This document shows, piece by piece, positions 1-64,000 of a DNA stretch of 64,000 bases. Made by a program: the position numbers and the translations under genes. The stretch comes from Tortispora ganteri. Lineage: Eukaryota. The DNA lies in NCBI GenBank assembly GCA_003707115.1, contig PPNB01000002.1:310001-374000 (forward strand). The letters are read 5' to 3'. The first letter of the stretch is position 1. Each line of letters starts with the position of its first letter. Below the pieces are notes generated by a model that was not told where the DNA came from, ran no database searches, and worked only from the letters and a program-made list of their open reading frames with translations.

Positions 1-714
1 ACTCATCCTGAGTTTGAAGGACGTGCTTCTTGGGGATTCAGTGCTTATGGCACCTACACTGACGGTCATGGACACGGAACACACTGTGCTGGTATCAGTG
101 CTTCCAAGACTTACGGTGTTGCCAAGAAAGCCAATATTGTTGCGGTTAAAGTATTGAGCGACAACGGCTACGGATCTACTTCAGCCATTTTACAGGGATA
201 CGAGTGGGTGTACAAGAACTCTGACCACACCAAGTCTGTCATCAACAACTCTCTTGGATCACCTAGTCATGACGGTGCTTTGAAACAAGCTCAATTGGCT
301 CTTGGACGTGCTGGAATCATTTTTGCTGGAGCTGCTGGCAACGATGACGCTGACTCATGTGATGGAAATCCAGGTGAGAGTACTGCAGAGACTATTATCG
401 TCGGCAATCACGATGTTAACTATGCTAAAGCCCCAAGCTCCAGCTGGGGTTCCTGCGTTGACATCTGGGCGCCCGGAACTAATATCTTGTCTACTATTCC
501 CGGCGGCAGGACTACCCGCATGACTGGAACTTCTATGGCTGCTCCTCATGTAGCTGGTGTAGCAGCTCTTTTCTTGGGACAGGGAGTGCCGGCTAAGGAT
601 GTCTGGAACAAAATGCAAGCTCTTTCCATTAAGGACAAGATCACTGGACTGGAATCTTATGATCACAACAGAATGTTGTACAATGGTGCCGGCTGGTCCG
701 TTCTTGACTACTGA
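1..714 (+). CDS. Subtilisin-like serine protease, S8A proteinase K family (5'-truncated by window edge)
   Basis: Frame 1 is open from base 1: THPEFEGRASWG...DGHGHGTHCAG (catalytic His), AAGN (oxyanion Asn), MTGTSMAAPHVAG (catalytic Ser); stop TGA at 712-714. Confidence 0.95.
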   Translation, partial: THPEFEGRASWGFSAYGTYTDGHGHGTHCAGISASKTYGVAKKANIVAVKVLSDNGYGSTSAILQGYEWVYKNSDHTKSVINNSLGSPSHDGALKQAQLALGRAGIIFAGAAGNDDADSCDGNPGESTAETIIVGNHDVNYAKAPSSSWGSCVDIWAPGTNILSTIPGGRTTRMTGTSMAAPHVAGVAALFLGQGVPAKDVWNKMQALSIKDKITGLESYDHNRMLYNGAGWSVLDY

Positions 715-904
715 GTATTTAAGGCAACAAGTATTGTATACATGAGAAATATATACATTTTAGTAAAGCTTGTAGCATGCATTTTCAGCTGGCTTCTTTA
801 GTAATGATTTAAGGTCATAGTAGTGACTGGTTGCTAGGGAAAAGTACTCAACAGAACCAGAAATTCAAACCCACCAAAGCTCTACCAACTACACTTATAG
901 CATA

Positions 905-2407
905 ATGGTCTTAGCCGATCTGGGCAATCGCTTAACTGATGCGATATCTAATTTATCAAAGACCAATGTAGTCGATCAGGAATTTGTTGAAAGTATACTG
1001 AAGGAGGTATGCAACGCCTTGTTGGCGTCAGATGTCAATGTACAACTCGTTGTAGGATTACGAAAGAACATCAGGACGAAAATCAATCTGGCAGAAATAC
1101 CACAGCATTCACGAAAGAGAGCCGTACACAAGGCCATTTTTGATGAATTAGTGGCTTTAGTTGACTGCAAATCCGAGCCGTTTCAGCCAAAGAAAGGCAA
1201 ATCTAACGTCATCATGATGGTCGGTTTGCAGGGAAGCGGTAAAACTACAACTTGTACGAAACTCGCAGTATGGTATCATAGACGCGGGTTCAAAACTGGA
1301 TTGGTTTGTGCAGATACTTTTCGTGCAGGTGCATTTGACCAGTTAAAACAGAATGCGAGTAAGGCTCAAATACCTTACTACGGTTCCTACACAGAAACGG
1401 ATCCAGTAGTTGTCGCGAAGGAAGGAGTTCAACGCTTGAAGAAGGCTGGATTTGACATTATCATTGTAGATACAAGTGGTAGACACCAGCAGGAACGTGA
1501 ATTGTTTACAGAGATGCAACAAATATCTGCTGCTGTCAAGCCTCATCAAACCATAATGATTCTTGATGCTTCAATTGGTCAGGCTGCGGAAAGCCAGTCC
1601 AAGGCTTTTAAAGAGTCTAGCGATTTCGGTGCAATTATTATTACAAAAATGGATGGACACGCTAAGGGCGGTGGTGCAATATCAGCTGTAGCTGCTACTA
1701 ACACCCCTATTGCCTTTATTGGTACGGGTGAGCACAACTACGATCTAGAAAAGTTCGCTCCTAAATCGTTCATACAGAAACTACTAGGTATGGGCGACAT
1801 GGAAGGTTTATTTGACCAGATCCAGACCTTTAATATTGATCAGAAGGAGACAATGAAACACATTCAAAAAGGTATTTTTACTCTGAGAGATCTGCGTGAT
1901 AATATGACTAACATAATGAAGATGGGACCCTTATCTAAAGTAGCTGGAATGATTCCGGGAATGGGCCAATTGGCTAACCAGCTGGGCAGTGATGGAGATA
2001 CGGACTATCGTATGAAACGTGTTCTTTATATTTTTGATTCTATGACAGAAGCTGAACTGGATTCTGACGGTAAAATTCTGGCTAATGAGCCATCACGGAT
2101 CATGCGAATTGCTAAAGGTTCAGGAACATCAGTCAAGGATGTGTACGACCTGCTTGAACAACAGAAGATTATGGCTAATATGGCTAAGAAGATGGGTGGT
2201 AAGAATGGTATGTTGAACAGAATGCAACAAGCTAAAGCCGCTGGCGGTGCAGGTGGGCCGGGAGGCCTTGGAGGTAATCCTATGGCTGCTGCCCAAGCGA
2301 TGGCTCGTAATAACCCCGAAATTGCTAGAGCTATACAGCAAATGCAAAATAATGGAGGAATGCCTGATATGCAATCCCTTATGAAGATGATGGGAGGCAA
2401 ATTTTAG
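905..2407 (+). CDS. SRP54: Signal recognition particle 54 kDa subunit
   Basis: MVLADLG N-terminus, [27 protein letters not shown] GTPase motifs and a Met-rich M domain. Confidence 0.98.
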
Positions 2408-2697
2408 GCCAGAGCGTTAGTTTAGATTGGTTCTGTTATGTTAAATAGCATTTTTATTATGATATTAGATCCTATATTTACTGACAAGTTATTCAACTGT
2501 ATACCACATATGTAATTATATTATATTAGATAAAAATCTGCTTTAGTATGATGGTAAAGCTGTCAGGTTTTCTGTTTCATCGTATAAATATGTATATGCC
2601 TTGCAAAGTTGACATTAAGCATTCATCTTCATCTTAACATTTTCCATTCTTTAGTTATTCTTTTTCACATAAATCATCACTCATTTTAGTAAAACGT

Positions 2698-4273
2698 CTA
2701 GTGGTATAGCCGCTTATCCAGCTCACGAAGTGCATCAGCAACAGATGAAACACCGACGGTCATTCCCTGCCGTTGCAGCTTGCTAACTATTTTACTTAGA
2801 TCAGCACCTGGAAAGTTTTTGTGTCGCGATAGTGTCTGATAAGCAGTAGCACAAGGAATAAAACCGGGAGTTGTTTTCGTTTCCCTGGACTTGCCTCCTC
2901 CACAGCAACCTCCTGCACCTGCTGGACCTTTGCAGGAAGAGACAGTAGTATTTCGGCTATCCTTGTCGGCTGCACTAGTAGACTCATCGCCGTCGATCAT
3001 GATATCTGGGTGAACATTTGGTTGTAATGCAAGAGCCGTACAAAACAATGTAGACATCGGGTCGTTCTTGCATTGTAAACAGGAGCCTGGTGTGCATAAA
3101 TCTTCGATGGCCGGTGGGTCGTTTATAACGGCCCCGGAAGGCAATCCTGATAACACCGAGGATATGTCGCGAGAGGGACCCGGATGAAGAGTTGGAAGTT
3201 TTCCGGTGACCGAAGGAATGGCGGAGACAAGGGGAGGAAGAGTTATTTGTTCGTCATCCATAATAGAAGACCGGTGAGAGATGCTGCCTGATTCTTTGGC
3301 AGCAGCGTCGGCACATAAGCAAGGAGTGCCATTTGAACAAAATCCGCAAGGGTCTATAGGTTTTGGTTGTTGTGCTGGGGTAAATGCAGAAGTGAAATCA
3401 GTCTCAAAGTCGTTAGAGTAGTCCAGTTTCTGCGTGTCTTTTGTACGCTTTAATTTGAATAAGGGAGAACCCGGGCGATCCGCGGACCTTTTAAGCGGTA
3501 TAACGGCGACATCCTGCATGTCTCTGAAATCAGGCATCAAAGTGGCTGTGATATCCCCATTACCGGAAGACTTTATTCCGAGCGTGCTACAAACACAGCC
3601 GTTGTCGCTGTCGCACAATCCACAGTCATCGCTATCGACGAGGACCGGGTGGTGGAACTCAGGAGACTCGGAATGTGGACCGGGGGAAGAGCCTGGAGAG
3701 GAAATAAGCTGACCTTGTAGACTGGGTGCAGAACCAAAAGATGATCCTGGAGATGTGCTTAGTATAGGCATGCTGTGGTAATCTTGTGCGCCATTGAGAT
3801 TTGTTTCGGTAGCTTTCTCAGAGGTCGTGCCAGCAGGGCCTCGTTTAGTCGACCGGGAATCTTTGGAAATCTTCTGCGATGATTTCTTATTTGCTACAGG
3901 TCTGGAATATGAGGACGGAGTGGTTGAATTCGATTTATCGGAGTCTCTTTTTGGAGGCTTCGACTTAACGGTTTTCTTCTTAGCGCTGCCAGCAGTGGGC
4001 TTACGACCAGGCTATGCATGAGGGTTGGTTAGTAACACGTATTGTATAGGGAGCAGCGAATAGAACAAAAATACGTACCTTTGGCCTTGGAGGCAAGACC
4101 CAATTCTTTGAAGTGACAATTTGGGGGGCGTTTGCGGGCCCAGTCTCTTTAACTCTCGGGGCCATAGCCATGGCTATTGCCAAAGGAGCCTCTAAATGTG
4201 CACGGTTAGCATGGAAAAACAAGTTATACTGGAAATTACATTAAGATCACGATTACTTACCTTGTGGTGACAT
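2698..4273 (-). CDS. HapX/Hap43-like iron-responsive CCAAT-complex cofactor, 3 exons (4273-4261, 4191-4079, 4011-2698), about 479 aa, no recognisable bZIP
   Basis: Intron 1 4260-4192 (GTAAGT..TGCTAAC..TAG) and intron 2 4078-4012 (GTACGT..TACTAAC..TAG). Splicing gives MSPQEAPLAI...TSKNWVLPPRPK|PGRKP (Hap4L motif) in frame with ORF 2698..3771, which carries CGLC..CVC, CGFCSNGTPCLC, PGSCLQC..STLFC, GGCCGG and IPCATAYQTLSRH. Confidence 0.9.
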
Positions 4274-4752
4274 CCTGATAGTGTATCGATTCCACAAAAT
4301 GAAGAGAAGAAACAAAAAGCTAGAGGTAAAAAGCGGTGTAACGGAGTCAAAATATGTTGTCGCGGTTCTGGCCTTTTCAGAATCTCGGGGGTATAAGTAC
4401 TAAATAGCGGTGGGAGCAAAAAGCTAGTGCGTGTATACCTGCCAAGTCGGGAACTGCCGGAAACTTAGATTGTTTAATCGTTTACCATTTCTGCATAAAC
4501 CCCCTATTTGTTCGCTGGTTCATTTATAATATATGACTATACCTTTAATATTTTATTTTAATATTTAAAAAAAGAAAGATATATCTCTCTATATGGTTGC
4601 TATATTACCAATCATTCTGACTACTGAGTGCCGTCACCCACTCGGTTTCATGGAATTATTTTAAGATTCATACAAAGTAATCAATAAAACTCTATTACCA
4701 CACATTTCCCCCATTTTTCCCTTTTTTACGCCGCACTTTCTTTCATATTCGA

Positions 4753-5498
4753 TTATCTGATTTAGAACTGATCTTTGGATTTTTTTTTGAATAGTCCGCA
4801 CAAAATTTTAAATACATTATAAGTTATTTTATGTAGCTCTTCTGGACTATGTGAGGCAAATTAGAGATCAGTTTCCCCTTCAGTGGCCGCTCCTTCGGTC
4901 GTTTCTGCCGTTTTCCAAATAGTATCTTATAAACTTAATCAGTGAATTAAAGTGTTCATAATTGATCTTACCCAATCAGAGTACACAATCTTTGCTTCAT
5001 TGCTGATTGCGCCCCAGGAACTTGCAGAATCTGAGGTCAAGTTAAAGAGCATTTCCAGAGCAAAAAGACCGATGTTTGGGTGCATTCTGTACCTTTAATG
5101 GTGATTAAATGTTATCACGGCAATTAGGCGCTTTTATTTCAGTATCAAAAGTCATGCGCTGGGGCGGTAGTATAATGAAATGTGAACCCTACCCACCGGA
5201 TAAAGTTATCAGATGAAGCAGCGATTGTTATGTCTGATTGGTCGATTAAAGCCGTTTTCGGCGAGCTATCCATCCAATAATGCCACTTAGAGGCATCTCC
5301 GATATATCCATACTTATTTCATGGCTGAGTCATATTTAATACTGGCTAGATCGTCAGACCAACCACAGATCAGTATATTCAATTATCTGAACTATGCTGG
5401 GTTTTGATTGTGTGTAGGTAGGAGGACTGGTTTGCAGCTAAAACATATCCGAATAATACTGTCGGATTAATCATCACGCAACCGATACACGCTGATAA
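4753..5498. promoter_or_regulatory. GATA elements of the SreA/Sfu1/Fep1 type (ATCWGATAA), with CCAAT boxes, in the divergent HapX-like/FMO promoter
   Basis: TTATCTGAT 4753-4761 and TTATCAGAT 5206-5214 (both ATCWGATAA on the minus strand); TTATCTGAA 5383-5391; CTGATAA 5492-5498; CCAAT at 4972, 5274 and ATTGG at 5237 (also CCAAT at 4608); TGAGTCA 5326-5332. Confidence 0.6.
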
Positions 5499-5568
5499 AT
5501 AGCCGCCGCATCCCAATGTAAACTCTTAACTTTTACCATTATTTTTTTTTTATAGAAGAGATATATAA

Positions 5569-6939
5569 ATGAAACGGGTAGGGATAATTGGAGGAGGTCC
5601 TTCAGGGATAATTGCAATTAGATGCTTTCTTTCGTTGAAATTCGATGTCGTTGTATTTGAGCGGCGTCGGACTACTGGTGGGTTGTGGAACTATACTGCT
5701 GAGTCATGCGAAATCCCTTGCCCAAACACTGATCCATGGTATTCCTTGCCAGCAACCGCTTCTGGAAACTGGGACAGCGCTATGTACGATTCTCTTGATA
5801 CTAATATCCCTAAACAGCTCATGAGCGTTACTGATTTCCCATTCGACGATAGGTTGCCGTTATTCCCAAATAGGCAGGATGTACTAGAGTATATGAATGC
5901 CTTTGCGAAACCATATTTAAAGTATATTCGTTTCAATACGTTTGTGAAGTCTGTTGATAAACCAAAAGACAAATGGGTAGTGATTAGCAATGATCTCGAT
6001 TCCGGTAAGCAATCCAAAAGCGAATTTGATTATATTGTTGTAGCAACAGGCAATTATGACATGCCGTACATTCCTGAATTCGAAGGTTTAAAGGAATGGA
6101 ACGAAAAATATCCTGGATCGCTGTTGCATTCAAGAGCCTATAGATCACCAAAAACGTTTCATGGCAAGACTATAGTTGTTGGTAATGCGGCATCAGGATT
6201 GGATATATCGTACCAGATATCCGACTATGCAGACTTACCGGTGATTAGATCAATTCGTTCTGAATCGCGTCTTCCTGGTCCTGAATTTTCTCTGACACCT
6301 GAAGAACGTGCAGCTAGAATCCGAGATGTTGGAGTTATTAAGCGATTTGACTATACTAATCGGTCTGTAGTCCTTGAGGACGGTGAAGTTATCGAAAATG
6401 TACAATTCGTGGTTTTTGCAACTGGTTATCTTAAGAATATACCTTTCTTACAAAACTACCATCGCACTCATCCTCTTATTTCAGCTAATGGAGCCCATTA
6501 TACAAATATATACAAACAGTTGCTTAATGTGGACGACCCTTCTTTAGCATTTCTGGCAGCACAACGCTTTATTCTGCCTACTAAAATTGCAGAGGTAGAA
6601 TCGGCTTGGCTTGCACGTGTGTGGAACGGCAATATCACTTTACCACCCCGAGATGTAATGGAAAAGGACTACATTGATAGACTAGAGGCTAAAGGAGACG
6701 GCAAAGAATTTCACGATCTAAATAAATTCGAAGACGTCCAATATTATCGTGACCTTCAGTCTGATTGTGTAACCACTGAGGGATTTCAACCCGCACCATT
6801 CACAGATGAAGATGCAACTCTTAGAGTTAATGTGAAAATGGTAAAAACCGCATACTTCGATAGATATAGAGAGGAGGGAGTCAAGTCTACTTCTTTAGAA
6901 GAACTTATGCAAGCTGGATACCTGAAAGACTATAAGTGA
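5569..6939 (+). CDS. FMO1: Flavin-containing monooxygenase (yeast Fmo1-like)
   Basis: GGGPSG FAD motif, GGLW, VATG, YPGSLLHSRAYR FMO fingerprint, VVGNAASGLDI NADPH motif. Confidence 0.88.
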   Translation: MKRVGIIGGGPSGIIAIRCFLSLKFDVVVFERRRTTGGLWNYTAESCEIPCPNTDPWYSLPATASGNWDSAMYDSLDTNIPKQLMSVTDFPFDDRLPLFPNRQDVLEYMNAFAKPYLKYIRFNTFVKSVDKPKDKWVVISNDLDSGKQSKSEFDYIVVATGNYDMPYIPEFEGLKEWNEKYPGSLLHSRAYRSPKTFHGKTIVVGNAASGLDISYQISDYADLPVIRSIRSESRLPGPEFSLTPEERAARIRDVGVIKRFDYTNRSVVLEDGEVIENVQFVVFATGYLKNIPFLQNYHRTHPLISANGAHYTNIYKQLLNVDDPSLAFLAAQRFILPTKIAEVESAWLARVWNGNITLPPRDVMEKDYIDRLEAKGDGKEFHDLNKFEDVQYYRDLQSDCVTTEGFQPAPFTDEDATLRVNVKMVKTAYFDRYREEGVKSTSLEELMQAGYLKDYK

Positions 6940-7166
6940 ACTATCTTTATAACGAACGCAAGTATACCGTGTGTTTGAATTCTTCAGAAGACAAATATTA
7001 AACTTTTTAAAACCCTACAAGTATATTTATTTATCATATTTGCTAAATAATTTGAACAATCTATGTGTATGTACCAATTATTCGCTTCCAAGGAGCGCAA
7101 CTTACGAAACTCTAAATTTTATTCACATTTGCAACTTCACCTTTTCTTCGATTCTAGTACTCAACT

Positions 7167-8036
7167 ATGCTGAGGATCAACCATTTTTCACGGACAACAT
7201 CATTAGTTAATGGCATAATTATTATTTCAAGAGGTGCTAAGAAATCTAGTGGCCCTTCGGCAATGCAACTGGCACAACAGCGCGGTCGAGCACAGAATCG
7301 CGACCAACTTGCGAAGAAAGCAAAGAAGAAACAGTCTATGCTACGTGCCTCGGCATACCGTGGAAATTACACTGCTCTGCCGAAGATCGAATTACCAATG
7401 GCTTATAGACTAATACGAGCCGCAGAAGTAGGTCAGCCGGTCACTTCTACTACACTATCTATAGGGTTCCGACTTGTCTTCGATCGAGGTACTCCCCCCG
7501 TTACTGGACGAGTCAGATTACCCTATAATCTCGGGTCTGAAGACAAGTTAGTTGTTTTTACTACTGATGCTTCTGTTGCTGAGAGAGCTTTAAAAGCTGG
7601 TGCTGTCCTTGCGGGCGCAGAAGAGGTCATAGAGAAGGTTGTTGGATCCCCGGACAACTTCACAGCTGCATTAGCGACCCCGGAGATCGTTTCAGGCCTC
7701 GGAAAAGCAGCAAGAACGCTTGGCCCAAGAGGATTGATGCCAACAACGCGTAGAGGAACGGTTGTTCAGCCGCTAGAACTTGAGAATGCTATTGCCGAAA
7801 GAATAGGCGCGCGAGAATTCCGCTCGCACGATGTTATGCTTACGATCCCTTTCGGTAGAGCTCATTTTAGCGATATTCAACTTACTGAAAATCTACGAGC
7901 GGTTCATGAAGCAGTAATGGACAAGATCAAAGACTTAAATCAAAATAGTAAACGTCGGCCAATGCTTGTTGCAGAAAAATACATTGCATCAACGCATTCC
8001 CCGGGAATAGTGCTCGACAACAAATTAGTCTTATAA
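7167..8036 (+). CDS. MRPL1: Mitochondrial ribosomal protein uL1m
   Basis: Basic N-terminal presequence; AYRLIRAAEVGQP, GRVRLP and ARTLGPRGLMPTTRRGTV L1 motifs. Confidence 0.92.
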   Translation: MLRINHFSRTTSLVNGIIIISRGAKKSSGPSAMQLAQQRGRAQNRDQLAKKAKKKQSMLRASAYRGNYTALPKIELPMAYRLIRAAEVGQPVTSTTLSIGFRLVFDRGTPPVTGRVRLPYNLGSEDKLVVFTTDASVAERALKAGAVLAGAEEVIEKVVGSPDNFTAALATPEIVSGLGKAARTLGPRGLMPTTRRGTVVQPLELENAIAERIGAREFRSHDVMLTIPFGRAHFSDIQLTENLRAVHEAVMDKIKDLNQNSKRRPMLVAEKYIASTHSPGIVLDNKLVL

Positions 8037-8044
8037 TGTACATA
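8037..8044 (+). promoter_or_regulatory. Puf3-type 3'UTR element (UGUANAUA)
   Basis: TGTACATA immediately after the MRPL1 stop codon; Puf3 targets mitoribosomal mRNAs in budding yeasts. Confidence 0.5.
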
Positions 8045-8206
8045 GCTCACACTTAACTCCGCACAAATTGTGCACAAAAATATGAACTTTGAAGACATAG
8101 AATTTAGAAGAGAAAGGATCATATCCAAACATTTAATTAAGTATTCCACAGACTCAACGCTCTCTGATTTTCTCCCTACATAGTAGCAATTCTCGCCAAT
8201 TTAGCT

Positions 8207-9895
8207 TCAATCACCCGTTCGCTCATCTTCAATAGCTAGGTCTTGGAATATTGATTCACTGGGAACTCTCTTCATTATTTCAGGAGGCGCAAAAGCAGGA
8301 CCAATCTTCTTGATCCATCTTTTTCGTTTCTCAAGTAAAGCGCGACTGCTCTCTGTAGACGATGACTGCTGGATAACATTAGGTAAATTGCTTCCTTTCT
8401 TTCTCTTTTTTATGCCTTTTAAGCGCTTTATAAACGCCTGATCAACCTGCTTGTCAAGGTCATCAAGAATAGAAAGGTATTCTTGATACGCCATATGTTC
8501 CTCTACAAGTGGCATGAGTCTTTTCTTCCGAGCATTGTTCGCAGCAGTATGTATCCGCAACGACTCTTGTAATTGTTTCATCTCGGTACATATTTCATCA
8601 TCCTCCCTATTTGCAAAATGCATTCCATCATTACTGTCATTAAGCAAACCAATGTATCGTAGTTCTCGTCTGAGCCTCTCTTCCAACGAACTATAATCAG
8701 CACGCACATATGCAACACGCCAACCTTGCTGTTCTGGTAAGGACGATGATGACTGTGTCATGAAAGGAGGCGCAGACGCTGCAAATTCGAATGCCGACTG
8801 CGGTTCATTTCCAGATGTATTTTCCTCATTATTTACACTCTCATTAACAGTGTTAGGTGCTGGTGTATGCGGCGGAGTGCCAATAATCATATCGTCAGCC
8901 TCGTCTCTCATTATGATAGAAAGAAGACGAGTATGCAATGGCCCTACAGACACCTCGTTTGTTTCAAGAGTCTCGTCAGTTATAGCTTCAGATGAGCCCT
9001 TCGCTTGATCGTCATTCTGTGATTGCCCTAGCGAATTCGTTAAACCTGCATTAGCGTCTTCTTGAGCCCAGACATCAGCGTAATAGGGCCCCAACGTGGG
9101 GATAATAAATGGAGATGCCTGTGGACCAACACCAGTTCCTAAACTCTTATCTATATATGAAACTTCATCTGAATTCAAAAAAGTAAGATCTTCCTCCGTA
9201 AAAGGTCTGAAGTATGGTTCTACAAAGCTCTGAAATGTAGAAAACTGGACCTGGTTGCTGGGCTTGCCGCCAGTGAAGTCTTCATCAGGGATTTCACCAG
9301 GTAACATATCTTTTAAATCGGTTGTAGGAAAGCGCGCAACAGCATGGAGCTTTTGCCTTTCTTCGAACGATAGCCCAGACACATCAGGCGCCTGATCGCT
9401 ATAGTCGTAGAGTTCGCGTACCGCCGTTTGTTCAATTTTGGGCGATTCATGCTCCCCTTCTTCATCAATCAGGCGTGTAGAATTTGATGAAAATGAGGAA
9501 GATATAATATTCGGAGGCGGTGAATGTGAAGACGTAGGTGGAGCTTTACCTGCTGGTACTGGTCCGCTTGTATTCTGTTCGGATTCGGTTTTCACTTTGA
9601 CGGTATCTGGTTCTGCGATGTCTGACGATGTAGCGAACATTCCATCATCAGCGGAAACGGGAGACTCAGCAGTGCTAACGTCTACTTGCGATTTTACCAC
9701 ATCTGGTGTTTCTTCTCTAGAAAGGCGAGCTAGTAAAGATTTAAGATCGGCTTTTATATCTTCGAATGCAGTGAGAGGAACAGTGGTAACTCCATCGGTG
9801 CCGGGGCTGAGAAGCGGCAGGTGGGTTTGAGTGATCCGTGCAAGCATGGAATCTAAAGGCCTTTTGGCCCGTCTGCCTCGCCTCCCTTTAGGCAT
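8207..9895 (-). CDS. NGG1: SAGA/ADA HAT module subunit Ada3
   Basis: KPSNQVQFSTF..VEPYFRPFTEEDL, LEERLRRELRYIG, REDDEICTEMKQLQ, MAYQEYLSILDDLDKQV. Confidence 0.92.
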   Translation of the reverse strand: MPKGRRGRRAKRPLDSMLARITQTHLPLLSPGTDGVTTVPLTAFEDIKADLKSLLARLSREETPDVVKSQVDVSTAESPVSADDGMFATSSDIAEPDTVKVKTESEQNTSGPVPAGKAPPTSSHSPPPNIISSSFSSNSTRLIDEEGEHESPKIEQTAVRELYDYSDQAPDVSGLSFEERQKLHAVARFPTTDLKDMLPGEIPDEDFTGGKPSNQVQFSTFQSFVEPYFRPFTEEDLTFLNSDEVSYIDKSLGTGVGPQASPFIIPTLGPYYADVWAQEDANAGLTNSLGQSQNDDQAKGSSEAITDETLETNEVSVGPLHTRLLSIIMRDEADDMIIGTPPHTPAPNTVNESVNNEENTSGNEPQSAFEFAASAPPFMTQSSSSLPEQQGWRVAYVRADYSSLEERLRRELRYIGLLNDSNDGMHFANREDDEICTEMKQLQESLRIHTAANNARKKRLMPLVEEHMAYQEYLSILDDLDKQVDQAFIKRLKGIKKRKKGSNLPNVIQQSSSTESSRALLEKRKRWIKKIGPAFAPPEIMKRVPSESIFQDLAIEDERTGD

Positions 9896-10405
9896 GATGC
9901 TAAAAAGGAAATAATAATCTATGAGATCTAGCGATCAGAGGTGTATAGGCTATTTGGGTTGTCAAGGAAAATATGTGGTATAGGTAGGGTAACCTACAGA
10001 GAACGAGATAAAAAATTGTCATTTAACCAAGTACATATCCCGGCCACCCCCCTTTTCCTTTACCTCTCTTTACGGACTGTCGTACAGGGCTAATTATTTA
10101 CATAGATCAGTCAGGTAACGCGTGCAACGATTAGCTACAGTACCAAATTTATTTGTCATTTGGTTTAGTAATTCATTAGTATTAAATTGTACTATATTGA
10201 GCGCACTGAAGTATTAAAGCTCGTTGAAACGCTGCTCTTCTGTCAAAGGATCAAGTTACAAAGGTCACCCAGCTGACTTTTACCCACACACCCGTTGCAC
10301 ATAGAGAGCGACTCCACAGAAACACCTGTCAAATCTCCCAGGTCGCGTTGATTTCGATAAGCTGAACTTTATTTCTCGCCAATAAAGGGAATTATTTTAT
10401 TCATT

Positions 10406-11785
10406 ATGACAACTCTTGATGAGATTAAAAAGTCGATTGACGAGGTAAGTAATGATTTGAAATTTGTGTTCGCTGCATAACGCGTAATAGCAATAGCGTC
10501 AGGCGTAACGCGTAACAGAACGCGTGGTAGTTTTAAACGCGCAAATCGATACTGACCAGTATTTCCTTAGTTACAAGACCGCCTAACAGCTTTCGAGAAG
10601 ACTTACAGCCCTGTAAACCTATTTTCTAAGGCAGGATTGAAAGCTATCGGTGAGCAGTTGATTTCTATTGCTAACGATTCAACTTCATCATCTCAAGAAT
10701 CTGCAACAGCCTCAACTTCCTCCGTATCCGCTACACCCGTAAAGGCGATCGCTAAACCGCGCATTAGAAAGAAACCAGAACCAAAAGAAACAGCAGCACC
10801 GATCGCCTCGGCAAACTCTGAAACTCAAACAGCTCCTACCGCTTCGAAAGAACCTACAGCATCTGATACGCAGGGCAAAGATACTACAGCGGTACCTACT
10901 TCCACAGTCTCCAAGAAAGCTGCTAAACCAACAATCGATGAGCCTGTTACAAACGGAAAGCCTATAACTGAGAAGCCTGCTGCTACGAAGGAACCTGCTT
11001 CTAGCAAAGAGCCTAAAGGAGCAGCTCCTGCTGCTGCCAAAGAGCCTAAAGCGAAGGTTTCGAAGGTAACCAAGGAGCCGAAGGAGCCCAAAGCCGCAAA
11101 AACTGTTAAACAAGCTTCTACCACAGCTTCTGATGCTGCTGCTACTGAAGAGTCATCTTCAGCTCCAGTAGTGGAACCTCCAACTGCGGACACTACTGTA
11201 GCCGAAACAACCATCGAACCTACAGATAGCAGCATTGACACCAGTGCTTCAACTGCAAAGGCTAAAAAAGTCAAGAAACCACGCGATCCAAATGAACCGA
11301 AGCGACCATTGAATCGGTACATGCTATTTTGGAAGTTTGCAAGACCGATTATTATTGAAGAACGCGAGGCAAAAGGACTTCCGGCATTGTCTTCCAATGA
11401 AATTGTTCAAGCAGTTAAAGAGAGATATTCGAGTATGTCTGAAGCTGAAAACAAAGAATGGGATGCAGAATACGGTCGACTCAAGAAGGCCTACGATGCC
11501 GAAATGGCAGCGTACCGTCGTTCAAAGGCAGAAGAAGCATCAGTTCCTCCTGTTGAGCCTAGTGCTGCTTCTACAAATGACGAGCCTGCTTCTGCAAATG
11601 ACGAGCCTATTTCTTCTACTCCTGTGGAAAAGCCTGCCGAATCCGAGAAGGCGTTAAAGCCTGAAGAAGATCCGGAAGTGATTGAGCGCAAGAGAAAACA
11701 GAATCAAATGCGCCGTGAGAAACGACGCAAGAAAAAGGAAGAGATGTTGGCCGCACAGTCAGCAGTATCGGAACAAACTGCATGA
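10406..11785 (+). CDS. HMO1: HMG-box chromatin protein, Hmo1-like; 2 exons (10406-10444, 10571-11785)
   Basis: Exon 1 MTTLDEIKKSIDE; intron 10445-10570 (GTAAGT..TACTGAC..TAG) joins in frame to ORF 10637..11785. HMG box RDPNEPKRPL...AKGLPALSSNEI carries the Hmo1-type insertion; basic C-terminal tail. Confidence 0.82.
10480..10542. promoter_or_regulatory. Cluster of MluI cell-cycle boxes (MCB) inside the HMO1 intron
   Basis: ACGCGT at 10480, 10508 and 10520; ACGCGC at 10537; a further ACGCGT upstream at 10118. Confidence 0.6.
11567..11608 (+). repeat. 21-bp coding tandem repeat x2 (ASTNDEP/ASANDEP)
   Basis: GCTTCTACAAATGACGAGCCT followed by GCTTCTGCAAATGACGAGCCT. Confidence 0.9.
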
Positions 11786-12031
11786 AAGCTGTAATATTTG
11801 AATTGTTAGATTAGAGACATATTGTTTTTTGTATTGAATATATTTGTTACGGAAAGAATAGAGGTATTAACAAGTGATAAGCGGATCTATAAGCACGATA
11901 AGTGATCAGGGCGTTGCTATGCTAAATGCCATTTTGCACTGAATTGTATCCGCAGGTCATTTTAACGGGTTCCAAACTGATTTTTATTATCTTTTCGATA
12001 TCATAAAACTGACGATTTTGCGCCTAAATAA

Positions 12032-12802
12032 ATGAAGAGTCGAGTATTTTTAAGGCATTTTAGTCGAAATGTTGTTTTGAAAGAGCAACCATTATTCAAT
12101 GGAAAACCAACAGACGAGGAGATACAGAAGATTTCACAGTATGTTCAAAGAATCAGGAAAGAGCAACCTCACTTGATTATGAACAAGGCACAAGTTATGG
12201 ATCAAATGGATGATCGTTTAGATGAATGGGTAGGAGATGATGTTCCTACTGAAGGTCACCATGTTCTTCGTGAGGTGCGTCAGCAACGGCATTATAACCG
12301 ATTGGCAGCATATGCTTTACCACATCTTGCTGATTTAGTGGACCGAACACAAAAGTTTGAGACTGGACCCATAACTATTAGAACTACCACATACATGGGT
12401 CAGAAACATCCTAGCGAGCCTAAAGTTGTTCTTAATGTTAATCTTAACGATAAAGAGCTAGGTTTAGATGACGACAGCTTACACTACATGAAACTGCTAG
12501 CAGGACAGAGGTATGACCCTGTGAAGAATATTATAAAAATAAGCTGCGAAAGGTTCTCGGAATCTGCGCAAAATCGTGAATGGACGTTTGATAAGTTCAG
12601 GAAACTCTACACTGAAGCAAAGAACGGTAAAGACAAGTTCACTGATATTCCTGTCGACGTAAGACATGCCAAGCATCGTCTAGAAGCTCGTAACAAGAAA
12701 GTCAGTTTGGCCAGTTTCCCGGAAGAATGGAAGCAACAATACAAACCGCGTACTGTTACTGAAGAAGATGTCGTTATTGAAAAGATCGTGAAAAGTTTTT
12801 GA
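12032..12802 (+). CDS. RSM24: Mitochondrial ribosomal small subunit protein mS35
   Basis: RHYNRLAAYALPHL, TTYMGQKHPSEPKVVL, KLLAGQRYDP, IKISCERF..AQNR, DIPVDVRH. Confidence 0.9.
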   Translation: MKSRVFLRHFSRNVVLKEQPLFNGKPTDEEIQKISQYVQRIRKEQPHLIMNKAQVMDQMDDRLDEWVGDDVPTEGHHVLREVRQQRHYNRLAAYALPHLADLVDRTQKFETGPITIRTTTYMGQKHPSEPKVVLNVNLNDKELGLDDDSLHYMKLLAGQRYDPVKNIIKISCERFSESAQNREWTFDKFRKLYTEAKNGKDKFTDIPVDVRHAKHRLEARNKKVSLASFPEEWKQQYKPRTVTEEDVVIEKIVKSF

Positions 12803-12830
12803 TGCAGTGTTATAAAAATAAAGATATATA

Positions 12831-13148
12831 TTATGTTGAAGGTGTATCGGTAGATCTGATCCTTTGCGTTTTGAATTCATTATAGTCGTCCACAGAGCTA
12901 GACACATTAAAAAGCTCCGGTAAATATTTTGATTGGATTTGATCTTGTAGGACTAATTCAGCGATCCGCTGTATTGTAAAAGGAGGACTATTCTTGAACA
13001 ATTTCAATCGGGTCTTTATTTCTTCAATGTCGTCGCGTGATGCCAATTTTTGTGTTAGCATATCGACAATAGAAATCCATTCGTCGTTAGACATAATCCC
13101 TGTATCTTTAGATTTACATAGAATCATTTTAAATTCGTCTTCAGTCAT
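12831..13148 (-). CDS. PSY4: Minimal protein phosphatase 4 regulatory subunit 2 (PPP4R2/Psy4-like)
   Basis: FKNSPPFTIQRIAELVL is the PPP4R2 signature; only 105 aa. Confidence 0.7.
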   Translation of the reverse strand: MTEDEFKMILCKSKDTGIMSNDEWISIVDMLTQKLASRDDIEEIKTRLKLFKNSPPFTIQRIAELVLQDQIQSKYLPELFNVSSSVDDYNEFKTQRIRSTDTPST

Positions 13149-13391
13149 TATAGCGACATTTATGTGTATTAAATGTGATTCAAAATGTGTGTTTTCTTAC
13201 TTATGGGCGGATGTGTAACCCTGTTAAAGGAATGCTATATTAACTATGCATTAAAGTTTCCTCTTTTAGTACATGATTGGTGACGCTATAAAAGGCCAGC
13301 TAAACAAAGCGACAATAATTGTTTACTACAACACTAAAATAAACTGCGCAAAAAAGAGCTAGTATACTGTTTTATATTGAATTATTAAAAT

Positions 13392-14408
13392 ATGACCGTG
13401 TCTAATAACCCTGTTGTTGTTTCGTTACAGGACCTCAAAACAGGACTAATTGATGATACACTTGATCGCGCTTTTGGCCCTCAATCGCTAGGAATCATTC
13501 TTGTCAAAGATCTCCCACAAGAATTCCATGAACTACGTCAAAAAGTGCTCTGCGCTGCAGGTAAAGTAGCTAATTATAAGGACAAAGCATCACTCGAGGC
13601 ACCTAATGCAAATTACCTAATCGGCTGGTCTTGTGGAGTAGAGAGATTGGCCTCAGGAAAGCCTGATACACACAAGGGTTCGTTTTATGTAAATTGTGGA
13701 GTGCCTGTTGTCAGCAGCGATTTCACCGATCTCGGATACGGCTTGCCCAATTTGTGGCCTGATATTCCTGGTCTTAAAGATGATTTCGATAACCTTTTTA
13801 GATGCATCTCTAATGTCACCGAGCTAGTAGCTAAAGCATGCGACAAATACATAGCTAAAGAGGTTCCCGGTTACCCTTCGCGCTTCGTTGAAGATCTAGT
13901 GAAGAATTCAAACACTACAAAAGCGCGTCTTCTGCATTACTTCCCTCTATCAGAGAAAGAAATTTCGCAGAACGCTATAGACAACGATTCATGGTGTGGT
14001 GAACATCTGGATCATGATTGCTTAACTGCCCTTGTTAGTGCCATGTTTCGACCTAGTCCAGATGATTTCTCAAACCCCGCAAATGAAATCGATAATCCGG
14101 AAAATGATTCAGGTTTATTCATAAAGTCTAGAACAGGTGAACTAGTTAAAGTTTCTATTCCTCGTGATATGCTTGCATTCCAGTCCGGCGAAGCTCTGCA
14201 GGAGATCACTAAAGGCCGCTTTAAAGCAGTACCACACCTTGTTCGCGCCCCTACTCAAACTGCAAACGTTTCACGCAGCACTATAGCCTTTTTCTTTGAG
14301 CCTAATTTGCAAACTCGAGTTAACGATAAAGAGGACTTTGCCGCTTTCTCGAGACGTATAGTTGCGCAAACCACACCGAAAGGCCAAATCGTGAACGCGG
14401 CCCGCTAA
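13392..14408 (+). CDS. 2-oxoglutarate/Fe(II)-dependent dioxygenase (isopenicillin N synthase/DIOX-like)
   Basis: RLLHYFP, WCGEHLDH (HxD), AVPHLVR (distal His), RSTIAFF. Confidence 0.85.
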   Translation: MTVSNNPVVVSLQDLKTGLIDDTLDRAFGPQSLGIILVKDLPQEFHELRQKVLCAAGKVANYKDKASLEAPNANYLIGWSCGVERLASGKPDTHKGSFYVNCGVPVVSSDFTDLGYGLPNLWPDIPGLKDDFDNLFRCISNVTELVAKACDKYIAKEVPGYPSRFVEDLVKNSNTTKARLLHYFPLSEKEISQNAIDNDSWCGEHLDHDCLTALVSAMFRPSPDDFSNPANEIDNPENDSGLFIKSRTGELVKVSIPRDMLAFQSGEALQEITKGRFKAVPHLVRAPTQTANVSRSTIAFFFEPNLQTRVNDKEDFAAFSRRIVAQTTPKGQIVNAAR

Positions 14409-14485
14409 ATGTTATTTTTTAAAAACCTTAAATCTTCGGTTCACTTCTCAAGTGACTTTATACTAGTTTTTGGTTCATAACCATA

Positions 14486-15721
14486 ATGTTCAAGTTTCGT
14501 ATGTACAAGCGTAAGATTAATTTAGACCTTGTGCGATGGAATTCTACATTCTTAGATCATAGACAAATAGCTACAAAACAGCAATTATTTACTACACATC
14601 CTATGAGTCCTGGATCTCCTCTATTCCTTCCTCACGGCACCAGAATCTTCAACACATTGCTTTCATATATGAGGAAAGTCCAAAGGAAATACGGGTACGA
14701 TGAAGTAGTCTCGCCTATACTATATAAGAAAGACTTGTGGGTCCAGTCTGGTCACTGGGATAACTTCAGAGATGAGATGTTCCATACTGGCGAGTTCAGT
14801 CTTAAACCCATGAACTGTCCAGGCCATTGTCTCATATACCAGTCTCTAGACCGTTCATATAGAGAGCTACCTATCAAATTATCAGACTTCAGTCCACTGC
14901 ATAGAAACGAAGCCACAGGAGGTCTCTCAGGTCTCACTAGAGTAAGACGGTTCCACCAGGACGATGGACACATCTTTTGTATGCGCGATCAGATCGAGCA
15001 GCAGATCTCAGAGTCTCTCGATATGATGGTTCAAGTCTACAACAAGTTCGGCTTTACCGACTACAAGCTTATGCTTTCAACCAGACCAGAGAAGTATATA
15101 GGCGACATAGAGTCATGGAACAAGGCCGAACAGGCGCTCACCAATGCTCTGAACGACATGAACCATCCTTGGACAATAAACGAAGCTGACGGCGCTTTTT
15201 ACGGTCCAAAGATTGATGTTATGTTGGTGGATGCTCATGGGAAAAGTCATCAAACGGCTACTTTGCAGCTTGATTTTCAGCTGCCGCAGCGATTTGAGCT
15301 GGAATACAGAGGTGCAGCACAAGATCTTGAAAGGCCAGTAATGATTCACCGGGCAGTGTTCGGCTCAGTTGAGAGGTTTATGGCCTTGCTTATAGAGAAC
15401 TACCAAGGTAACTGGCCATTTTGGCTAAGTCCAAGACAGTTGGTTATAATTCCTGTGTCGGAATTACAGGCTTCTTATGCGAACTCTGTTAAAAACTACA
15501 TTTCCGCTAACGATTTCTTTGTCGATATCGACGACAGCGCAGAGAGCGTGGGTCGTAGAGTAAGACATGCAATTTCTATAGGATATAATTATATCGCTGT
15601 GGTAGGCGAAAAAGAAATGAATAATTGCACAATATCCATTCGAACTCGTGAATCAAGACAGGAGAGCGAACTTACAAAGGAACAGTTGCTGACTTTATTC
15701 AATAAAAAGGCTACCGAGTAA
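14486..15721 (+). CDS. MST1: Mitochondrial threonyl-tRNA synthetase (no editing domain)
   Basis: LKPMNCPGHC, LHRNEA..LSGLTRVRRFHQDDGH, GAFYGPKID, TLQLDFQLP, HRAVFGSVERF. Confidence 0.95.
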   Translation: MFKFRMYKRKINLDLVRWNSTFLDHRQIATKQQLFTTHPMSPGSPLFLPHGTRIFNTLLSYMRKVQRKYGYDEVVSPILYKKDLWVQSGHWDNFRDEMFHTGEFSLKPMNCPGHCLIYQSLDRSYRELPIKLSDFSPLHRNEATGGLSGLTRVRRFHQDDGHIFCMRDQIEQQISESLDMMVQVYNKFGFTDYKLMLSTRPEKYIGDIESWNKAEQALTNALNDMNHPWTINEADGAFYGPKIDVMLVDAHGKSHQTATLQLDFQLPQRFELEYRGAAQDLERPVMIHRAVFGSVERFMALLIENYQGNWPFWLSPRQLVIIPVSELQASYANSVKNYISANDFFVDIDDSAESVGRRVRHAISIGYNYIAVVGEKEMNNCTISIRTRESRQESELTKEQLLTLFNKKATE

Positions 15722-15749
15722 TTGACTCTGCAGATTTCATTTCTCAAAT

Positions 15750-16550
15750 TTATGCCTTTTCATCGTCCTCGTCGCTCTCGGGCTCGTGATACATAGCATC
15801 CTCCAAAACAGTTTTTTCAATTAGTTTGAGAGTCGCACGAAGAGGTAAACCCACAACATTAAAATAGTCACCGTCCATACGTTCTATGAATAACGATCCA
15901 CGACCTTGAATACTGTAACCGCCAGCGGCATCTCTGCCTTCTCCTGTGTATATGTATGCCTCAAGGAACTCATCAGATACTTCTTTATCGAACACAATAT
16001 CTGTTTGTTCAACATGGGTGTTCATTACGTACCCTGGCTGCACAGGCACCTCCATCGGAGCAATGCAAACCACCGCAGTAAATACACTATGGGGCAACGG
16101 ACTGTCTCGTATAAGCTTTAGCATTTCCAGCTGATGCGCACTAGAAGTTGGCTTTTCAAGGATAGTTTGAGCAGCAAGCACAATAGTGTCACCTGCGATA
16201 ACAATAACATCCCGTTCGTCATCGCCTCCCTGGGCCTGTTCCTCGAGGATCTTCTGGTAAACCTGTTTCGCCTTCTCAGTGGCAGTTAATCGGACATATT
16301 CAAATGGAGACATAGATGATTTATCTAAGTTTTCTTCAAAATTGCTCGGAACGACTTCTATGTCTTCGAATCCGATCTGTTTCATCAATTCTAGACGACG
16401 CGGAGAACTAGATGCAAGGACAACGCGTGCGTCGCTCAGCCGCTTGAATATCGGCAGATCAAGTATACGTTCATTACCTGGATCTTTCGTGTACCTAGGC
16501 GGGGGCGAAGGTTGTTGATTAGATCCAGTAGATCCAAAAAATGAAAGCAT
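15750..16550 (-). CDS. Maf-family nucleoside triphosphate pyrophosphatase
   Basis: VLASSSPRRLEL, SNFEENL, IAGDTIV, AGGYSIQG, GDYFNVVGLP. Confidence 0.92.
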   Translation of the reverse strand: MLSFFGSTGSNQQPSPPPRYTKDPGNERILDLPIFKRLSDARVVLASSSPRRLELMKQIGFEDIEVVPSNFEENLDKSSMSPFEYVRLTATEKAKQVYQKILEEQAQGGDDERDVIVIAGDTIVLAAQTILEKPTSSAHQLEMLKLIRDSPLPHSVFTAVVCIAPMEVPVQPGYVMNTHVEQTDIVFDKEVSDEFLEAYIYTGEGRDAAGGYSIQGRGSLFIERMDGDYFNVVGLPLRATLKLIEKTVLEDAMYHEPESDEDDEKA

Positions 16551-16696
16551 TTTAAGTAAATTTATTCAATGACGAGGTATAGGCTATTTGCGTGCGCCTC
16601 TCAGAAGCCAGACCTTCACCCCCCCCTTAGTAACCTTCAGTGTTACTTTTACTTTTACCACCCCTACTATAACGACTAACGAGGTTTTGGTTAACG

Positions 16697-17137
16697 ATGA
16701 ACCAACAACAGCAAGATGACGTCTTAGACCCTGCTGTAATTGAAATGCAAAAGTACACTACCAGTGCACTTATAGTACCTAGTGTGGATGAACCAGTAAC
16801 AGTGCTTCTTCGGGATGGTAGAAGCATCAACGGTACAATGAGATCTTTCGATCAGTTCGGTAATATTGTATTGCAGGACGCTGTAGAAAGAATTTATGCA
16901 AACGGGAAAGTAGCTGAGCGCAAACTGGGAGTATTTTTAGTAAGAGGAGAAAATATCAGAGTAATTGGAGAAATAGACATCGACAGAGAAGTAGATCCAA
17001 TACTCTCAAGCTGGGATGAGGTAAAGCCAATGTTTGATCAAATAAAGGAACATGAAAATGAAATAGAGCGTTCAAAAAATCTTAAGCTAGCCGCTGCTGG
17101 CTTTAGTATTGATCTAAATACTGTCGATGCACATTAG
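16697..17137 (+). CDS. LSM1: Sm-like protein Lsm1 (mRNA decay)
   Basis: VLLRDGR..GTMRSFDQFGNIVLQDAVERIY and GVFLVRGENI..IGEID. Confidence 0.93.
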   Translation: MNQQQQDDVLDPAVIEMQKYTTSALIVPSVDEPVTVLLRDGRSINGTMRSFDQFGNIVLQDAVERIYANGKVAERKLGVFLVRGENIRVIGEIDIDREVDPILSSWDEVKPMFDQIKEHENEIERSKNLKLAAAGFSIDLNTVDAH

Positions 17138-17246
17138 TTCAAGATTAATTTACCATACTCTCTGTCTATTATATATACAGATAAAATGCATAAACAATTA
17201 CTAATGCTCTCTATCTACAGATTTGTCATCAACTTCTCAGTTCAGA

Positions 17247-17843
17247 TTATATTTCATGTCTTGCCTTTGATTTCTTTGATTTCTTAGCCTTTTTTGATAT
17301 TTTTTTGTCATCATTATGTGATCTAGATTTCTTGCTGACTTTCGAATCTTTTGATCTGGATTTTGAATGCTTTGACTTTCTGGACTTTTTCGATTCTATC
17401 GATTCAAATTTTCTTCCTTTCCCGCTCTTTTTGACCTTTTCAGTCCTTTTCGATTCTTTTGATTCTTTCGATTCTATCGATCGTTCTGATTTCTTCGTTT
17501 CCTTTGAATGCTTAAACTCTTTAGCTTCATCATATTGTATTTCCGTCTTAACGGTTCCTAAAAGTCTTTCTCCTAACACAAAATTTCTATATAACGGTGA
17601 CCTGAATCGGGTAATCTCTTTAAAAACCTTCTCATCCTTTACTATACTTTTCCCATTAGATGTAATACTCTTGAGCTGACTATCAAACAACGTTTCCCAC
17701 CAATGATCATGTGTGTGCTTCTTGTTGCCTAAACCTCTGGTATCTGTTTTATGGGCAACTAATATAGGTTTTTTCAATCCTTTACTTCGTAGTCCTTGAC
17801 CCGGTTTCCATCCATACTGCTGCAAATATGCTTGAGGATCCAT
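17247..17843 (-). CDS. TMA23: G-patch nucleolar protein Tma23-like
   Basis: MDPQAYLQQYGWKPGQGL..LKKPILV..DTRGLG, WWETLFDSQL, SPLYRNFVLGERL, Lys/Ser-rich tail. Confidence 0.85.
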   Translation of the reverse strand: MDPQAYLQQYGWKPGQGLRSKGLKKPILVAHKTDTRGLGNKKHTHDHWWETLFDSQLKSITSNGKSIVKDEKVFKEITRFRSPLYRNFVLGERLLGTVKTEIQYDEAKEFKHSKETKKSERSIESKESKESKRTEKVKKSGKGRKFESIESKKSRKSKHSKSRSKDSKVSKKSRSHNDDKKISKKAKKSKKSKARHEI

Positions 17844-18000
17844 ATATCTGCTGATCTAATGGAATTTCTAAAGGTGAAAGTCCTAAGAAGCAGTGTTAAA
17901 TTATATTGCCTGAAATATCACAATTTAAAAATTAATTTATTAATATGTAAAAATAGATGTGTAATTATAAAGCACTTGTTCCTGAATTACTTGGTTGAAT

Positions 18001-18074
18001 GGGCGTATAGTGTAGTTGGTTATCGCGCTCCCTTCGCATGGGAGAGGTCCCCAGTTCGAATCCGGGTTCGTCCA
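18001..18074 (+). tRNA. tRNA-Ala, anticodon CGC (18035-18037), intronless
   Basis: Acceptor GGGCGTA/TTCGTCC with G3:U70; anticodon stem CTCCC/GGGAG, loop TTCGCAT; T loop TTCGAAT; discriminator A. Confidence 0.93.
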
Positions 18075-18079
18075 CGTAC

Positions 18080-18087
18080 TTTTTTTT
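18080..18087 (+). terminator. RNA polymerase III T-tract terminator
   Basis: T8 starting 6 nt after the tRNA discriminator base. Confidence 0.85.
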
Positions 18088-18197
18088 GGTCTTCGCACAA
18101 TTATATTTAGTTGTTGTTGGATTAAAAAATATAACAATAACTTTTATTTTGATTCTAAATTATTATATTAGTATACTTTAACTGGTTTACATAGCAG

Positions 18198-19028
18198 TTA
18201 CTTGCCAAAAGCGATGTTGGAAGGAGCAGGAGGTGTAGGATCAAGAGAAGTGACATATGATTTAGTCATACCTCCATCAACTACGAAGTCCTGGCCTATA
18301 ATAAAGGAAGCATCATCAGATGCTAAGAATACAACAGCTTTAGCTTGTTCAATTGCCTCACCAAAGCGACCTGTAGGGAAATGAACAGTTCGACGTACAG
18401 TTTTCTCTGGGGTATCTAAGAAATCTTGGAGCAACGGAGTATTCAAAGGAGCAGGGCAAAGTGAATTGATGCGGATGCCGCTCTTAGCATACTGAATAGC
18501 CAGCTCGCGAGTCATTGCCATTACAGCTCCCTTTGACGCGGTGTAGGCAATCTGAGGAGTAGCAGAACCGACAATAGCAACTACTGATGCAGTGTTGATA
18601 ATGGCCGCGTTTGTCTTTTTATTTGCAAGCATGGACTTGATTGCATATTTTGATCCATAAGCTACACCGCGGACATTGATAGCAAAAGTCAAATCCCAAA
18701 TACGTTCAGGAGTGTTCAGGATGCCATCATCTTCTGGATGCATAATACCAGCATTATTAAACATTACATCAACACCGCCGTATTTCTCCAAAGAAGCAAC
18801 AAGTTCTTCAACTTCAGCTTCCTTAGATACATCACAGACCTTGCCTTCAATGCGTACACCATCAGCAGCATGCTCCTTTACAATGGTGACGGCTTTCTCG
18901 AGAGCACTGGCGTTAACATCAGTCATGAGAACATTGGCGCCTTCAATTGCAAACTGAATAGACGTCTCAAGACCGACTCCACCGGCAGCTCCTGTAATGA
19001 TCGTATTCTTTCCTTCAAGTCTTCCCAT
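18198..19028 (-). CDS. Classical short-chain dehydrogenase/reductase, NAD-type
   Basis: TGAAGGVG, acidic TD after beta-2, NNAG, catalytic S..YTASK, C-terminal FVVDGGMTKSYVT. Confidence 0.92.
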   Translation of the reverse strand: MGRLEGKNTIITGAAGGVGLETSIQFAIEGANVLMTDVNASALEKAVTIVKEHAADGVRIEGKVCDVSKEAEVEELVASLEKYGGVDVMFNNAGIMHPEDDGILNTPERIWDLTFAINVRGVAYGSKYAIKSMLANKKTNAAIINTASVVAIVGSATPQIAYTASKGAVMAMTRELAIQYAKSGIRINSLCPAPLNTPLLQDFLDTPEKTVRRTVHFPTGRFGEAIEQAKAVVFLASDDASFIIGQDFVVDGGMTKSYVTSLDPTPPAPSNIAFGK

Positions 19029-19593
19029 TTTTTCGAGCAGCTTTTATCTTATGAATAAACAGGGAAGTTGTAGTTGCAAGGTTTCGAAGCGGATATATAT
19101 ATGGCTTGATAAACTTACATAATTTAAGGTTTTCATAATTGTTTTGAGTTTCTACAATAGTTCGTTTTGGCGAATGCATTACTTAGCACACAATACTGAA
19201 CAGAAGAATGTGAATACATATTGTGTTTTATAATATCCATAAAATAAGAACACACTTTATATTAGTTAATGGGTCCTCTAGATTATGGGTTGCCTTATGT
19301 AAGACAGCTTTTCTTTAGTATAGTGAACTATCGCCTAGCGCGGAAGAAAGCTTAATTGCGTAATGTAATCTATCCGATGCTTAAGAGCTAGAAACGCGAG
19401 TGCCCTTTTTACAGCTCAATTCATCGAAATTGGCGCTATTATTTGTTAAATGTCAAAATAAATAGACTTACGAACCGTTTGAAGTAGTAACTTGTAACAT
19501 AATTCTGGAAAGAATAAATGGTTAAGGTTGGTTCAGTTTTTCCCTACTTTCTAACTTAGACTTCGACTACCACACCAAATCCAAAAAGATATC

Positions 19594-20973
19594 ATGAAAG
19601 ATTGGGCTGTAATTCTTGCTGATGACGATTGTGTCAAACTTTCAGGAATTGATGTCGATGGAATTCTTAGAGGTAAACTTATCTCAAAGAAAAAGTTCCT
19701 TTCTATTGCCGAAACCGGTTTTGGATTCTGCTCTGTTATTTTTGGTTGGGATATGCATGATCGTACCTACAATAGATCTACAAATATAACTGATGAAACT
19801 GGCGGGTTCGGCGATTTACATGCTGTAATTGATCTTGAAAGCTTCACAAGAATTCCCTGGGAAAATAATGTTCCATTTTTCTTCGTGTACTTCTACAATT
19901 CTGACGAAACTGTTGTAGCTCCCTGCCCGCGATCACTTCTCAGAGATGTATCCAAATCGGCCGCCGAACTGGGATATACTCCTATGGCAGGATCAGAACT
20001 CGAATTCTATCACTATAAAGAAACTGGAGCTTCAGTAATTGAGAAAAATGGAAAGAATCTTACTCCTATGACTACTGGTATGTTTGGTTACTCTATACAA
20101 CGTCCTGTCCTTAACAAGGAATATTACTACGATGTATGGAAATCAGCGAATGCCATGGACGTGAATATTGAAGGTTGGCACTGCGAATCTGGCCCTGGTG
20201 TTTATGAGGCTGCTATAACGTATGCAGAAGCTCTCAAAGTCGCAGACCGAACTTCCCTCTTCAAGCTTACATGCAAATCAGTCGGCCCTCAATATGGTAT
20301 AATGCCTTGCTTTATGGCTAAACCACACCATGGTCTTCCAGGGAACTCAGGACATCTTCACCTTTCTCTTTTAGATAGCACTGGTAAAAATATTCTCTGC
20401 AGAGATGAACCTGACCCGAATGCTGAATATCCAGATACAACTTACCTCACCGAAGAAGGCAAGCATTTCCTTGCCGGTATACTAGCAGGACTGAAAGATA
20501 TCATGCCAATTCTTGCGCCTAATATCAATTCTTATAAACGTTTAATCGAAAATTATTGGGCTCCTGTGACAATCTCCTGGGGTTATGAACACAGAATTGC
20601 TTCAGTTCGTTTCATCAGTCCTCCCTCGTGTCCCCCTAAAGGAACGCGCTTTGAAGTTCGTACACCAGGCGCTGACGTGAACACACATTTTGCACTCGCT
20701 GCTTTATTTGCCCTTGGAATCAGAGGTATTAAGCTCAAACTACCTTTAACCGTTCCTCCAATGGGCGCAATTGTCGACCAGTCTACTATCGACAGACTAC
20801 CCAAATCTCTCAGAACCGCTACAGAAACTTTTATGAGCCCAACCAGCTTAGCTCGCGAGGTTCTAGGCGATGAATTTGTCGATCACTTCGGTAAAACAAG
20901 GCTTGAAGAATGTGATCTATGGGATGACGCCGTCACGGACTGGGAGGTCACTAGATACATTGAGACAGCTTAA
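19594..20973 (+). CDS. Type I glutamine-synthetase-like gamma-glutamyl-amine ligase (GlnA4/PuuA-like; not Gln1)
   Basis: DVDGILRGK, GSELEF, HCESGPGVYE, FMAKP..PGNSGHLHLSL, APNINSYKRL, RFEVRTPGAD, DWEVTRY; 459 aa GSI architecture, unlike the shorter eukaryotic GSII. Confidence 0.88.
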   Translation: MKDWAVILADDDCVKLSGIDVDGILRGKLISKKKFLSIAETGFGFCSVIFGWDMHDRTYNRSTNITDETGGFGDLHAVIDLESFTRIPWENNVPFFFVYFYNSDETVVAPCPRSLLRDVSKSAAELGYTPMAGSELEFYHYKETGASVIEKNGKNLTPMTTGMFGYSIQRPVLNKEYYYDVWKSANAMDVNIEGWHCESGPGVYEAAITYAEALKVADRTSLFKLTCKSVGPQYGIMPCFMAKPHHGLPGNSGHLHLSLLDSTGKNILCRDEPDPNAEYPDTTYLTEEGKHFLAGILAGLKDIMPILAPNINSYKRLIENYWAPVTISWGYEHRIASVRFISPPSCPPKGTRFEVRTPGADVNTHFALAALFALGIRGIKLKLPLTVPPMGAIVDQSTIDRLPKSLRTATETFMSPTSLAREVLGDEFVDHFGKTRLEECDLWDDAVTDWEVTRYIETA

Positions 20974-21126
20974 TGTTGAATCTTTTCACTATCATTTACA
21001 AATACTTAGTTCATGTTTTGATAAAACATATTCATTATCTATTGCGTCTAATTTACTTACATCAAGCATTTATAAAGGCTAAAGCTTCTGCTGTGCTCTC
21101 GTAGAAGATGTACAAGAAGCCTTCAC

Positions 21127-23286
21127 CTAGTTCTCGTCCATGGTAACATCGCCGTCAGCATCAACGTCCCCTTCGGTCTTCTCCTTACCGTCTTTAGCTT
21201 TCGAAGACTCCTTGGAGTTAGCAGCGGCAGCGGCGGCAGCGGCAGCGGCGGCGGCAGCGGCAGCTTCTTCTTCAGCTCTTCGTTTCGCTTCAGCAGCTTC
21301 ACGGACCTTGCGTTCTTCTTCTTCCTTGGCACGTCTTTCCGCTTCCTGTTTCTCCAAGTAACGTCCCTTAATAATATTTCCAACAGACAAAAGTTCCTCG
21401 TGCTTAGCAACGTATTGTGCCTTGCTAGCATCTTCACCTTCGTCATAAAGCCATTCCTCAGCAGCATTAAGCATTTCGTGCATTTTAGACTTCTCTTCAT
21501 CAGAAGCAAACTCAGAATACAAGTCATCAAGCTTGCCTCTCATATCATAAATGTACTCTTCTAATGCATTCTTGCGATTTTCAGTGTCTGCAACGTGTTT
21601 ATCTTCCATGGCCATTTGGTTTTCTAGCTCAATGTACTTCTCCTTTACTGAAGACTCCAGAGCAGTGGTACCATGAATAATGGTGAGCTCAGCCTTTTTG
21701 ACAATTTTCTTGACTTTCTTAACTTTTCCAGTTTCACCGTCTTTGGCCTTTTCTTTATCGTTCTCTTCAGTTGATTGTTCAACAGGTTCTTCGACAATTT
21801 GTTCTTCAGCAATATAAGCATTCTCAACGGTGTAAATGCCGGAATAATCAGCACGGAAGCGAAGTTTAACCATTGCAGGTTCGTCCCCATCCGCTTTTAC
21901 TCCTTTTATAGTCCATTGACCAATCCAAGGCAAAACCCCGCCTGGGAGCTCAGAGGTGTATTTAGCCTGAACGATAAAGTCCTCTTTTCTGTACAAAGTA
22001 ACAATCTTAGTGCTGGGGAGAACATTACCAACTGGGAATACTTGTAATTCACTTTCATCTTCACCCTCAACAGGATCCCAAAAGTAGTCGACTGAATATT
22101 GCGTAATATCCTCATACTTGAAAGGACGAACGCGCATGGTGGGGGAGTGCATAGCACAAACGAATGCACATCCACGGGCAATGGCTTCATCTTGATTCAG
22201 AGTGAAGGACAGTGGCTTCTTGAAAAACTCACTTAGTTTTTCCTTCACAGCAGGGATGCGAGAGGTACCACCGACTACCTCGACGGTAGTTATATCATCT
22301 AACGAGATGTTGGCTTGGTCCAAAGCAGCTTTGATGGTGGGTTCCATGCGAGCAATTAAAGGGGCAATTAGTTCCTCGTACTCCTCACGCTTCAACATTC
22401 CATTAACGTCCTTGTCGTCCATAACTGATTCTATGTTGATGGGGGCCTGAGCGTTGGCTGACAAGACTTTCTTGAGGCGCTCAACAGCAGTGAGGACACG
22501 AGAGAAGGCTTTAGGATTAGTAAGAATATCGATTTTAAACTTCTCTTTGAATTCTTGCGCAAAGTGGTTAACGAGTGCGTAGTCGATTTCCCGTCCGCCA
22601 AATTTGCGATCAGATGCTGAACCGATGATCTTGAGTTCACCTTTCTGGACACTAGCGATTGAAACAGAAAAGCTAGAGTGACCTACATCCACAAATGCAA
22701 CTTTCTTAGGCTCCTCACTCAAATCGGTTTTAAAAACACCGTAAGAAACGGCAGCAGCAGTGACCTCGTTAATGATACGAACAGGATTTAAGCCAGCGAT
22801 GTGGGCAGCGTCGACAAGAGCGCGACGCTGAGCGTCAGTGTACCAAAGAGGCACAGAGATGACCACATCAGTAGCAGTCGATTTGGTATCTTCCTGTACA
22901 GTATGCTTAATTTTGGTCAAATACATTGCAACCAGCTGAGTAGCGGTGAAAACTTGTTCCTTTCCTTGGTATCGAACTTTGACGCCTACACCACCACCAG
23001 GGACTTCAACAAGAGGAGCACCAATGAAGCGCGATTCGTCCTGAACTTCAGGATCATTGTACTGGCGGCCCAACAAGCGCTTCAGAGAACCTACAGTGTT
23101 CTTAAGGTTAGAGATTTCTTGAGTCTTAGCAGATTCACCTAGAGCTCGGGCCTTGGGTCCAAAGCCCACGAGAGAAGGAGTAGATCGGTTAGAGACTTCG
23201 TTGACGATGACGTCTATTCCCCTATTACGAGCAATAGCAATGACTGAGGAAGCATTTCCAAGATCCAATCCAATAGAACCACTCAT
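21127..23286 (-). CDS. SSE1: Hsp110 chaperone / Hsp70 nucleotide exchange factor
   Basis: GLDLGN..IARNRGIDVIVNEVSNRSTPSLVGF, TLNQDEAIARG, KNALEEYIY, EEWLYDEGED. Confidence 0.96.
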   Translation of the reverse strand: MSGSIGLDLGNASSVIAIARNRGIDVIVNEVSNRSTPSLVGFGPKARALGESAKTQEISNLKNTVGSLKRLLGRQYNDPEVQDESRFIGAPLVEVPGGGVGVKVRYQGKEQVFTATQLVAMYLTKIKHTVQEDTKSTATDVVISVPLWYTDAQRRALVDAAHIAGLNPVRIINEVTAAAVSYGVFKTDLSEEPKKVAFVDVGHSSFSVSIASVQKGELKIIGSASDRKFGGREIDYALVNHFAQEFKEKFKIDILTNPKAFSRVLTAVERLKKVLSANAQAPINIESVMDDKDVNGMLKREEYEELIAPLIARMEPTIKAALDQANISLDDITTVEVVGGTSRIPAVKEKLSEFFKKPLSFTLNQDEAIARGCAFVCAMHSPTMRVRPFKYEDITQYSVDYFWDPVEGEDESELQVFPVGNVLPSTKIVTLYRKEDFIVQAKYTSELPGGVLPWIGQWTIKGVKADGDEPAMVKLRFRADYSGIYTVENAYIAEEQIVEEPVEQSTEENDKEKAKDGETGKVKKVKKIVKKAELTIIHGTTALESSVKEKYIELENQMAMEDKHVADTENRKNALEEYIYDMRGKLDDLYSEFASDEEKSKMHEMLNAAEEWLYDEGEDASKAQYVAKHEELLSVGNIIKGRYLEKQEAERRAKEEEERKVREAAEAKRRAEEEAAAAAAAAAAAAAAANSKESSKAKDGKEKTEGDVDADGDVTMDEN
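21220..21264 (-). repeat. (GCY)15 coding trinucleotide repeat; poly-Ala15 in the Sse1 C-terminus
   Basis: 15 consecutive GCC/GCT codons on the minus strand. Confidence 0.95.
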
Positions 23287-23417
23287 AATTATTGCTTAAA
23301 TAGTATGTGATTTATATTAAGAAAAGAGTTTTTTCTCCTATATATATACTGGGATGAAAAGGTTTCTCATTTCACTTGGTTATTATGTCGCCCAGCAACC
23401 AGGTACTCATGCAAAAG

Positions 23418-23480
23418 TTCTAGAGTGTTCTAGGTATTTCCTAAACCAGAAAAGCAGCCGATTGTCGGCGATTTCGAGAA
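23418..23480. promoter_or_regulatory. Heat-shock elements in the SSE1/TRM13 divergent promoter
   Basis: TTC at 23418, 23428 and 23438 (10-bp period, step-type HSE); TTCgaGAA at 23473-23480; TATA-like tract near 23339-23348. Confidence 0.6.
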
Positions 23481-23653
23481 ATAACTGCGCAATCGGACAT
23501 ATTATTAAATTGCATATATTTTCTAGAGTCATTGAAGTCCTTTTTATAGTAGAGTCGTAGCGCTAATCGGTGTAAATTTGAAGTAAAAAGCGATCGCTCG
23601 GAAGCCTCATTATCCCAATCCGGAAAAGTTAACGACTGACAATACTATTTTGC

Positions 23654-24862
23654 ATGCAGGAGGCGCCAGATGAGTACCTGGTGACTAAATCAGGTATAAA
23701 ACAGCCTCGATGTCTATTCGTTGGCGCTAGAAAACAGTGTAAATTGACGCGAAGGGCTAACGAGAAGTACTGCTCGCAGCATGTTCCGCTTGGGGTTGAT
23801 CTGGCACCCTCTTCACACAGGACGAACCGACGGGTCCGGATTCCTTGTCCTATAGACGCTTCACACTCTGTTTGGCAAGAAGATATCGAGATTCATGTGC
23901 CGAAGTGCAGTGGAAGAGTAATAAAACCTGTCGATGAGTGGTTTTGCGAGGATTGCAATCTCGACAAGCCAATAACTGTATCTCATAGTGATCCAGACCC
24001 AGAGGATTATATCCATTGTATAGAATTGGTAACAAAAGCAATTGACCCTAGCTGGGCTCCGAAATCGCTGGTAGGTTCAGAGAGACATATATCAAAACTG
24101 ATAGATAGAAACAAAGAACACACAAAGCATGGCACGCAGCAGGAACATTTGGTCGATCTAATACTGTCAGAGCAGAAACAAGAGACTGATGCTTACATTG
24201 AATTCGGCGCCGGAAGAGGTGAATTGAGCAGATATCTAGCACTGGCTTTAGATCACGAAAGACTGCATATGTTCGTTTTAGTTGACAGAGATGGTCCCAG
24301 AATGAAGCAGGACTCTAAAATAAAGCAAGATGCACTTGCACATGGGTATGAGTCTCCGCAGGTTCAAAGATATAAAGTGGATATAAAAGACTTTAATCTA
24401 GACAAGGCACTCCCAGATGAAAAGAGGAATATTTCGGCAATATCGAAACATTTATGTGGAGCAGCAACTGATCTTTCGTTAAGGTGTATAACTCGTTCGC
24501 AAAAGGAGTGTTCAATGATTTGCATTGCTTTATGTTGTCGGCACCGTTGTGAGTGGAATGCTTTGATGGAGCAAAGCCAGAAATGGATGAGTGAAAGAGG
24601 AATCGATGAAAAGAATTTCCATATTGTGTGTAAGATGACATCATGGGCCACTTCAGGCTCAAGAACGCACTCGTCTACGAATTATTTGGGACTCGATAGC
24701 TCTGAGCGTGAACGTATAGGTCTGCTGTGTCGCAACCTGATAGACTTGTCCCGTGTGTATGCACTAAAAATGAACGGAATCAATGCTTCCATTGTGAAAT
24801 ATATTGACTCAGCAGTGACTCTAGAAAATTACTGCTTGATAGCATCTAAAAAAAGACACTGA
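23654..24862 (+). CDS. TRM13: tRNA:m4X 2'-O-methyltransferase
   Basis: N-terminal CCCH finger, RIPCPIDASHSVW..HVPKC, IEFGAGRGELSRY, SKHLCGAATDL, IALCCRH. Confidence 0.95.
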   Translation: MQEAPDEYLVTKSGIKQPRCLFVGARKQCKLTRRANEKYCSQHVPLGVDLAPSSHRTNRRVRIPCPIDASHSVWQEDIEIHVPKCSGRVIKPVDEWFCEDCNLDKPITVSHSDPDPEDYIHCIELVTKAIDPSWAPKSLVGSERHISKLIDRNKEHTKHGTQQEHLVDLILSEQKQETDAYIEFGAGRGELSRYLALALDHERLHMFVLVDRDGPRMKQDSKIKQDALAHGYESPQVQRYKVDIKDFNLDKALPDEKRNISAISKHLCGAATDLSLRCITRSQKECSMICIALCCRHRCEWNALMEQSQKWMSERGIDEKNFHIVCKMTSWATSGSRTHSSTNYLGLDSSERERIGLLCRNLIDLSRVYALKMNGINASIVKYIDSAVTLENYCLIASKKRH

Positions 24863-24934
24863 CACGTTTCGCAGGGTAGAACGCGAATTATCACGCCCAA
24901 ATCGACTTGGGAGTTTCTTATTGGCCGAATAGTG

Positions 24935-24942
24935 TTGTTTAC
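24935..24942 (-). promoter_or_regulatory. Forkhead (Fkh) site GTAAACAA upstream of MYO1
   Basis: TTGTTTAC about 95 bp before the MYO1 ATG; MYO1 is a G2/M (CLB2-cluster) gene in S. cerevisiae. Confidence 0.45.
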
Positions 24943-25036
24943 TTTCTACCGTTCAACCAACACTTCCTAACAGACAAAACAAAAACATTCATTTATTGCA
25001 GTTTTTACATTCTTGCCCCCATTTTTATCTTTAAAC

Positions 25037-28000
25037 ATGGCTGACTTAGACGATCAGGTCTGGATTTCAATAGATGAGACTCAATTTGTTCAGGGGAGAG
25101 TTACTAGCATTAAAGGCACTGATTGTTCTGTGGCCTGTGAAGATGGTATTCTCCGATCAGTTGCTGTCAAAGATATTCAAAAAGCAAATCCGCCTCAATT
25201 CGAGAAGGTGTCTGATATGGCTAAGCTAACACATCTAAATGAACCGTCTGTACTACACAACCTAAAGTCAAGATACCAAGACGATAGCATTTACACGTAC
25301 TCTGGGCTGTTCCTGGTAGCTGTAAACCCGTATAAATCTCTTCCGCTATACACTCAAGAAATTGTCGACAATTATATACAAGAAAATATTAATGAGCCGC
25401 ATCTATTTGCAGTTGCTAATATGGCTTACGATAACTTGATTCGAAACAATAAGGATCAGTCTATCCTGGTCACGGGTGAATCTGGCGCTGGTAAAACTGA
25501 GTCAACTAAAAAAATCATCCAGTTTTTGACTGCGAAAGCCTCTTCTAATTTGAAATCTTTAGATCAGCAAATCCTCCAAGCTAATCCGCTTTTGGAATCT
25601 TTTGGAAACGCGCAGACTGTTAGAAATGATAACTCTTCTCGCTTTGGTAAATTTATTCGCATTGAAGTCGACAAGGCCGGCCACATTTGTGGGGCTACAA
25701 TCGACTGGTACCTTTTAGAAAAGTCTCGCATCGTCACTCAAAACTCAAATGAGCGAAACTATCACATTTTTTACCAGCTGCTTGCTGGTGCACCAGCTGA
25801 GTTGCTTTCTAAGGTCAAACTTAGCCGCGACCCCAACCAGTATAACTATTTGAAGAACTGCAACAAGTACATTTCAGGTGTATCTGACTCAGATGAATTC
25901 CAGAAACTTGTTGCCGCAATGTCTGTAGTTGGCTTTTCTCAAGAAGAGCAAACCAACATATTCACTGTTCTTTCAATAATTCTGCACATTGGTAACATTG
26001 CCTTCAGTGAAGATAGAAGCGGCCAGGCTAGAATCAGTAATCCAGAATCACTTCGACAGCTTTGTACCCTCATGTCTATCTCCTACTCTAAATTCTCGGA
26101 ATCTTTGATATCTCCGAAAGTGAAAGCAGGCCGAGAGTTTGTGACGCAAAAACGTTCCGCTTCTCAAGCCAAGTTCACTGCTGACTCTGTTGCTAAAGCT
26201 TTGTACGAAAGGCTTTTTGCTACGCTGGTCAATCGCATCAATGAAACACTTCAGAGACAGGGTGATGTCCACCACTTCATCGGAGTGTTAGACATAGCTG
26301 GCTTTGAGATATTTGAACATAACAGTTTTGAACAACTTTGTATCAACTATACTAATGAAAAGTTACAGCAGTTTTTCAACCACCATATGTTTGTTTTAGA
26401 GCAAGAGGAGTATTCAAGGGAACAAATCGACTGGAATTTTGTGGACTATGCCTTAGATCTTCAGAAAACTATTGGAGTCATTGAAGGAACGAAACCGATT
26501 GGGCTTTTGTCATGTTTAGATGAAGATTCAGTTATGCCTGCTGCTACCGACAAATCTTTTACTGATAAAATCAGTTCAATTTGGAGCTCAGATGCTGAAG
26601 AACAAGAGAATACTGTGTTTCAACCCCTGAAACTGAAACAAGGATTTGAACTGAGTCATTATGCCGGCAAAGTAGAATATTCTACCGAAGGCTGGCTAGA
26701 AAAGAATAAAGACCCAATGACTGAGGCTTTATGTGAACTTTTTTCCGGTTCTGACTTTACCTTCCTTGCTGAATTGTTTCGCGAAGGCCTCTTAGGAAAT
26801 CAAGCTAAAGGTAAAAGAGGTCAGTTCAGAACTGTTTCTCAAAGACATAGAGAACAACTGTCAGCCTTGATCAGCACATTGGAGGCTACTGAGCCATATT
26901 TCATTCGTTGTATTATACCTAACAGTGAACACAGAGCTGGTATGATTGATACTGCATTGGTCTTGAAACAACTTAGGTGCAATGGTGTGTTGGAAGGAAT
27001 TCGAATATCTCGCTCAGGTTTCCCTAATCGTATTTTTTATCACGAGTTCCAATCACGGTATAAAATATTATCCAAAAAACCTTTGAAAGGTTTATCTCCT
27101 AAGGATGTCACTGCAAGTATTGTTGCCAATACCGACCTTACTACCGACCATTATAGATTTGGTTTAACAAAAGTTTTTTTCCGTGCAGGGGTATTAGCTA
27201 TCTTAGAGCAGCGAAGAACTTCAATTCTGGACTCCCTATTTACTCAATTCCAATCAATCTCTCGCGGATTCATCGCACGCTCAGCGCTTGCAGAAACTCA
27301 AAGGAAACAAGCAGCGCTGAGACTAATACAAAATAGCATTCAGAAATATTTGGAAACTAATTCGGATCCTTGGTTCAAGTTATTTTGTCATTTGAAACCG
27401 GCAATAACTGTTTCGCTACAAAAAGAGGCTGGGTCTGGTACGAGCTCAAGAGAAACTCATCGCCTCAGGCGTAAAGTACATAGCCTTGAAGTTTCTATCA
27501 AAGACAAGGATGCAGCTATTTCTAGCTTGAAGATTGATTTAGAAAAGGCGAAGGAGGATATAGAATCATCATTTGTCAAAGTAAGCTCTAAAGACTCTGA
27601 GATTCAGAAATTGCGCGAAGAGCATGAAATTTTACACGCTTCCTTTACAGAAACAATTGCTAGCCTCCAAGGTTTAGAGAAGCAGTGTAAAGAACTTAAC
27701 GCTGCAAAAGCGCAGATTGAATCTCAGTCACAGAAACTACGCGATGAAATAGAGAACGGAAGTAAATTAGTTGGAAAGCTTGAAGCTGAAAAATTAACAT
27801 TGAGCGAACGGATCAGTGAACTTGAAGTCTCATTGCAAGAGACCGCTATATCCAGTTCTTCCGAACATAAGATGATAGAAACTCTTTCGAGTGAGGTTCG
27901 TATGCTCAAAGAGGTAGTGAAGAGCAAAAATGATACTATTGAAGCATTACAAAAGAAAACAAAAGACATTGAATTAGAATTGACTGAGAAATTAAAGGAA

Positions 28001-30907
28001 GCTATTGGTGGGTTCAGATCTTCCAGTCTTCGTGTTAAGGAACTTCTCAATGAAAATAATGCTATTCGATCGCAACTTTCTCAGCTCTCTACCTCTTCGT
28101 CTGGATTTGAACTATTGGCAGAGAAAAAAGAAGTTGAATTGAAGAATCTTAACTCAAAATGTGAGGAGATTGATCGGCAGTACTCGGAATTGCTTTCAGA
28201 GAAGTCATCTTTGGACTCAAAGTATTCTTCTGTAGTTGAAGAACTTCGTAAGGCAAACGAAGAAATGACGGCATTGAAAGATAGCAATGTGACTTTGAAA
28301 GATGAACTTGATCGGTTAGAGTCTTTACCACGAGTTGAATACTCAAAGTACCAGCAAGCGTTGGAACAAATAAAGGAATATACCGAGAAAATTGCATACC
28401 TTGAGCAGATTGTTGAGGCAGACAAATCTGTCCGTATTGATGAATCTAAAGATAATGAATTGAAATTCCAAAAACTCGAACGCGAATTCAAAGATTCCAA
28501 AAATGCATCGGCCAGATTGCAAAAGGAACTTTCTGAACAGGCAAATTACCTGAATGAACTCTTACAAGACAAATCTCGTCTAGAGCGTGAAGCTCGACAG
28601 CACGCTCATGAGATATCAAGCCTTCGCGATAAGCTTGATAATATGAGTATCGAGAACATTAGACTCAAGGAAACGTATGATAATTCTAAGCTGTTTGACC
28701 TTGAAGAAAAATTGAAACGAAATGAAGAGCAGAAAAATTCTATGGTTCTCGAACTTGATAAAGCTCGCGAATCTCTACTACAAAGTGCCTCAGCACATAC
28801 TTTAAAGCTTGATGAATTTACTAGCACTATATCATTATTACGTGCCGAAATTTCAGAAAAAGATGCAGCAGCAGCAAAACTTTCCAGTGAAGTGGAAATG
28901 TTGAAATCTGATATTGAGACAGGTTTTAAGGATGCTGAAAAGGAGAAGCTAACTTTGCAAGAAAACTTGACGCGAAAATCGGAAGAACTTCAACTTTTAT
29001 CAGAAAAATGCAAACATCTTGCTGAAGAGAATGCTACTCTAATATCCTCTAAGAATGATAACTCTAAAACCTTTACTGAACTTGAAGAGCGTTTAAGTGT
29101 TGCTACATCCGACAAAGAAAAGATTTTGAGTGCTATGCGTGCTCTGCAGTCTGATAGAGATGCTATTGAGACTCAAAGACAGCAGCACTTGAATAAGTCC
29201 GAAGAATTAGAAATAAAGCTAAATGATCATGCGAAGGATCTTAAAAAAGCTAATATTCAGCTAGAGAATATTTCAGCGCAGAAGGCTAAGCTGGAGAATG
29301 TTATTCATGATCTGAGGAAAGAATTAGATGATGCTCTTTCATCTAAGGAAGAAGCTGACGTGAAAATTGGTCAATTACAGAAGGAGTTAAGCGATTTATC
29401 GGCTTCAGTAAATCCTCAAAAACTGGAAGATGCAATCTCTCGGTTAGAGGAAGAAAGGCGTAACCGCCTTGCTGCAGAGGCACGCTCCCAGAAGCTCTCT
29501 GAACGCAATTCTGAGTTGGAAAACACTATTCAGGAGCGCCAGAGCTATCTTAATAGCTTTGTATCCAACAGGGGTATCACTTCTCTTTCTGCTTCCAGCA
29601 ACCCATTGTCGGGACTTGGTGAGATTCCTAGAGGATATGATTCTCAGTCTGACATATCTGGAATACATAACCTGAAGCAAGCAGATAAAGACAGCATGAC
29701 TAGCGACGATGAGTTTTTGGAAAAATGGAAACTTCTCGAAGAGGCCCATGAAGTCGAAATACGAAAGGCAAAATCGTTAGAGAAAGAGAAAACTGCCGTT
29801 CTGAAAACGATGAAGAATATGCAAGCAGACATGGATAGGCTGTCTATCAAAGATAGAGAGCTTGAGGAAGAAATCCAAAACTTGCAAAAAGAAGTCGAAG
29901 AGAAAGGTGAATACATTGTTAAGACTGAATATAAACTTAAACAGGAGCAAGAGACCTCTAAGAGCTTGCAGCATCAAGTGGAAGAGAAATCCGAATCTTT
30001 ATCGAAACTGGAGAAGCAAAACAGCAAATTAGAACAAAAATTGTATAATCTGGAGGCGAAACTGACTAAAGCTAAGGCTGCCGCCGAGCAAACAGCTGCT
30101 GAAATTACTAATTTGCATAAGGATAACCAGTTATTGAAGCAGCAATTGGAAGGATTAGAGGAGACTCTTCAAGAGCAGGCGAGGAGTCATGAACAGCATA
30201 TCGCCAAGACTGCTGCGAAGTACTCCTTCCAGATTGATTCTTTAACGTCTGAACTTGAAACCGAGAAAGCCAGTGTTAGGCGGTTCAAACTATCATCTGA
30301 AACATTGAAGCAGAAATTAGACAAAGAGGTTTCAATTAGAGATGAGTTAGAGGAGACTGTGAATAATCTGAAGCATGAGGTTGGCAGAATTGAATTTGAA
30401 CGACAATCCGTGTTACAAGAGAAGGAAGATCTTGAGGCCAAGAATGAAACTTTAAAGGAGGAAATCCACGAAGTTCAGCAGTTATTGAATCGTATGCAAA
30501 CAATGATTGATTCATTAGTTGAGGAACGGGATCGCGCTCATGAGGAAAAACGCCAACTTGAGTCACGGGTTCGTGATATCTCTCGAAGTCAAAGTTCTAA
30601 AGTACTTTCTAGCATTGCTAATGATACCAACGGAAAAGAAGAGCTTGCTAACGTCCAGAAAATGCTTAGAGATGAAAAGATGAGACACGAACGTACACAA
30701 AAGGAAGTTCGCACTTATAAGTCACAGTATAATGAAGCTGAGCAGAGCATGAAAGAATTTGAGGCTAGACTAAGAAGAGCAGAGGAAGATTCAGAAAGAT
30801 CTAACAAAGAGAACCGACAACTAAATGAGAAGATCCTAGATCTTGAGGAGCAAGTTGCTCGATTGCGAAGTCGAAGCCACGGCAACATTAGTGGATTAGT
30901 CCATTAA
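25037..30907 (+). CDS. MYO1: Type II myosin heavy chain
   Basis: NPPQFEKVSDMA, GESGAGKT, NDNSSRFGKF, DIAGFE, QLRCNGVLEGIR, IQ motif, PWFKLF, long heptad tail; first in-frame ATG at 25037. Confidence 0.96.
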   Translation: MADLDDQVWISIDETQFVQGRVTSIKGTDCSVACEDGILRSVAVKDIQKANPPQFEKVSDMAKLTHLNEPSVLHNLKSRYQDDSIYTYSGLFLVAVNPYKSLPLYTQEIVDNYIQENINEPHLFAVANMAYDNLIRNNKDQSILVTGESGAGKTESTKKIIQFLTAKASSNLKSLDQQILQANPLLESFGNAQTVRNDNSSRFGKFIRIEVDKAGHICGATIDWYLLEKSRIVTQNSNERNYHIFYQLLAGAPAELLSKVKLSRDPNQYNYLKNCNKYISGVSDSDEFQKLVAAMSVVGFSQEEQTNIFTVLSIILHIGNIAFSEDRSGQARISNPESLRQLCTLMSISYSKFSESLISPKVKAGREFVTQKRSASQAKFTADSVAKALYERLFATLVNRINETLQRQGDVHHFIGVLDIAGFEIFEHNSFEQLCINYTNEKLQQFFNHHMFVLEQEEYSREQIDWNFVDYALDLQKTIGVIEGTKPIGLLSCLDEDSVMPAATDKSFTDKISSIWSSDAEEQENTVFQPLKLKQGFELSHYAGKVEYSTEGWLEKNKDPMTEALCELFSGSDFTFLAELFREGLLGNQAKGKRGQFRTVSQRHREQLSALISTLEATEPYFIRCIIPNSEHRAGMIDTALVLKQLRCNGVLEGIRISRSGFPNRIFYHEFQSRYKILSKKPLKGLSPKDVTASIVANTDLTTDHYRFGLTKVFFRAGVLAILEQRRTSILDSLFTQFQSISRGFIARSALAETQRKQAALRLIQNSIQKYLETNSDPWFKLFCHLKPAITVSLQKEAGSGTSSRETHRLRRKVHSLEVSIKDKDAAISSLKIDLEKAKEDIESSFVKVSSKDSEIQKLREEHEILHASFTETIASLQGLEKQCKELNAAKAQIESQSQKLRDEIENGSKLVGKLEAEKLTLSERISELEVSLQETAISSSSEHKMIETLSSEVRMLKEVVKSKNDTIEALQKKTKDIELELTEKLKEAIGGFRSSSLRVKELLNENNAIRSQLSQLSTSSSGFELLAEKKEVELKNLNSKCEEIDRQYSELLSEKSSLDSKYSSVVEELRKANEEMTALKDSNVTLKDELDRLESLPRVEYSKYQQALEQIKEYTEKIAYLEQIVEADKSVRIDESKDNELKFQKLEREFKDSKNASARLQKELSEQANYLNELLQDKSRLEREARQHAHEISSLRDKLDNMSIENIRLKETYDNSKLFDLEEKLKRNEEQKNSMVLELDKARESLLQSASAHTLKLDEFTSTISLLRAEISEKDAAAAKLSSEVEMLKSDIETGFKDAEKEKLTLQENLTRKSEELQLLSEKCKHLAEENATLISSKNDNSKTFTELEERLSVATSDKEKILSAMRALQSDRDAIETQRQQHLNKSEELEIKLNDHAKDLKKANIQLENISAQKAKLENVIHDLRKELDDALSSKEEADVKIGQLQKELSDLSASVNPQKLEDAISRLEEERRNRLAAEARSQKLSERNSELENTIQERQSYLNSFVSNRGITSLSASSNPLSGLGEIPRGYDSQSDISGIHNLKQADKDSMTSDDEFLEKWKLLEEAHEVEIRKAKSLEKEKTAVLKTMKNMQADMDRLSIKDRELEEEIQNLQKEVEEKGEYIVKTEYKLKQEQETSKSLQHQVEEKSESLSKLEKQNSKLEQKLYNLEAKLTKAKAAAEQTAAEITNLHKDNQLLKQQLEGLEETLQEQARSHEQHIAKTAAKYSFQIDSLTSELETEKASVRRFKLSSETLKQKLDKEVSIRDELEETVNNLKHEVGRIEFERQSVLQEKEDLEAKNETLKEEIHEVQQLLNRMQTMIDSLVEERDRAHEEKRQLESRVRDISRSQSSKVLSSIANDTNGKEELANVQKMLRDEKMRHERTQKEVRTYKSQYNEAEQSMKEFEARLRRAEEDSERSNKENRQLNEKILDLEEQVARLRSRSHGNISGLVH

Positions 30908-31029
30908 AGGAACGAATGTAGTTATATAACGACAATAATACCGTAATGGAATAGAGCAAAATAATAATTGTACTGTATTAAGATTCTAATAGATATATTG
31001 GATTCCTGTGAAGAAGATTGATTAAGCGA

Positions 31030-32010
31030 TTAAGCAGAGAGTTTATCAACCAGAAGCTGGTGGAGAACTTTAGCGTCAGCCGAGAACTTGCGGATACCTT
31101 CAGAAAGCTTCTCAGTAGCCATGGCATTCTCGTTTAGCTCAAAACGGAAGCTAGGTTCATCATCAACGAAAGATACCTTTTCGGGAACTGAGGAGGAAGT
31201 AAGAGCGGCAGCAGCATCGAGCTTTTTAGGAACAGGTTCAGTTGAGCTATAAAGTTGTTCCAAAAGTGCGGGAGAGATAGTAAGGAAGTCGCAACCGGCA
31301 AGCTCAGTGATTTCACCCGTATTTCTAAAAGATGCACCCATCACAATGGTTTTATAGCCGTATTTTTTATAATAATCAAAGATCTGCTTGACGGATTCTA
31401 CGCCAGGATCATCTTGGGCAGTATAAGTCTTTCCAGTTGAAGCTTTATACCAGTCTAAAATACGGCCGACGAACGGAGAAATCAAAGTGACTTGAGCTTC
31501 CGCACAGGCAACTGCTTGTACGAAAGAGAAGAGCAAAGTCAAATTGCAATGAATTCCATGCTTAGCTTCAAGTTCGCGCGCAGCCTGGATACCTTCCCAA
31601 GTGGAGGCAATTTTAATTAGGATTCTTTCTTTGTCAATACCGGCCTTCTTATAAAGGTCAATAATATGGAGAGCTTTCGCAATAGTGGCTTCTTTGTCGA
31701 AGGACAAGCGAGCATCAACTTCAGTAGAAACACGGCCTGGGACAATTTTCAGAATCTCCTTACCAAATTCTACGAGCAAACCATCAAGAGCCTTTTCGGC
31801 CTTTTCTTCGATGGAGCCCGATGTACCTTTAACGGCATCGACGGCAGCGTCAATAAGCTTAGCATATTCAGCTTTCTTAGCTGCAGCCAAAATCAAAGAA
31901 GGATTAGTAGTAGCGTCTTGAGGTTTGTATTTCGCAATAGACTCAAATTCTCCAGTGTCTGTAACAACAACGGTGCCAGCGGCTTTGAGCTGTTCAAGAG
32001 ATGATGACAT
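31030..32010 (-). CDS. TAL1: Transaldolase
   Basis: [43 protein letters not shown]. Confidence 0.98.
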
Positions 32011-32530
32011 TATTATAAAATGGGCAGAAAATTAGTAACGTTGGGGGAGGCAAAGCAGGTCAATTGGTTTACGAAGAGTATAGCCAAAGAAGTGGTATAT
32101 GATTAATGTAAACTGAATAGTCTATTGCTGATATCGGAGGTCGCAGAAACGTGTTAGAAGCAATAATAACCAAGGATGAAGGAAGGGTTTATACAACAGG
32201 GTTTTGCCTTTATATGTGTGAAGCAATTGAGCCGGGCGGAGGGGGGCAAACTTTAATTTTTCGATTTCCCCACGTTCATAGATTTTATCCGGAACATTCT
32301 GCTATTGAACAAAATCTATGATGAAGCAGCACTGACAAATAAAAAATATACATTCTACATAAGATATTATAAATTCAAATGTACTTATTTGAATGCAATT
32401 TTTATCCCTTGAAAGCCTCTCAGCGGAGCCTAAGGCATCTTCTAGCGGTTACTAATAAAGTTTTGCCGACTCTATCATCCTGTTCTCTGCTCAATCCGCC
32501 TAGTACATTTCAGCAAAATACATTATCAAC

Positions 32531-32905
32531 ATGAATTTCGCAGATTTTCAGTATATGAAACAAGTGGCAGACATCTATGAGAATATTGCAGATAAATATT
32601 ATATTAATATTATTAAGCGTATATTAACGAATGCACGTGAAAATCCTGATCTTACGCAATTAGTGCTTCTCTTGCTTGTATTGTACCTTTCGGTTGCCAT
32701 ATTAGCACATATGAGCAGAATGGCATTTATGACACTCAGAACTATTTCCAGATTATGGATATACATAATATTTGCTTTTTGGCTCATCAATTGCTTTTAT
32801 AACGGTGTATATAAGGCCACTTCGGATCTGCTCATAATCGCGGATGCTATCGCTCGTCGAACTATCGCCTTCATGACAAAAGTACAAGAAAATCTTACTT
32901 CATAG
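32531..32905 (+). CDS. APQ12: Small two-TM membrane protein, Apq12-like (nuclear envelope)
   Basis: 124 aa; NPDLTQLVLLLLVLYLSVAIL, a short basic amphipathic linker, then a second hydrophobic helix, resembling the Apq12 domain. Confidence 0.55.
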   Translation: MNFADFQYMKQVADIYENIADKYYINIIKRILTNARENPDLTQLVLLLLVLYLSVAILAHMSRMAFMTLRTISRLWIYIIFAFWLINCFYNGVYKATSDLLIIADAIARRTIAFMTKVQENLTS

Positions 32906-33171
32906 AGTCTGCCACAGTTTGTAAATGATTACCATCTATGACATCTCGCTTTATACGATCATCTATTTATCTATTTCCTAACATTTTCATTCACTTGTCT
33001 TTCTGTCTGCTAATCTAAATAACCAAACATGTTACCCGGCTTCGGAAGCTTAACGATTCCTCATATTAACGTTTAGTTCTCACTTTAGGAGCTTTTTTTC
33101 TCTTTAATTTTTGCTTGCTTCTTCTAACAGTTGATCGCTTTTCAAATCGCAAAACTCTGTAAATTTAAGTG

Positions 33172-34537
33172 ATGTCTAAAGGAAAAGTTTGTCTTGCTTA
33201 CTCTGGAGGTCTTGATACTTCCATCATTCTTGCATGGCTCCTTGAACAAGGTTATGAGGTTATCGCTTTCATGGCCGATATCGGACAAGGTATGTAAATT
33301 CCTTCTCATCCAAGCTTTGGTTTATATTCTTTGTGATATGTATATCAATATCTAGAATTACTTGGAATCTTCATTTTACATTATCGAAAGGTTCTTGTAC
33401 TAACAATCTCTCATAGAGGAGGATTTCGAGGCAGCCCGCCAGAAAGCCCTGAAAATCGGTGCTACTAAGTACGTTTTGGTCGACGTCCGTCGTGAATTCG
33501 TTGAACAACAATGCTTCCCCGCTGTTCAAACAAACGCTATTTACGAAAACGTTTACCTCTTAGGAACATCTCTTGCTCGCCCCGTTATTGCCAAGGCCCA
33601 AATTTCGGTCGCTGAACAGGAAGGTTGCTTTGCTGTCTCTCATGGCTGCACAGGCAAAGGAAATGATCAAGTCCGTTTCGAGCTCGCTTTTTACGCCCTT
33701 AAGCCAGATGTAAAAGTAATTGCTCCTTGGCGTATGCCTGAATTTTTCAATCGCTTTGAAGGCCGATCTGCTCTTCTAGCTTACGCTGAGGAGAAAGGTA
33801 TCCCCGTCACCCAAACCAAAGCCAAGCCTTGGTCCACTGATGAGAACCTCGCTCACATCTCATTTGAAGCTGGTATCCTTGAAGACCCTGATACTACTCC
33901 GCCTAAAGATATGTGGAAACTTACCGTCGACCCTACTGATGCTCCTCAAACACCCGAAGATTTCACTGTTTTGTTCGAAAAGGGCTTGCCAGTTAAGCTG
34001 ACTTACACTAAAGATGGGCAGACTGTGAGCGTTACTGACCCCGTCGAACTATTCTTGACCGCCAATGCCATTGCTCGTCGTAATGGTGTCGGTCGTATTG
34101 ATATCGTTGAGAACCGATTCATTGGAATTAAATCTCGTGGATGCTACGAGACCCCTGGTCTCACTTTACTTCGAACAGCTCACATCGATCTCGAAGGACT
34201 CGTTATGGACCGTGAAGTTCGCGCTCTTCGCGATCAGTTTGTTACGCCTGCCTATTCTCGTATTCTCTATAACGGTATGTACTACAGCCCTGAGGGAGAA
34301 TACGTCACTTCTATGATTGCTCCTTCCCAGATTTCCGTCAATGGACAAGTTCGTGTTCGTGCCTATAAAGGTAATACCATCATACTTGGCCGCTCTTCAG
34401 AGACTGAGAAACTGTACGATGCTACTGAAAGTTCTATGGATGAGATTGGTGACTTCCAGCCCACTGACACTACCGGTTTCATTGCCGTTCAAGCAATCCG
34501 TTTGAAGAAATACGGAGCAACCAAGCTCGGAAAGTAA
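33172..34537 (+). CDS. ARG1: Argininosuccinate synthase; 2 exons (33172-33289, 33417-34537)
   Basis: [17 protein letters not shown]; intron 33290-33416 (GTATGT..TACTAAC..TAG) restores [21 protein letters not shown] and [10 protein letters not shown]. Confidence 0.98.
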
Positions 34538-34744
34538 ATTTTGAAGGATATAGAAGGTAGTATACTTAATGTTGTGAGATAAGTATAATGCAAGACTGTC
34601 AATACTAGAATATGGACATACTTTTTTGTATAGTTAGTGTATCGCGTATAGAGATTAACTAGTGCATACGGCTATTCTCCGAAAGGATATAGCAAATAAG
34701 CAAAGAAAAAATAGCTAGTAAACTATTATTATATGTTAAAAAAC

Positions 34745-36218
34745 CTAATATTCAGCCTGGTCCTCATAAGCCCCCTCATATCCTTCATAGGCTTCCATGT
34801 CGTCTTCAATACCTATGCTCTGGTACTGCTCGTATTCATGAATGAGGTCGCTAATATCACCTTCAGCCTCCGCAAACTCAGCCTCTTCCATACCCTCACT
34901 TAAGAACCAATGAATATAAGCCTTGCGTTGGTACATCACAGTAAACTGAGAATTCAAACGTTGGAACAGGTCTTGGATGGATGTTGAATTTCCAATAAAC
35001 GTAGCCGATACAGGCAAATCCTTAGGAGGAACAGAGCAGACAGCAGTCTGAACATTGTTGGGAATCCATTCAACAAAATTGGCAGAGCCCTTGTTCTGGA
35101 CAGAGCTCATTTGATCTTCAACTTCTTTGACAGACACGTCACCGCGGAAGAAGGTAGCGGCAGTAAGGTAACGGCCAGTTCTGGGATCAGCCGCAGCCAT
35201 CATATTTCTGGGATCAAACAGCTGCTGGGTAAGTTCAGGAACGCTAAGAGCTCGAAAGCTCTGTGAGTTTACTGAAGACAAAGGAGCGTAACCAACCATG
35301 AAGAAGTGAAGTCTAGGAAACGGCACCAAGTTAACAGCAAGTTTTCTGAGATCAGAGTTAAGTTGACCGGGAAATCGAAGACCAGTAGTGATACCAGACA
35401 TAACAGAAGAAACAAGTTGATTCAGATTGTAGTGGGAGGGATGAGGAAGTTTGAGGGTATTAACGCAGATATCGTACAAAGCCTCATTGTCAATACAGAA
35501 AGTTTCATCCGCATGTTCTGTCAACTGGTGCATGGAAAGGGTAGCATTGTAAGGCTCTACCACGGTATCAGATACTTTAGGAGAAGGCAACACGGAAAAA
35601 GTAGCGAGCATGCGATCAGGATACTCTTCGCGGATTCTAGAGATGAGCAGAGTACCCATACCAGAGCCTGTACCTCCACCAAGGGAGTGAGAAACCTGGA
35701 AGCCTTGAAGAGATTCACAGGCTTCCGCTTCACGGCGGATAGCATCCAAGACGGTATCAACGAGTTCTGCGCCTTCAGTATAATGGCCTTTAGCCCAGTT
35801 ATTTCCGGCGCTTGACTCACCAAAGATGTAGTTATCGGGTCTGAACATAGATCCATGAGGGCTTGACCGAATAGAGTCCATCACGCCAGGCTCTAGGTCA
35901 ACGAGAACGGCACGGGGCACGTAGCGTCGATTGTTAGCTTCAGCAAAATAGACATCCAAACGATCGGTCTCTACGTGATCGTGACCAGTATATTGACCAG
36001 ACACATCGATGGAGTGTTCTGAAGCTATTCTAGACCAGAATTCAGATCCCTATAGATAGAGTTGTTAGTATATCATGCTTGACGCATATAACTGTATAGG
36101 GATGTGTATACTTACAATTTGGTTACCGCATTGACCTGCGGATAAATGAATCTAATAAAACGCGTGTTAGTTGACATACAAAAACAAGATAAAAACAAAT
36201 ACTTACAATTTCTCTCAT
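34745..36218 (-). CDS. TUB2: Beta-tubulin; 3 exons (36218-36207, 36151-36116, 36049-34745), about 450 aa
   Basis: [21 protein letters not shown]; introns 36206-36152 and 36115-36050 (GTAAGT..CTAAC..TAG); [34 protein letters not shown]. Confidence 0.96.
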
Positions 36219-36633
36219 CTCTCAAGCGGATTTGTTCTAATTAGAGGCTAGTTTGACGCAGAAAGAGGATTAGGTGAACAGCGCGTAAACAAAGAAACAA
36301 AGGGTCCCAATAGACGCAATGTGGTGGAGCAGATGATAGGTCAAAAACCTATGTACAGTGAGAGTTATAATTGCCATAACAACCACACCATGAACAAAGT
36401 TAAAATAGAATAGTGCGGCTATAATTCGCTTGGCTAGAAATATATAGTTTCGATTAATTTGAGACAGGTGCTTTTTTGGCCAAGTTCTGAGGTTCGATTA
36501 GCTGGTATACTTATTCAAAATAACTAATAGGTTTAGTGAATTATTACTTATTGTTTAGATAACAATTATGCCGATATTTATTCTGCGAAAAGTTGAGGTG
36601 AAGTAATTCTAAACTGGAAAAGATGAACCGCGC

Positions 36634-36709
36634 CACATGGGGGGTTTGCCCGATATCCCCAACCACAGCATGAGTTTCCGAAGAAAGTGATACTTTTTAG
36701 TGCATGTGA
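36634..36709. promoter_or_regulatory. Two CATGTG bHLH elements (UAS-INO/ARE1 core) upstream of OPI1
   Basis: CACATG 36634-36639 and CATGTGA 36703-36709. Confidence 0.45.
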
Positions 36710-37001
36710 CACTAACAACTATACTTAACCTCCGCTAAACATTTTCTCCCCTTTTCTTTTAGGTAGAGAAGAGACAGAATCTTGCTGATCATTTAAGTAA
36801 CCTATAATCGAATTAGTTGAAGAAGTGTTCGTTGAAAGATATTGTGGAAGACTAGCTAAAAGTTAGCTAACAACTCGCCCGATATCTATCCTGATTATAC
36901 CCCTTTTCCTCCGCTTGTTTGCTCGACTTTTGCGCTGTGTAAAGTCGGTTCCTCGATATATCCCCAAAGTTTGTGTTAAATTTTTGTGAGGTTTTTTGAG
37001 C

Positions 37002-38168
37002 ATGGTAGAGACAGATTCTAATGCGAGCTACGATGAGGAAATGAGGATGGCTGCCCAAGTATTAGGCAAACTTCAAAATGGGGGTTCTAAATCACCATCG
37101 TCGTTCGATCAAGACCAGCCACTAGTATCAGACACAAACTCTCCGGATATAAGATCTAAAATCGGATCGATACCTTTAGTTTCGACTGCTGTCAAAGCAT
37201 ATGAATCTTCGAAAGAACGAGTTCCAGGATTTCGCTACGGTGCCGAACTAGTCGAATACGTGACAAGGCCTATGGTGGCTCCGATCGAGTGTTTTGCCAA
37301 CAGACAATTAGGAAGGTTAGAAACTAGCATAGATTCAAGTCAAACTGCGATACATAATGTCTGGGCAAACGCCAGCGGTATTAGTGTTGCCTTGTCGGAA
37401 GAATCTTACAGATCTTTATCGTACTGTGTGCATGTGCTACGGTCTGCTAACAACCGTCTTCTCGTGCTCAGCAAAGACTTAGAATTCCAAATCTCAAATT
37501 GCAGCCATCAACAGAATCTTTCTAACACTCAATCACAAACTGAGACTCAAACCCAGAATCAACTTTCTCTAGATGCAATTCGCGCTGAGATTATCTCTAC
37601 TATAAAACACGTCTTTGCTACTGTTTCAACATACGCAGGAAATGCATTACCTGATAGTGCTCGTGAATCCATCAGATCTCTTATATTAAGTTTGCCGTCT
37701 AGATGGGCATCGTCAGCTACTGCGTCAGATTCCACTCCTTCTACGCCTATACTAGGCCAAACATCTAATGGTCAGGTTCAAGAGAATGGAAATAAAATAG
37801 TCGACTCTCAGATAATAGGCAATAGGGTATTGATTTTATCCAGAGAAGCGCTCAAAACCGTTAATGGGTTGATAACTGTCCTCGATAACATACTACGGAG
37901 TGCTGAACAATGGTTTGGTAGATTCAACAATGGTCAGGTACCTAATGTCTCTGCTATACCTGAATCTTCAAATGTAATGCATTTGAATGGATACACAGCA
38001 CCAACTAATAACGGTGCCAATACAGGAGGTGATAACTCTGGTATTACAAATATCAATACCGAATCTACTACATCAACGAGTGTTAATATTCCTGGTATTG
38101 AATCCCTTACAAACAGGAACTATACAAGGAACGAACTATCAAATAGTCCAACTCCAATGGAAATTTAA
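37002..38168 (+). CDS. OPI1: Opi1/Yas3-family transcriptional repressor
   Basis: MAAQVLGKL, AYESSK..FRYGAELVE, FANRQLGRLE, LSEESYRSLSYCVHVLR, STYAGNALP..RSLILSLPSRW; no FFAT (EFFDA) motif seen. Confidence 0.88.
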   Translation: MVETDSNASYDEEMRMAAQVLGKLQNGGSKSPSSFDQDQPLVSDTNSPDIRSKIGSIPLVSTAVKAYESSKERVPGFRYGAELVEYVTRPMVAPIECFANRQLGRLETSIDSSQTAIHNVWANASGISVALSEESYRSLSYCVHVLRSANNRLLVLSKDLEFQISNCSHQQNLSNTQSQTETQTQNQLSLDAIRAEIISTIKHVFATVSTYAGNALPDSARESIRSLILSLPSRWASSATASDSTPSTPILGQTSNGQVQENGNKIVDSQIIGNRVLILSREALKTVNGLITVLDNILRSAEQWFGRFNNGQVPNVSAIPESSNVMHLNGYTAPTNNGANTGGDNSGITNINTESTTSTSVNIPGIESLTNRNYTRNELSNSPTPMEI

Positions 38169-39176
38169 GACCATTTCAATAGTTTTAAGATCCATCTGGA
38201 TACTGAAACGATTAGTTTATACTGTACTTATAATATTTAATAATCACCATTGTTATTAAACTTTAATATAACGTGTATCTTTGCGCATTTATTGGCTGAA
38301 TCGGTATTTAAGCTCACAATTAGCGCCGATTTTGCAACTTAACCGAATAGTTGTTTCGTAGATCTCTTACATACCGATACAATGCCGTTGTATCGATCTC
38401 AATGTTCAATTTCAGTATGCGCTATTAATTACATATTAATTTACGCTTATATCCAAGACTGGCCAAACCTCTTACAGTTTGTTTTAGTCGTGCAACTGTA
38501 AGAAGCTTGGCCGTTGCCTTGAAAAACTGCAACATTGATTATAAACCCTCGACCCATCATAATACTAGCATTGCGGACTTCTCCGAAGAGAATATTTTTT
38601 GTAGGATTGTTTTATAGCAATAAGTTGGTTAGAATCTTCTTATAATTCTCTGATAATTAAAAAATCAACTAAAATGTTCCCTAATGATTGTATTACTTGA
38701 CTTGTTTTTAAGAACTCTCTATTCAATAAGGATGTCGTTATTAAGGTTTGGCAGCTTTACGGACGTAAACTTAATAACCTATTATATCAAAGCCTATAAC
38801 TGGAATACTTCTTCTTGTAGACTTTATAAAAATTGCAAGGTTATATTAATGTGTAGAATCAAAGAATCTTACGGTTTCGTTATACAATTATGCACCGAAT
38901 TCATGTGAGAGGTGTACCCTTCACGCTATTGTAACTGAACCTTATTTGTTTACCCATCGAAACTACTACAAACAATAAGCCTTTTTTTTGCTCCTTTCTT
39001 CACGCATTTCTCTCCTGATTTTATCCTAAAACTTGCCTTTTATACATTTATTCTGTTCATTATATAATTAGAAAAATTAATACCCTTGTTACTTTTGTTT
39101 TCTGTTTCTGTTTCTTTTCACTACCCGCTCAGCTATTTCTGTAACTCCTTGTTTCCATTTCCACACATATCCTTGC

Positions 39177-40709
39177 ATGAATTCTTGCGCTATTGATGCA
39201 AAAGAAGTCTTTTCCATATTTGACAATGATTCGGAATCATTTTCTGTATGTGAAAGTAACAAAAAGGTAATTGATTTGCTCTCTTTGTTCAATTCTATGT
39301 TTACTAGTGATTCCCTCAAAGGATTGACTTCTCATTTCGAACACACATTTAAATCGGCAATAAAGACTTCTCCTCATACCATGATACCTACTGCTCTTCT
39401 CACAAAGAACACTTACAGCAAAGATGCAATAGTGGGCGGACAATACCTTGCCATAGATATAGGTGGCTCAAATGCCCGCTACGCATTGGTGCGTGTGGAT
39501 AATAATGCTTCCAATCTTACGGAGATACTTTTTCGCATATCATACCCCATCCCAGATAATGTAAAGCTTTTAAATGGTCCAGAGTTTTTTGATTGGATAG
39601 CCCTAAAAGCTTTACCTGTTATAGACTATGCTCGCTCTCTAACTGGTTTGGAGGTCCCCTTGAAGGCAGGAATCACTTGGTCATTTCCTTTTGATATGAG
39701 TGGGAATTCTTTGAAGATGTCTAAGGGGTTCAAGGTATCTGAAAGTATACGTGGCTGGAATATAAAGGACTCGCTAAATCGATCACTCAAGTCACTTAAT
39801 ATTCCTGCTATCGTTTGCAATGTTTGTCATGACGCTTCTGCTGTTTACCTTTACGGCATCTCTCTTGATCCACCAACAATGTGTGGTTTAGTTTTAGGAA
39901 CTGGTCTTAATGTTGCTTTTTCACTTCCGACTCATTGCTTATCACACAAGGTTCCTACAGGCTCCTCTAACTTACAAGAAGATTTTTGCATTGTTAATAC
40001 TGAAGTTGGAATGTTTGGTACTCCAAAAAAATTCTCGTCGCCGTGGGATCCCGAATTTGAGACTGAATCAGAACCTGTGTCAGAATGCGACGAAATACCT
40101 GATCAAAGCTACAGCATTAAACGAGAAGCATTCGATAATGAGGATCTTTTTACTGATTCGAATTCTGATCCCTATTTACCCAGTAACATTCCTTTAGAAG
40201 TGATAGTTTCGGGTCGAGGTCTAGGATCAGTATTTCAAAACATTGTTATTGAATTACATGATAGATCTTTAATATTCTCAGATGGTCTCCCTTTCTGCTT
40301 TTTACAACCTAATTCTGTGCAGACTGAAGATTTGTCACTACTAATGGAGCAACCAACGGTTGAACTAATCAAATCGACATTCAGCGATCTATTTCACAGC
40401 AAAGTATCTGATAATGACATTAGAATTATCACATACATAATAAAACTAATTATTTTACGTTCTGCTGCGGTTCTTGCTTGTGCTCTTAGAGCACTATCTC
40501 TTATTGAGTCGCAGCTGAACGATCTCTACTTGCAATCTATACATTGCAGTGCGGCATGTTGCGGATCTGTCATGGAAAAATTCCCTCACTATCAGGAGCT
40601 TTGTTTATATTTCCTGGAGAAATTGTCGGATCAACCCTGGACTCTTCATTCATACGCTGAAGCCACCCTAGTAGGTCCCGCTATCTCAACTTCTAAAAAT
40701 ATAGCTTGA
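39177..40709 (+). CDS. Divergent hexokinase-family protein (GlcNAc kinase Nag5/HxkD-like clade)
   Basis: YLAIDIGGSN, AGITWSFPF, MSKGF, GLVLGTGLN, VNTEVGMFG, PLEVIVSGRGLG. Confidence 0.75.
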   Translation: MNSCAIDAKEVFSIFDNDSESFSVCESNKKVIDLLSLFNSMFTSDSLKGLTSHFEHTFKSAIKTSPHTMIPTALLTKNTYSKDAIVGGQYLAIDIGGSNARYALVRVDNNASNLTEILFRISYPIPDNVKLLNGPEFFDWIALKALPVIDYARSLTGLEVPLKAGITWSFPFDMSGNSLKMSKGFKVSESIRGWNIKDSLNRSLKSLNIPAIVCNVCHDASAVYLYGISLDPPTMCGLVLGTGLNVAFSLPTHCLSHKVPTGSSNLQEDFCIVNTEVGMFGTPKKFSSPWDPEFETESEPVSECDEIPDQSYSIKREAFDNEDLFTDSNSDPYLPSNIPLEVIVSGRGLGSVFQNIVIELHDRSLIFSDGLPFCFLQPNSVQTEDLSLLMEQPTVELIKSTFSDLFHSKVSDNDIRIITYIIKLIILRSAAVLACALRALSLIESQLNDLYLQSIHCSAACCGSVMEKFPHYQELCLYFLEKLSDQPWTLHSYAEATLVGPAISTSKNIA

Positions 40710-40805
40710 TAGGATTCCAGTTATAATAAGTAATTTAATGATCTCCTTTAAAATGCGAATGAAATTATGATGTAGCGTAGCTAAATATGACAGTTAGGAT
40801 ACTGG

Positions 40806-42941
40806 CTACTGATAGCTCCTCAATGGAGTGTTATTCATCGGGTATCCGAGAAAATTAAGCAATGGATCCATAGAGATTGCAACATTTCTTAATTGAAACT
40901 CTTGTAAAGATTCAGATTCAGGACTGGGGCTGTTGAAAATAGAACGAAGACCAGGATCCTTTTGGAAACTATCCAGAAATTCGTCAGGACCGGCATTTCC
41001 TAATAAAAGAGTATTTTCTTTGGCTTTAGCCAATTTTCTTAAGTCATTAAGCACTGAAATTGCTTCCTTTGCAACTTTGTTTTTATCTGCGATCATCTGC
41101 TCAGCTTCTATGACGTTTCTAATGGACATTCGAATTTCTGAGGCAGCGACATCTAGGGGATCAATAATCAAGAACATGCAGAGAGCAACACCAGCCGAAA
41201 ACAAAGTCAAACTCAAAAAAGAAATAGCAAATGAGTCTATAGTGTCTCTAATAATCCACGGGAACTTAGAAGCGGACGCAATCCTTAGGGCGGCTTCTTT
41301 GCAACGTGCCAAACAAGCTGTAACGAAAGCCTCAGTCTCTTGAGAATCAAATCGGAAATTATACTTGGCCTGACCGGCCCTGACCAGCAGAAACGGCCTA
41401 TGCAAGCTCAGTATAATGTTATCGTAGGCAGACTGCAGAGACAGGCTCTGCATCTTTATCTTCCTTGCTCTAGCTGAATCGGTAAGTCGGGTGTCTTCCA
41501 AGTTATCAAAAGCCAAAATTGGTGGAACTGTTTTCTTGAATTCTTGCAGTCTAACATAAAGATCTGAAATGACGCTTTCCAGTGAGAGTAAGTCTGAAGG
41601 GCTGCTCTGTCGCTGGTATAAAGTGTCACTAACGACTGACGAGAGAGTGTACAGATGCTGCTTGCACTTATGAAATTCTAGTAGATCATAATCCTTAAAA
41701 CTTGGTGGAGTTTCGCAAAACATAGATTTGACGAAAATGTGGCTATCTGAGAACCCAGGCGGACATCCGAATGCTAGAGCGCAGTACCTATCTGCTGTAT
41801 ATAGAGCCCAGAAACAACAGCGCCAGGACTCACGCTGCAGCAAACTAAATTGTGGAGGAGGTTCTAGATTAAGCCGTATAGCTAGTGCGCATCTGAGGCC
41901 GGCACCGATAATGGACCAAGCCATATTAGGAGACCGGTAATATAAATGAAAAAGTCCAAACACTATGCAGAACTGTACTGATTCAAGACAACAGTCCCTT
42001 ATAACGGCAAAGAATCTTTCTTCACACCGTTTAATAAGCATAACTTCGAGAGTACCAAAATCAAAATTAGCGTCAGCTCGTTGGCACTCAGGCATTGTCT
42101 GGCAACCGACTGCGAACATAGCGAGCAGTAGAAGGACAATAGGTCCGTCAGTGACATCCATTGATTTAGTTATTACGATCCTTTCGTAATGTTCTCGTAT
42201 AGATTGTTCAAATATTATATGCATAAACCATTGCATAGAATCAAAGTAGTTTGCGAACAATAGATCAAGTATATCTTTTGGAGGTAGTTCCATGTTTATG
42301 AATTCCTCGACCCTGATCATAGCATGTTGCTTGCGTGCATTTATATCAGCAAAGGACGACGTATCTGCATTAAATAAATGTTCCGAATGATGTAGACGAA
42401 ATACACGTCTTGTCATCTCTAAGACGGTAAAGGGCATGAAGAGGTTTTCTTCGTACAATGACTGGTATTCGGGAGACTGAGGGGGTACCGGGTTATAAAG
42501 GCCTGTAGTAGCGCTATTGTTGTGAAAAGGTGTCGCATTCGCAGGCAGAGATAACTCTTGAGCAGAAGTATTCACATAGTTAACGTATGAGTGAGCAGGG
42601 GAAACAGACTGTGCATCATTTGTGGAGGAGGAACCCGCGGTTGCAGCTGGTGTAACGGTAGAGGTTCTTGGTGTGGACGGAGTATGAGGTTTGTCAGAAT
42701 ATGTGTCGTTAGTTAAAAAAAACTCTGCAACAACAGGCGGTTGAACCCCAGGAAGGCTCTGTATTTTGGATACTCTTCCGCGAGGTTTTGATGCTTTTGT
42801 GACAGAGGGTAAGCATTCAGTTCTAGCTCGCGAGCACATCGCGCATGGTCTTATGTTGTCGCAACGTACTTTAAGACGCCGGCATCTTTGGCAAGCTTTA
42901 CCGACGCGTCTGCTTTCAGAAGACTCCAGTATTGTCACCAT
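40806..42941 (-). CDS. Zn(II)2Cys6 transcription factor with fungal middle homology region
   Basis: CQRCRRLKVRCDNIRPCAMCSRARTEC; AWSIIGAGLRCALAIRLN..RESWRCCFWALYTADRY; first in-frame ATG at 42941. Confidence 0.93.
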   Translation of the reverse strand: MVTILESSESRRVGKACQRCRRLKVRCDNIRPCAMCSRARTECLPSVTKASKPRGRVSKIQSLPGVQPPVVAEFFLTNDTYSDKPHTPSTPRTSTVTPAATAGSSSTNDAQSVSPAHSYVNYVNTSAQELSLPANATPFHNNSATTGLYNPVPPQSPEYQSLYEENLFMPFTVLEMTRRVFRLHHSEHLFNADTSSFADINARKQHAMIRVEEFINMELPPKDILDLLFANYFDSMQWFMHIIFEQSIREHYERIVITKSMDVTDGPIVLLLLAMFAVGCQTMPECQRADANFDFGTLEVMLIKRCEERFFAVIRDCCLESVQFCIVFGLFHLYYRSPNMAWSIIGAGLRCALAIRLNLEPPPQFSLLQRESWRCCFWALYTADRYCALAFGCPPGFSDSHIFVKSMFCETPPSFKDYDLLEFHKCKQHLYTLSSVVSDTLYQRQSSPSDLLSLESVISDLYVRLQEFKKTVPPILAFDNLEDTRLTDSARARKIKMQSLSLQSAYDNIILSLHRPFLLVRAGQAKYNFRFDSQETEAFVTACLARCKEAALRIASASKFPWIIRDTIDSFAISFLSLTLFSAGVALCMFLIIDPLDVAASEIRMSIRNVIEAEQMIADKNKVAKEAISVLNDLRKLAKAKENTLLLGNAGPDEFLDSFQKDPGLRSIFNSPSPESESLQEFQLRNVAISMDPLLNFLGYPMNNTPLRSYQ

Positions 42942-44351
42942 ATCTAGGTGTAGCGGAGTATGCGACAATTATGAGGTGGTATTGACGAATTGATGTGGGG
43001 TTGAGAAGAGGGGCTCGAAGGTTTGTGGAGCAGGAGAACTGGAAACCTTAACGGGGAAGTGTGGGTTGTAGTTCTACAGATTATGCCCGACAGTCATATA
43101 TCATTGTGTGGGTAACTAAATACTTGTACAAAAATTCAATTTATATTATAGTGAGTAAGAAATAGAAGAGGAGACGGGATTGTGATTGTCTTTTTAAGTA
43201 GCTCATTGCCTTAGGCGGGATGTGCAAGTGCCCGCACATAAAGTTTAACTACAATAAGCCAACTAATCCTCCAATACAGTAAGTAGATCATGAGACTTGA
43301 CAAGTCAATTCTTCTATAATATCCTTTACTTTCTAGTTGCCTGATTAAGCAAGGAGTCTAAGAAGATAAAACAATATGTTCAGAATATTAATAAAAGTGT
43401 AGATTGCCTATTTTGCCGTAGAACTTTTCAAAAGCACGCATAACATTGATACTAGCTGGCGTATAAGTATTCAAACTAGGATTCTATTTGTTCTTATCCT
43501 TGTCGACCTTTAAGAAAACTCATTTTTGTAAACATTTATCGAGCAATCTGTATTTTATTGAATCATTCGTTAATATCAAACAATATCTAATCGCGTGCGT
43601 GTTAGAGTCAAGAAATATCACTATCACTGTAGCTTTGCTACCTAAAATAGGTCCTGTCTATAAACCAGATGAGATGTTTTTTTTTTACGACAACGGTTAC
43701 CCTAAGAACGAATTCTAGAGTTTCATTTTTATTATCCGCACTGTAAACTAAATTTCAATTCAGGGACTTTCCGCTCCTCCGAACTTGACTTGCCCCTTAA
43801 ATTTATCGCATTTTAAGCGGCATTCAGGCAAGACAAGAAATTATATTTATACTAGTTTCTGTAGCATATGTTAAATATAATTATCCCCTTTGATTTGAAA
43901 CAAGAGAATGTGATAATATGCCATTGATTTGTGTGATGCGGTGAAACGGATTGATTTGCAGATGTGAATAGAATTTACCCAACTGCTCAAGTGAAAAAAA
44001 AAAACTTTAAAATTGCTAGCAATGACGGCTCATCTGCGTCCTTTTACCCTAGCGTTCCTTAACTTGTCATTAGGTTTCCTTTGTAATAGTTAGTATTTTA
44101 TAAGTATTCCCGTCTTTTTACCGATCTAATGTTTCCAGAACGGCCACTTAAGTGAGTTTTGCTCCTAGCATTAGCTTCCTCCTCTAAAACTAAAACCTTC
44201 TTAATAGCCGAGGATTCACTCTATGATGTACCTCCTGCAGAAATATAGCTTAATTCAATACAATTACGCTACTGGTGTAAATACCAGCTGTATTCTAGCA
44301 TTGTAACATTTTTTTAGTGATTTCAACATGGTATTTTCATACATTACGCCT

Positions 44352-44531
44352 CCCCACTTGCGGTGCAACAAGATCACTTGTTACCGCACGGTTAAACCTT
44401 ATCATACGTCCACCAATAACAGTGGCTAACCCCGGATTTTTTTTTTACAGTAAGGTTCTAGTGTAGTAGCATTTCCCCGCTCGCTCTATTCGGAGGCTCT
44501 TCCACTCTCCTCTTTATGCTGTGAATATAAA
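44352..44531 (+). promoter_or_regulatory. ADH proximal promoter: Mig1/CreA boxes, CGG inverted repeat, TATA
   Basis: CCCCAC 44352, CCCCGG+ATTTTT 44430, CCCCGC 44475; TGCGGT-GC-AACAAG-ATCA-CTTGTT-ACCGCA 44359-44388; TATAAA 44526. Confidence 0.55.
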
Positions 44532-44610
44532 TAACAATGCCTTTCTCAAGTGATTTTCCCATTCTGAAGGCAACTTTTAAAGTTTCAACAATTTTCTGAC
44601 ATTATCAAAA

Positions 44611-45687
44611 ATGGCTCCTGTCGAAGTTCCCAAAGTACAACGTGCGCTAGTTTGCGAGAAACCACAAAAGGACTACGAGCTCAAACTCGTCGATGATTAT
44701 CCTGTACCAAAGCCCAAGTATGGCGAAGTTCTAGTCAAATTGTCTTCTACTGGTGTGTGTCACTCTGACCTTTCATTACTTCAAGATCACTGGGCTGGTG
44801 CACTCTCCATGCAGTGCAAAGTTGCCGGTCACGAAGGTGTAGGTCGCATTGTCGCTCATGGCGAAGGTGTAGACAAAGAAAAATTTCCCATTGGACTTCG
44901 CTGCGGTGTTCCTTTAATGCGTCACGTATGCCACAACTGCGAAGAGTGCTGGTTGCCCGGCCAAGAATGCTACTGCGATAGTGGACTTTTCTCTGCTGTC
45001 CAGCTCGATGGCTCGTTCATGGAATACGTCCCCCTCGAAACAAGCTATTTCTGCCCTGTACCAGAAGAAATTCCCGACAAATATGTTGGACCTATTCTCT
45101 GCGGTGGTGTTACCGTTTACAAGTCCATCAAGAACGCTGGTCTTAATTGCGGTGACTGGCTCGTCGTAACTGGTGCCGGTGGTGGTCTTGGCAGCATGGC
45201 TATTCAGTATGCCAACGCTAAAGGCATTCGTGTTATTGGTGTCGACACTGGCAGCGAGAAGGAAGCCACTTGTGTTGCTGCTGGCATTGAGAAGTTCATT
45301 GACTTTCGCAAGGTCAAAGACGTCACCGCCGAAGTATTCAAGATCACTGGAGGAAAAGGCGCTCACGGTTCAATGGTCCTTGTTCCTTCAGAGGCAGCGT
45401 ACAACCAGGCTGTTACCTACTTACGTAAACATGGTGCACTCATGTGCGTTGGTCTTCCCGATGTCACTGCTACTGTCAAGATTTCTCCTGTAGTAGCAGT
45501 ATTCCGCGATATCAAGGTCATTGCTTCACTTGTAGGTACTCGCCAGGATATTGCTGAAGCCCTCGATCTTGCTGCTCGTGGTAGGTTCCATCCTTATGTT
45601 GAAGAATATGAACTGAAGGACGCTAAGAAGGTACTAGACACCATGGCGTCTGGCCAACTAAATGGTCGTGCCGTACTGAAATTCTAA
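44611..45687 (+). CDS. Zinc-dependent alcohol dehydrogenase (MDR, fungal Adh1/CAD3-like), NAD-type
   Basis: GVCHSD, GHEGVG, structural-Zn C..C..C...C, PILCGG, GAGGGLG, VDTG, GRAVL. Confidence 0.93.
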   Translation: MAPVEVPKVQRALVCEKPQKDYELKLVDDYPVPKPKYGEVLVKLSSTGVCHSDLSLLQDHWAGALSMQCKVAGHEGVGRIVAHGEGVDKEKFPIGLRCGVPLMRHVCHNCEECWLPGQECYCDSGLFSAVQLDGSFMEYVPLETSYFCPVPEEIPDKYVGPILCGGVTVYKSIKNAGLNCGDWLVVTGAGGGLGSMAIQYANAKGIRVIGVDTGSEKEATCVAAGIEKFIDFRKVKDVTAEVFKITGGKGAHGSMVLVPSEAAYNQAVTYLRKHGALMCVGLPDVTATVKISPVVAVFRDIKVIASLVGTRQDIAEALDLAARGRFHPYVEEYELKDAKKVLDTMASGQLNGRAVLKF

Positions 45688-45928
45688 ACGCACTACGAAA
45701 CAGTAGTACGGTTTAATTCATTTTTTGCTTATCTTTTTTTAGGTGAATTATCAATTGACTAACCCACTTCTATGAATTTTCCATAACGTATTTAATTAAA
45801 AACGTATTAGGTAAAATATCGGGAGCCAGATCCGAGATATACACATTATGCTTTCTCATTTATCAGCTGATTTGAGAGACTAGATTTATTCTCTTCAACG
45901 ACATTCCACGCCATTTTTGTCTTCAATC

Positions 45929-46552
45929 ATGAAAAAGTGTCTGTTTATAGTTGATATGCAAGAGGATTTTCTTCCTCCAAATGGCGCTCTTGCGGTAAAT
46001 CAAGGTCGCGATATTATTCCTCGTATCAATGAGTTAGCAAAATCTGGAGAATATGATCTAATAGTCATGTCAAGAGACTGGCATCCAAAAGGTCACATCT
46101 CGTTTGCTTCGGCACATACTGGAGCTGAAGCATACAACACTGTTATTGATATTAAGCATCCGAGCGGCAAAGGTGACTACTATAAGGAAAGACTCTGGCC
46201 AGATCATTGTATCCAAGGGTCAAGAGGCGCAGAGTTTGCCCAGGAACTCGACGTTAATCCTGATTATATTGTCAACAAAGCTGCCGATCAAGAAATTGAA
46301 CAATATTCTGCGTTTTGCGATGTATGGGGAATAACAGAGACAGACCTGGATAACTACTTGAAAGCGCAAGGTGTAACTAATATCGACGTTGTGGGTGTGG
46401 CGTATGATTACTGCGTCAGTAGCACCGCTCGTGATGCTGCGAAGTACGGCTATAAGACGAGATTAATACGCGAATGCACTAAAGCAGTTGATCCTGCTTC
46501 TATTCCTACTGTTGAAAAACAATTAATTAGTGCTGGAGTGGAACTCGTTTAG
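45929..46552 (+). CDS. PNC1: Nicotinamidase/pyrazinamidase
   Basis: VDMQEDF..GAL, RDWHP..HISFAS, LWPDHCIQ, YSAF, GVAYDYCV. Confidence 0.95.
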   Translation: MKKCLFIVDMQEDFLPPNGALAVNQGRDIIPRINELAKSGEYDLIVMSRDWHPKGHISFASAHTGAEAYNTVIDIKHPSGKGDYYKERLWPDHCIQGSRGAEFAQELDVNPDYIVNKAADQEIEQYSAFCDVWGITETDLDNYLKAQGVTNIDVVGVAYDYCVSSTARDAAKYGYKTRLIRECTKAVDPASIPTVEKQLISAGVELV

Positions 46553-46690
46553 CGTACATTTCAACTACTTACTGACGACAAACCCGTACAATATTTCAGC
46601 GAAACAATAGTCATGTTTATCAGGTAATATAAGGTATATATGATCATTAAAATAAAAGCCATTAGCTGAAATCTAATAGAGAAACCACCG

Positions 46691-47176
46691 TTAGCCGCTT
46701 CCCTTAGTATTGAGAATGAGAGCAACAATAAGCCCATATAATCCAAGTACTTCTGAGAAAATGAGAATAAGAACCATACCAACAAATAGTCGCGGCTGGT
46801 TTAGAAAATCTCTCACACCTTCATCGCCAACTATACCAATAGCATAACCAGCAGCTAGTGCAGAGAGGCCTACAGAAAAGCCACAACCAAGGTGCATAAA
46901 CCCATTGAAAAGGGTGTACGTCTGAGTAGGACTCATATCGCCAGCAATTAAAACACTAACGACTAAACCGTATACAGCAAGGATACCGCTCATTACTACC
47001 GGGATTAGTGAACGCATGATAATCTCTGGCTTAAAAATACCAGCACCAGCAATGCCAATACCGGACTTGGCAGTACCTATAGCAGAACCCGCCGACGATA
47101 GAATTATAGCTGCAGCACAGCCTGCAAAACCAAAAAACGGCGCAAATGCAGGTGCATATTCTGATACTTCAGACAT
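46691..47176 (-). CDS. VMA11: V-ATPase proteolipid subunit c'
   Basis: [62 protein letters not shown] at 47176. Confidence 0.92.
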
Positions 47177-48026
47177 TTTGTAATATTTTTCGATTCTATA
47201 TCTTTTCAATCGATGTCAAAGTCGTTATAATTATAGATAAGAATAGCTTTAAAAGGTATTACCCAGAAGTGATGTCACAAAGCTATTCTTATTACAAATT
47301 GGAAAATTCAATAATAATATAATAAATCTCCTTTGTGTTCAAGCCCACGTCCTTGCGTTGTACACCTGATGCAATTGTTAAAGCACTTTGGCAGGAGAGT
47401 AGGTCAGCCGAAGTGGTCGATTCTACCAATGTGCAAGTGCACGTTGCTATGTAGAATCACGTGATATATTTGGGAATTTCAAATGTTGTTGAGCGGTTAA
47501 GTGAGTTATAAAAGTCATCAGTAACAGTGATCCAGGCACGACTAATATCAATTATATCTTAAGGTATTTTCTGTAATCTATTACTATTCAAATTATCAAC
47601 TTTGAATATTAAAATTTGCTTTAATAATGTTGTAATTTTCTTTGACTTTAGCGGAGGCAGGATCTCTTATTCTAAAAAAGGCCAAACAAACGTAAACCCA
47701 TAGACTTTCGTAACCCTTCTCCCTCTCCCACCTTCTGAACGCTTCACCAAACCTCCATAAAACTGCAAGGTTAAAAAAAGGGATCTGGCGCATATTATTT
47801 CGTATTCGCCTTTTCTTTCTTTTGTTAACCGTCGAGATCTTTGACTTAAAAAGAGTTGCAGTTACTCATTTGACTACGCAGTTACTATTTGCTCTGAGCT
47901 TTCAGCGAAGGCCCTTTTTGTTTGACTATTATTATAAAAGCTAGAAAATACTCTCACTGGTGTGGTTTAAAGAAAAGTGGATTGACTACCTTTTATTGTC
48001 CTCTATTTCTTGATAATTAAATAATA

Positions 48027-51000
48027 ATGTCTTCTTCACATTTAGATGAAACTCCTCGCCACCGCGCGCAGGTAGAGGCTGCATTCTCTTCCATATTTGG
48101 AGCAGTTCCTCCACCTGGCAGAACCGTTTCCTCTTCTTCTTCCTCATCGACTCCCGGCTCACCTTTGGAGTCGAACCATGTATTTCAGCATCCTAGCCAT
48201 GGTAAACGACTCTCGGGCCATACCCCTCCTAGTTTGGCTCTAGCTCCTAACGACCCATCTCAAGTCAAATCGGGACCCAGGCCTACTTCTTTGCATTCAG
48301 CTGGCCTCCCGACTCGTGTGGTTACAGACTCATTTCCATCTGCCACATCATCTGCTGCAATACCGCCTCAACCTCGCTCTGCATTACCTTCGCTATATAC
48401 TAATTATAATCAACAACAGGAACGGTCTACCATTTCCCCGCCTACAAATACTGGTCCACCAATCTCAGCCGGCCCCACTTCTTCGCATGCACTTCGATCT
48501 TTATCCCAAACAACTAATTGGAGACGCTCGTTTGATCGCGTGGTATCTGCCGAGTTTATTTCTCCTCGGTTATCCTCAGATTCTTTTCGCGAAGGCTTGC
48601 CAATTAATGATGCTCGCGCTCCATCCCAACCTCTTTCATACAGCAGACAGTCCTCCTCTTCTTCCATGGGTCCTGGTTCTAGTCCGAGTACAGAATTATC
48701 TAATGCTCCTCCAATGCGCTCCTCATCTAATGGGACACAACTGTTGAAAGCATCCACTGCTGTAACTAATCAGAAACACAGCCTAGTATATCCTGCCCTC
48801 CTCTCCAAAGTAGCTGAGGCTTTCGAAAATCGTATAATTACCGGTGAACGCAATAAGAACTCTCTAACTTACACTAAAGCTTTTACAGGTGCTGAAGCTG
48901 TCGATGCTCTGGCTCATATAATCAAAACTAGTGATCGAAATCTAGCGTTGCTCCTTGGCCGAGCTTTAGATGCTCAGAAATTTATTCACGACGTCACATA
49001 TGACCACCGTTTACGAGATACCCATAATGAAGTATACCAATTTCGCGAACGAACATTTGACGAAGACGCATCCACCACCGGAGTAAATGGTGTGTTCACT
49101 CTTCTATCAGAATGCTATTCTCCTACGTGTAGCAGGGATCGATTGTGTTACTCTATTGCCTGCCCAAGGCGACTGGAACAACAAGCTAGACTGATGCTCA
49201 AGATACAGCCGGGTCTAAAGCGGAATGAGTCCCGCTCTTCTATTCATGGTGAAGAAACAGAAAAGAAGCTCTGGATATACTCCGTGCCAAAGGATGTTGC
49301 GGATTCCGTTTCAGACAAAGAACGAAAGAGACAAGAAGTTATATGCGAGTTCATGTACACTGAAAGAGATTATGTTAAAGATCTGGAGTATCTGCGTGAT
49401 TGCTGGATGAAACCTCTTAGAAGGGGAACAATAATAGCCGAACACCGAAGAGAAAAGTTCATTCGAGCGGTTTTTGCCAATATATTAGATATTCATGCCG
49501 TCAATGTGAAACTTGCTGAAGCTTTAACAAAGAGACAACAACAAAACCCTGTGGTAAGAGAAGTGGGTGACATTATCATTGAGTATGCCAAAAACTTCGA
49601 GCCCTACATTCAATACGGAGCCAACCAAGTTTATGGCAAGTATGAATTTGAACGCGAAAAAGCTAGTAATCCTGTTTTTGCCAAGTTTGTTGATGAAACG
49701 GAACGATTGAAAGAGTCTAGAAAACTTGAATTAAATGGTTATCTCACAAAACCTACATCACGATTAGCTAGATACCCTTTGCTGCTAGATGCTATTTTGA
49801 AGAATACTAGTGCGGATTCTCCTGATCAAATTAATATCCCTAAAGCCGTGGAGATTGTCAGAAGCTTTTTGACAAGGTTAAACGCGGAAACTGGTAAAGC
49901 CGAGAATAGGTTCAACCTTTTACAACTGAATCAAAGTCTTGTGTTCCGCCCAGGAGAGCATTTTGATCTTAAGCTGACTGAAGAAAACCGACAACTAATC
50001 TTTAAAGGATTTTTGAAAAAGCGTATGCAAGACGCACAAGCCGATATCCAAGCATTCTTATTTGATCATTCTCTTTTATTTGTTCGTGTCAAAAATGTGA
50101 ATAAGCGAGAGCAATTGAAGGTTCATAGAAAGCCAGTTCCTTTAGAACTTCTTGTCATTTCACAATATGAGAATGCTACATCGAAGCTTGCACTCGCGAA
50201 AAGACCGTCTACTTCTCTTATTCATGCTGGCCGATCAGCTCAAGGTTCTAAAATTGAGACATCCAATACGAAATACCCCTTGTCATTTGTGCATTTGGGA
50301 CGACGAGGTTACGAGTTAACGTTGTATGCACCTACATTTGTTAGTCAAAAGAAATGGATGGAACACATAGAAGCTCAGCAAAAGAAACTGCGAGAAAGGT
50401 CTGGTGTGTATGCAAAACATATTCTTTCTTCGTCGTTTTTTGATTCTCAAGAGCGTGTTAACTGCGCAATACCATTTGATGGCAGTCGTAAGCTTTTATA
50501 TGGAACAGACCATGGCATATTTTGGTCTGAAATGCGAGTTAAGCCTGGAACTATTGCACAGAAACCTGCAAAGATTGTGGCAATGACTAACGTGTCACAA
50601 ATTGAGCTATTAGAGGAGTATGGCATGATGTTGGTACTTGCGGACAAGACTCTGTATTCATTTCCATTGGATGCGGTGCTTGAGGCTACTATATCATCGT
50701 CTGGTAGCCCAACGTCTATTAGCGTTAAATCTTCTAGCACCAACAGCGGCTTGTCAGTGCATGATATGGCTGCATTGAGCCGGCGTGCCAAGAAGGTAGT
50801 TGGTCATATAAACTTCTTCCGTGCTGGTATATGTTTAGGTCAACTTTTTGTATGTACTGTCAAATCAGGATCGATGACTAGTACTGTTCGTGTATGGGAG
50901 CCAGCTGACCACCTGAACAAAGGCAAGAAGCAACCTGCTTTGAAGAAGCTGTTACAAAACCAAAGTGAAACCTTGAAGTTATACAAAGAGTTTTATATTC

Positions 51001-51575
51001 CTGCGGACACAATGTCTATATCATTTTTGAAATCTATGCTGTGCATGGGATGCTCAAAAGGATTTGAAATTGTTTCACTTGAGACTTTAGAGACTCAGAG
51101 CCTGCTTGACCCTGCAGATACATCGCTTGAGTTTGTTATTAGGAGAGAGACGTTAAAACCGTTGGCTATATACCGACTGAATGGAGACTTTTTACTGAAC
51201 TATACGGATTTTTCATTTTTTGTTAATAGGAATGGATGGAGATCAAGATCAGACTGGATTATTAATTGGGAAGGGCTTCCTCAGGCTTTTTCATTATGCT
51301 ATCCATATATTTTAGCGTTTGAACCGAATTTTGTTGAGATAAGGCACGTTGAAAGTGGATCTCTGGTTCAGATCATTGCTGGGGAGAATATCAGATTTTT
51401 ACACGACAAGACAAGATTTTTACATGATCAAACAAGAGAGATACTTTATGCGTATGAAGATGAAAACGGGAAAGATGTTGTTGCTTCATTGGATTTTTGG
51501 GAAACCGGGCAAAATCAACATCAAAATTTGCATCAACAGTATCCTTCACCACAGCAGAGTAAACATCAGCAATGA
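48027..51575 (+). CDS. ROM2: Rho1 guanine nucleotide exchange factor (DEP-DH-PH-CNH)
   Basis: VYPALLSKVA, ALDAQKFIHDVTYDHRLRD (DEP); ERKRQEVICE..TERDYVKDL and KPTSRLARYPLLL (DH); C-terminal CNH domain. Confidence 0.93.
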   Translation: MSSSHLDETPRHRAQVEAAFSSIFGAVPPPGRTVSSSSSSSTPGSPLESNHVFQHPSHGKRLSGHTPPSLALAPNDPSQVKSGPRPTSLHSAGLPTRVVTDSFPSATSSAAIPPQPRSALPSLYTNYNQQQERSTISPPTNTGPPISAGPTSSHALRSLSQTTNWRRSFDRVVSAEFISPRLSSDSFREGLPINDARAPSQPLSYSRQSSSSSMGPGSSPSTELSNAPPMRSSSNGTQLLKASTAVTNQKHSLVYPALLSKVAEAFENRIITGERNKNSLTYTKAFTGAEAVDALAHIIKTSDRNLALLLGRALDAQKFIHDVTYDHRLRDTHNEVYQFRERTFDEDASTTGVNGVFTLLSECYSPTCSRDRLCYSIACPRRLEQQARLMLKIQPGLKRNESRSSIHGEETEKKLWIYSVPKDVADSVSDKERKRQEVICEFMYTERDYVKDLEYLRDCWMKPLRRGTIIAEHRREKFIRAVFANILDIHAVNVKLAEALTKRQQQNPVVREVGDIIIEYAKNFEPYIQYGANQVYGKYEFEREKASNPVFAKFVDETERLKESRKLELNGYLTKPTSRLARYPLLLDAILKNTSADSPDQINIPKAVEIVRSFLTRLNAETGKAENRFNLLQLNQSLVFRPGEHFDLKLTEENRQLIFKGFLKKRMQDAQADIQAFLFDHSLLFVRVKNVNKREQLKVHRKPVPLELLVISQYENATSKLALAKRPSTSLIHAGRSAQGSKIETSNTKYPLSFVHLGRRGYELTLYAPTFVSQKKWMEHIEAQQKKLRERSGVYAKHILSSSFFDSQERVNCAIPFDGSRKLLYGTDHGIFWSEMRVKPGTIAQKPAKIVAMTNVSQIELLEEYGMMLVLADKTLYSFPLDAVLEATISSSGSPTSISVKSSSTNSGLSVHDMAALSRRAKKVVGHINFFRAGICLGQLFVCTVKSGSMTSTVRVWEPADHLNKGKKQPALKKLLQNQSETLKLYKEFYIPADTMSISFLKSMLCMGCSKGFEIVSLETLETQSLLDPADTSLEFVIRRETLKPLAIYRLNGDFLLNYTDFSFFVNRNGWRSRSDWIINWEGLPQAFSLCYPYILAFEPNFVEIRHVESGSLVQIIAGENIRFLHDKTRFLHDQTREILYAYEDENGKDVVASLDFWETGQNQHQNLHQQYPSPQQSKHQQ
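51393..51434 (+). repeat. 21-bp imperfect in-frame tandem duplication (RFLHDKT/RFLHDQT)
   Basis: AGATTTTTACACGACAAGACA followed by AGATTTTTACATGATCAAACA. Confidence 0.85.
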
Positions 51576-53670
51576 ATGTGCAAATAATTGATATTGCCAA
51601 GAAAATTATTGATACAAATGTTTTGAGTGTACTGGTATTTTCTTGTTCTTTATTTTTACTGATTGATGAAGTTGCTTCTAACTTCTATTGCAAAGTTGAA
51701 GAACGGAATTATAGCTATTTAAAGAGGATAGTATATCTCCAATTATAATAGCGCAAGTTCATTTTTACTAGGCAAAAATAAAACAGAGATAATAATTTCT
51801 ATTTGACCTTGAATGTACTGTTTTAAGAACTCAGTACATGCTTTGGTGCAATGACCTGTGGGGCCGTTTAAACAGTTCACAGATTAGTGAGCAATGAACA
51901 TAGTCAATTCTCCAAAGAGATGGGTAAATAGAAGAGTTAAAATTTGCAGGCTTGAAGATTTATTTGGCATATGCTTGTCAGTATTAATGAAAAAAACGTG
52001 CACCTTAGCGTTGTAACACAAGAAATATCAAGATAAGCTTCAGAATTAAAATTTAAATACATTTCTCTTTGAATATAACGACCCTGGTAATTTGCATGGC
52101 GCAAAACTCTATACGGATTTGACAAAAAGCAAATCTAAATCACTTAAGCCATTTTTTTAGATTTAGCCGACCAAATTGAAAGAAGCATAAGATATGTTAA
52201 GAGAACGACAGTATGGTAATGGATTGATGATATAGCAAAGGATCGATCATACGGTAAGTGGTTGTTGGGGCGATGCGATCGATCTTCTTGGTTCACCAAC
52301 AACCTTAAACAACTTTAAGTCGATAAAGTCAATTCATTTCAGTAACTAAAATTAATTAGCTAAAGTTTATTGATAGTCACTTGTAGTTTTAGAGAGTATA
52401 GATTCTTATTTAGGTATTAATAACGATCATACGATATGCTAACACCTAAAGTATAAAGCATAGCCGGATTCTTTAATTTCAGAAGATATTAAAACTCATT
52501 TCGCGATCAACGCATATCAAAGTTTTACCAAAATACTCCTAAACTCATTTTAGAACGTTTAATGCAGAACAATCTTTGATTTGAATTAAGTAACTGGTAG
52601 TATATTACAGGGTAGAACTTGTTAAGTCAAATTGTGATCTCCAGTAACGAAAATGGAAAAACAAGGCTAATTATAGTTAAGTCCGTTTTTTTCTCCGGTT
52701 CCTGTTTGTTTTTCCCAATATAGCTAAAGTTATTATTTATAGATTGAATTCAACAACTTTAAGCAACTAACAAAAAGGGGAACGGCTTACTAGTAATAAT
52801 AATATACAAGATGAGTTTAGATTCGATTCAAATGTATCATATTTGCTTATTATATAGTATTATATAGTAAATTGGTGAGTAAAGCAAATGTGTACAATCG
52901 AAATTGATCGAAAGATAAAGTGTAGTTAATCGACTCCTTTACGCTTTCGTTGCTGAAAACAGACTGTCTTTGCCAGAAAACCGCTTTCGCCGAAAATTGC
53001 TCTAACTTAAATATGTTAACCTTACCTCTTTTGACTCGGACAGATAATAATTTAAGGTACAAATGCATACCAGAAAAGAGAATGCTCCAAGTATCTGGCT
53101 TATGTAGAAGCTAATCTGTTGATTAAACCTATCAGTAAATTATTTCAAGTTTCGATCGCATCGAAAGCAGTTAAAAGATAAATTAACCTGTATTGCAACG
53201 TTTCACTGACGACTGAGAATTTTCCGATTGCCTTTCTTTCCCGAAAAGAAGCTTTTACCTATCGCGGCTCGGTTATCACCGACTTAGATTATATCTCATC
53301 ACCCTACAAACTGAAGGAGGAATAAGCTATGACTTATACCTCACTGTTAACCCATATAAAACTTTATCCGACTTAAACTTAAGGGTAACTTTGCTTTCTG
53401 TTTCTGTCTGCTCTTCCTTACTCATACTATTAGCCTTTACTTTTAACTCTTGACCGCCTGTTACCTTTTAACAGAATCCCACATCCCCCTTGCTTTTTAC
53501 CTTTCTCCTTACACTGTTTACTTTTTCTTTGAACCAACTTAGTTAACTACATTGATTAAGCCCCCGTTCAATTAAGTCCTGCACCTTTATGTTGCCTTTT
53601 GTATTTCTACTGTTGATTAGTCATTAATTTCTTCATAGTACACTCTTTCTTCCCTTTTTACTATCGATCT

Positions 53671-53692
53671 CCCCTCCCCCACCCTTCCCCCC
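53671..53692 (-). other. Canonical G-quadruplex-forming motif
   Basis: Minus strand reads GGGGGG-AA-GGG-T-GGGGG-A-GGGG. Confidence 0.6.
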
Positions 53693-54589
53693 GCTTTCGG
53701 TACCTTTGCGCCAGTAGCACGTTCCATTTCACTTCAAATCTGTGTAACTGAAACTAGCACATTCGCCCGTTTTCGATTGTATATTTTTTTCAGGTACCAG
53801 ATATATTTCCCGCTTTTTTTTTATTCACTGGTTCCTTTCCGCAACCTTACTACTCAGGCTTTTTAACAACAGTATTTTCACATCCCACTGCTTCGATCTA
53901 ATCACATCCGAAAGGTGGGCAATTACCCACGGTACTAAACTGAGAATATAACCCGAGAGACTTTCTCTAGTAATATCGCAGTCAAGTCAAAGTTTTCGCA
54001 GAGTTAATTGTATTTCTATTGTCAGAATTCCTCACCAAGCGATCTCTTATATAAAATCGCTAATATTAAGAGTACAAAAAGAAGTGGCATCTCCAATTGT
54101 TGGACAACTAGTTATATGCCAACTGTCTTTTCTTTTATTATTATCGTCCTCTTCAGAAACTACATCTTAACATCGTTTTTTGATTTGCAATTATTCTAAA
54201 AATTTTTGCAATAGTTTCATATTGTTTGTCTATCCACATTCATTAAACTTAAGACTGAGATTCATATACTCATTTGCGAGCAAACGTGAGACAAAAAGGA
54301 GTAAAACCTTACACTTTATTTACTACACAGTTTTTATTCACTTGAACTACCAATTGTTTCTGATATAGTCGCAAATTTTTTTTTTTTATTGTTGGGTAGT
54401 TTTTGATTTTTGAAATTATTACCTTTAACGAGCTAAAGCGACTAGTCTCTTACCCGTTTGCTCTGACACCGTTATTTGTTTAGTGCTTTTAATTTCCTAC
54501 TTTTCTGATCGAATCGGATAACTGAGTTTGTCGAGTACCCCTTCATCATTATTAGCTTCTGATAGCTACTCAAATACCGTCTTCCCAAA

Positions 54590-55804
54590 TTGTCCGAAGT
54601 AAATCAAGCAAACACTGAAGAGGAGGGCCAACTTGCCTCCGGCCTGCCTTTACAATCATCACTGTCTAATGATGGTACCGGTAACTCTTCTGTAGCTCGC
54701 ATGAGCTTGGCTAATTTAACTAATCCAGAGCCTTCATTGACTGGTCCCTCTGAACAACAGCAAGAAACACAAAAGCTACAGCAACCACTATCTTCGATGC
54801 CTTTACAATCTTTGCTATCCGCGGAACATGGTACTGGTATTTCTCCTTCTACTTCTGTTTTCCCCTCTGATTCTATGACTTCTTCCGCACCTTTGACAAC
54901 TGCGGATAGTTCTACAGGGCGAATTGATACCGCTGCTCCAATGCTAGCCTCTAACCGCCTAGCTACGTCTGAGTTGGAGTCGGATGTAATTAAGCGACGC
55001 AAACGGACAGAGTACAGTGCAACAGCTGATACCAATATGCCACCTAATTTCCCTGGGGCACTATTTAAACAGGTTAGTACCTCTGGAAACAAGAAGCAAT
55101 GTCCGGAATGTTTTGGATATTTTGTAGATTTGGACACACATAGACAAAGTCACTTAGACGACAAGAAACGCTCCTATATCTGCAAAGTTTGCGAACGTGG
55201 ATTTGCTAGGCCTAATGATCTGGCCAGGCATAATCGAGTGCATCAAGATTCCGCTAGTTTTGTGTGTCCTTTCAGAGCAAAAGATCCTACTTGTCATCTG
55301 ACAGGCGAGTTTTCCAGAGTGGACACTTATAAGAATCATCTGCGTGCGTGGCATTTCAAGTATCCACCTAGCACTAGGAGAAAGGATAGACAGAACTGTT
55401 GGGGTCGATGTGCTGGCTGTGGTGAATACTTCAACAACCCAGATCTATGGATAACTCTGCATATTGATATGCATAATTGTCCAGCTTTAAATTCGCAGAA
55501 TCTTGCTACTAATACAGCCATGGCAGTTCCTCAAGCCCCGGCTTCAATTCCTATCTCAGGATCAGCACCATCGACTGCCACTATTGGAAGCATGCCTATT
55601 GCTGCCTTATCGGGAACTCTCGTACCTAGACCCGTTTCCTCAGCGGTCCCTGCTCCTATAACGAATCATATACCTGGACTCAGCCATTCCTCTACAGGTT
55701 CTGCGAATACATATTCAGCCGTCAATGCAAGCAGTACTCGCGAGAAAGATCTACCATCTTCTTCTTCTGTTTCTACGCTGAATCCTCAAAATACTTCTCG
55801 ATGA
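54590..55804 (+). CDS. C2H2 zinc-finger transcription factor, Stp3/Stp4 family (first in-frame ATG 54701; possible UUG start 54590)
   Basis: CPECFGYFVDLDTHRQSH, CKVCERGFARPNDLARH, CHLTGEFSRVDTYKNHLRAWHFKYPP and GRCAGC..WITLH match the Stp-family finger array. Confidence 0.85.
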   Translation: MSEVNQANTEEEGQLASGLPLQSSLSNDGTGNSSVARMSLANLTNPEPSLTGPSEQQQETQKLQQPLSSMPLQSLLSAEHGTGISPSTSVFPSDSMTSSAPLTTADSSTGRIDTAAPMLASNRLATSELESDVIKRRKRTEYSATADTNMPPNFPGALFKQVSTSGNKKQCPECFGYFVDLDTHRQSHLDDKKRSYICKVCERGFARPNDLARHNRVHQDSASFVCPFRAKDPTCHLTGEFSRVDTYKNHLRAWHFKYPPSTRRKDRQNCWGRCAGCGEYFNNPDLWITLHIDMHNCPALNSQNLATNTAMAVPQAPASIPISGSAPSTATIGSMPIAALSGTLVPRPVSSAVPAPITNHIPGLSHSSTGSANTYSAVNASSTREKDLPSSSSVSTLNPQNTSR

Positions 55805-56356
55805 CATTTATTTTGAGCTATGCTCATATTGAAAGTTTCTTCATTTATAAATATGTCCAATTATTGATCACAACTATGTGATTTTTTTCGCTGCTAGCTT
55901 AAATGTTGAGTCATGGGCTCTCCTTATCTTTGCATTTATTTGTTTGGAAGTACTATACTGGATATAAGTTGTGTTGGATCATTACCCAAATGAAATATAG
56001 CAGAATAGCGGATTAAATTGAGTATTGGTATACTCATGACTACAAAAATGCATTATTGCTGTAAAATATTGCAAGAAAATGTCAAATATATTATTTTATC
56101 AGCTACGTAATGGCTTTATCAGAGGATAGTCGCTAGCTGCGGTAATCGATCCATCACAGTAAACTGATCAGAAAGATATTACTTGCAGTTTCGATAAGCC
56201 ATCCATGTTTCAATATATGACGAATCTTTTAATTATTTGCCATTTATTAACTAATTTAACTAGATATACAGTTTAATAATAATATTTATTGTTTCTGAAT
56301 AACTTATAAGTATGACCTACCTTTCAATTACCATGGTACGTGTTAATCCGCGGTCA

Positions 56357-56455
56357 CCCCGCGTAAGGTCTATTGGGCAGTTCCGTAAAAGGTAATTCCC
56401 CCCACTTCTCCCGCACTCACCCCGATACCGTGCATTCACCGGTTTCACTGCGGGG
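56357..56455. promoter_or_regulatory. Mig1/CreA-type SYGGGG boxes upstream of the acyl-CoA synthetase
   Basis: CCCCGC 56357, CCCCAC 56400, GCGGGG 56450. Confidence 0.45.
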
Positions 56456-56601
56456 AGAAAATCCAAATTGTCATAGCGTCCTTTTCATATTTATAAGACC
56501 CTTTAAGACTCTTGTCGTTTGTGCACCTGTTCTGGAGGGTTTTTTTTTTCTGGTTTTGCGTTACTTATTTGAATCTGTTTATTCTGTTTTATTCGTTTGT
56601 A

Positions 56602-58560
56602 ATGCTAGTTGTTTCTATTTCGCGGTCTGCTTTAAGATCACCAGTTCGCTGTGTGACTTTACCCCAGGTTTTGCATGCATCATTCACATATACTCGCCCC
56701 TCAATTTCAAGGGCTATAATACCCTCTGTAGCTGCTAGAAGATATCGCTCTAGTGTACCAGATTCATTTCACAAGCCACTTCCTGGGAAATCCTACGTGA
56801 TCGGGTCTGCTGAGCCGCCATTGATCGAAAAGTGTTATGGCGATTTCTTTCGCGAAATCGCCAAAGAAAATGGCGACCTTCCAGCTATTATATCGCAGAT
56901 CGATGATCGCTCTTTCACATATGCGGAAATTGACAACATTGCAGATAATGTCGCTAAAAATCTCATAGATCAAACAGGTATTAAGCCCGGAGACCGTGTC
57001 GCAATTATGGCTGGAAACTGCTGGGAATATGGTATGCTAATTGTCGCTTTAGCTAGATCTGGTGCAGTAACCGTTCCGATTAATCCTTCTTACACGGCAA
57101 CTCAGCTTCGCAGCGCACTCGAAAACTGTGAGGCTAGTATCTTAATCACACAAGGATATCTATCACGTGGCTCCCGCCTGGCTCCTCGCGAGTCCACCGG
57201 ACTCCTGGAAGACTGTTTTATTGGAAACAACCCCGTTTCCTTTTTGAAAGGTGTTTACTTACTAGGAAAACTCCCTGATTGTCTTTCGACTAATGAAAAA
57301 TTGAAACCATTCTCAGAACTCCTGAAGGAGCCTTCTCCTGCAGCTACCCTACCCGATTCATTGGATCCGGATGATGTAGTCAACATGCAGTTCACTTCTG
57401 GTACAACTTCAGCCCCAAAAATTGCCTCACTTTCTCATCGTTCTTTTGTCAATAATGGTTTCCTTATAGGAACCCGCATGGAACTTCGCGCCCGTGATTG
57501 TTTACCTTCGCACAAGGGCATCCAAGGCGGCGGCCCACATCATCAAGATCGCATATGCCTTGCTCCACCAATGTTCCATTGCTTTGGTCTAGTTCTTGGA
57601 TTAACAGCTGCATTTACACACGGTGCTTGCATTGTTTATCCTTCTGAATCTTTTGATCCTGTTGCCTGCGTTAATGCCGTAAGAAAATACAACTGCACGG
57701 CTATGTACGGCGTACCGGCGATGTTTATTGCCTATATTGAACACCTCGAAACTGACCCGCTTGGCTTAAAGGGTATGGAGCAGCTCAGAACTGGAATTGC
57801 GGCTGGCTCTTCGGTTCCTTCTGAAATTATGAACCGTATTATTGATAAGATCGGTATCAACGAACTAGTCATCTGTTACGGCATGACAGAGACTGCTCCT
57901 GTCAGTTTTATGACTACTCCTCATCATTCTTTTGAAAAACGAACTGAAACTTGCGGCACCATTATGCCTCATACTCATGGCATGATTGTTCATCCGGGCT
58001 CTACTACCGGTGACAAGTCAGTTATCAATGACCCGTTACCTGTGAATACTCCCGGAGAGGTTGCTATTTCTGGCTACTTGTTGCAGAAGCACTACCACAA
58101 TGATCCTGCTAAAACAGATGAAGTTATGGTTTATGATCGCAATGATAGGCGCTGGATGTTGACTGGTGATGAGGGAATTATCGATGATGATGGATTTCTA
58201 CGCATAACTGGCCGTATTAAGGATTTAATTATTCGTGGAGGCGAAAACATCCACCCTTTAGAAATCGAAAATGCACTTTTGGCCCACGACAAAATATCCG
58301 ATGCTAGTGTCGTCGCAGTGCCAGATGACAAATATGGCGAAGCAGTTGGAGCTTTTATTATTGTTCATCCTAAAGACAAAGATTCTCCTCCTACTATAGA
58401 AGATCTTCAAGAATTCTGCAAGGTTCACTTGTCTCACTTCATGATTCCAAAATATTTCTTTTTTGCCGATGATTTCCCTCGAACTGTATCTGGAAAGATT
58501 CGCAAGGTTGATCTTCGACGGATTGCCGTAGAACGCCTGGAAAAGGGCGACGTTAATTAA
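56602..58560 (+). CDS. Mitochondrial acyl-CoA synthetase (ACSF2/YngI-like)
   Basis: Arg/Ser-rich presequence from ATG 56602; QFTSGTTSAPK, MFHCFGLVLG, YGMTETAPVSF, TGD, GRIKDLIIRGGENIHP, TVSGKIRK. Confidence 0.9.
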   Translation: MLVVSISRSALRSPVRCVTLPQVLHASFTYTRPSISRAIIPSVAARRYRSSVPDSFHKPLPGKSYVIGSAEPPLIEKCYGDFFREIAKENGDLPAIISQIDDRSFTYAEIDNIADNVAKNLIDQTGIKPGDRVAIMAGNCWEYGMLIVALARSGAVTVPINPSYTATQLRSALENCEASILITQGYLSRGSRLAPRESTGLLEDCFIGNNPVSFLKGVYLLGKLPDCLSTNEKLKPFSELLKEPSPAATLPDSLDPDDVVNMQFTSGTTSAPKIASLSHRSFVNNGFLIGTRMELRARDCLPSHKGIQGGGPHHQDRICLAPPMFHCFGLVLGLTAAFTHGACIVYPSESFDPVACVNAVRKYNCTAMYGVPAMFIAYIEHLETDPLGLKGMEQLRTGIAAGSSVPSEIMNRIIDKIGINELVICYGMTETAPVSFMTTPHHSFEKRTETCGTIMPHTHGMIVHPGSTTGDKSVINDPLPVNTPGEVAISGYLLQKHYHNDPAKTDEVMVYDRNDRRWMLTGDEGIIDDDGFLRITGRIKDLIIRGGENIHPLEIENALLAHDKISDASVVAVPDDKYGEAVGAFIIVHPKDKDSPPTIEDLQEFCKVHLSHFMIPKYFFFADDFPRTVSGKIRKVDLRRIAVERLEKGDVN

Positions 58561-58674
58561 CCCTTTCTGTATGTGGTATGATATTTTACTTTCTGTTGTT
58601 TTGTAGGTGAAATAAAAGAAACTTTTTCTGCTTTGTGTTATTCAAATGTATACTTATCATATTAGATCGTTAAA

Positions 58675-60783
58675 CTACTCTTCCGCATCTTCGAATTCAA
58701 TCAGTTCAGTTCCTTGCTTGACAAGAGAACCCGGTCCATGAGGAACACGTTTAACAACACCGTCAATGGGACTACGAATGGTAGTTTCCATCTTCATAGA
58801 TTCTATGATGATCAAGATGTCGTCTTTTTTGACAGATTGTCCTGCCTCAACGTGAATCTTAGTGACTTTGCAAGGCATAGGTGCAACAACAGAATTAGCA
58901 GGTCCAGCTTTCCCACCAAGAGCTACGCTCACCCATTCAGGCTCCACTATAGCTAAACGGTTATGACGGCCTTGGTCAAAAATATGAAGCAATCTGGATG
59001 CACCAGGCATTGCTGCTGCACCACCTTCAGGTGAGGTTTCTGTGAGACCTGGAGCAACAAACGTGTTTAATGCTTGTCTCAAACCAGTCTTGAAAAAGAG
59101 TTTATTTCCAGGAAGAAGACGGGCTTCAATATCCAGTTTCTCGCCGTTAACTTCAGCAACAAATTTATCTGCATCAATTTGCAGAACTGTAACTTCAACA
59201 GGATCTGCTTCAGTAGAAAGGTCTTGGAGAGCAATCTTACGATTCTGTATGTTGGTCCATGGAGAAGGAGGTGCCGTGAAAAAGGCAGATGTAAGAGTCT
59301 TAGACTTCTGTTCAGTGAGAATAGCACCAATTGCAGCCTGCGCATAAACGTCATTTCTAACAGGAGGGATTCGAGCAAGTTCTTCCGCGTGGTTAGGAAT
59401 GAAACCAGTTTCCAGACCTGATGGTTCTTCTCCGCCAAAAGCTTCTGTTTTCAAGATACGCTTGACAAAATCAATATTGGTAACAGGACCAACAATTTCA
59501 AGTTCATCTAGGGCTCTTAGCATTTTATTAATAGCCTCACCTCTGTCGCGTCCGTGGACAATGAGCTTTCCAATCATAGGGTCGTAAAGGGGAGATACTG
59601 TAGATCCACTTTCAAAAGTAATGTCCAGTCTTGGCGAGCCGCTAGTAGGCTTCTGAAGGTGAAATATTTTTCCAGAAGACGGCAGAAATCCCTTATCCGG
59701 GTCTTCACAGTATATACGAGTTTCAAATGCATGACCAGTGATGCTGATCTGTTCTTGTGATTTCGGGAGCGGGAAACCTGCAGCGACAAGCAATTGCCAT
59801 TCAACAAGATCAACATTAGTGACAGATTCAGTCACAGGATGCTCAACTTGAAGACGAGTATTCATTTCCATAAAGTAAAATTTACCTGATTCATTGTCAA
59901 AAATGAATTCGACTGTGCCGGCTCCTTGGTATCCTACAGCACGAGCAGCGTCGCGTGCCTTAGCCCACAAGTCGTGGCGGGTAGCGAGGTCTAATCCAGG
60001 AGCGGGAGATTCTTCGAGGATTTTCTGATGGCGTCGCTGAACAGAGCAGTCACGCTCTCCTAAAGCAACAACATTACCGTGATTGTCTGCAAATACTTGA
60101 ACTTCTACGTGACGAGGCACAGCAATGTACTTCTCAACAAGGACACGGTCGTCGCCAAAAGCAGAACGAGCTTCAGACTTAGCACTTTCCAGTTGAGATA
60201 AAAACTCCTCTTTTGAGTTGACAATACGCATACCCTTTCCACCACCACCAAGAACAGCTTTAATAAGGACCGGGTATGTGATTTCTTCTGCCTTTTTAGC
60301 GAGGAAATTGACGTCCTGGTTCTCACCATGATATCCAGGAACACAAGGAACGCCTGCCGCTTCCATGATCTCTTTTGAGCGTGATTTAGAACCCATAGCT
60401 TCAATAGCGCCCTGCGGAGGACCAACGAAGATCAGGCCTGCATCGCGCACCTTCTTAGCAAATATAGCATTTTCAGATAAGAATCCGTATCCTGGATGTA
60501 TTGCCTCAGAGTTTGTTTCCTTTGCAAGACGAATAATTTCATCCATTTTTAGGTAGCCATCCGACGCAGAGCCGATACTGGCATTTGTGGGACCTTCAGT
60601 AGCGAAAGGTAATTCGGAGTCTGGCTCAGTGTAGATTGCGGTCACTTTTATACCCATATTGGCGGCAGTATCTGCTACTCTATGAGTGATTTCACCACGA
60701 TTTGCTACCATTACAGATCGCAATGGTTTTGCAGAGTGGGCTACTGCCGATGATGAGTATTTTCTAGCTAGACGAAGAACCAT
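58675..60783 (-). CDS. MCC1: 3-methylcrotonyl-CoA carboxylase alpha (biotin-containing) subunit
   Basis: VANRGEI, HPGYGFLSEN, GGGGKGMR, ERDCSVQRRHQK, EMNTRLQVEHPVTE, biotinyl ESMKME; presequence MVLRLARKYSS from ATG 60783. PCC-alpha is less likely but not excluded. Confidence 0.82.
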   Translation of the reverse strand: MVLRLARKYSSSAVAHSAKPLRSVMVANRGEITHRVADTAANMGIKVTAIYTEPDSELPFATEGPTNASIGSASDGYLKMDEIIRLAKETNSEAIHPGYGFLSENAIFAKKVRDAGLIFVGPPQGAIEAMGSKSRSKEIMEAAGVPCVPGYHGENQDVNFLAKKAEEITYPVLIKAVLGGGGKGMRIVNSKEEFLSQLESAKSEARSAFGDDRVLVEKYIAVPRHVEVQVFADNHGNVVALGERDCSVQRRHQKILEESPAPGLDLATRHDLWAKARDAARAVGYQGAGTVEFIFDNESGKFYFMEMNTRLQVEHPVTESVTNVDLVEWQLLVAAGFPLPKSQEQISITGHAFETRIYCEDPDKGFLPSSGKIFHLQKPTSGSPRLDITFESGSTVSPLYDPMIGKLIVHGRDRGEAINKMLRALDELEIVGPVTNIDFVKRILKTEAFGGEEPSGLETGFIPNHAEELARIPPVRNDVYAQAAIGAILTEQKSKTLTSAFFTAPPSPWTNIQNRKIALQDLSTEADPVEVTVLQIDADKFVAEVNGEKLDIEARLLPGNKLFFKTGLRQALNTFVAPGLTETSPEGGAAAMPGASRLLHIFDQGRHNRLAIVEPEWVSVALGGKAGPANSVVAPMPCKVTKIHVEAGQSVKKDDILIIIESMKMETTIRSPIDGVVKRVPHGPGSLVKQGTELIEFEDAEE

Positions 60784-61201
60784 GACAAAAACAATATGGG
60801 GTATAGAAGTCGGTTTGAGGTGCAAAGAAATTCTAGTAGATCCTCAAAAGTTACAAAATGGATGTTTAACCAAAAAGAAGAAAAAAAAATTCAATCAGTA
60901 ACTGGTCTTTGCTTTGAATTAAAAAAATTTGTAATAAAGAAAAGATACAAAAGAATGAACAAGTCTTGAGTTATAGGAGCTAATATAGTCGAAAAAATGT
61001 GGGGAATAAAGCTTAATCAAGTTCCGGCGTTTGCACGGCACCTAATGTAGGTGGGAATCACGACGGCCTTTAGGTGGAGCAAAAGTGATAAGCAGTTCTT
61101 GGTGCATTTGATACAATTTTAATTATATATAAGTCACGGTATAAATTATAGCCAACAAACTGAGTTATTGTAGGTATAACATGAAAAAGAGGTATTGTAT
61201 C

Positions 61202-63022
61202 TTAAATACCCATCTTCTCGACATACTGCTCTATATTGCTAATGATCCGATCAGGTATCTCATCACCTTTACCCGCTGCTACCCTGATTACCATTTCATT
61301 CAATTCTCCTCTTCCTAAAATATCAACATGCTCAGCTGTTTTAGCTCCGCCACGCATATCAAAAAGATCAGGTTCATGTTTCATCTCCACAATTGTGACT
61401 TTCGAGCCACCTGGATTGTATATGGAATTGGGTCGTTTCCATATATGACATATAGAATGTGTAATCAATGAGATCGTACCATCGCCTTCTCCAAGAAGCA
61501 CAGGATCTGTTCGATGTTTGTCTATAGTCAAATTAAGATTCAACATCGTCTTATTGTCGATCTCTTCATACCAATAGCTCCTTTCTGTCGGCTTGCCTAT
61601 ACCATAGAAATGATACAGTTTCATGTCAGGTGCATATGGTAAAGCCACTTCAAGCGGGTTACTCCATTTACTGGGATCCTTTTCGTTTGCTTTTAGTTGT
61701 TTGCTAGTAGTCGCCAGACCCCAAGAATAATTCTCTAACACTCTTTTCTTGAACCATTCTGGAGAAACTTTTAGCAAAGTCTCCATGGCTCCTTCTATGG
61801 TAAGATTTTTAGAAGATAACTCTCCAATAGTCTTCTCAAAGGACATAAACTTGCCGAAAGTGTAGTTCTGTCCAGGAGTATCATCGGGAGCGCTATCAAG
61901 ACCACCCCATACAGCATTCCCGCCTTTAGGTATCATTGAAGGAATACCACCAAACGTTCTAAGCATGTAAGCTCTTTCTGATCGCGAAAAGAACTTTTCT
62001 AGTCCGTATACTGCTAGAGGATTCAGCTGCACAGTGTCTTTCATTTCTCCAGATATTAGGGCGACAATTGATTTTGGAGTCCCGAGTAAGCACCCAGAAA
62101 TATCTACAAATGCTTCAATATGATCATTGACCCATCTCTTTCCACCATTTCCGTATCCCTCGGCCTCTACCCATTTCATAAAATAAAAGACAATCTGTGA
62201 GCCCATTGAGTGACTAACTAGAATAGTTTTCTCACCTGTGAATTTTAAATTATGTTCAATAACCGTTTTTAATTTTGTGAAGTAATGATCTCTTCTCTCT
62301 AGGTCTGAATAAGCCAATCGCCAATCATAAGCAGCCGAGAACATATTGTTAGGGTCATATTGGAAAGCAGCCAAGTTTTCTAGTAATTTGTTCCATATCC
62401 AGTAGCCGGTAATAAAGAAATCACTGGCTTCAAATCCTTGAGCCGCTCGGAGCTTAGCACCAGGTGGATCCATTCCGGTTTCAGGATCCAGACATATTTG
62501 ATTGAGCCAGCATTGTTTATCCATAAACATAGCCTTAATCATCGACCAACTACCCCACAGTCTCTGGCGAAAGTTCGCCTTAGTAGCACATGCATTAGGT
62601 TGATCATCAACGTACCAAGATTCAATTCCAGTAGAAATGACTCCAGGAATAGTGACAATTGGGTATTTGGCAGTGAGGTTCAAGGATTTCAAGTAAAATC
62701 CCACAGCAAATGATTCCGATGAATCATAACGCTCATATTCCTCTCTATTAATTAGTTCTGCTTCGCTCAAAATCGACGCAGGAAGAACATTACGCCAATC
62801 ACTTAGTACTTCAGAGATATAATCCATATCAATATCGCTGATCATATCGCTGATATGATCTAACGACATATTTTCGCTATAATTAACATATGTACCAATT
62901 AGCATTGAAGTCAATACAAATATTATTGAAACTGACCAATAAACAAATTTGGGATACCTAAAAAGCTCATCTTTATCATTCTTTTTAATTTTCTTATGCT
63001 TAGTTTTATGTTTTGCAGCCAT
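61202..63022 (-). CDS. LRO1: Phospholipid:diacylglycerol acyltransferase
   Basis: N-terminal TM; PGVISTGIESW, FRQRLWGS, AAYDWRL, VSHSMG (nucleophile), GDGT, EHVDILG. Confidence 0.95.
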   Translation of the reverse strand: MAAKHKTKHKKIKKNDKDELFRYPKFVYWSVSIIFVLTSMLIGTYVNYSENMSLDHISDMISDIDMDYISEVLSDWRNVLPASILSEAELINREEYERYDSSESFAVGFYLKSLNLTAKYPIVTIPGVISTGIESWYVDDQPNACATKANFRQRLWGSWSMIKAMFMDKQCWLNQICLDPETGMDPPGAKLRAAQGFEASDFFITGYWIWNKLLENLAAFQYDPNNMFSAAYDWRLAYSDLERRDHYFTKLKTVIEHNLKFTGEKTILVSHSMGSQIVFYFMKWVEAEGYGNGGKRWVNDHIEAFVDISGCLLGTPKSIVALISGEMKDTVQLNPLAVYGLEKFFSRSERAYMLRTFGGIPSMIPKGGNAVWGGLDSAPDDTPGQNYTFGKFMSFEKTIGELSSKNLTIEGAMETLLKVSPEWFKKRVLENYSWGLATTSKQLKANEKDPSKWSNPLEVALPYAPDMKLYHFYGIGKPTERSYWYEEIDNKTMLNLNLTIDKHRTDPVLLGEGDGTISLITHSICHIWKRPNSIYNPGGSKVTIVEMKHEPDLFDMRGGAKTAEHVDILGRGELNEMVIRVAAGKGDEIPDRIISNIEQYVEKMGI

Positions 63023-63677
63023 TTTGAGCGTCAATATTCGTGTATGGTAAGGTAAGGCAGCTGAATATATAATAAAGCCTGAAAACTAGGGTGGGCAATA
63101 TACTTTGATTTTAAGAATCTCTCTGGTCATCGGTCTACACCATAGTCTGAATTCACATGTTAATATTGCCACTAATATACTACCACAATAATTTTTATAC
63201 TGTATAATAGATTTTTTGGACTTTGTTTTATTTATAGGCAATATAGCATACTCAATTGTCGAACATTCGCTCATCAGCAATTTGAAGAATTAGAGTTTCT
63301 ATACCCACTCCAGACTTACGGATAATAACACCGGAAATCGCAAATTGATCACAATTGGATCTAAATTTAACGCAATTACATTGACAATAGTCTTTTGGTA
63401 TATGAATTAATGGATTTTAGATATTTAATTTAATATTCTTTTAATAGAAATGCCTTATAGGTGCTTATAATATGATGGAAGAGTAGAATCAAATACGGAG
63501 TCTAGAAAGATATTCAATTACTATCATTCATGATTGATTATTGACGACTTTTTTTCATAAGTACTTTATTCATTACTGGTAATCTTTGCTTTTTTAACAT
63601 ACACTGCTTACATGACTAGTCACTTTTAACGATATGTCTTATATAGACCATAAAGAGAACACGCATAACTAATGAAA

Positions 63678-63702
63678 TACGGCAACTTGTACGGCAACTT
63701 GT
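63678..63702. repeat. 12-bp perfect tandem repeat x2
   Basis: TACGGCAACTTG TACGGCAACTTG T. Confidence 0.85.
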
Positions 63703-64000
63703 TCTCATCGTTGAACCAAAATACTCTACGAGATACGAATTTATGCTGCAATGATAAATTTAGTCACTATTTGTGGTTTATATATTTTCCGTGATCTGTT
63801 TAAAGACACGCGAAAAAGCTATTCAATATGTATGTCTTCCTTTCAGTTCTGTATCAGCATGAAACTGATATAAGCAATTTGTTAGACATACAGAAATTGC
63901 TAGAGAGAATCATTTCTTAAAAAAATTTCGGTACATGTCAGTCAATTCTTTTTAACATAGTAATAACTCTAGACTATCAGGGCGATTGCAATGCACTGAA

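Follow-up and report, generated by a model that had tools for sequence, protein, structure and literature searches.

Ethanolamine is released in bulk from phosphatidylethanolamine. Among the described systems closest to the gene pair reported here, the Streptomyces coelicolor cluster SCO1610-SCO1615 encodes, in the account given in PMC6529630, the gamma-glutamylethanolamide synthetase GlnA4, the SDR SCO1611, the aldehyde dehydrogenase SCO1612 and the hydrolase SCO1615, for which the proposed order of steps is ligation, alcohol oxidation, aldehyde oxidation and hydrolysis. In the E. coli Puu pathway (PuuA, PuuB, PuuC, PuuD), gamma-glutamylation protects the amine during oxidation at its far end, and it is the flavoprotein PuuB that oxidises the amine. 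Phaeobacter has an ethanolamine cluster, MED193_10026-10056, of which PMC10132767 gives an account. In Aspergillus, FluG is a fusion of an amidohydrolase with a GSI-like domain, and the available part of PMC6478659 presents the latter as being without demonstrated glutamine synthetase activity.

We found no description in the literature of a gamma-glutamyl ethanolamine route in fungi. The Neurospora model paper has only an ethanolamine kinase for ethanolamine use, the main text of the Aspergillus niger model paper does not mention such use, the Pseudogymnoascus Biolog paper includes only O-phosphoryl-ethanolamine among its entries, and fungi are absent from the review PMC9397018. A conserved two-gene module would be a direct handle on how fungi break down ethanolamine.

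A candidate for such a module lies in the window, by which we mean the whole 64-kb stretch of Tortispora ganteri DNA that was analysed, and it probably encodes the opening steps of an undescribed way in which fungi use ethanolamine-like amines. An SDR gene of 276 aa, running from ATG to stop on the reverse strand (18198..19028), and a GSI-like ligase gene of 459 aa, also complete from ATG to stop and on the forward strand (19594..20973), are transcribed in opposite directions, outward from a 565-bp spacer (19029..19593) that is presumed to be a shared promoter region. The first is a classical SDR and a candidate NAD-dependent gamma-glutamyl-amino-alcohol dehydrogenase, the second a candidate ATP-dependent glutamate-ethanolamine (amino alcohol) ligase. 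Their best public homologues are both from Tortispora caseinolytica: the SDR is 97% identical to CANCADRAFT_101384 (both 276 aa) and the ligase 94% identical to CANCADRAFT_101386 (both 459 aa), each with 100% query coverage. Given that the two reading frames are uninterrupted and match homologues of equal length from end to end, we conclude that both genes are intronless and complete. ARAGORN places a tRNA-Ala(CGC) gene on the forward strand at 18001-18075, 122 bp past the SDR stop, and the genes nearby have housekeeping roles (class II tRNA synthetase, Maf, LSM, a G-patch protein, HSP70 and TRM13). The ORF list, the homologue lengths and ARAGORN thus bear out the first-pass annotation, which had described an intronless, head-to-head SDR/GSI-type pair among housekeeping genes and next to a tRNA. 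It had also stated that the aldehyde dehydrogenase and the hydrolase are missing from the window; indeed, tblastn with bacterial queries gave no match at E<=1e-8 in the 64 kb to either of these (for the hydrolase, the C26 family), nor to an ethanolamine permease or an Fe-ADH.

With the head-to-head layout, one control region could drive the SDR and the ligase together, and the gene arrangement suggests that the pair may be co-regulated. The spacer has a G+C content of 33%. The motif GATAAG does not occur within its 565 bp; the window holds 26 such sites in total against 39.6 expected, and the one nearest to the spacer, at 19678, falls within the ligase ORF. Two HGATAR-like sites were seen in the spacer by eye, which by our own estimate is about chance level. 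When seven fungal spacers were compared, no common 7-mer or 8-mer rose above shuffled controls.

The ligase matches the Pfam domain Gln-synt_C over residues 111-455 (1.6e-74). Aligned to E. coli GlnA, it retains the six metal ligands (E135, E137, E198, E205, H254 and E354) and the ATP and glutamate residues (G250, H256, R316, R334, R339 and R356), and all of these are intact in 13/13 fungal or other eukaryotic rows. The domain and the complete set of catalytic residues, along with the name 'glutamine synthetase' that hundreds of fungal homologues carry in public records, would fit a second true glutamine synthetase, that is, a glutamate-ammonia ligase. We find this reading scarcely credible, since Y179, E327 and N264 of E. 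coli GlnA are replaced in the ligase by F164, W322 and P249. The same F/W/P replacement is found in all 13 fungal or other eukaryotic rows, and the 17 nearest bacterial relatives have F in 15 cases, W in 17 and P in 16. GlnA D50 and S53, which come from the neighbouring subunit, align with R61 and N64 of the ligase in an N-terminal region where the alignment is weak. In work on GS from Salmonella and E. coli, these five residues are ammonium-site or flap residues, and their E. coli letters were confirmed in the alignment. Further, the ligase has no Pfam match to Gln-synt_N, branches far away from the E. coli enzyme in the tree, and scores under every NCBIfam cut-off: 191.5 bits against 429.15 for TIGR00653 (the GlnA equivalog), 80.7 against 845 for PRK09469, 186 against 470 for type III, and 166 against 650 for NF045547 (gamma-glutamylputrescine synthetase). 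On these grounds glutamine synthetase type I was rejected as an identity for the ligase, and the predicted active site contradicts the public label of its fungal homologues. A preference of the ligase for ammonium had been named beforehand as evidence that would count against the amine-directed role; with the ammonium-site residues replaced, that role stands. In being a GS-like ligase without these residues, the protein also resembles its counterpart in the Puu pathway. Its best structural match is 11zs_A, and none of the PDB codes in the available part of the M. tuberculosis GS paper is among its structural matches.

In a ligase tree that was a quick search and has long outgroup branches, the fungal ligases and the bacterial ligases linked to an ethanolamine permease form one clade (SH-aLRT 99), which is separate from the GlnA4-type clade (SH-aLRT 97) and from PuuA, GlnA and FluG. 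The nearest bacterial relatives come from 50 metagenome loci and are 36.5-44% identical to the window ligase, with 40-43% for those linked to the permease. By Pfam, the operons of these nearest relatives (L022, L027 and L040 among them) encode an ethanolamine permease, the GS-like ligase, an Fe-ADH, a C26 hydrolase and an aldehyde dehydrogenase, and in their logic, which is the sense in which we liken them, they are comparable to the Phaeobacter cluster as PMC10132767 describes it. On the NCBIfam 'ethanolamine permease' equivalog TIGR00908, whose cut-off is 381.75, the L022 permease reaches 430 bits. Among the ligase-anchored bacterial loci with enough flank, an Fe-ADH lies downstream in 25/36 and an SDR follows in only 2/36; the permease is upstream in 16/33, and an aldehyde dehydrogenase and a C26 hydrolase are found in 16/26 and 13/26, respectively. 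Hence, the fungal locus shares with these operons the ligase clade and the ammonium-site replacement, but differs from them in two respects: their alcohol oxidation appears to be the task of an Fe-ADH and not of an SDR, and they hold the whole pathway in one operon, whereas the fungal locus holds the SDR and the ligase only. Three loci of the bacterial ligase clade (L008, L016 and L037) have another context, consisting of a HAD hydrolase, an unknown protein and a second GS. Because their neighbours differ, the clade is functionally non-uniform.

Three further identities for the ligase were tried and rejected. It is not a GlnA4 orthologue, given its 26-34% identity to GlnA4-type ligases and its place in a sister clade; forcing the fungal and GlnA4-type ligases together, a grouping named after the tree had been seen, is 39 lnL units worse (AU test, p 0.010). 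As to PuuA, the NF045547 score is far below its cut-off, and PuuA itself sits on a separate, long and distant branch. As to FluG, Pfam finds no amidohydrolase domain in the 459-aa ligase, unlike in the Aspergillus fusion. Among 19 longer relatives, the only FluG-type protein is P0409, with amidohydrolase and GS domains (PF04909, 25% identity, E 5.8e-10), and it lies far off in the tree. The longer relatives of the ligase are mostly gene models merged with unrelated neighbours.

The SDR matches Pfam adh_short_C2 (7.9e-57), and its catalytic residues N118, S148, Y162 and K166 are invariant in the SDR alignment, as is D37 after the glycine-rich motif. In classical SDRs, an aspartate that closes the first beta-strand goes with NAD rather than NADP; D37 is at that position and points to a preference for NAD. 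The best PDB match is 4wec_A (3.1e-66, the next being 1.8e-42). The best NCBIfam model is PRK06057, on which the SDR scores 280.2 bits, under the cut-off of 404; the next model, at 203, is 77 bits lower. A GS-linked SDR from Dyadobacter is likewise under this cut-off (308.8 bits), while that of the Streptomyces locus L158 passes it (507 bits). The layout of L158 (C26 hydrolase, ethanolamine permease at 418.6 bits, GS, aldehyde dehydrogenase and SDR) agrees with SCO1610-1615 as described in PMC6529630.

In an SDR tree of 84 rows, obtained by a quick search and with the even-numbered loci L102-L160 omitted for thinning, the 12 fungal rows form a group (support 100) that lies within the clade of bacterial GS-linked SDRs, with support of 95 for the grouping with a 35-row bacterial sister and with the outgroups branching off at 99. 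Among the 80 SDR-anchored bacterial loci listed, which are drawn from many phyla, 60 hold a GS-like gene no more than 8 kb away (46/54 for those with full flanks), although this is no unbiased rate, the set having been collected by patterns from this very SDR family. An aldehyde dehydrogenase is present in 57 of the 80 loci listed and a C26 hydrolase in 23. The motifs that the first-pass annotation had quoted from the SDR, and had matched to bacterial SDRs encoded next to GS-like genes, are present, and in the SDR alignment such bacterial SDRs share them; the placement it expected inside the GS-linked clade is what the tree gives, with PRK06057 as the best model and the SDR of the Streptomyces GlnA4-type cluster above its cut-off. 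Its comparison with the GlnA4 cluster needs one correction: the SDR falls in the clade of the GlnA4-type operons, but the ligase is no GlnA4 orthologue and belongs to a sister clade. The ligases that adjoin the closest bacterial SDRs, among the loci listed, are just 26-34% identical to the fungal ligase.

The S. coelicolor cluster and the fungal locus are alike in pairing a GS-like ligase with an SDR for which PRK06057 is the model in question, the fungal SDR being under its cut-off but in the clade of the L158 SDR. They are unlike in the ligase, in the lack of an aldehyde dehydrogenase, a hydrolase, a regulator and a permease at the fungal locus, and in orientation, the fungal genes being divergent and the bacterial ones co-directional.

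The divergent SDR/GS pair is found in 6/7 eukaryote-like metagenome loci, and the ligases of these loci are 44-58% identical, per segment, to the window ligase; in the seventh (L014), no SDR is seen within 2,079 bases upstream. In T. caseinolytica and Cercophora sp. the two genes have neighbouring locus tags, and both genes are on one contig in 12 named ascomycetes. Yarrowia lipolytica and Neurospora crassa are tractable carriers of the pair. In short, the adjacency in other fungi on which the first-pass annotation had staked its proposal is observed, and the divergent pair is conserved across Ascomycota. The notion of a module kept as a gene pair in a yeast needs widening: the pair is Ascomycota-wide and no peculiarity of yeasts. 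This conservation bears on whether the adjacency means anything at all. SDRs are numerous and their substrates hard to predict, this one is under the PRK06057 cut-off, and the fungal spacers yielded no promoter motif in common; the two genes might then be unrelated ones that share a spacer, with the SDR acting on some other alcohol or ketone. We consider this very improbable, considering both the recurrence of the divergent pair next to ligases as diverged as those of the eukaryote-like loci and the independent linkage of the same SDR clade to GS-like genes in many bacterial phyla.

We therefore regard it as fairly probable that the pair encodes the two opening enzymes of a route that breaks down an amino alcohol by way of gamma-glutamyl intermediates, with ethanolamine as the likeliest substrate. 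The gamma-glutamylation module for amine catabolism suggested at the outset gains support from the recurring adjacency, the clade placement of the SDR and the replaced ammonium-site residues. By homology and active site, the ligase would form gamma-glutamylethanolamide by the ATP-dependent coupling of ethanolamine with the gamma-carboxyl group of glutamate. Going by its homologues and its gene linkage, the SDR would next oxidise the free hydroxyl to the aldehyde, preferably with NAD. If the bacterial operons are a guide, an aldehyde dehydrogenase encoded outside the window would form gamma-glutamylglycine, and a gamma-glutamyl hydrolase, also encoded elsewhere, would release glycine and glutamate. 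The order of steps would be that proposed for S. coelicolor, and the gamma-glutamyl group would protect the amine as it does in the Puu pathway, from which the fungal pair would differ in oxidising an alcohol by means of a dehydrogenase. Since the bacterial ligase clade pairs with Fe-ADH and not with SDR, the support for the ligase and that for the SDR come from different types of operon. Also weighing against this reading are the modest identity of the ligase to the permease-linked bacterial enzymes, the mixed contexts of their clade, the absence of the later pathway genes from the window, the lack of an SDR upstream at L014 and the SDR score under the PRK06057 cut-off.

The same chemistry could also serve another substrate, such as 1-amino-2-propanol, 3-aminopropanol, other alkanolamines, a polyamine-derived alcohol, or another hydroxy-amine or amine. 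If that substrate were a secondary alcohol, the SDR would yield a ketone and the route could do without an aldehyde dehydrogenase, and the fungal cluster does consist of ligase and SDR only: neither the window nor the long fungal loci, three in number (L004, L005 and L048), contain a permease, an aldehyde dehydrogenase or a C26 hydrolase. The modest identity of the ligase to the permease-linked bacterial enzymes and the different neighbours of part of their clade fit this reading too, as do accounts of GS-like enzymes that take several amines (PMC13740247; PA5508 in PMC6478659). Nevertheless, we think it unlikely. Both independent bacterial contexts carry an ethanolamine permease at equivalog level, and both carry aldehyde dehydrogenases, in the numbers given above for the SDR-anchored and the ligase-anchored loci. 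This combination indicates a primary alcohol, and ethanolamine in particular.

A different purpose has been proposed for some eukaryotic GSI-like proteins, namely the making of signalling metabolites (PMC9909507; for FluG, PMC6478659). On this model, which follows what is proposed for the C-terminal domain of FluG, the pair would make a gamma-glutamyl signal or secondary metabolite and have no part in nutrient breakdown. It would agree with the report in PMC8229676 that deletion of Magnaporthe MoGLN3, a single-domain GS-like gene and putative orthologue of the ligase, leaves growth and virulence unimpaired on standard media. It is quite improbable in our estimation: the window ligase has no amidohydrolase domain, the only FluG-type protein found sits well away from the fungal clade, on a long branch, and the close bacterial contexts are all catabolic operons with permease, aldehyde dehydrogenase and hydrolase.

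If the breakdown of ethanolamine is indeed what the pair begins, it would be the first case in a eukaryote of amine breakdown by the 'gamma-glutamyl protecting group' strategy of bacteria, with the two committed steps retained as a divergent pair throughout the full depth of Ascomycota. The ligase would stem from the lineage of the Fe-ADH-type operons and the SDR from that of the GlnA4-type operons. For a pair this widespread in fungi, a function could be assigned, the annotation corrected, and the eukaryotic use of the bacterial gamma-glutamylation strategy decided. More tentatively, and at somewhat less than even chances, we propose that a cytosolic, B12-independent catabolism of ethanolamine through gamma-glutamyl intermediates occurs in fungi ranging from yeasts that branch early to filamentous ascomycetes. 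Given that the ligase is also present in Mortierellomycota, chytrids and an amoebozoan, the route may extend past the ascomycetes.

The SDR gene (short-chain dehydrogenase; 276 aa, 18198-19028, minus strand; Pfam adh_short_C2, 7.9e-57) and the GSI-like, i.e. glutamine-synthetase-like, ligase gene (459 aa, 19594-20973, plus strand; Pfam glutamine synthetase catalytic domain, 1.6e-74) diverge from the 565 bp between them. The GS N-terminal domain has no Pfam match in the ligase. A tRNA-Ala(CGC) lies at 18001-18075 (plus strand), 122 bp past the SDR stop codon, and the flanking ORFs encode a class II tRNA synthetase, Maf, an LSM protein, a G-patch protein, an Sse-type HSP70 and TRM13. The closest public homologues, those of Tortispora caseinolytica, share 94% (ligase) and 97% (SDR) identity at equal length and full coverage; hence, both window genes are complete and intronless. 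The two T. caseinolytica genes also sit on one contig, under neighbouring locus tags. The ORF, Pfam and ARAGORN calls therefore confirm the first-pass annotation's description of an intronless divergent pair among housekeeping genes, with a tRNA alongside. Two further ORFs are almost certainly spurious: one of 83 aa (17859-18110) that overlaps the tRNA, and an antisense one of 106 aa (18738-19058) within the SDR gene. The HSP70 (21127-23286, minus strand) has 14 consecutive alanines in its charged C-terminal tail.

The window ligase reaches no curated NCBIfam cut-off (GlnA, 191.5 against 429 bits; type III, 186 against 470; gamma-glutamylputrescine synthetase, 166 against 650). When aligned with E. 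coli GlnA and PuuA from the K-12 record, it was found to retain all six GlnA metal ligands, as well as the ATP- and glutamate-binding residues of GlnA. GlnA Y179, E327 (in the flap) and N264 are replaced by F164, W322 and P249, respectively, and these replacements accompany the retained metal ligands in 13/13 fungal or other eukaryotic rows. Given these substitutions, the protein is unlikely to be a true glutamine synthetase, and a preference for ammonium, which had been named as evidence against an amine pathway, appears unsupported. The family also occurs in Mortierellomycota, a chytrid, Tulasnella and the amoebozoan Planoprotostelium (43-49% identity in a search of longer relatives). Orthology with FluG, an amidohydrolase fused to a GSI-like domain, was rejected, the sole FluG-type protein found being just 25% identical to the window ligase. 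Three very long proteins, P0242 (4424 aa), P0287 (2757 aa) and P0292 (1356 aa), each hold 3-6 separate GS-like stretches at about 29% identity, and are either unusual multi-GS-domain architectures or assembly artefacts.

Twenty-one aligned fungal ligases served as the query against metagenome contigs and matched 596 stretches, 593 of them confirmed; the window SDR and ligase were then placed by tblastn on the best 80. Seven of these 80 are eukaryote-like, judged so because short gaps break the ligase match, and six of the seven (L001-L005, L048) have an opposite-strand SDR directly upstream of the ligase, arranged as in the window and with segments 47-81% identical to its SDR (truncated by the contig end in L003). 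The seventh, L014, has no SDR within 2,079 bases upstream, where a catalase fragment is found. For 12 named ascomycetes, protein searches place a species' ligase and its SDR on a common contig (Tortispora, Nadsonia, Trichomonascus, Pleurostoma, Echria, Bombardia, Westerdykella, Massariosphaeria, Lentithecium, Cercophora, Neurospora intermedia and Daldinia). One further contig of 4,359 bases carries both, and in Tortispora and Cercophora the two genes have adjacent locus tags. The Yarrowia entries lie on contigs of differing size, which carries no weight either way, as their clusters pool strains. Adjacency in other fungi had been set as a test of the proposal; from the divergent metagenome loci and the shared contigs, the pair is conserved from early-branching yeasts through Pezizomycotina.

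The 73 bacterial loci among the best 80 split by identity into set A (50 loci, 36.5-44%) and set B (23 loci, 31-35%). Set A has a recurrent order of permease, ligase, Fe-alcohol dehydrogenase (Fe-ADH), peptidase C26 and aldehyde dehydrogenase (ALDH), with the families confirmed by Pfam for 68 ORFs in 10 loci (of 118 ORFs extracted from 13 loci). Fe-ADH lies downstream in 25/36 loci having at least 1.3 kb of flank, a permease upstream in 16/33, ALDH in 16/26 and C26 in 13/26, while an SDR is downstream in just 2/36; at one locus, L007, a set A ligase is joined with an SDR and ALDH. The permease of L022 is an NCBIfam equivalog 'ethanolamine permease' (430 bits, cut-off 381.75). Breaking down a gamma-glutamylated amino alcohol calls for just this series: an alcohol dehydrogenase, then ALDH and a gamma-glutamyl hydrolase. 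A minority of set A (L008, L016 and L037; about 3900-9700 in each) has unlike neighbourhoods, in which the GS-like gene is followed by an uncharacterised ~345-aa protein and a HAD hydrolase; upstream, L008 and L037 have another GS, shorter and with N and C domains both present, and L008 also a gamma-glutamyl cyclotransferase. In L019, a single 692-aa ORF (8468-10546, plus strand) with C26 and ALDH domains may represent the final two enzymes of the pathway fused together, or the simple ORF call may have overlooked a stop or frameshift.

A quick 50-row maximum-likelihood tree unites the fungal ligases (12 rows, support 100) with set A in one clade (SH-aLRT 99) and puts set B in another (97), whereas PuuA, GlnA and the FluG-like domain lie on long outer branches. 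The F/P/W signature is likewise common to set A and the fungi. Forcing the fungi together with set B, a grouping named after the tree was seen, costs 39.0 log-likelihood units (p-AU 0.010), and the window ligase was accordingly rejected as a GlnA4-type (set B) orthologue.

The SDR points to set B. In 14/18 set B loci with enough flank, the ligase is followed downstream by an SDR that has 39-48% identity to its fungal counterpart and shares the motifs that the first-pass annotation had matched to GS-linked bacterial SDRs. The top NCBIfam model for the window SDR is PRK06057 (280 bits, cut-off 404; 77 bits over the next), and its nearest solved structure is 4wec_A (227 bits versus 149). Across the fungal and bacterial alignment, the catalytic N-S-Y-K is invariant, as is an aspartate at position 37 that presumably indicates NAD. 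The fungal proteins run ~15-20 residues past the YVT motif where the bacterial ones stop (window 18198-18260, last ~20 codons), with a recurring AP.N motif and no PTS1-like ending. An SDR-alignment scan of one genome per bacterial species matched at least 600 stretches (at least 598 confirmed). In the best 80 (46-55% identity; Actinomycetota, Chloroflexota, Acidobacteriota, Bacteroidota, Planctomycetota and others), a GS-like gene lies within 8 kb in 60, a rate that is not unbiased, as the scan patterns come from the same family; it is present in 46/54 full-flank and 14/26 short-flank loci. ALDH occurs in 57, a C26 hydrolase in 23 and a permease in 11. In a quick 84-row tree (even-numbered loci L102-L160 omitted for thinning), the 12 fungal SDRs nest within the GS-linked clade, as had been predicted (95 with a 35-row bacterial sister). 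FabG and 5/6 unlinked SDRs separate at 99; the remaining one, L112 (end branch 4.07), groups with the linked clade. The Streptomyces locus L158, whose SDR passes PRK06057 (507 bits), has the order C26, ethanolamine permease (418.6 bits), ligase, ALDH, SDR.

This is the layout of Streptomyces SCO1610-1615, for which Krysenko et al. describe GlnA4 as a demonstrated gamma-glutamylethanolamide synthetase and propose that the SDR oxidises its product (PMC6529630). The pathway is also in print for Phaeobacter (PMC10132767), and is cited as predicted for Chromohalobacter (PMC6529630). For fungi, full-text literature searches turned up no account of a gamma-glutamyl pathway. One study covers Magnaporthe MoGLN3, a cytoplasmic single-domain GS-like protein that is not necessarily an orthologue of the window ligase, and whose deletion gave neither a growth nor a virulence defect (PMC8229676).

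Two independent lines, the ligase's nearest bacterial clade and that of the SDR, lead us to propose one pathway. The ligase would gamma-glutamylate ethanolamine or a similar amino alcohol at the expense of ATP, the SDR would oxidise the alcohol group, and enzymes encoded elsewhere would oxidise the aldehyde and hydrolyse the product to glycine and glutamate. Judged from sequence, a role in gamma-glutamylation of an amino alcohol is moderately probable, and ethanolamine as the specific substrate a little less so. The bacterial contexts of both genes thus agree with the amine pathway first suggested, but the ligase lineage is sister to the GlnA4 type rather than within it; the fungal module appears to be a mosaic of a ligase from an Fe-ADH-partnered lineage and a dehydrogenase from one partnered by GlnA4-type ligases. 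Counting against the proposal, identity between the fungal ligase and its bacterial relatives is just 40-43%, set A contexts are mixed, L014 is without an SDR, and neither later-step genes nor a permease lie near the pair in the window or in L004, L005 and L048. Searches for a shared promoter motif (k-mers, seven fungal spacers versus shuffles) and for GATA-site enrichment (the pair's spacer and the window) were also null. While the bacterial pathway is already in print, the fungal pair would be a eukaryotic instance new to the literature searched; the finding corrects the widespread 'glutamine synthetase' label on these ligases and merits bench testing.

Some fungal neighbours recur. In L004, the ligase is followed ~1.3 kb downstream by a malate synthase (8934-10589, plus strand), and a fragment of a flavin amine oxidase (462-1472, plus strand) lies ~3 kb beyond the SDR. 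A Penicillium gene model of 1040 aa (P0391) combines ligase and malate synthase domains, which makes it probable that the two genes adjoin in that fungus as well; any tie to glyoxylate metabolism is speculative. A SET-domain gene adjoins the SDR in both L002 (2-1750, minus strand) and L005 (2426-3637, plus strand), which suggests wider synteny in one fungal lineage.
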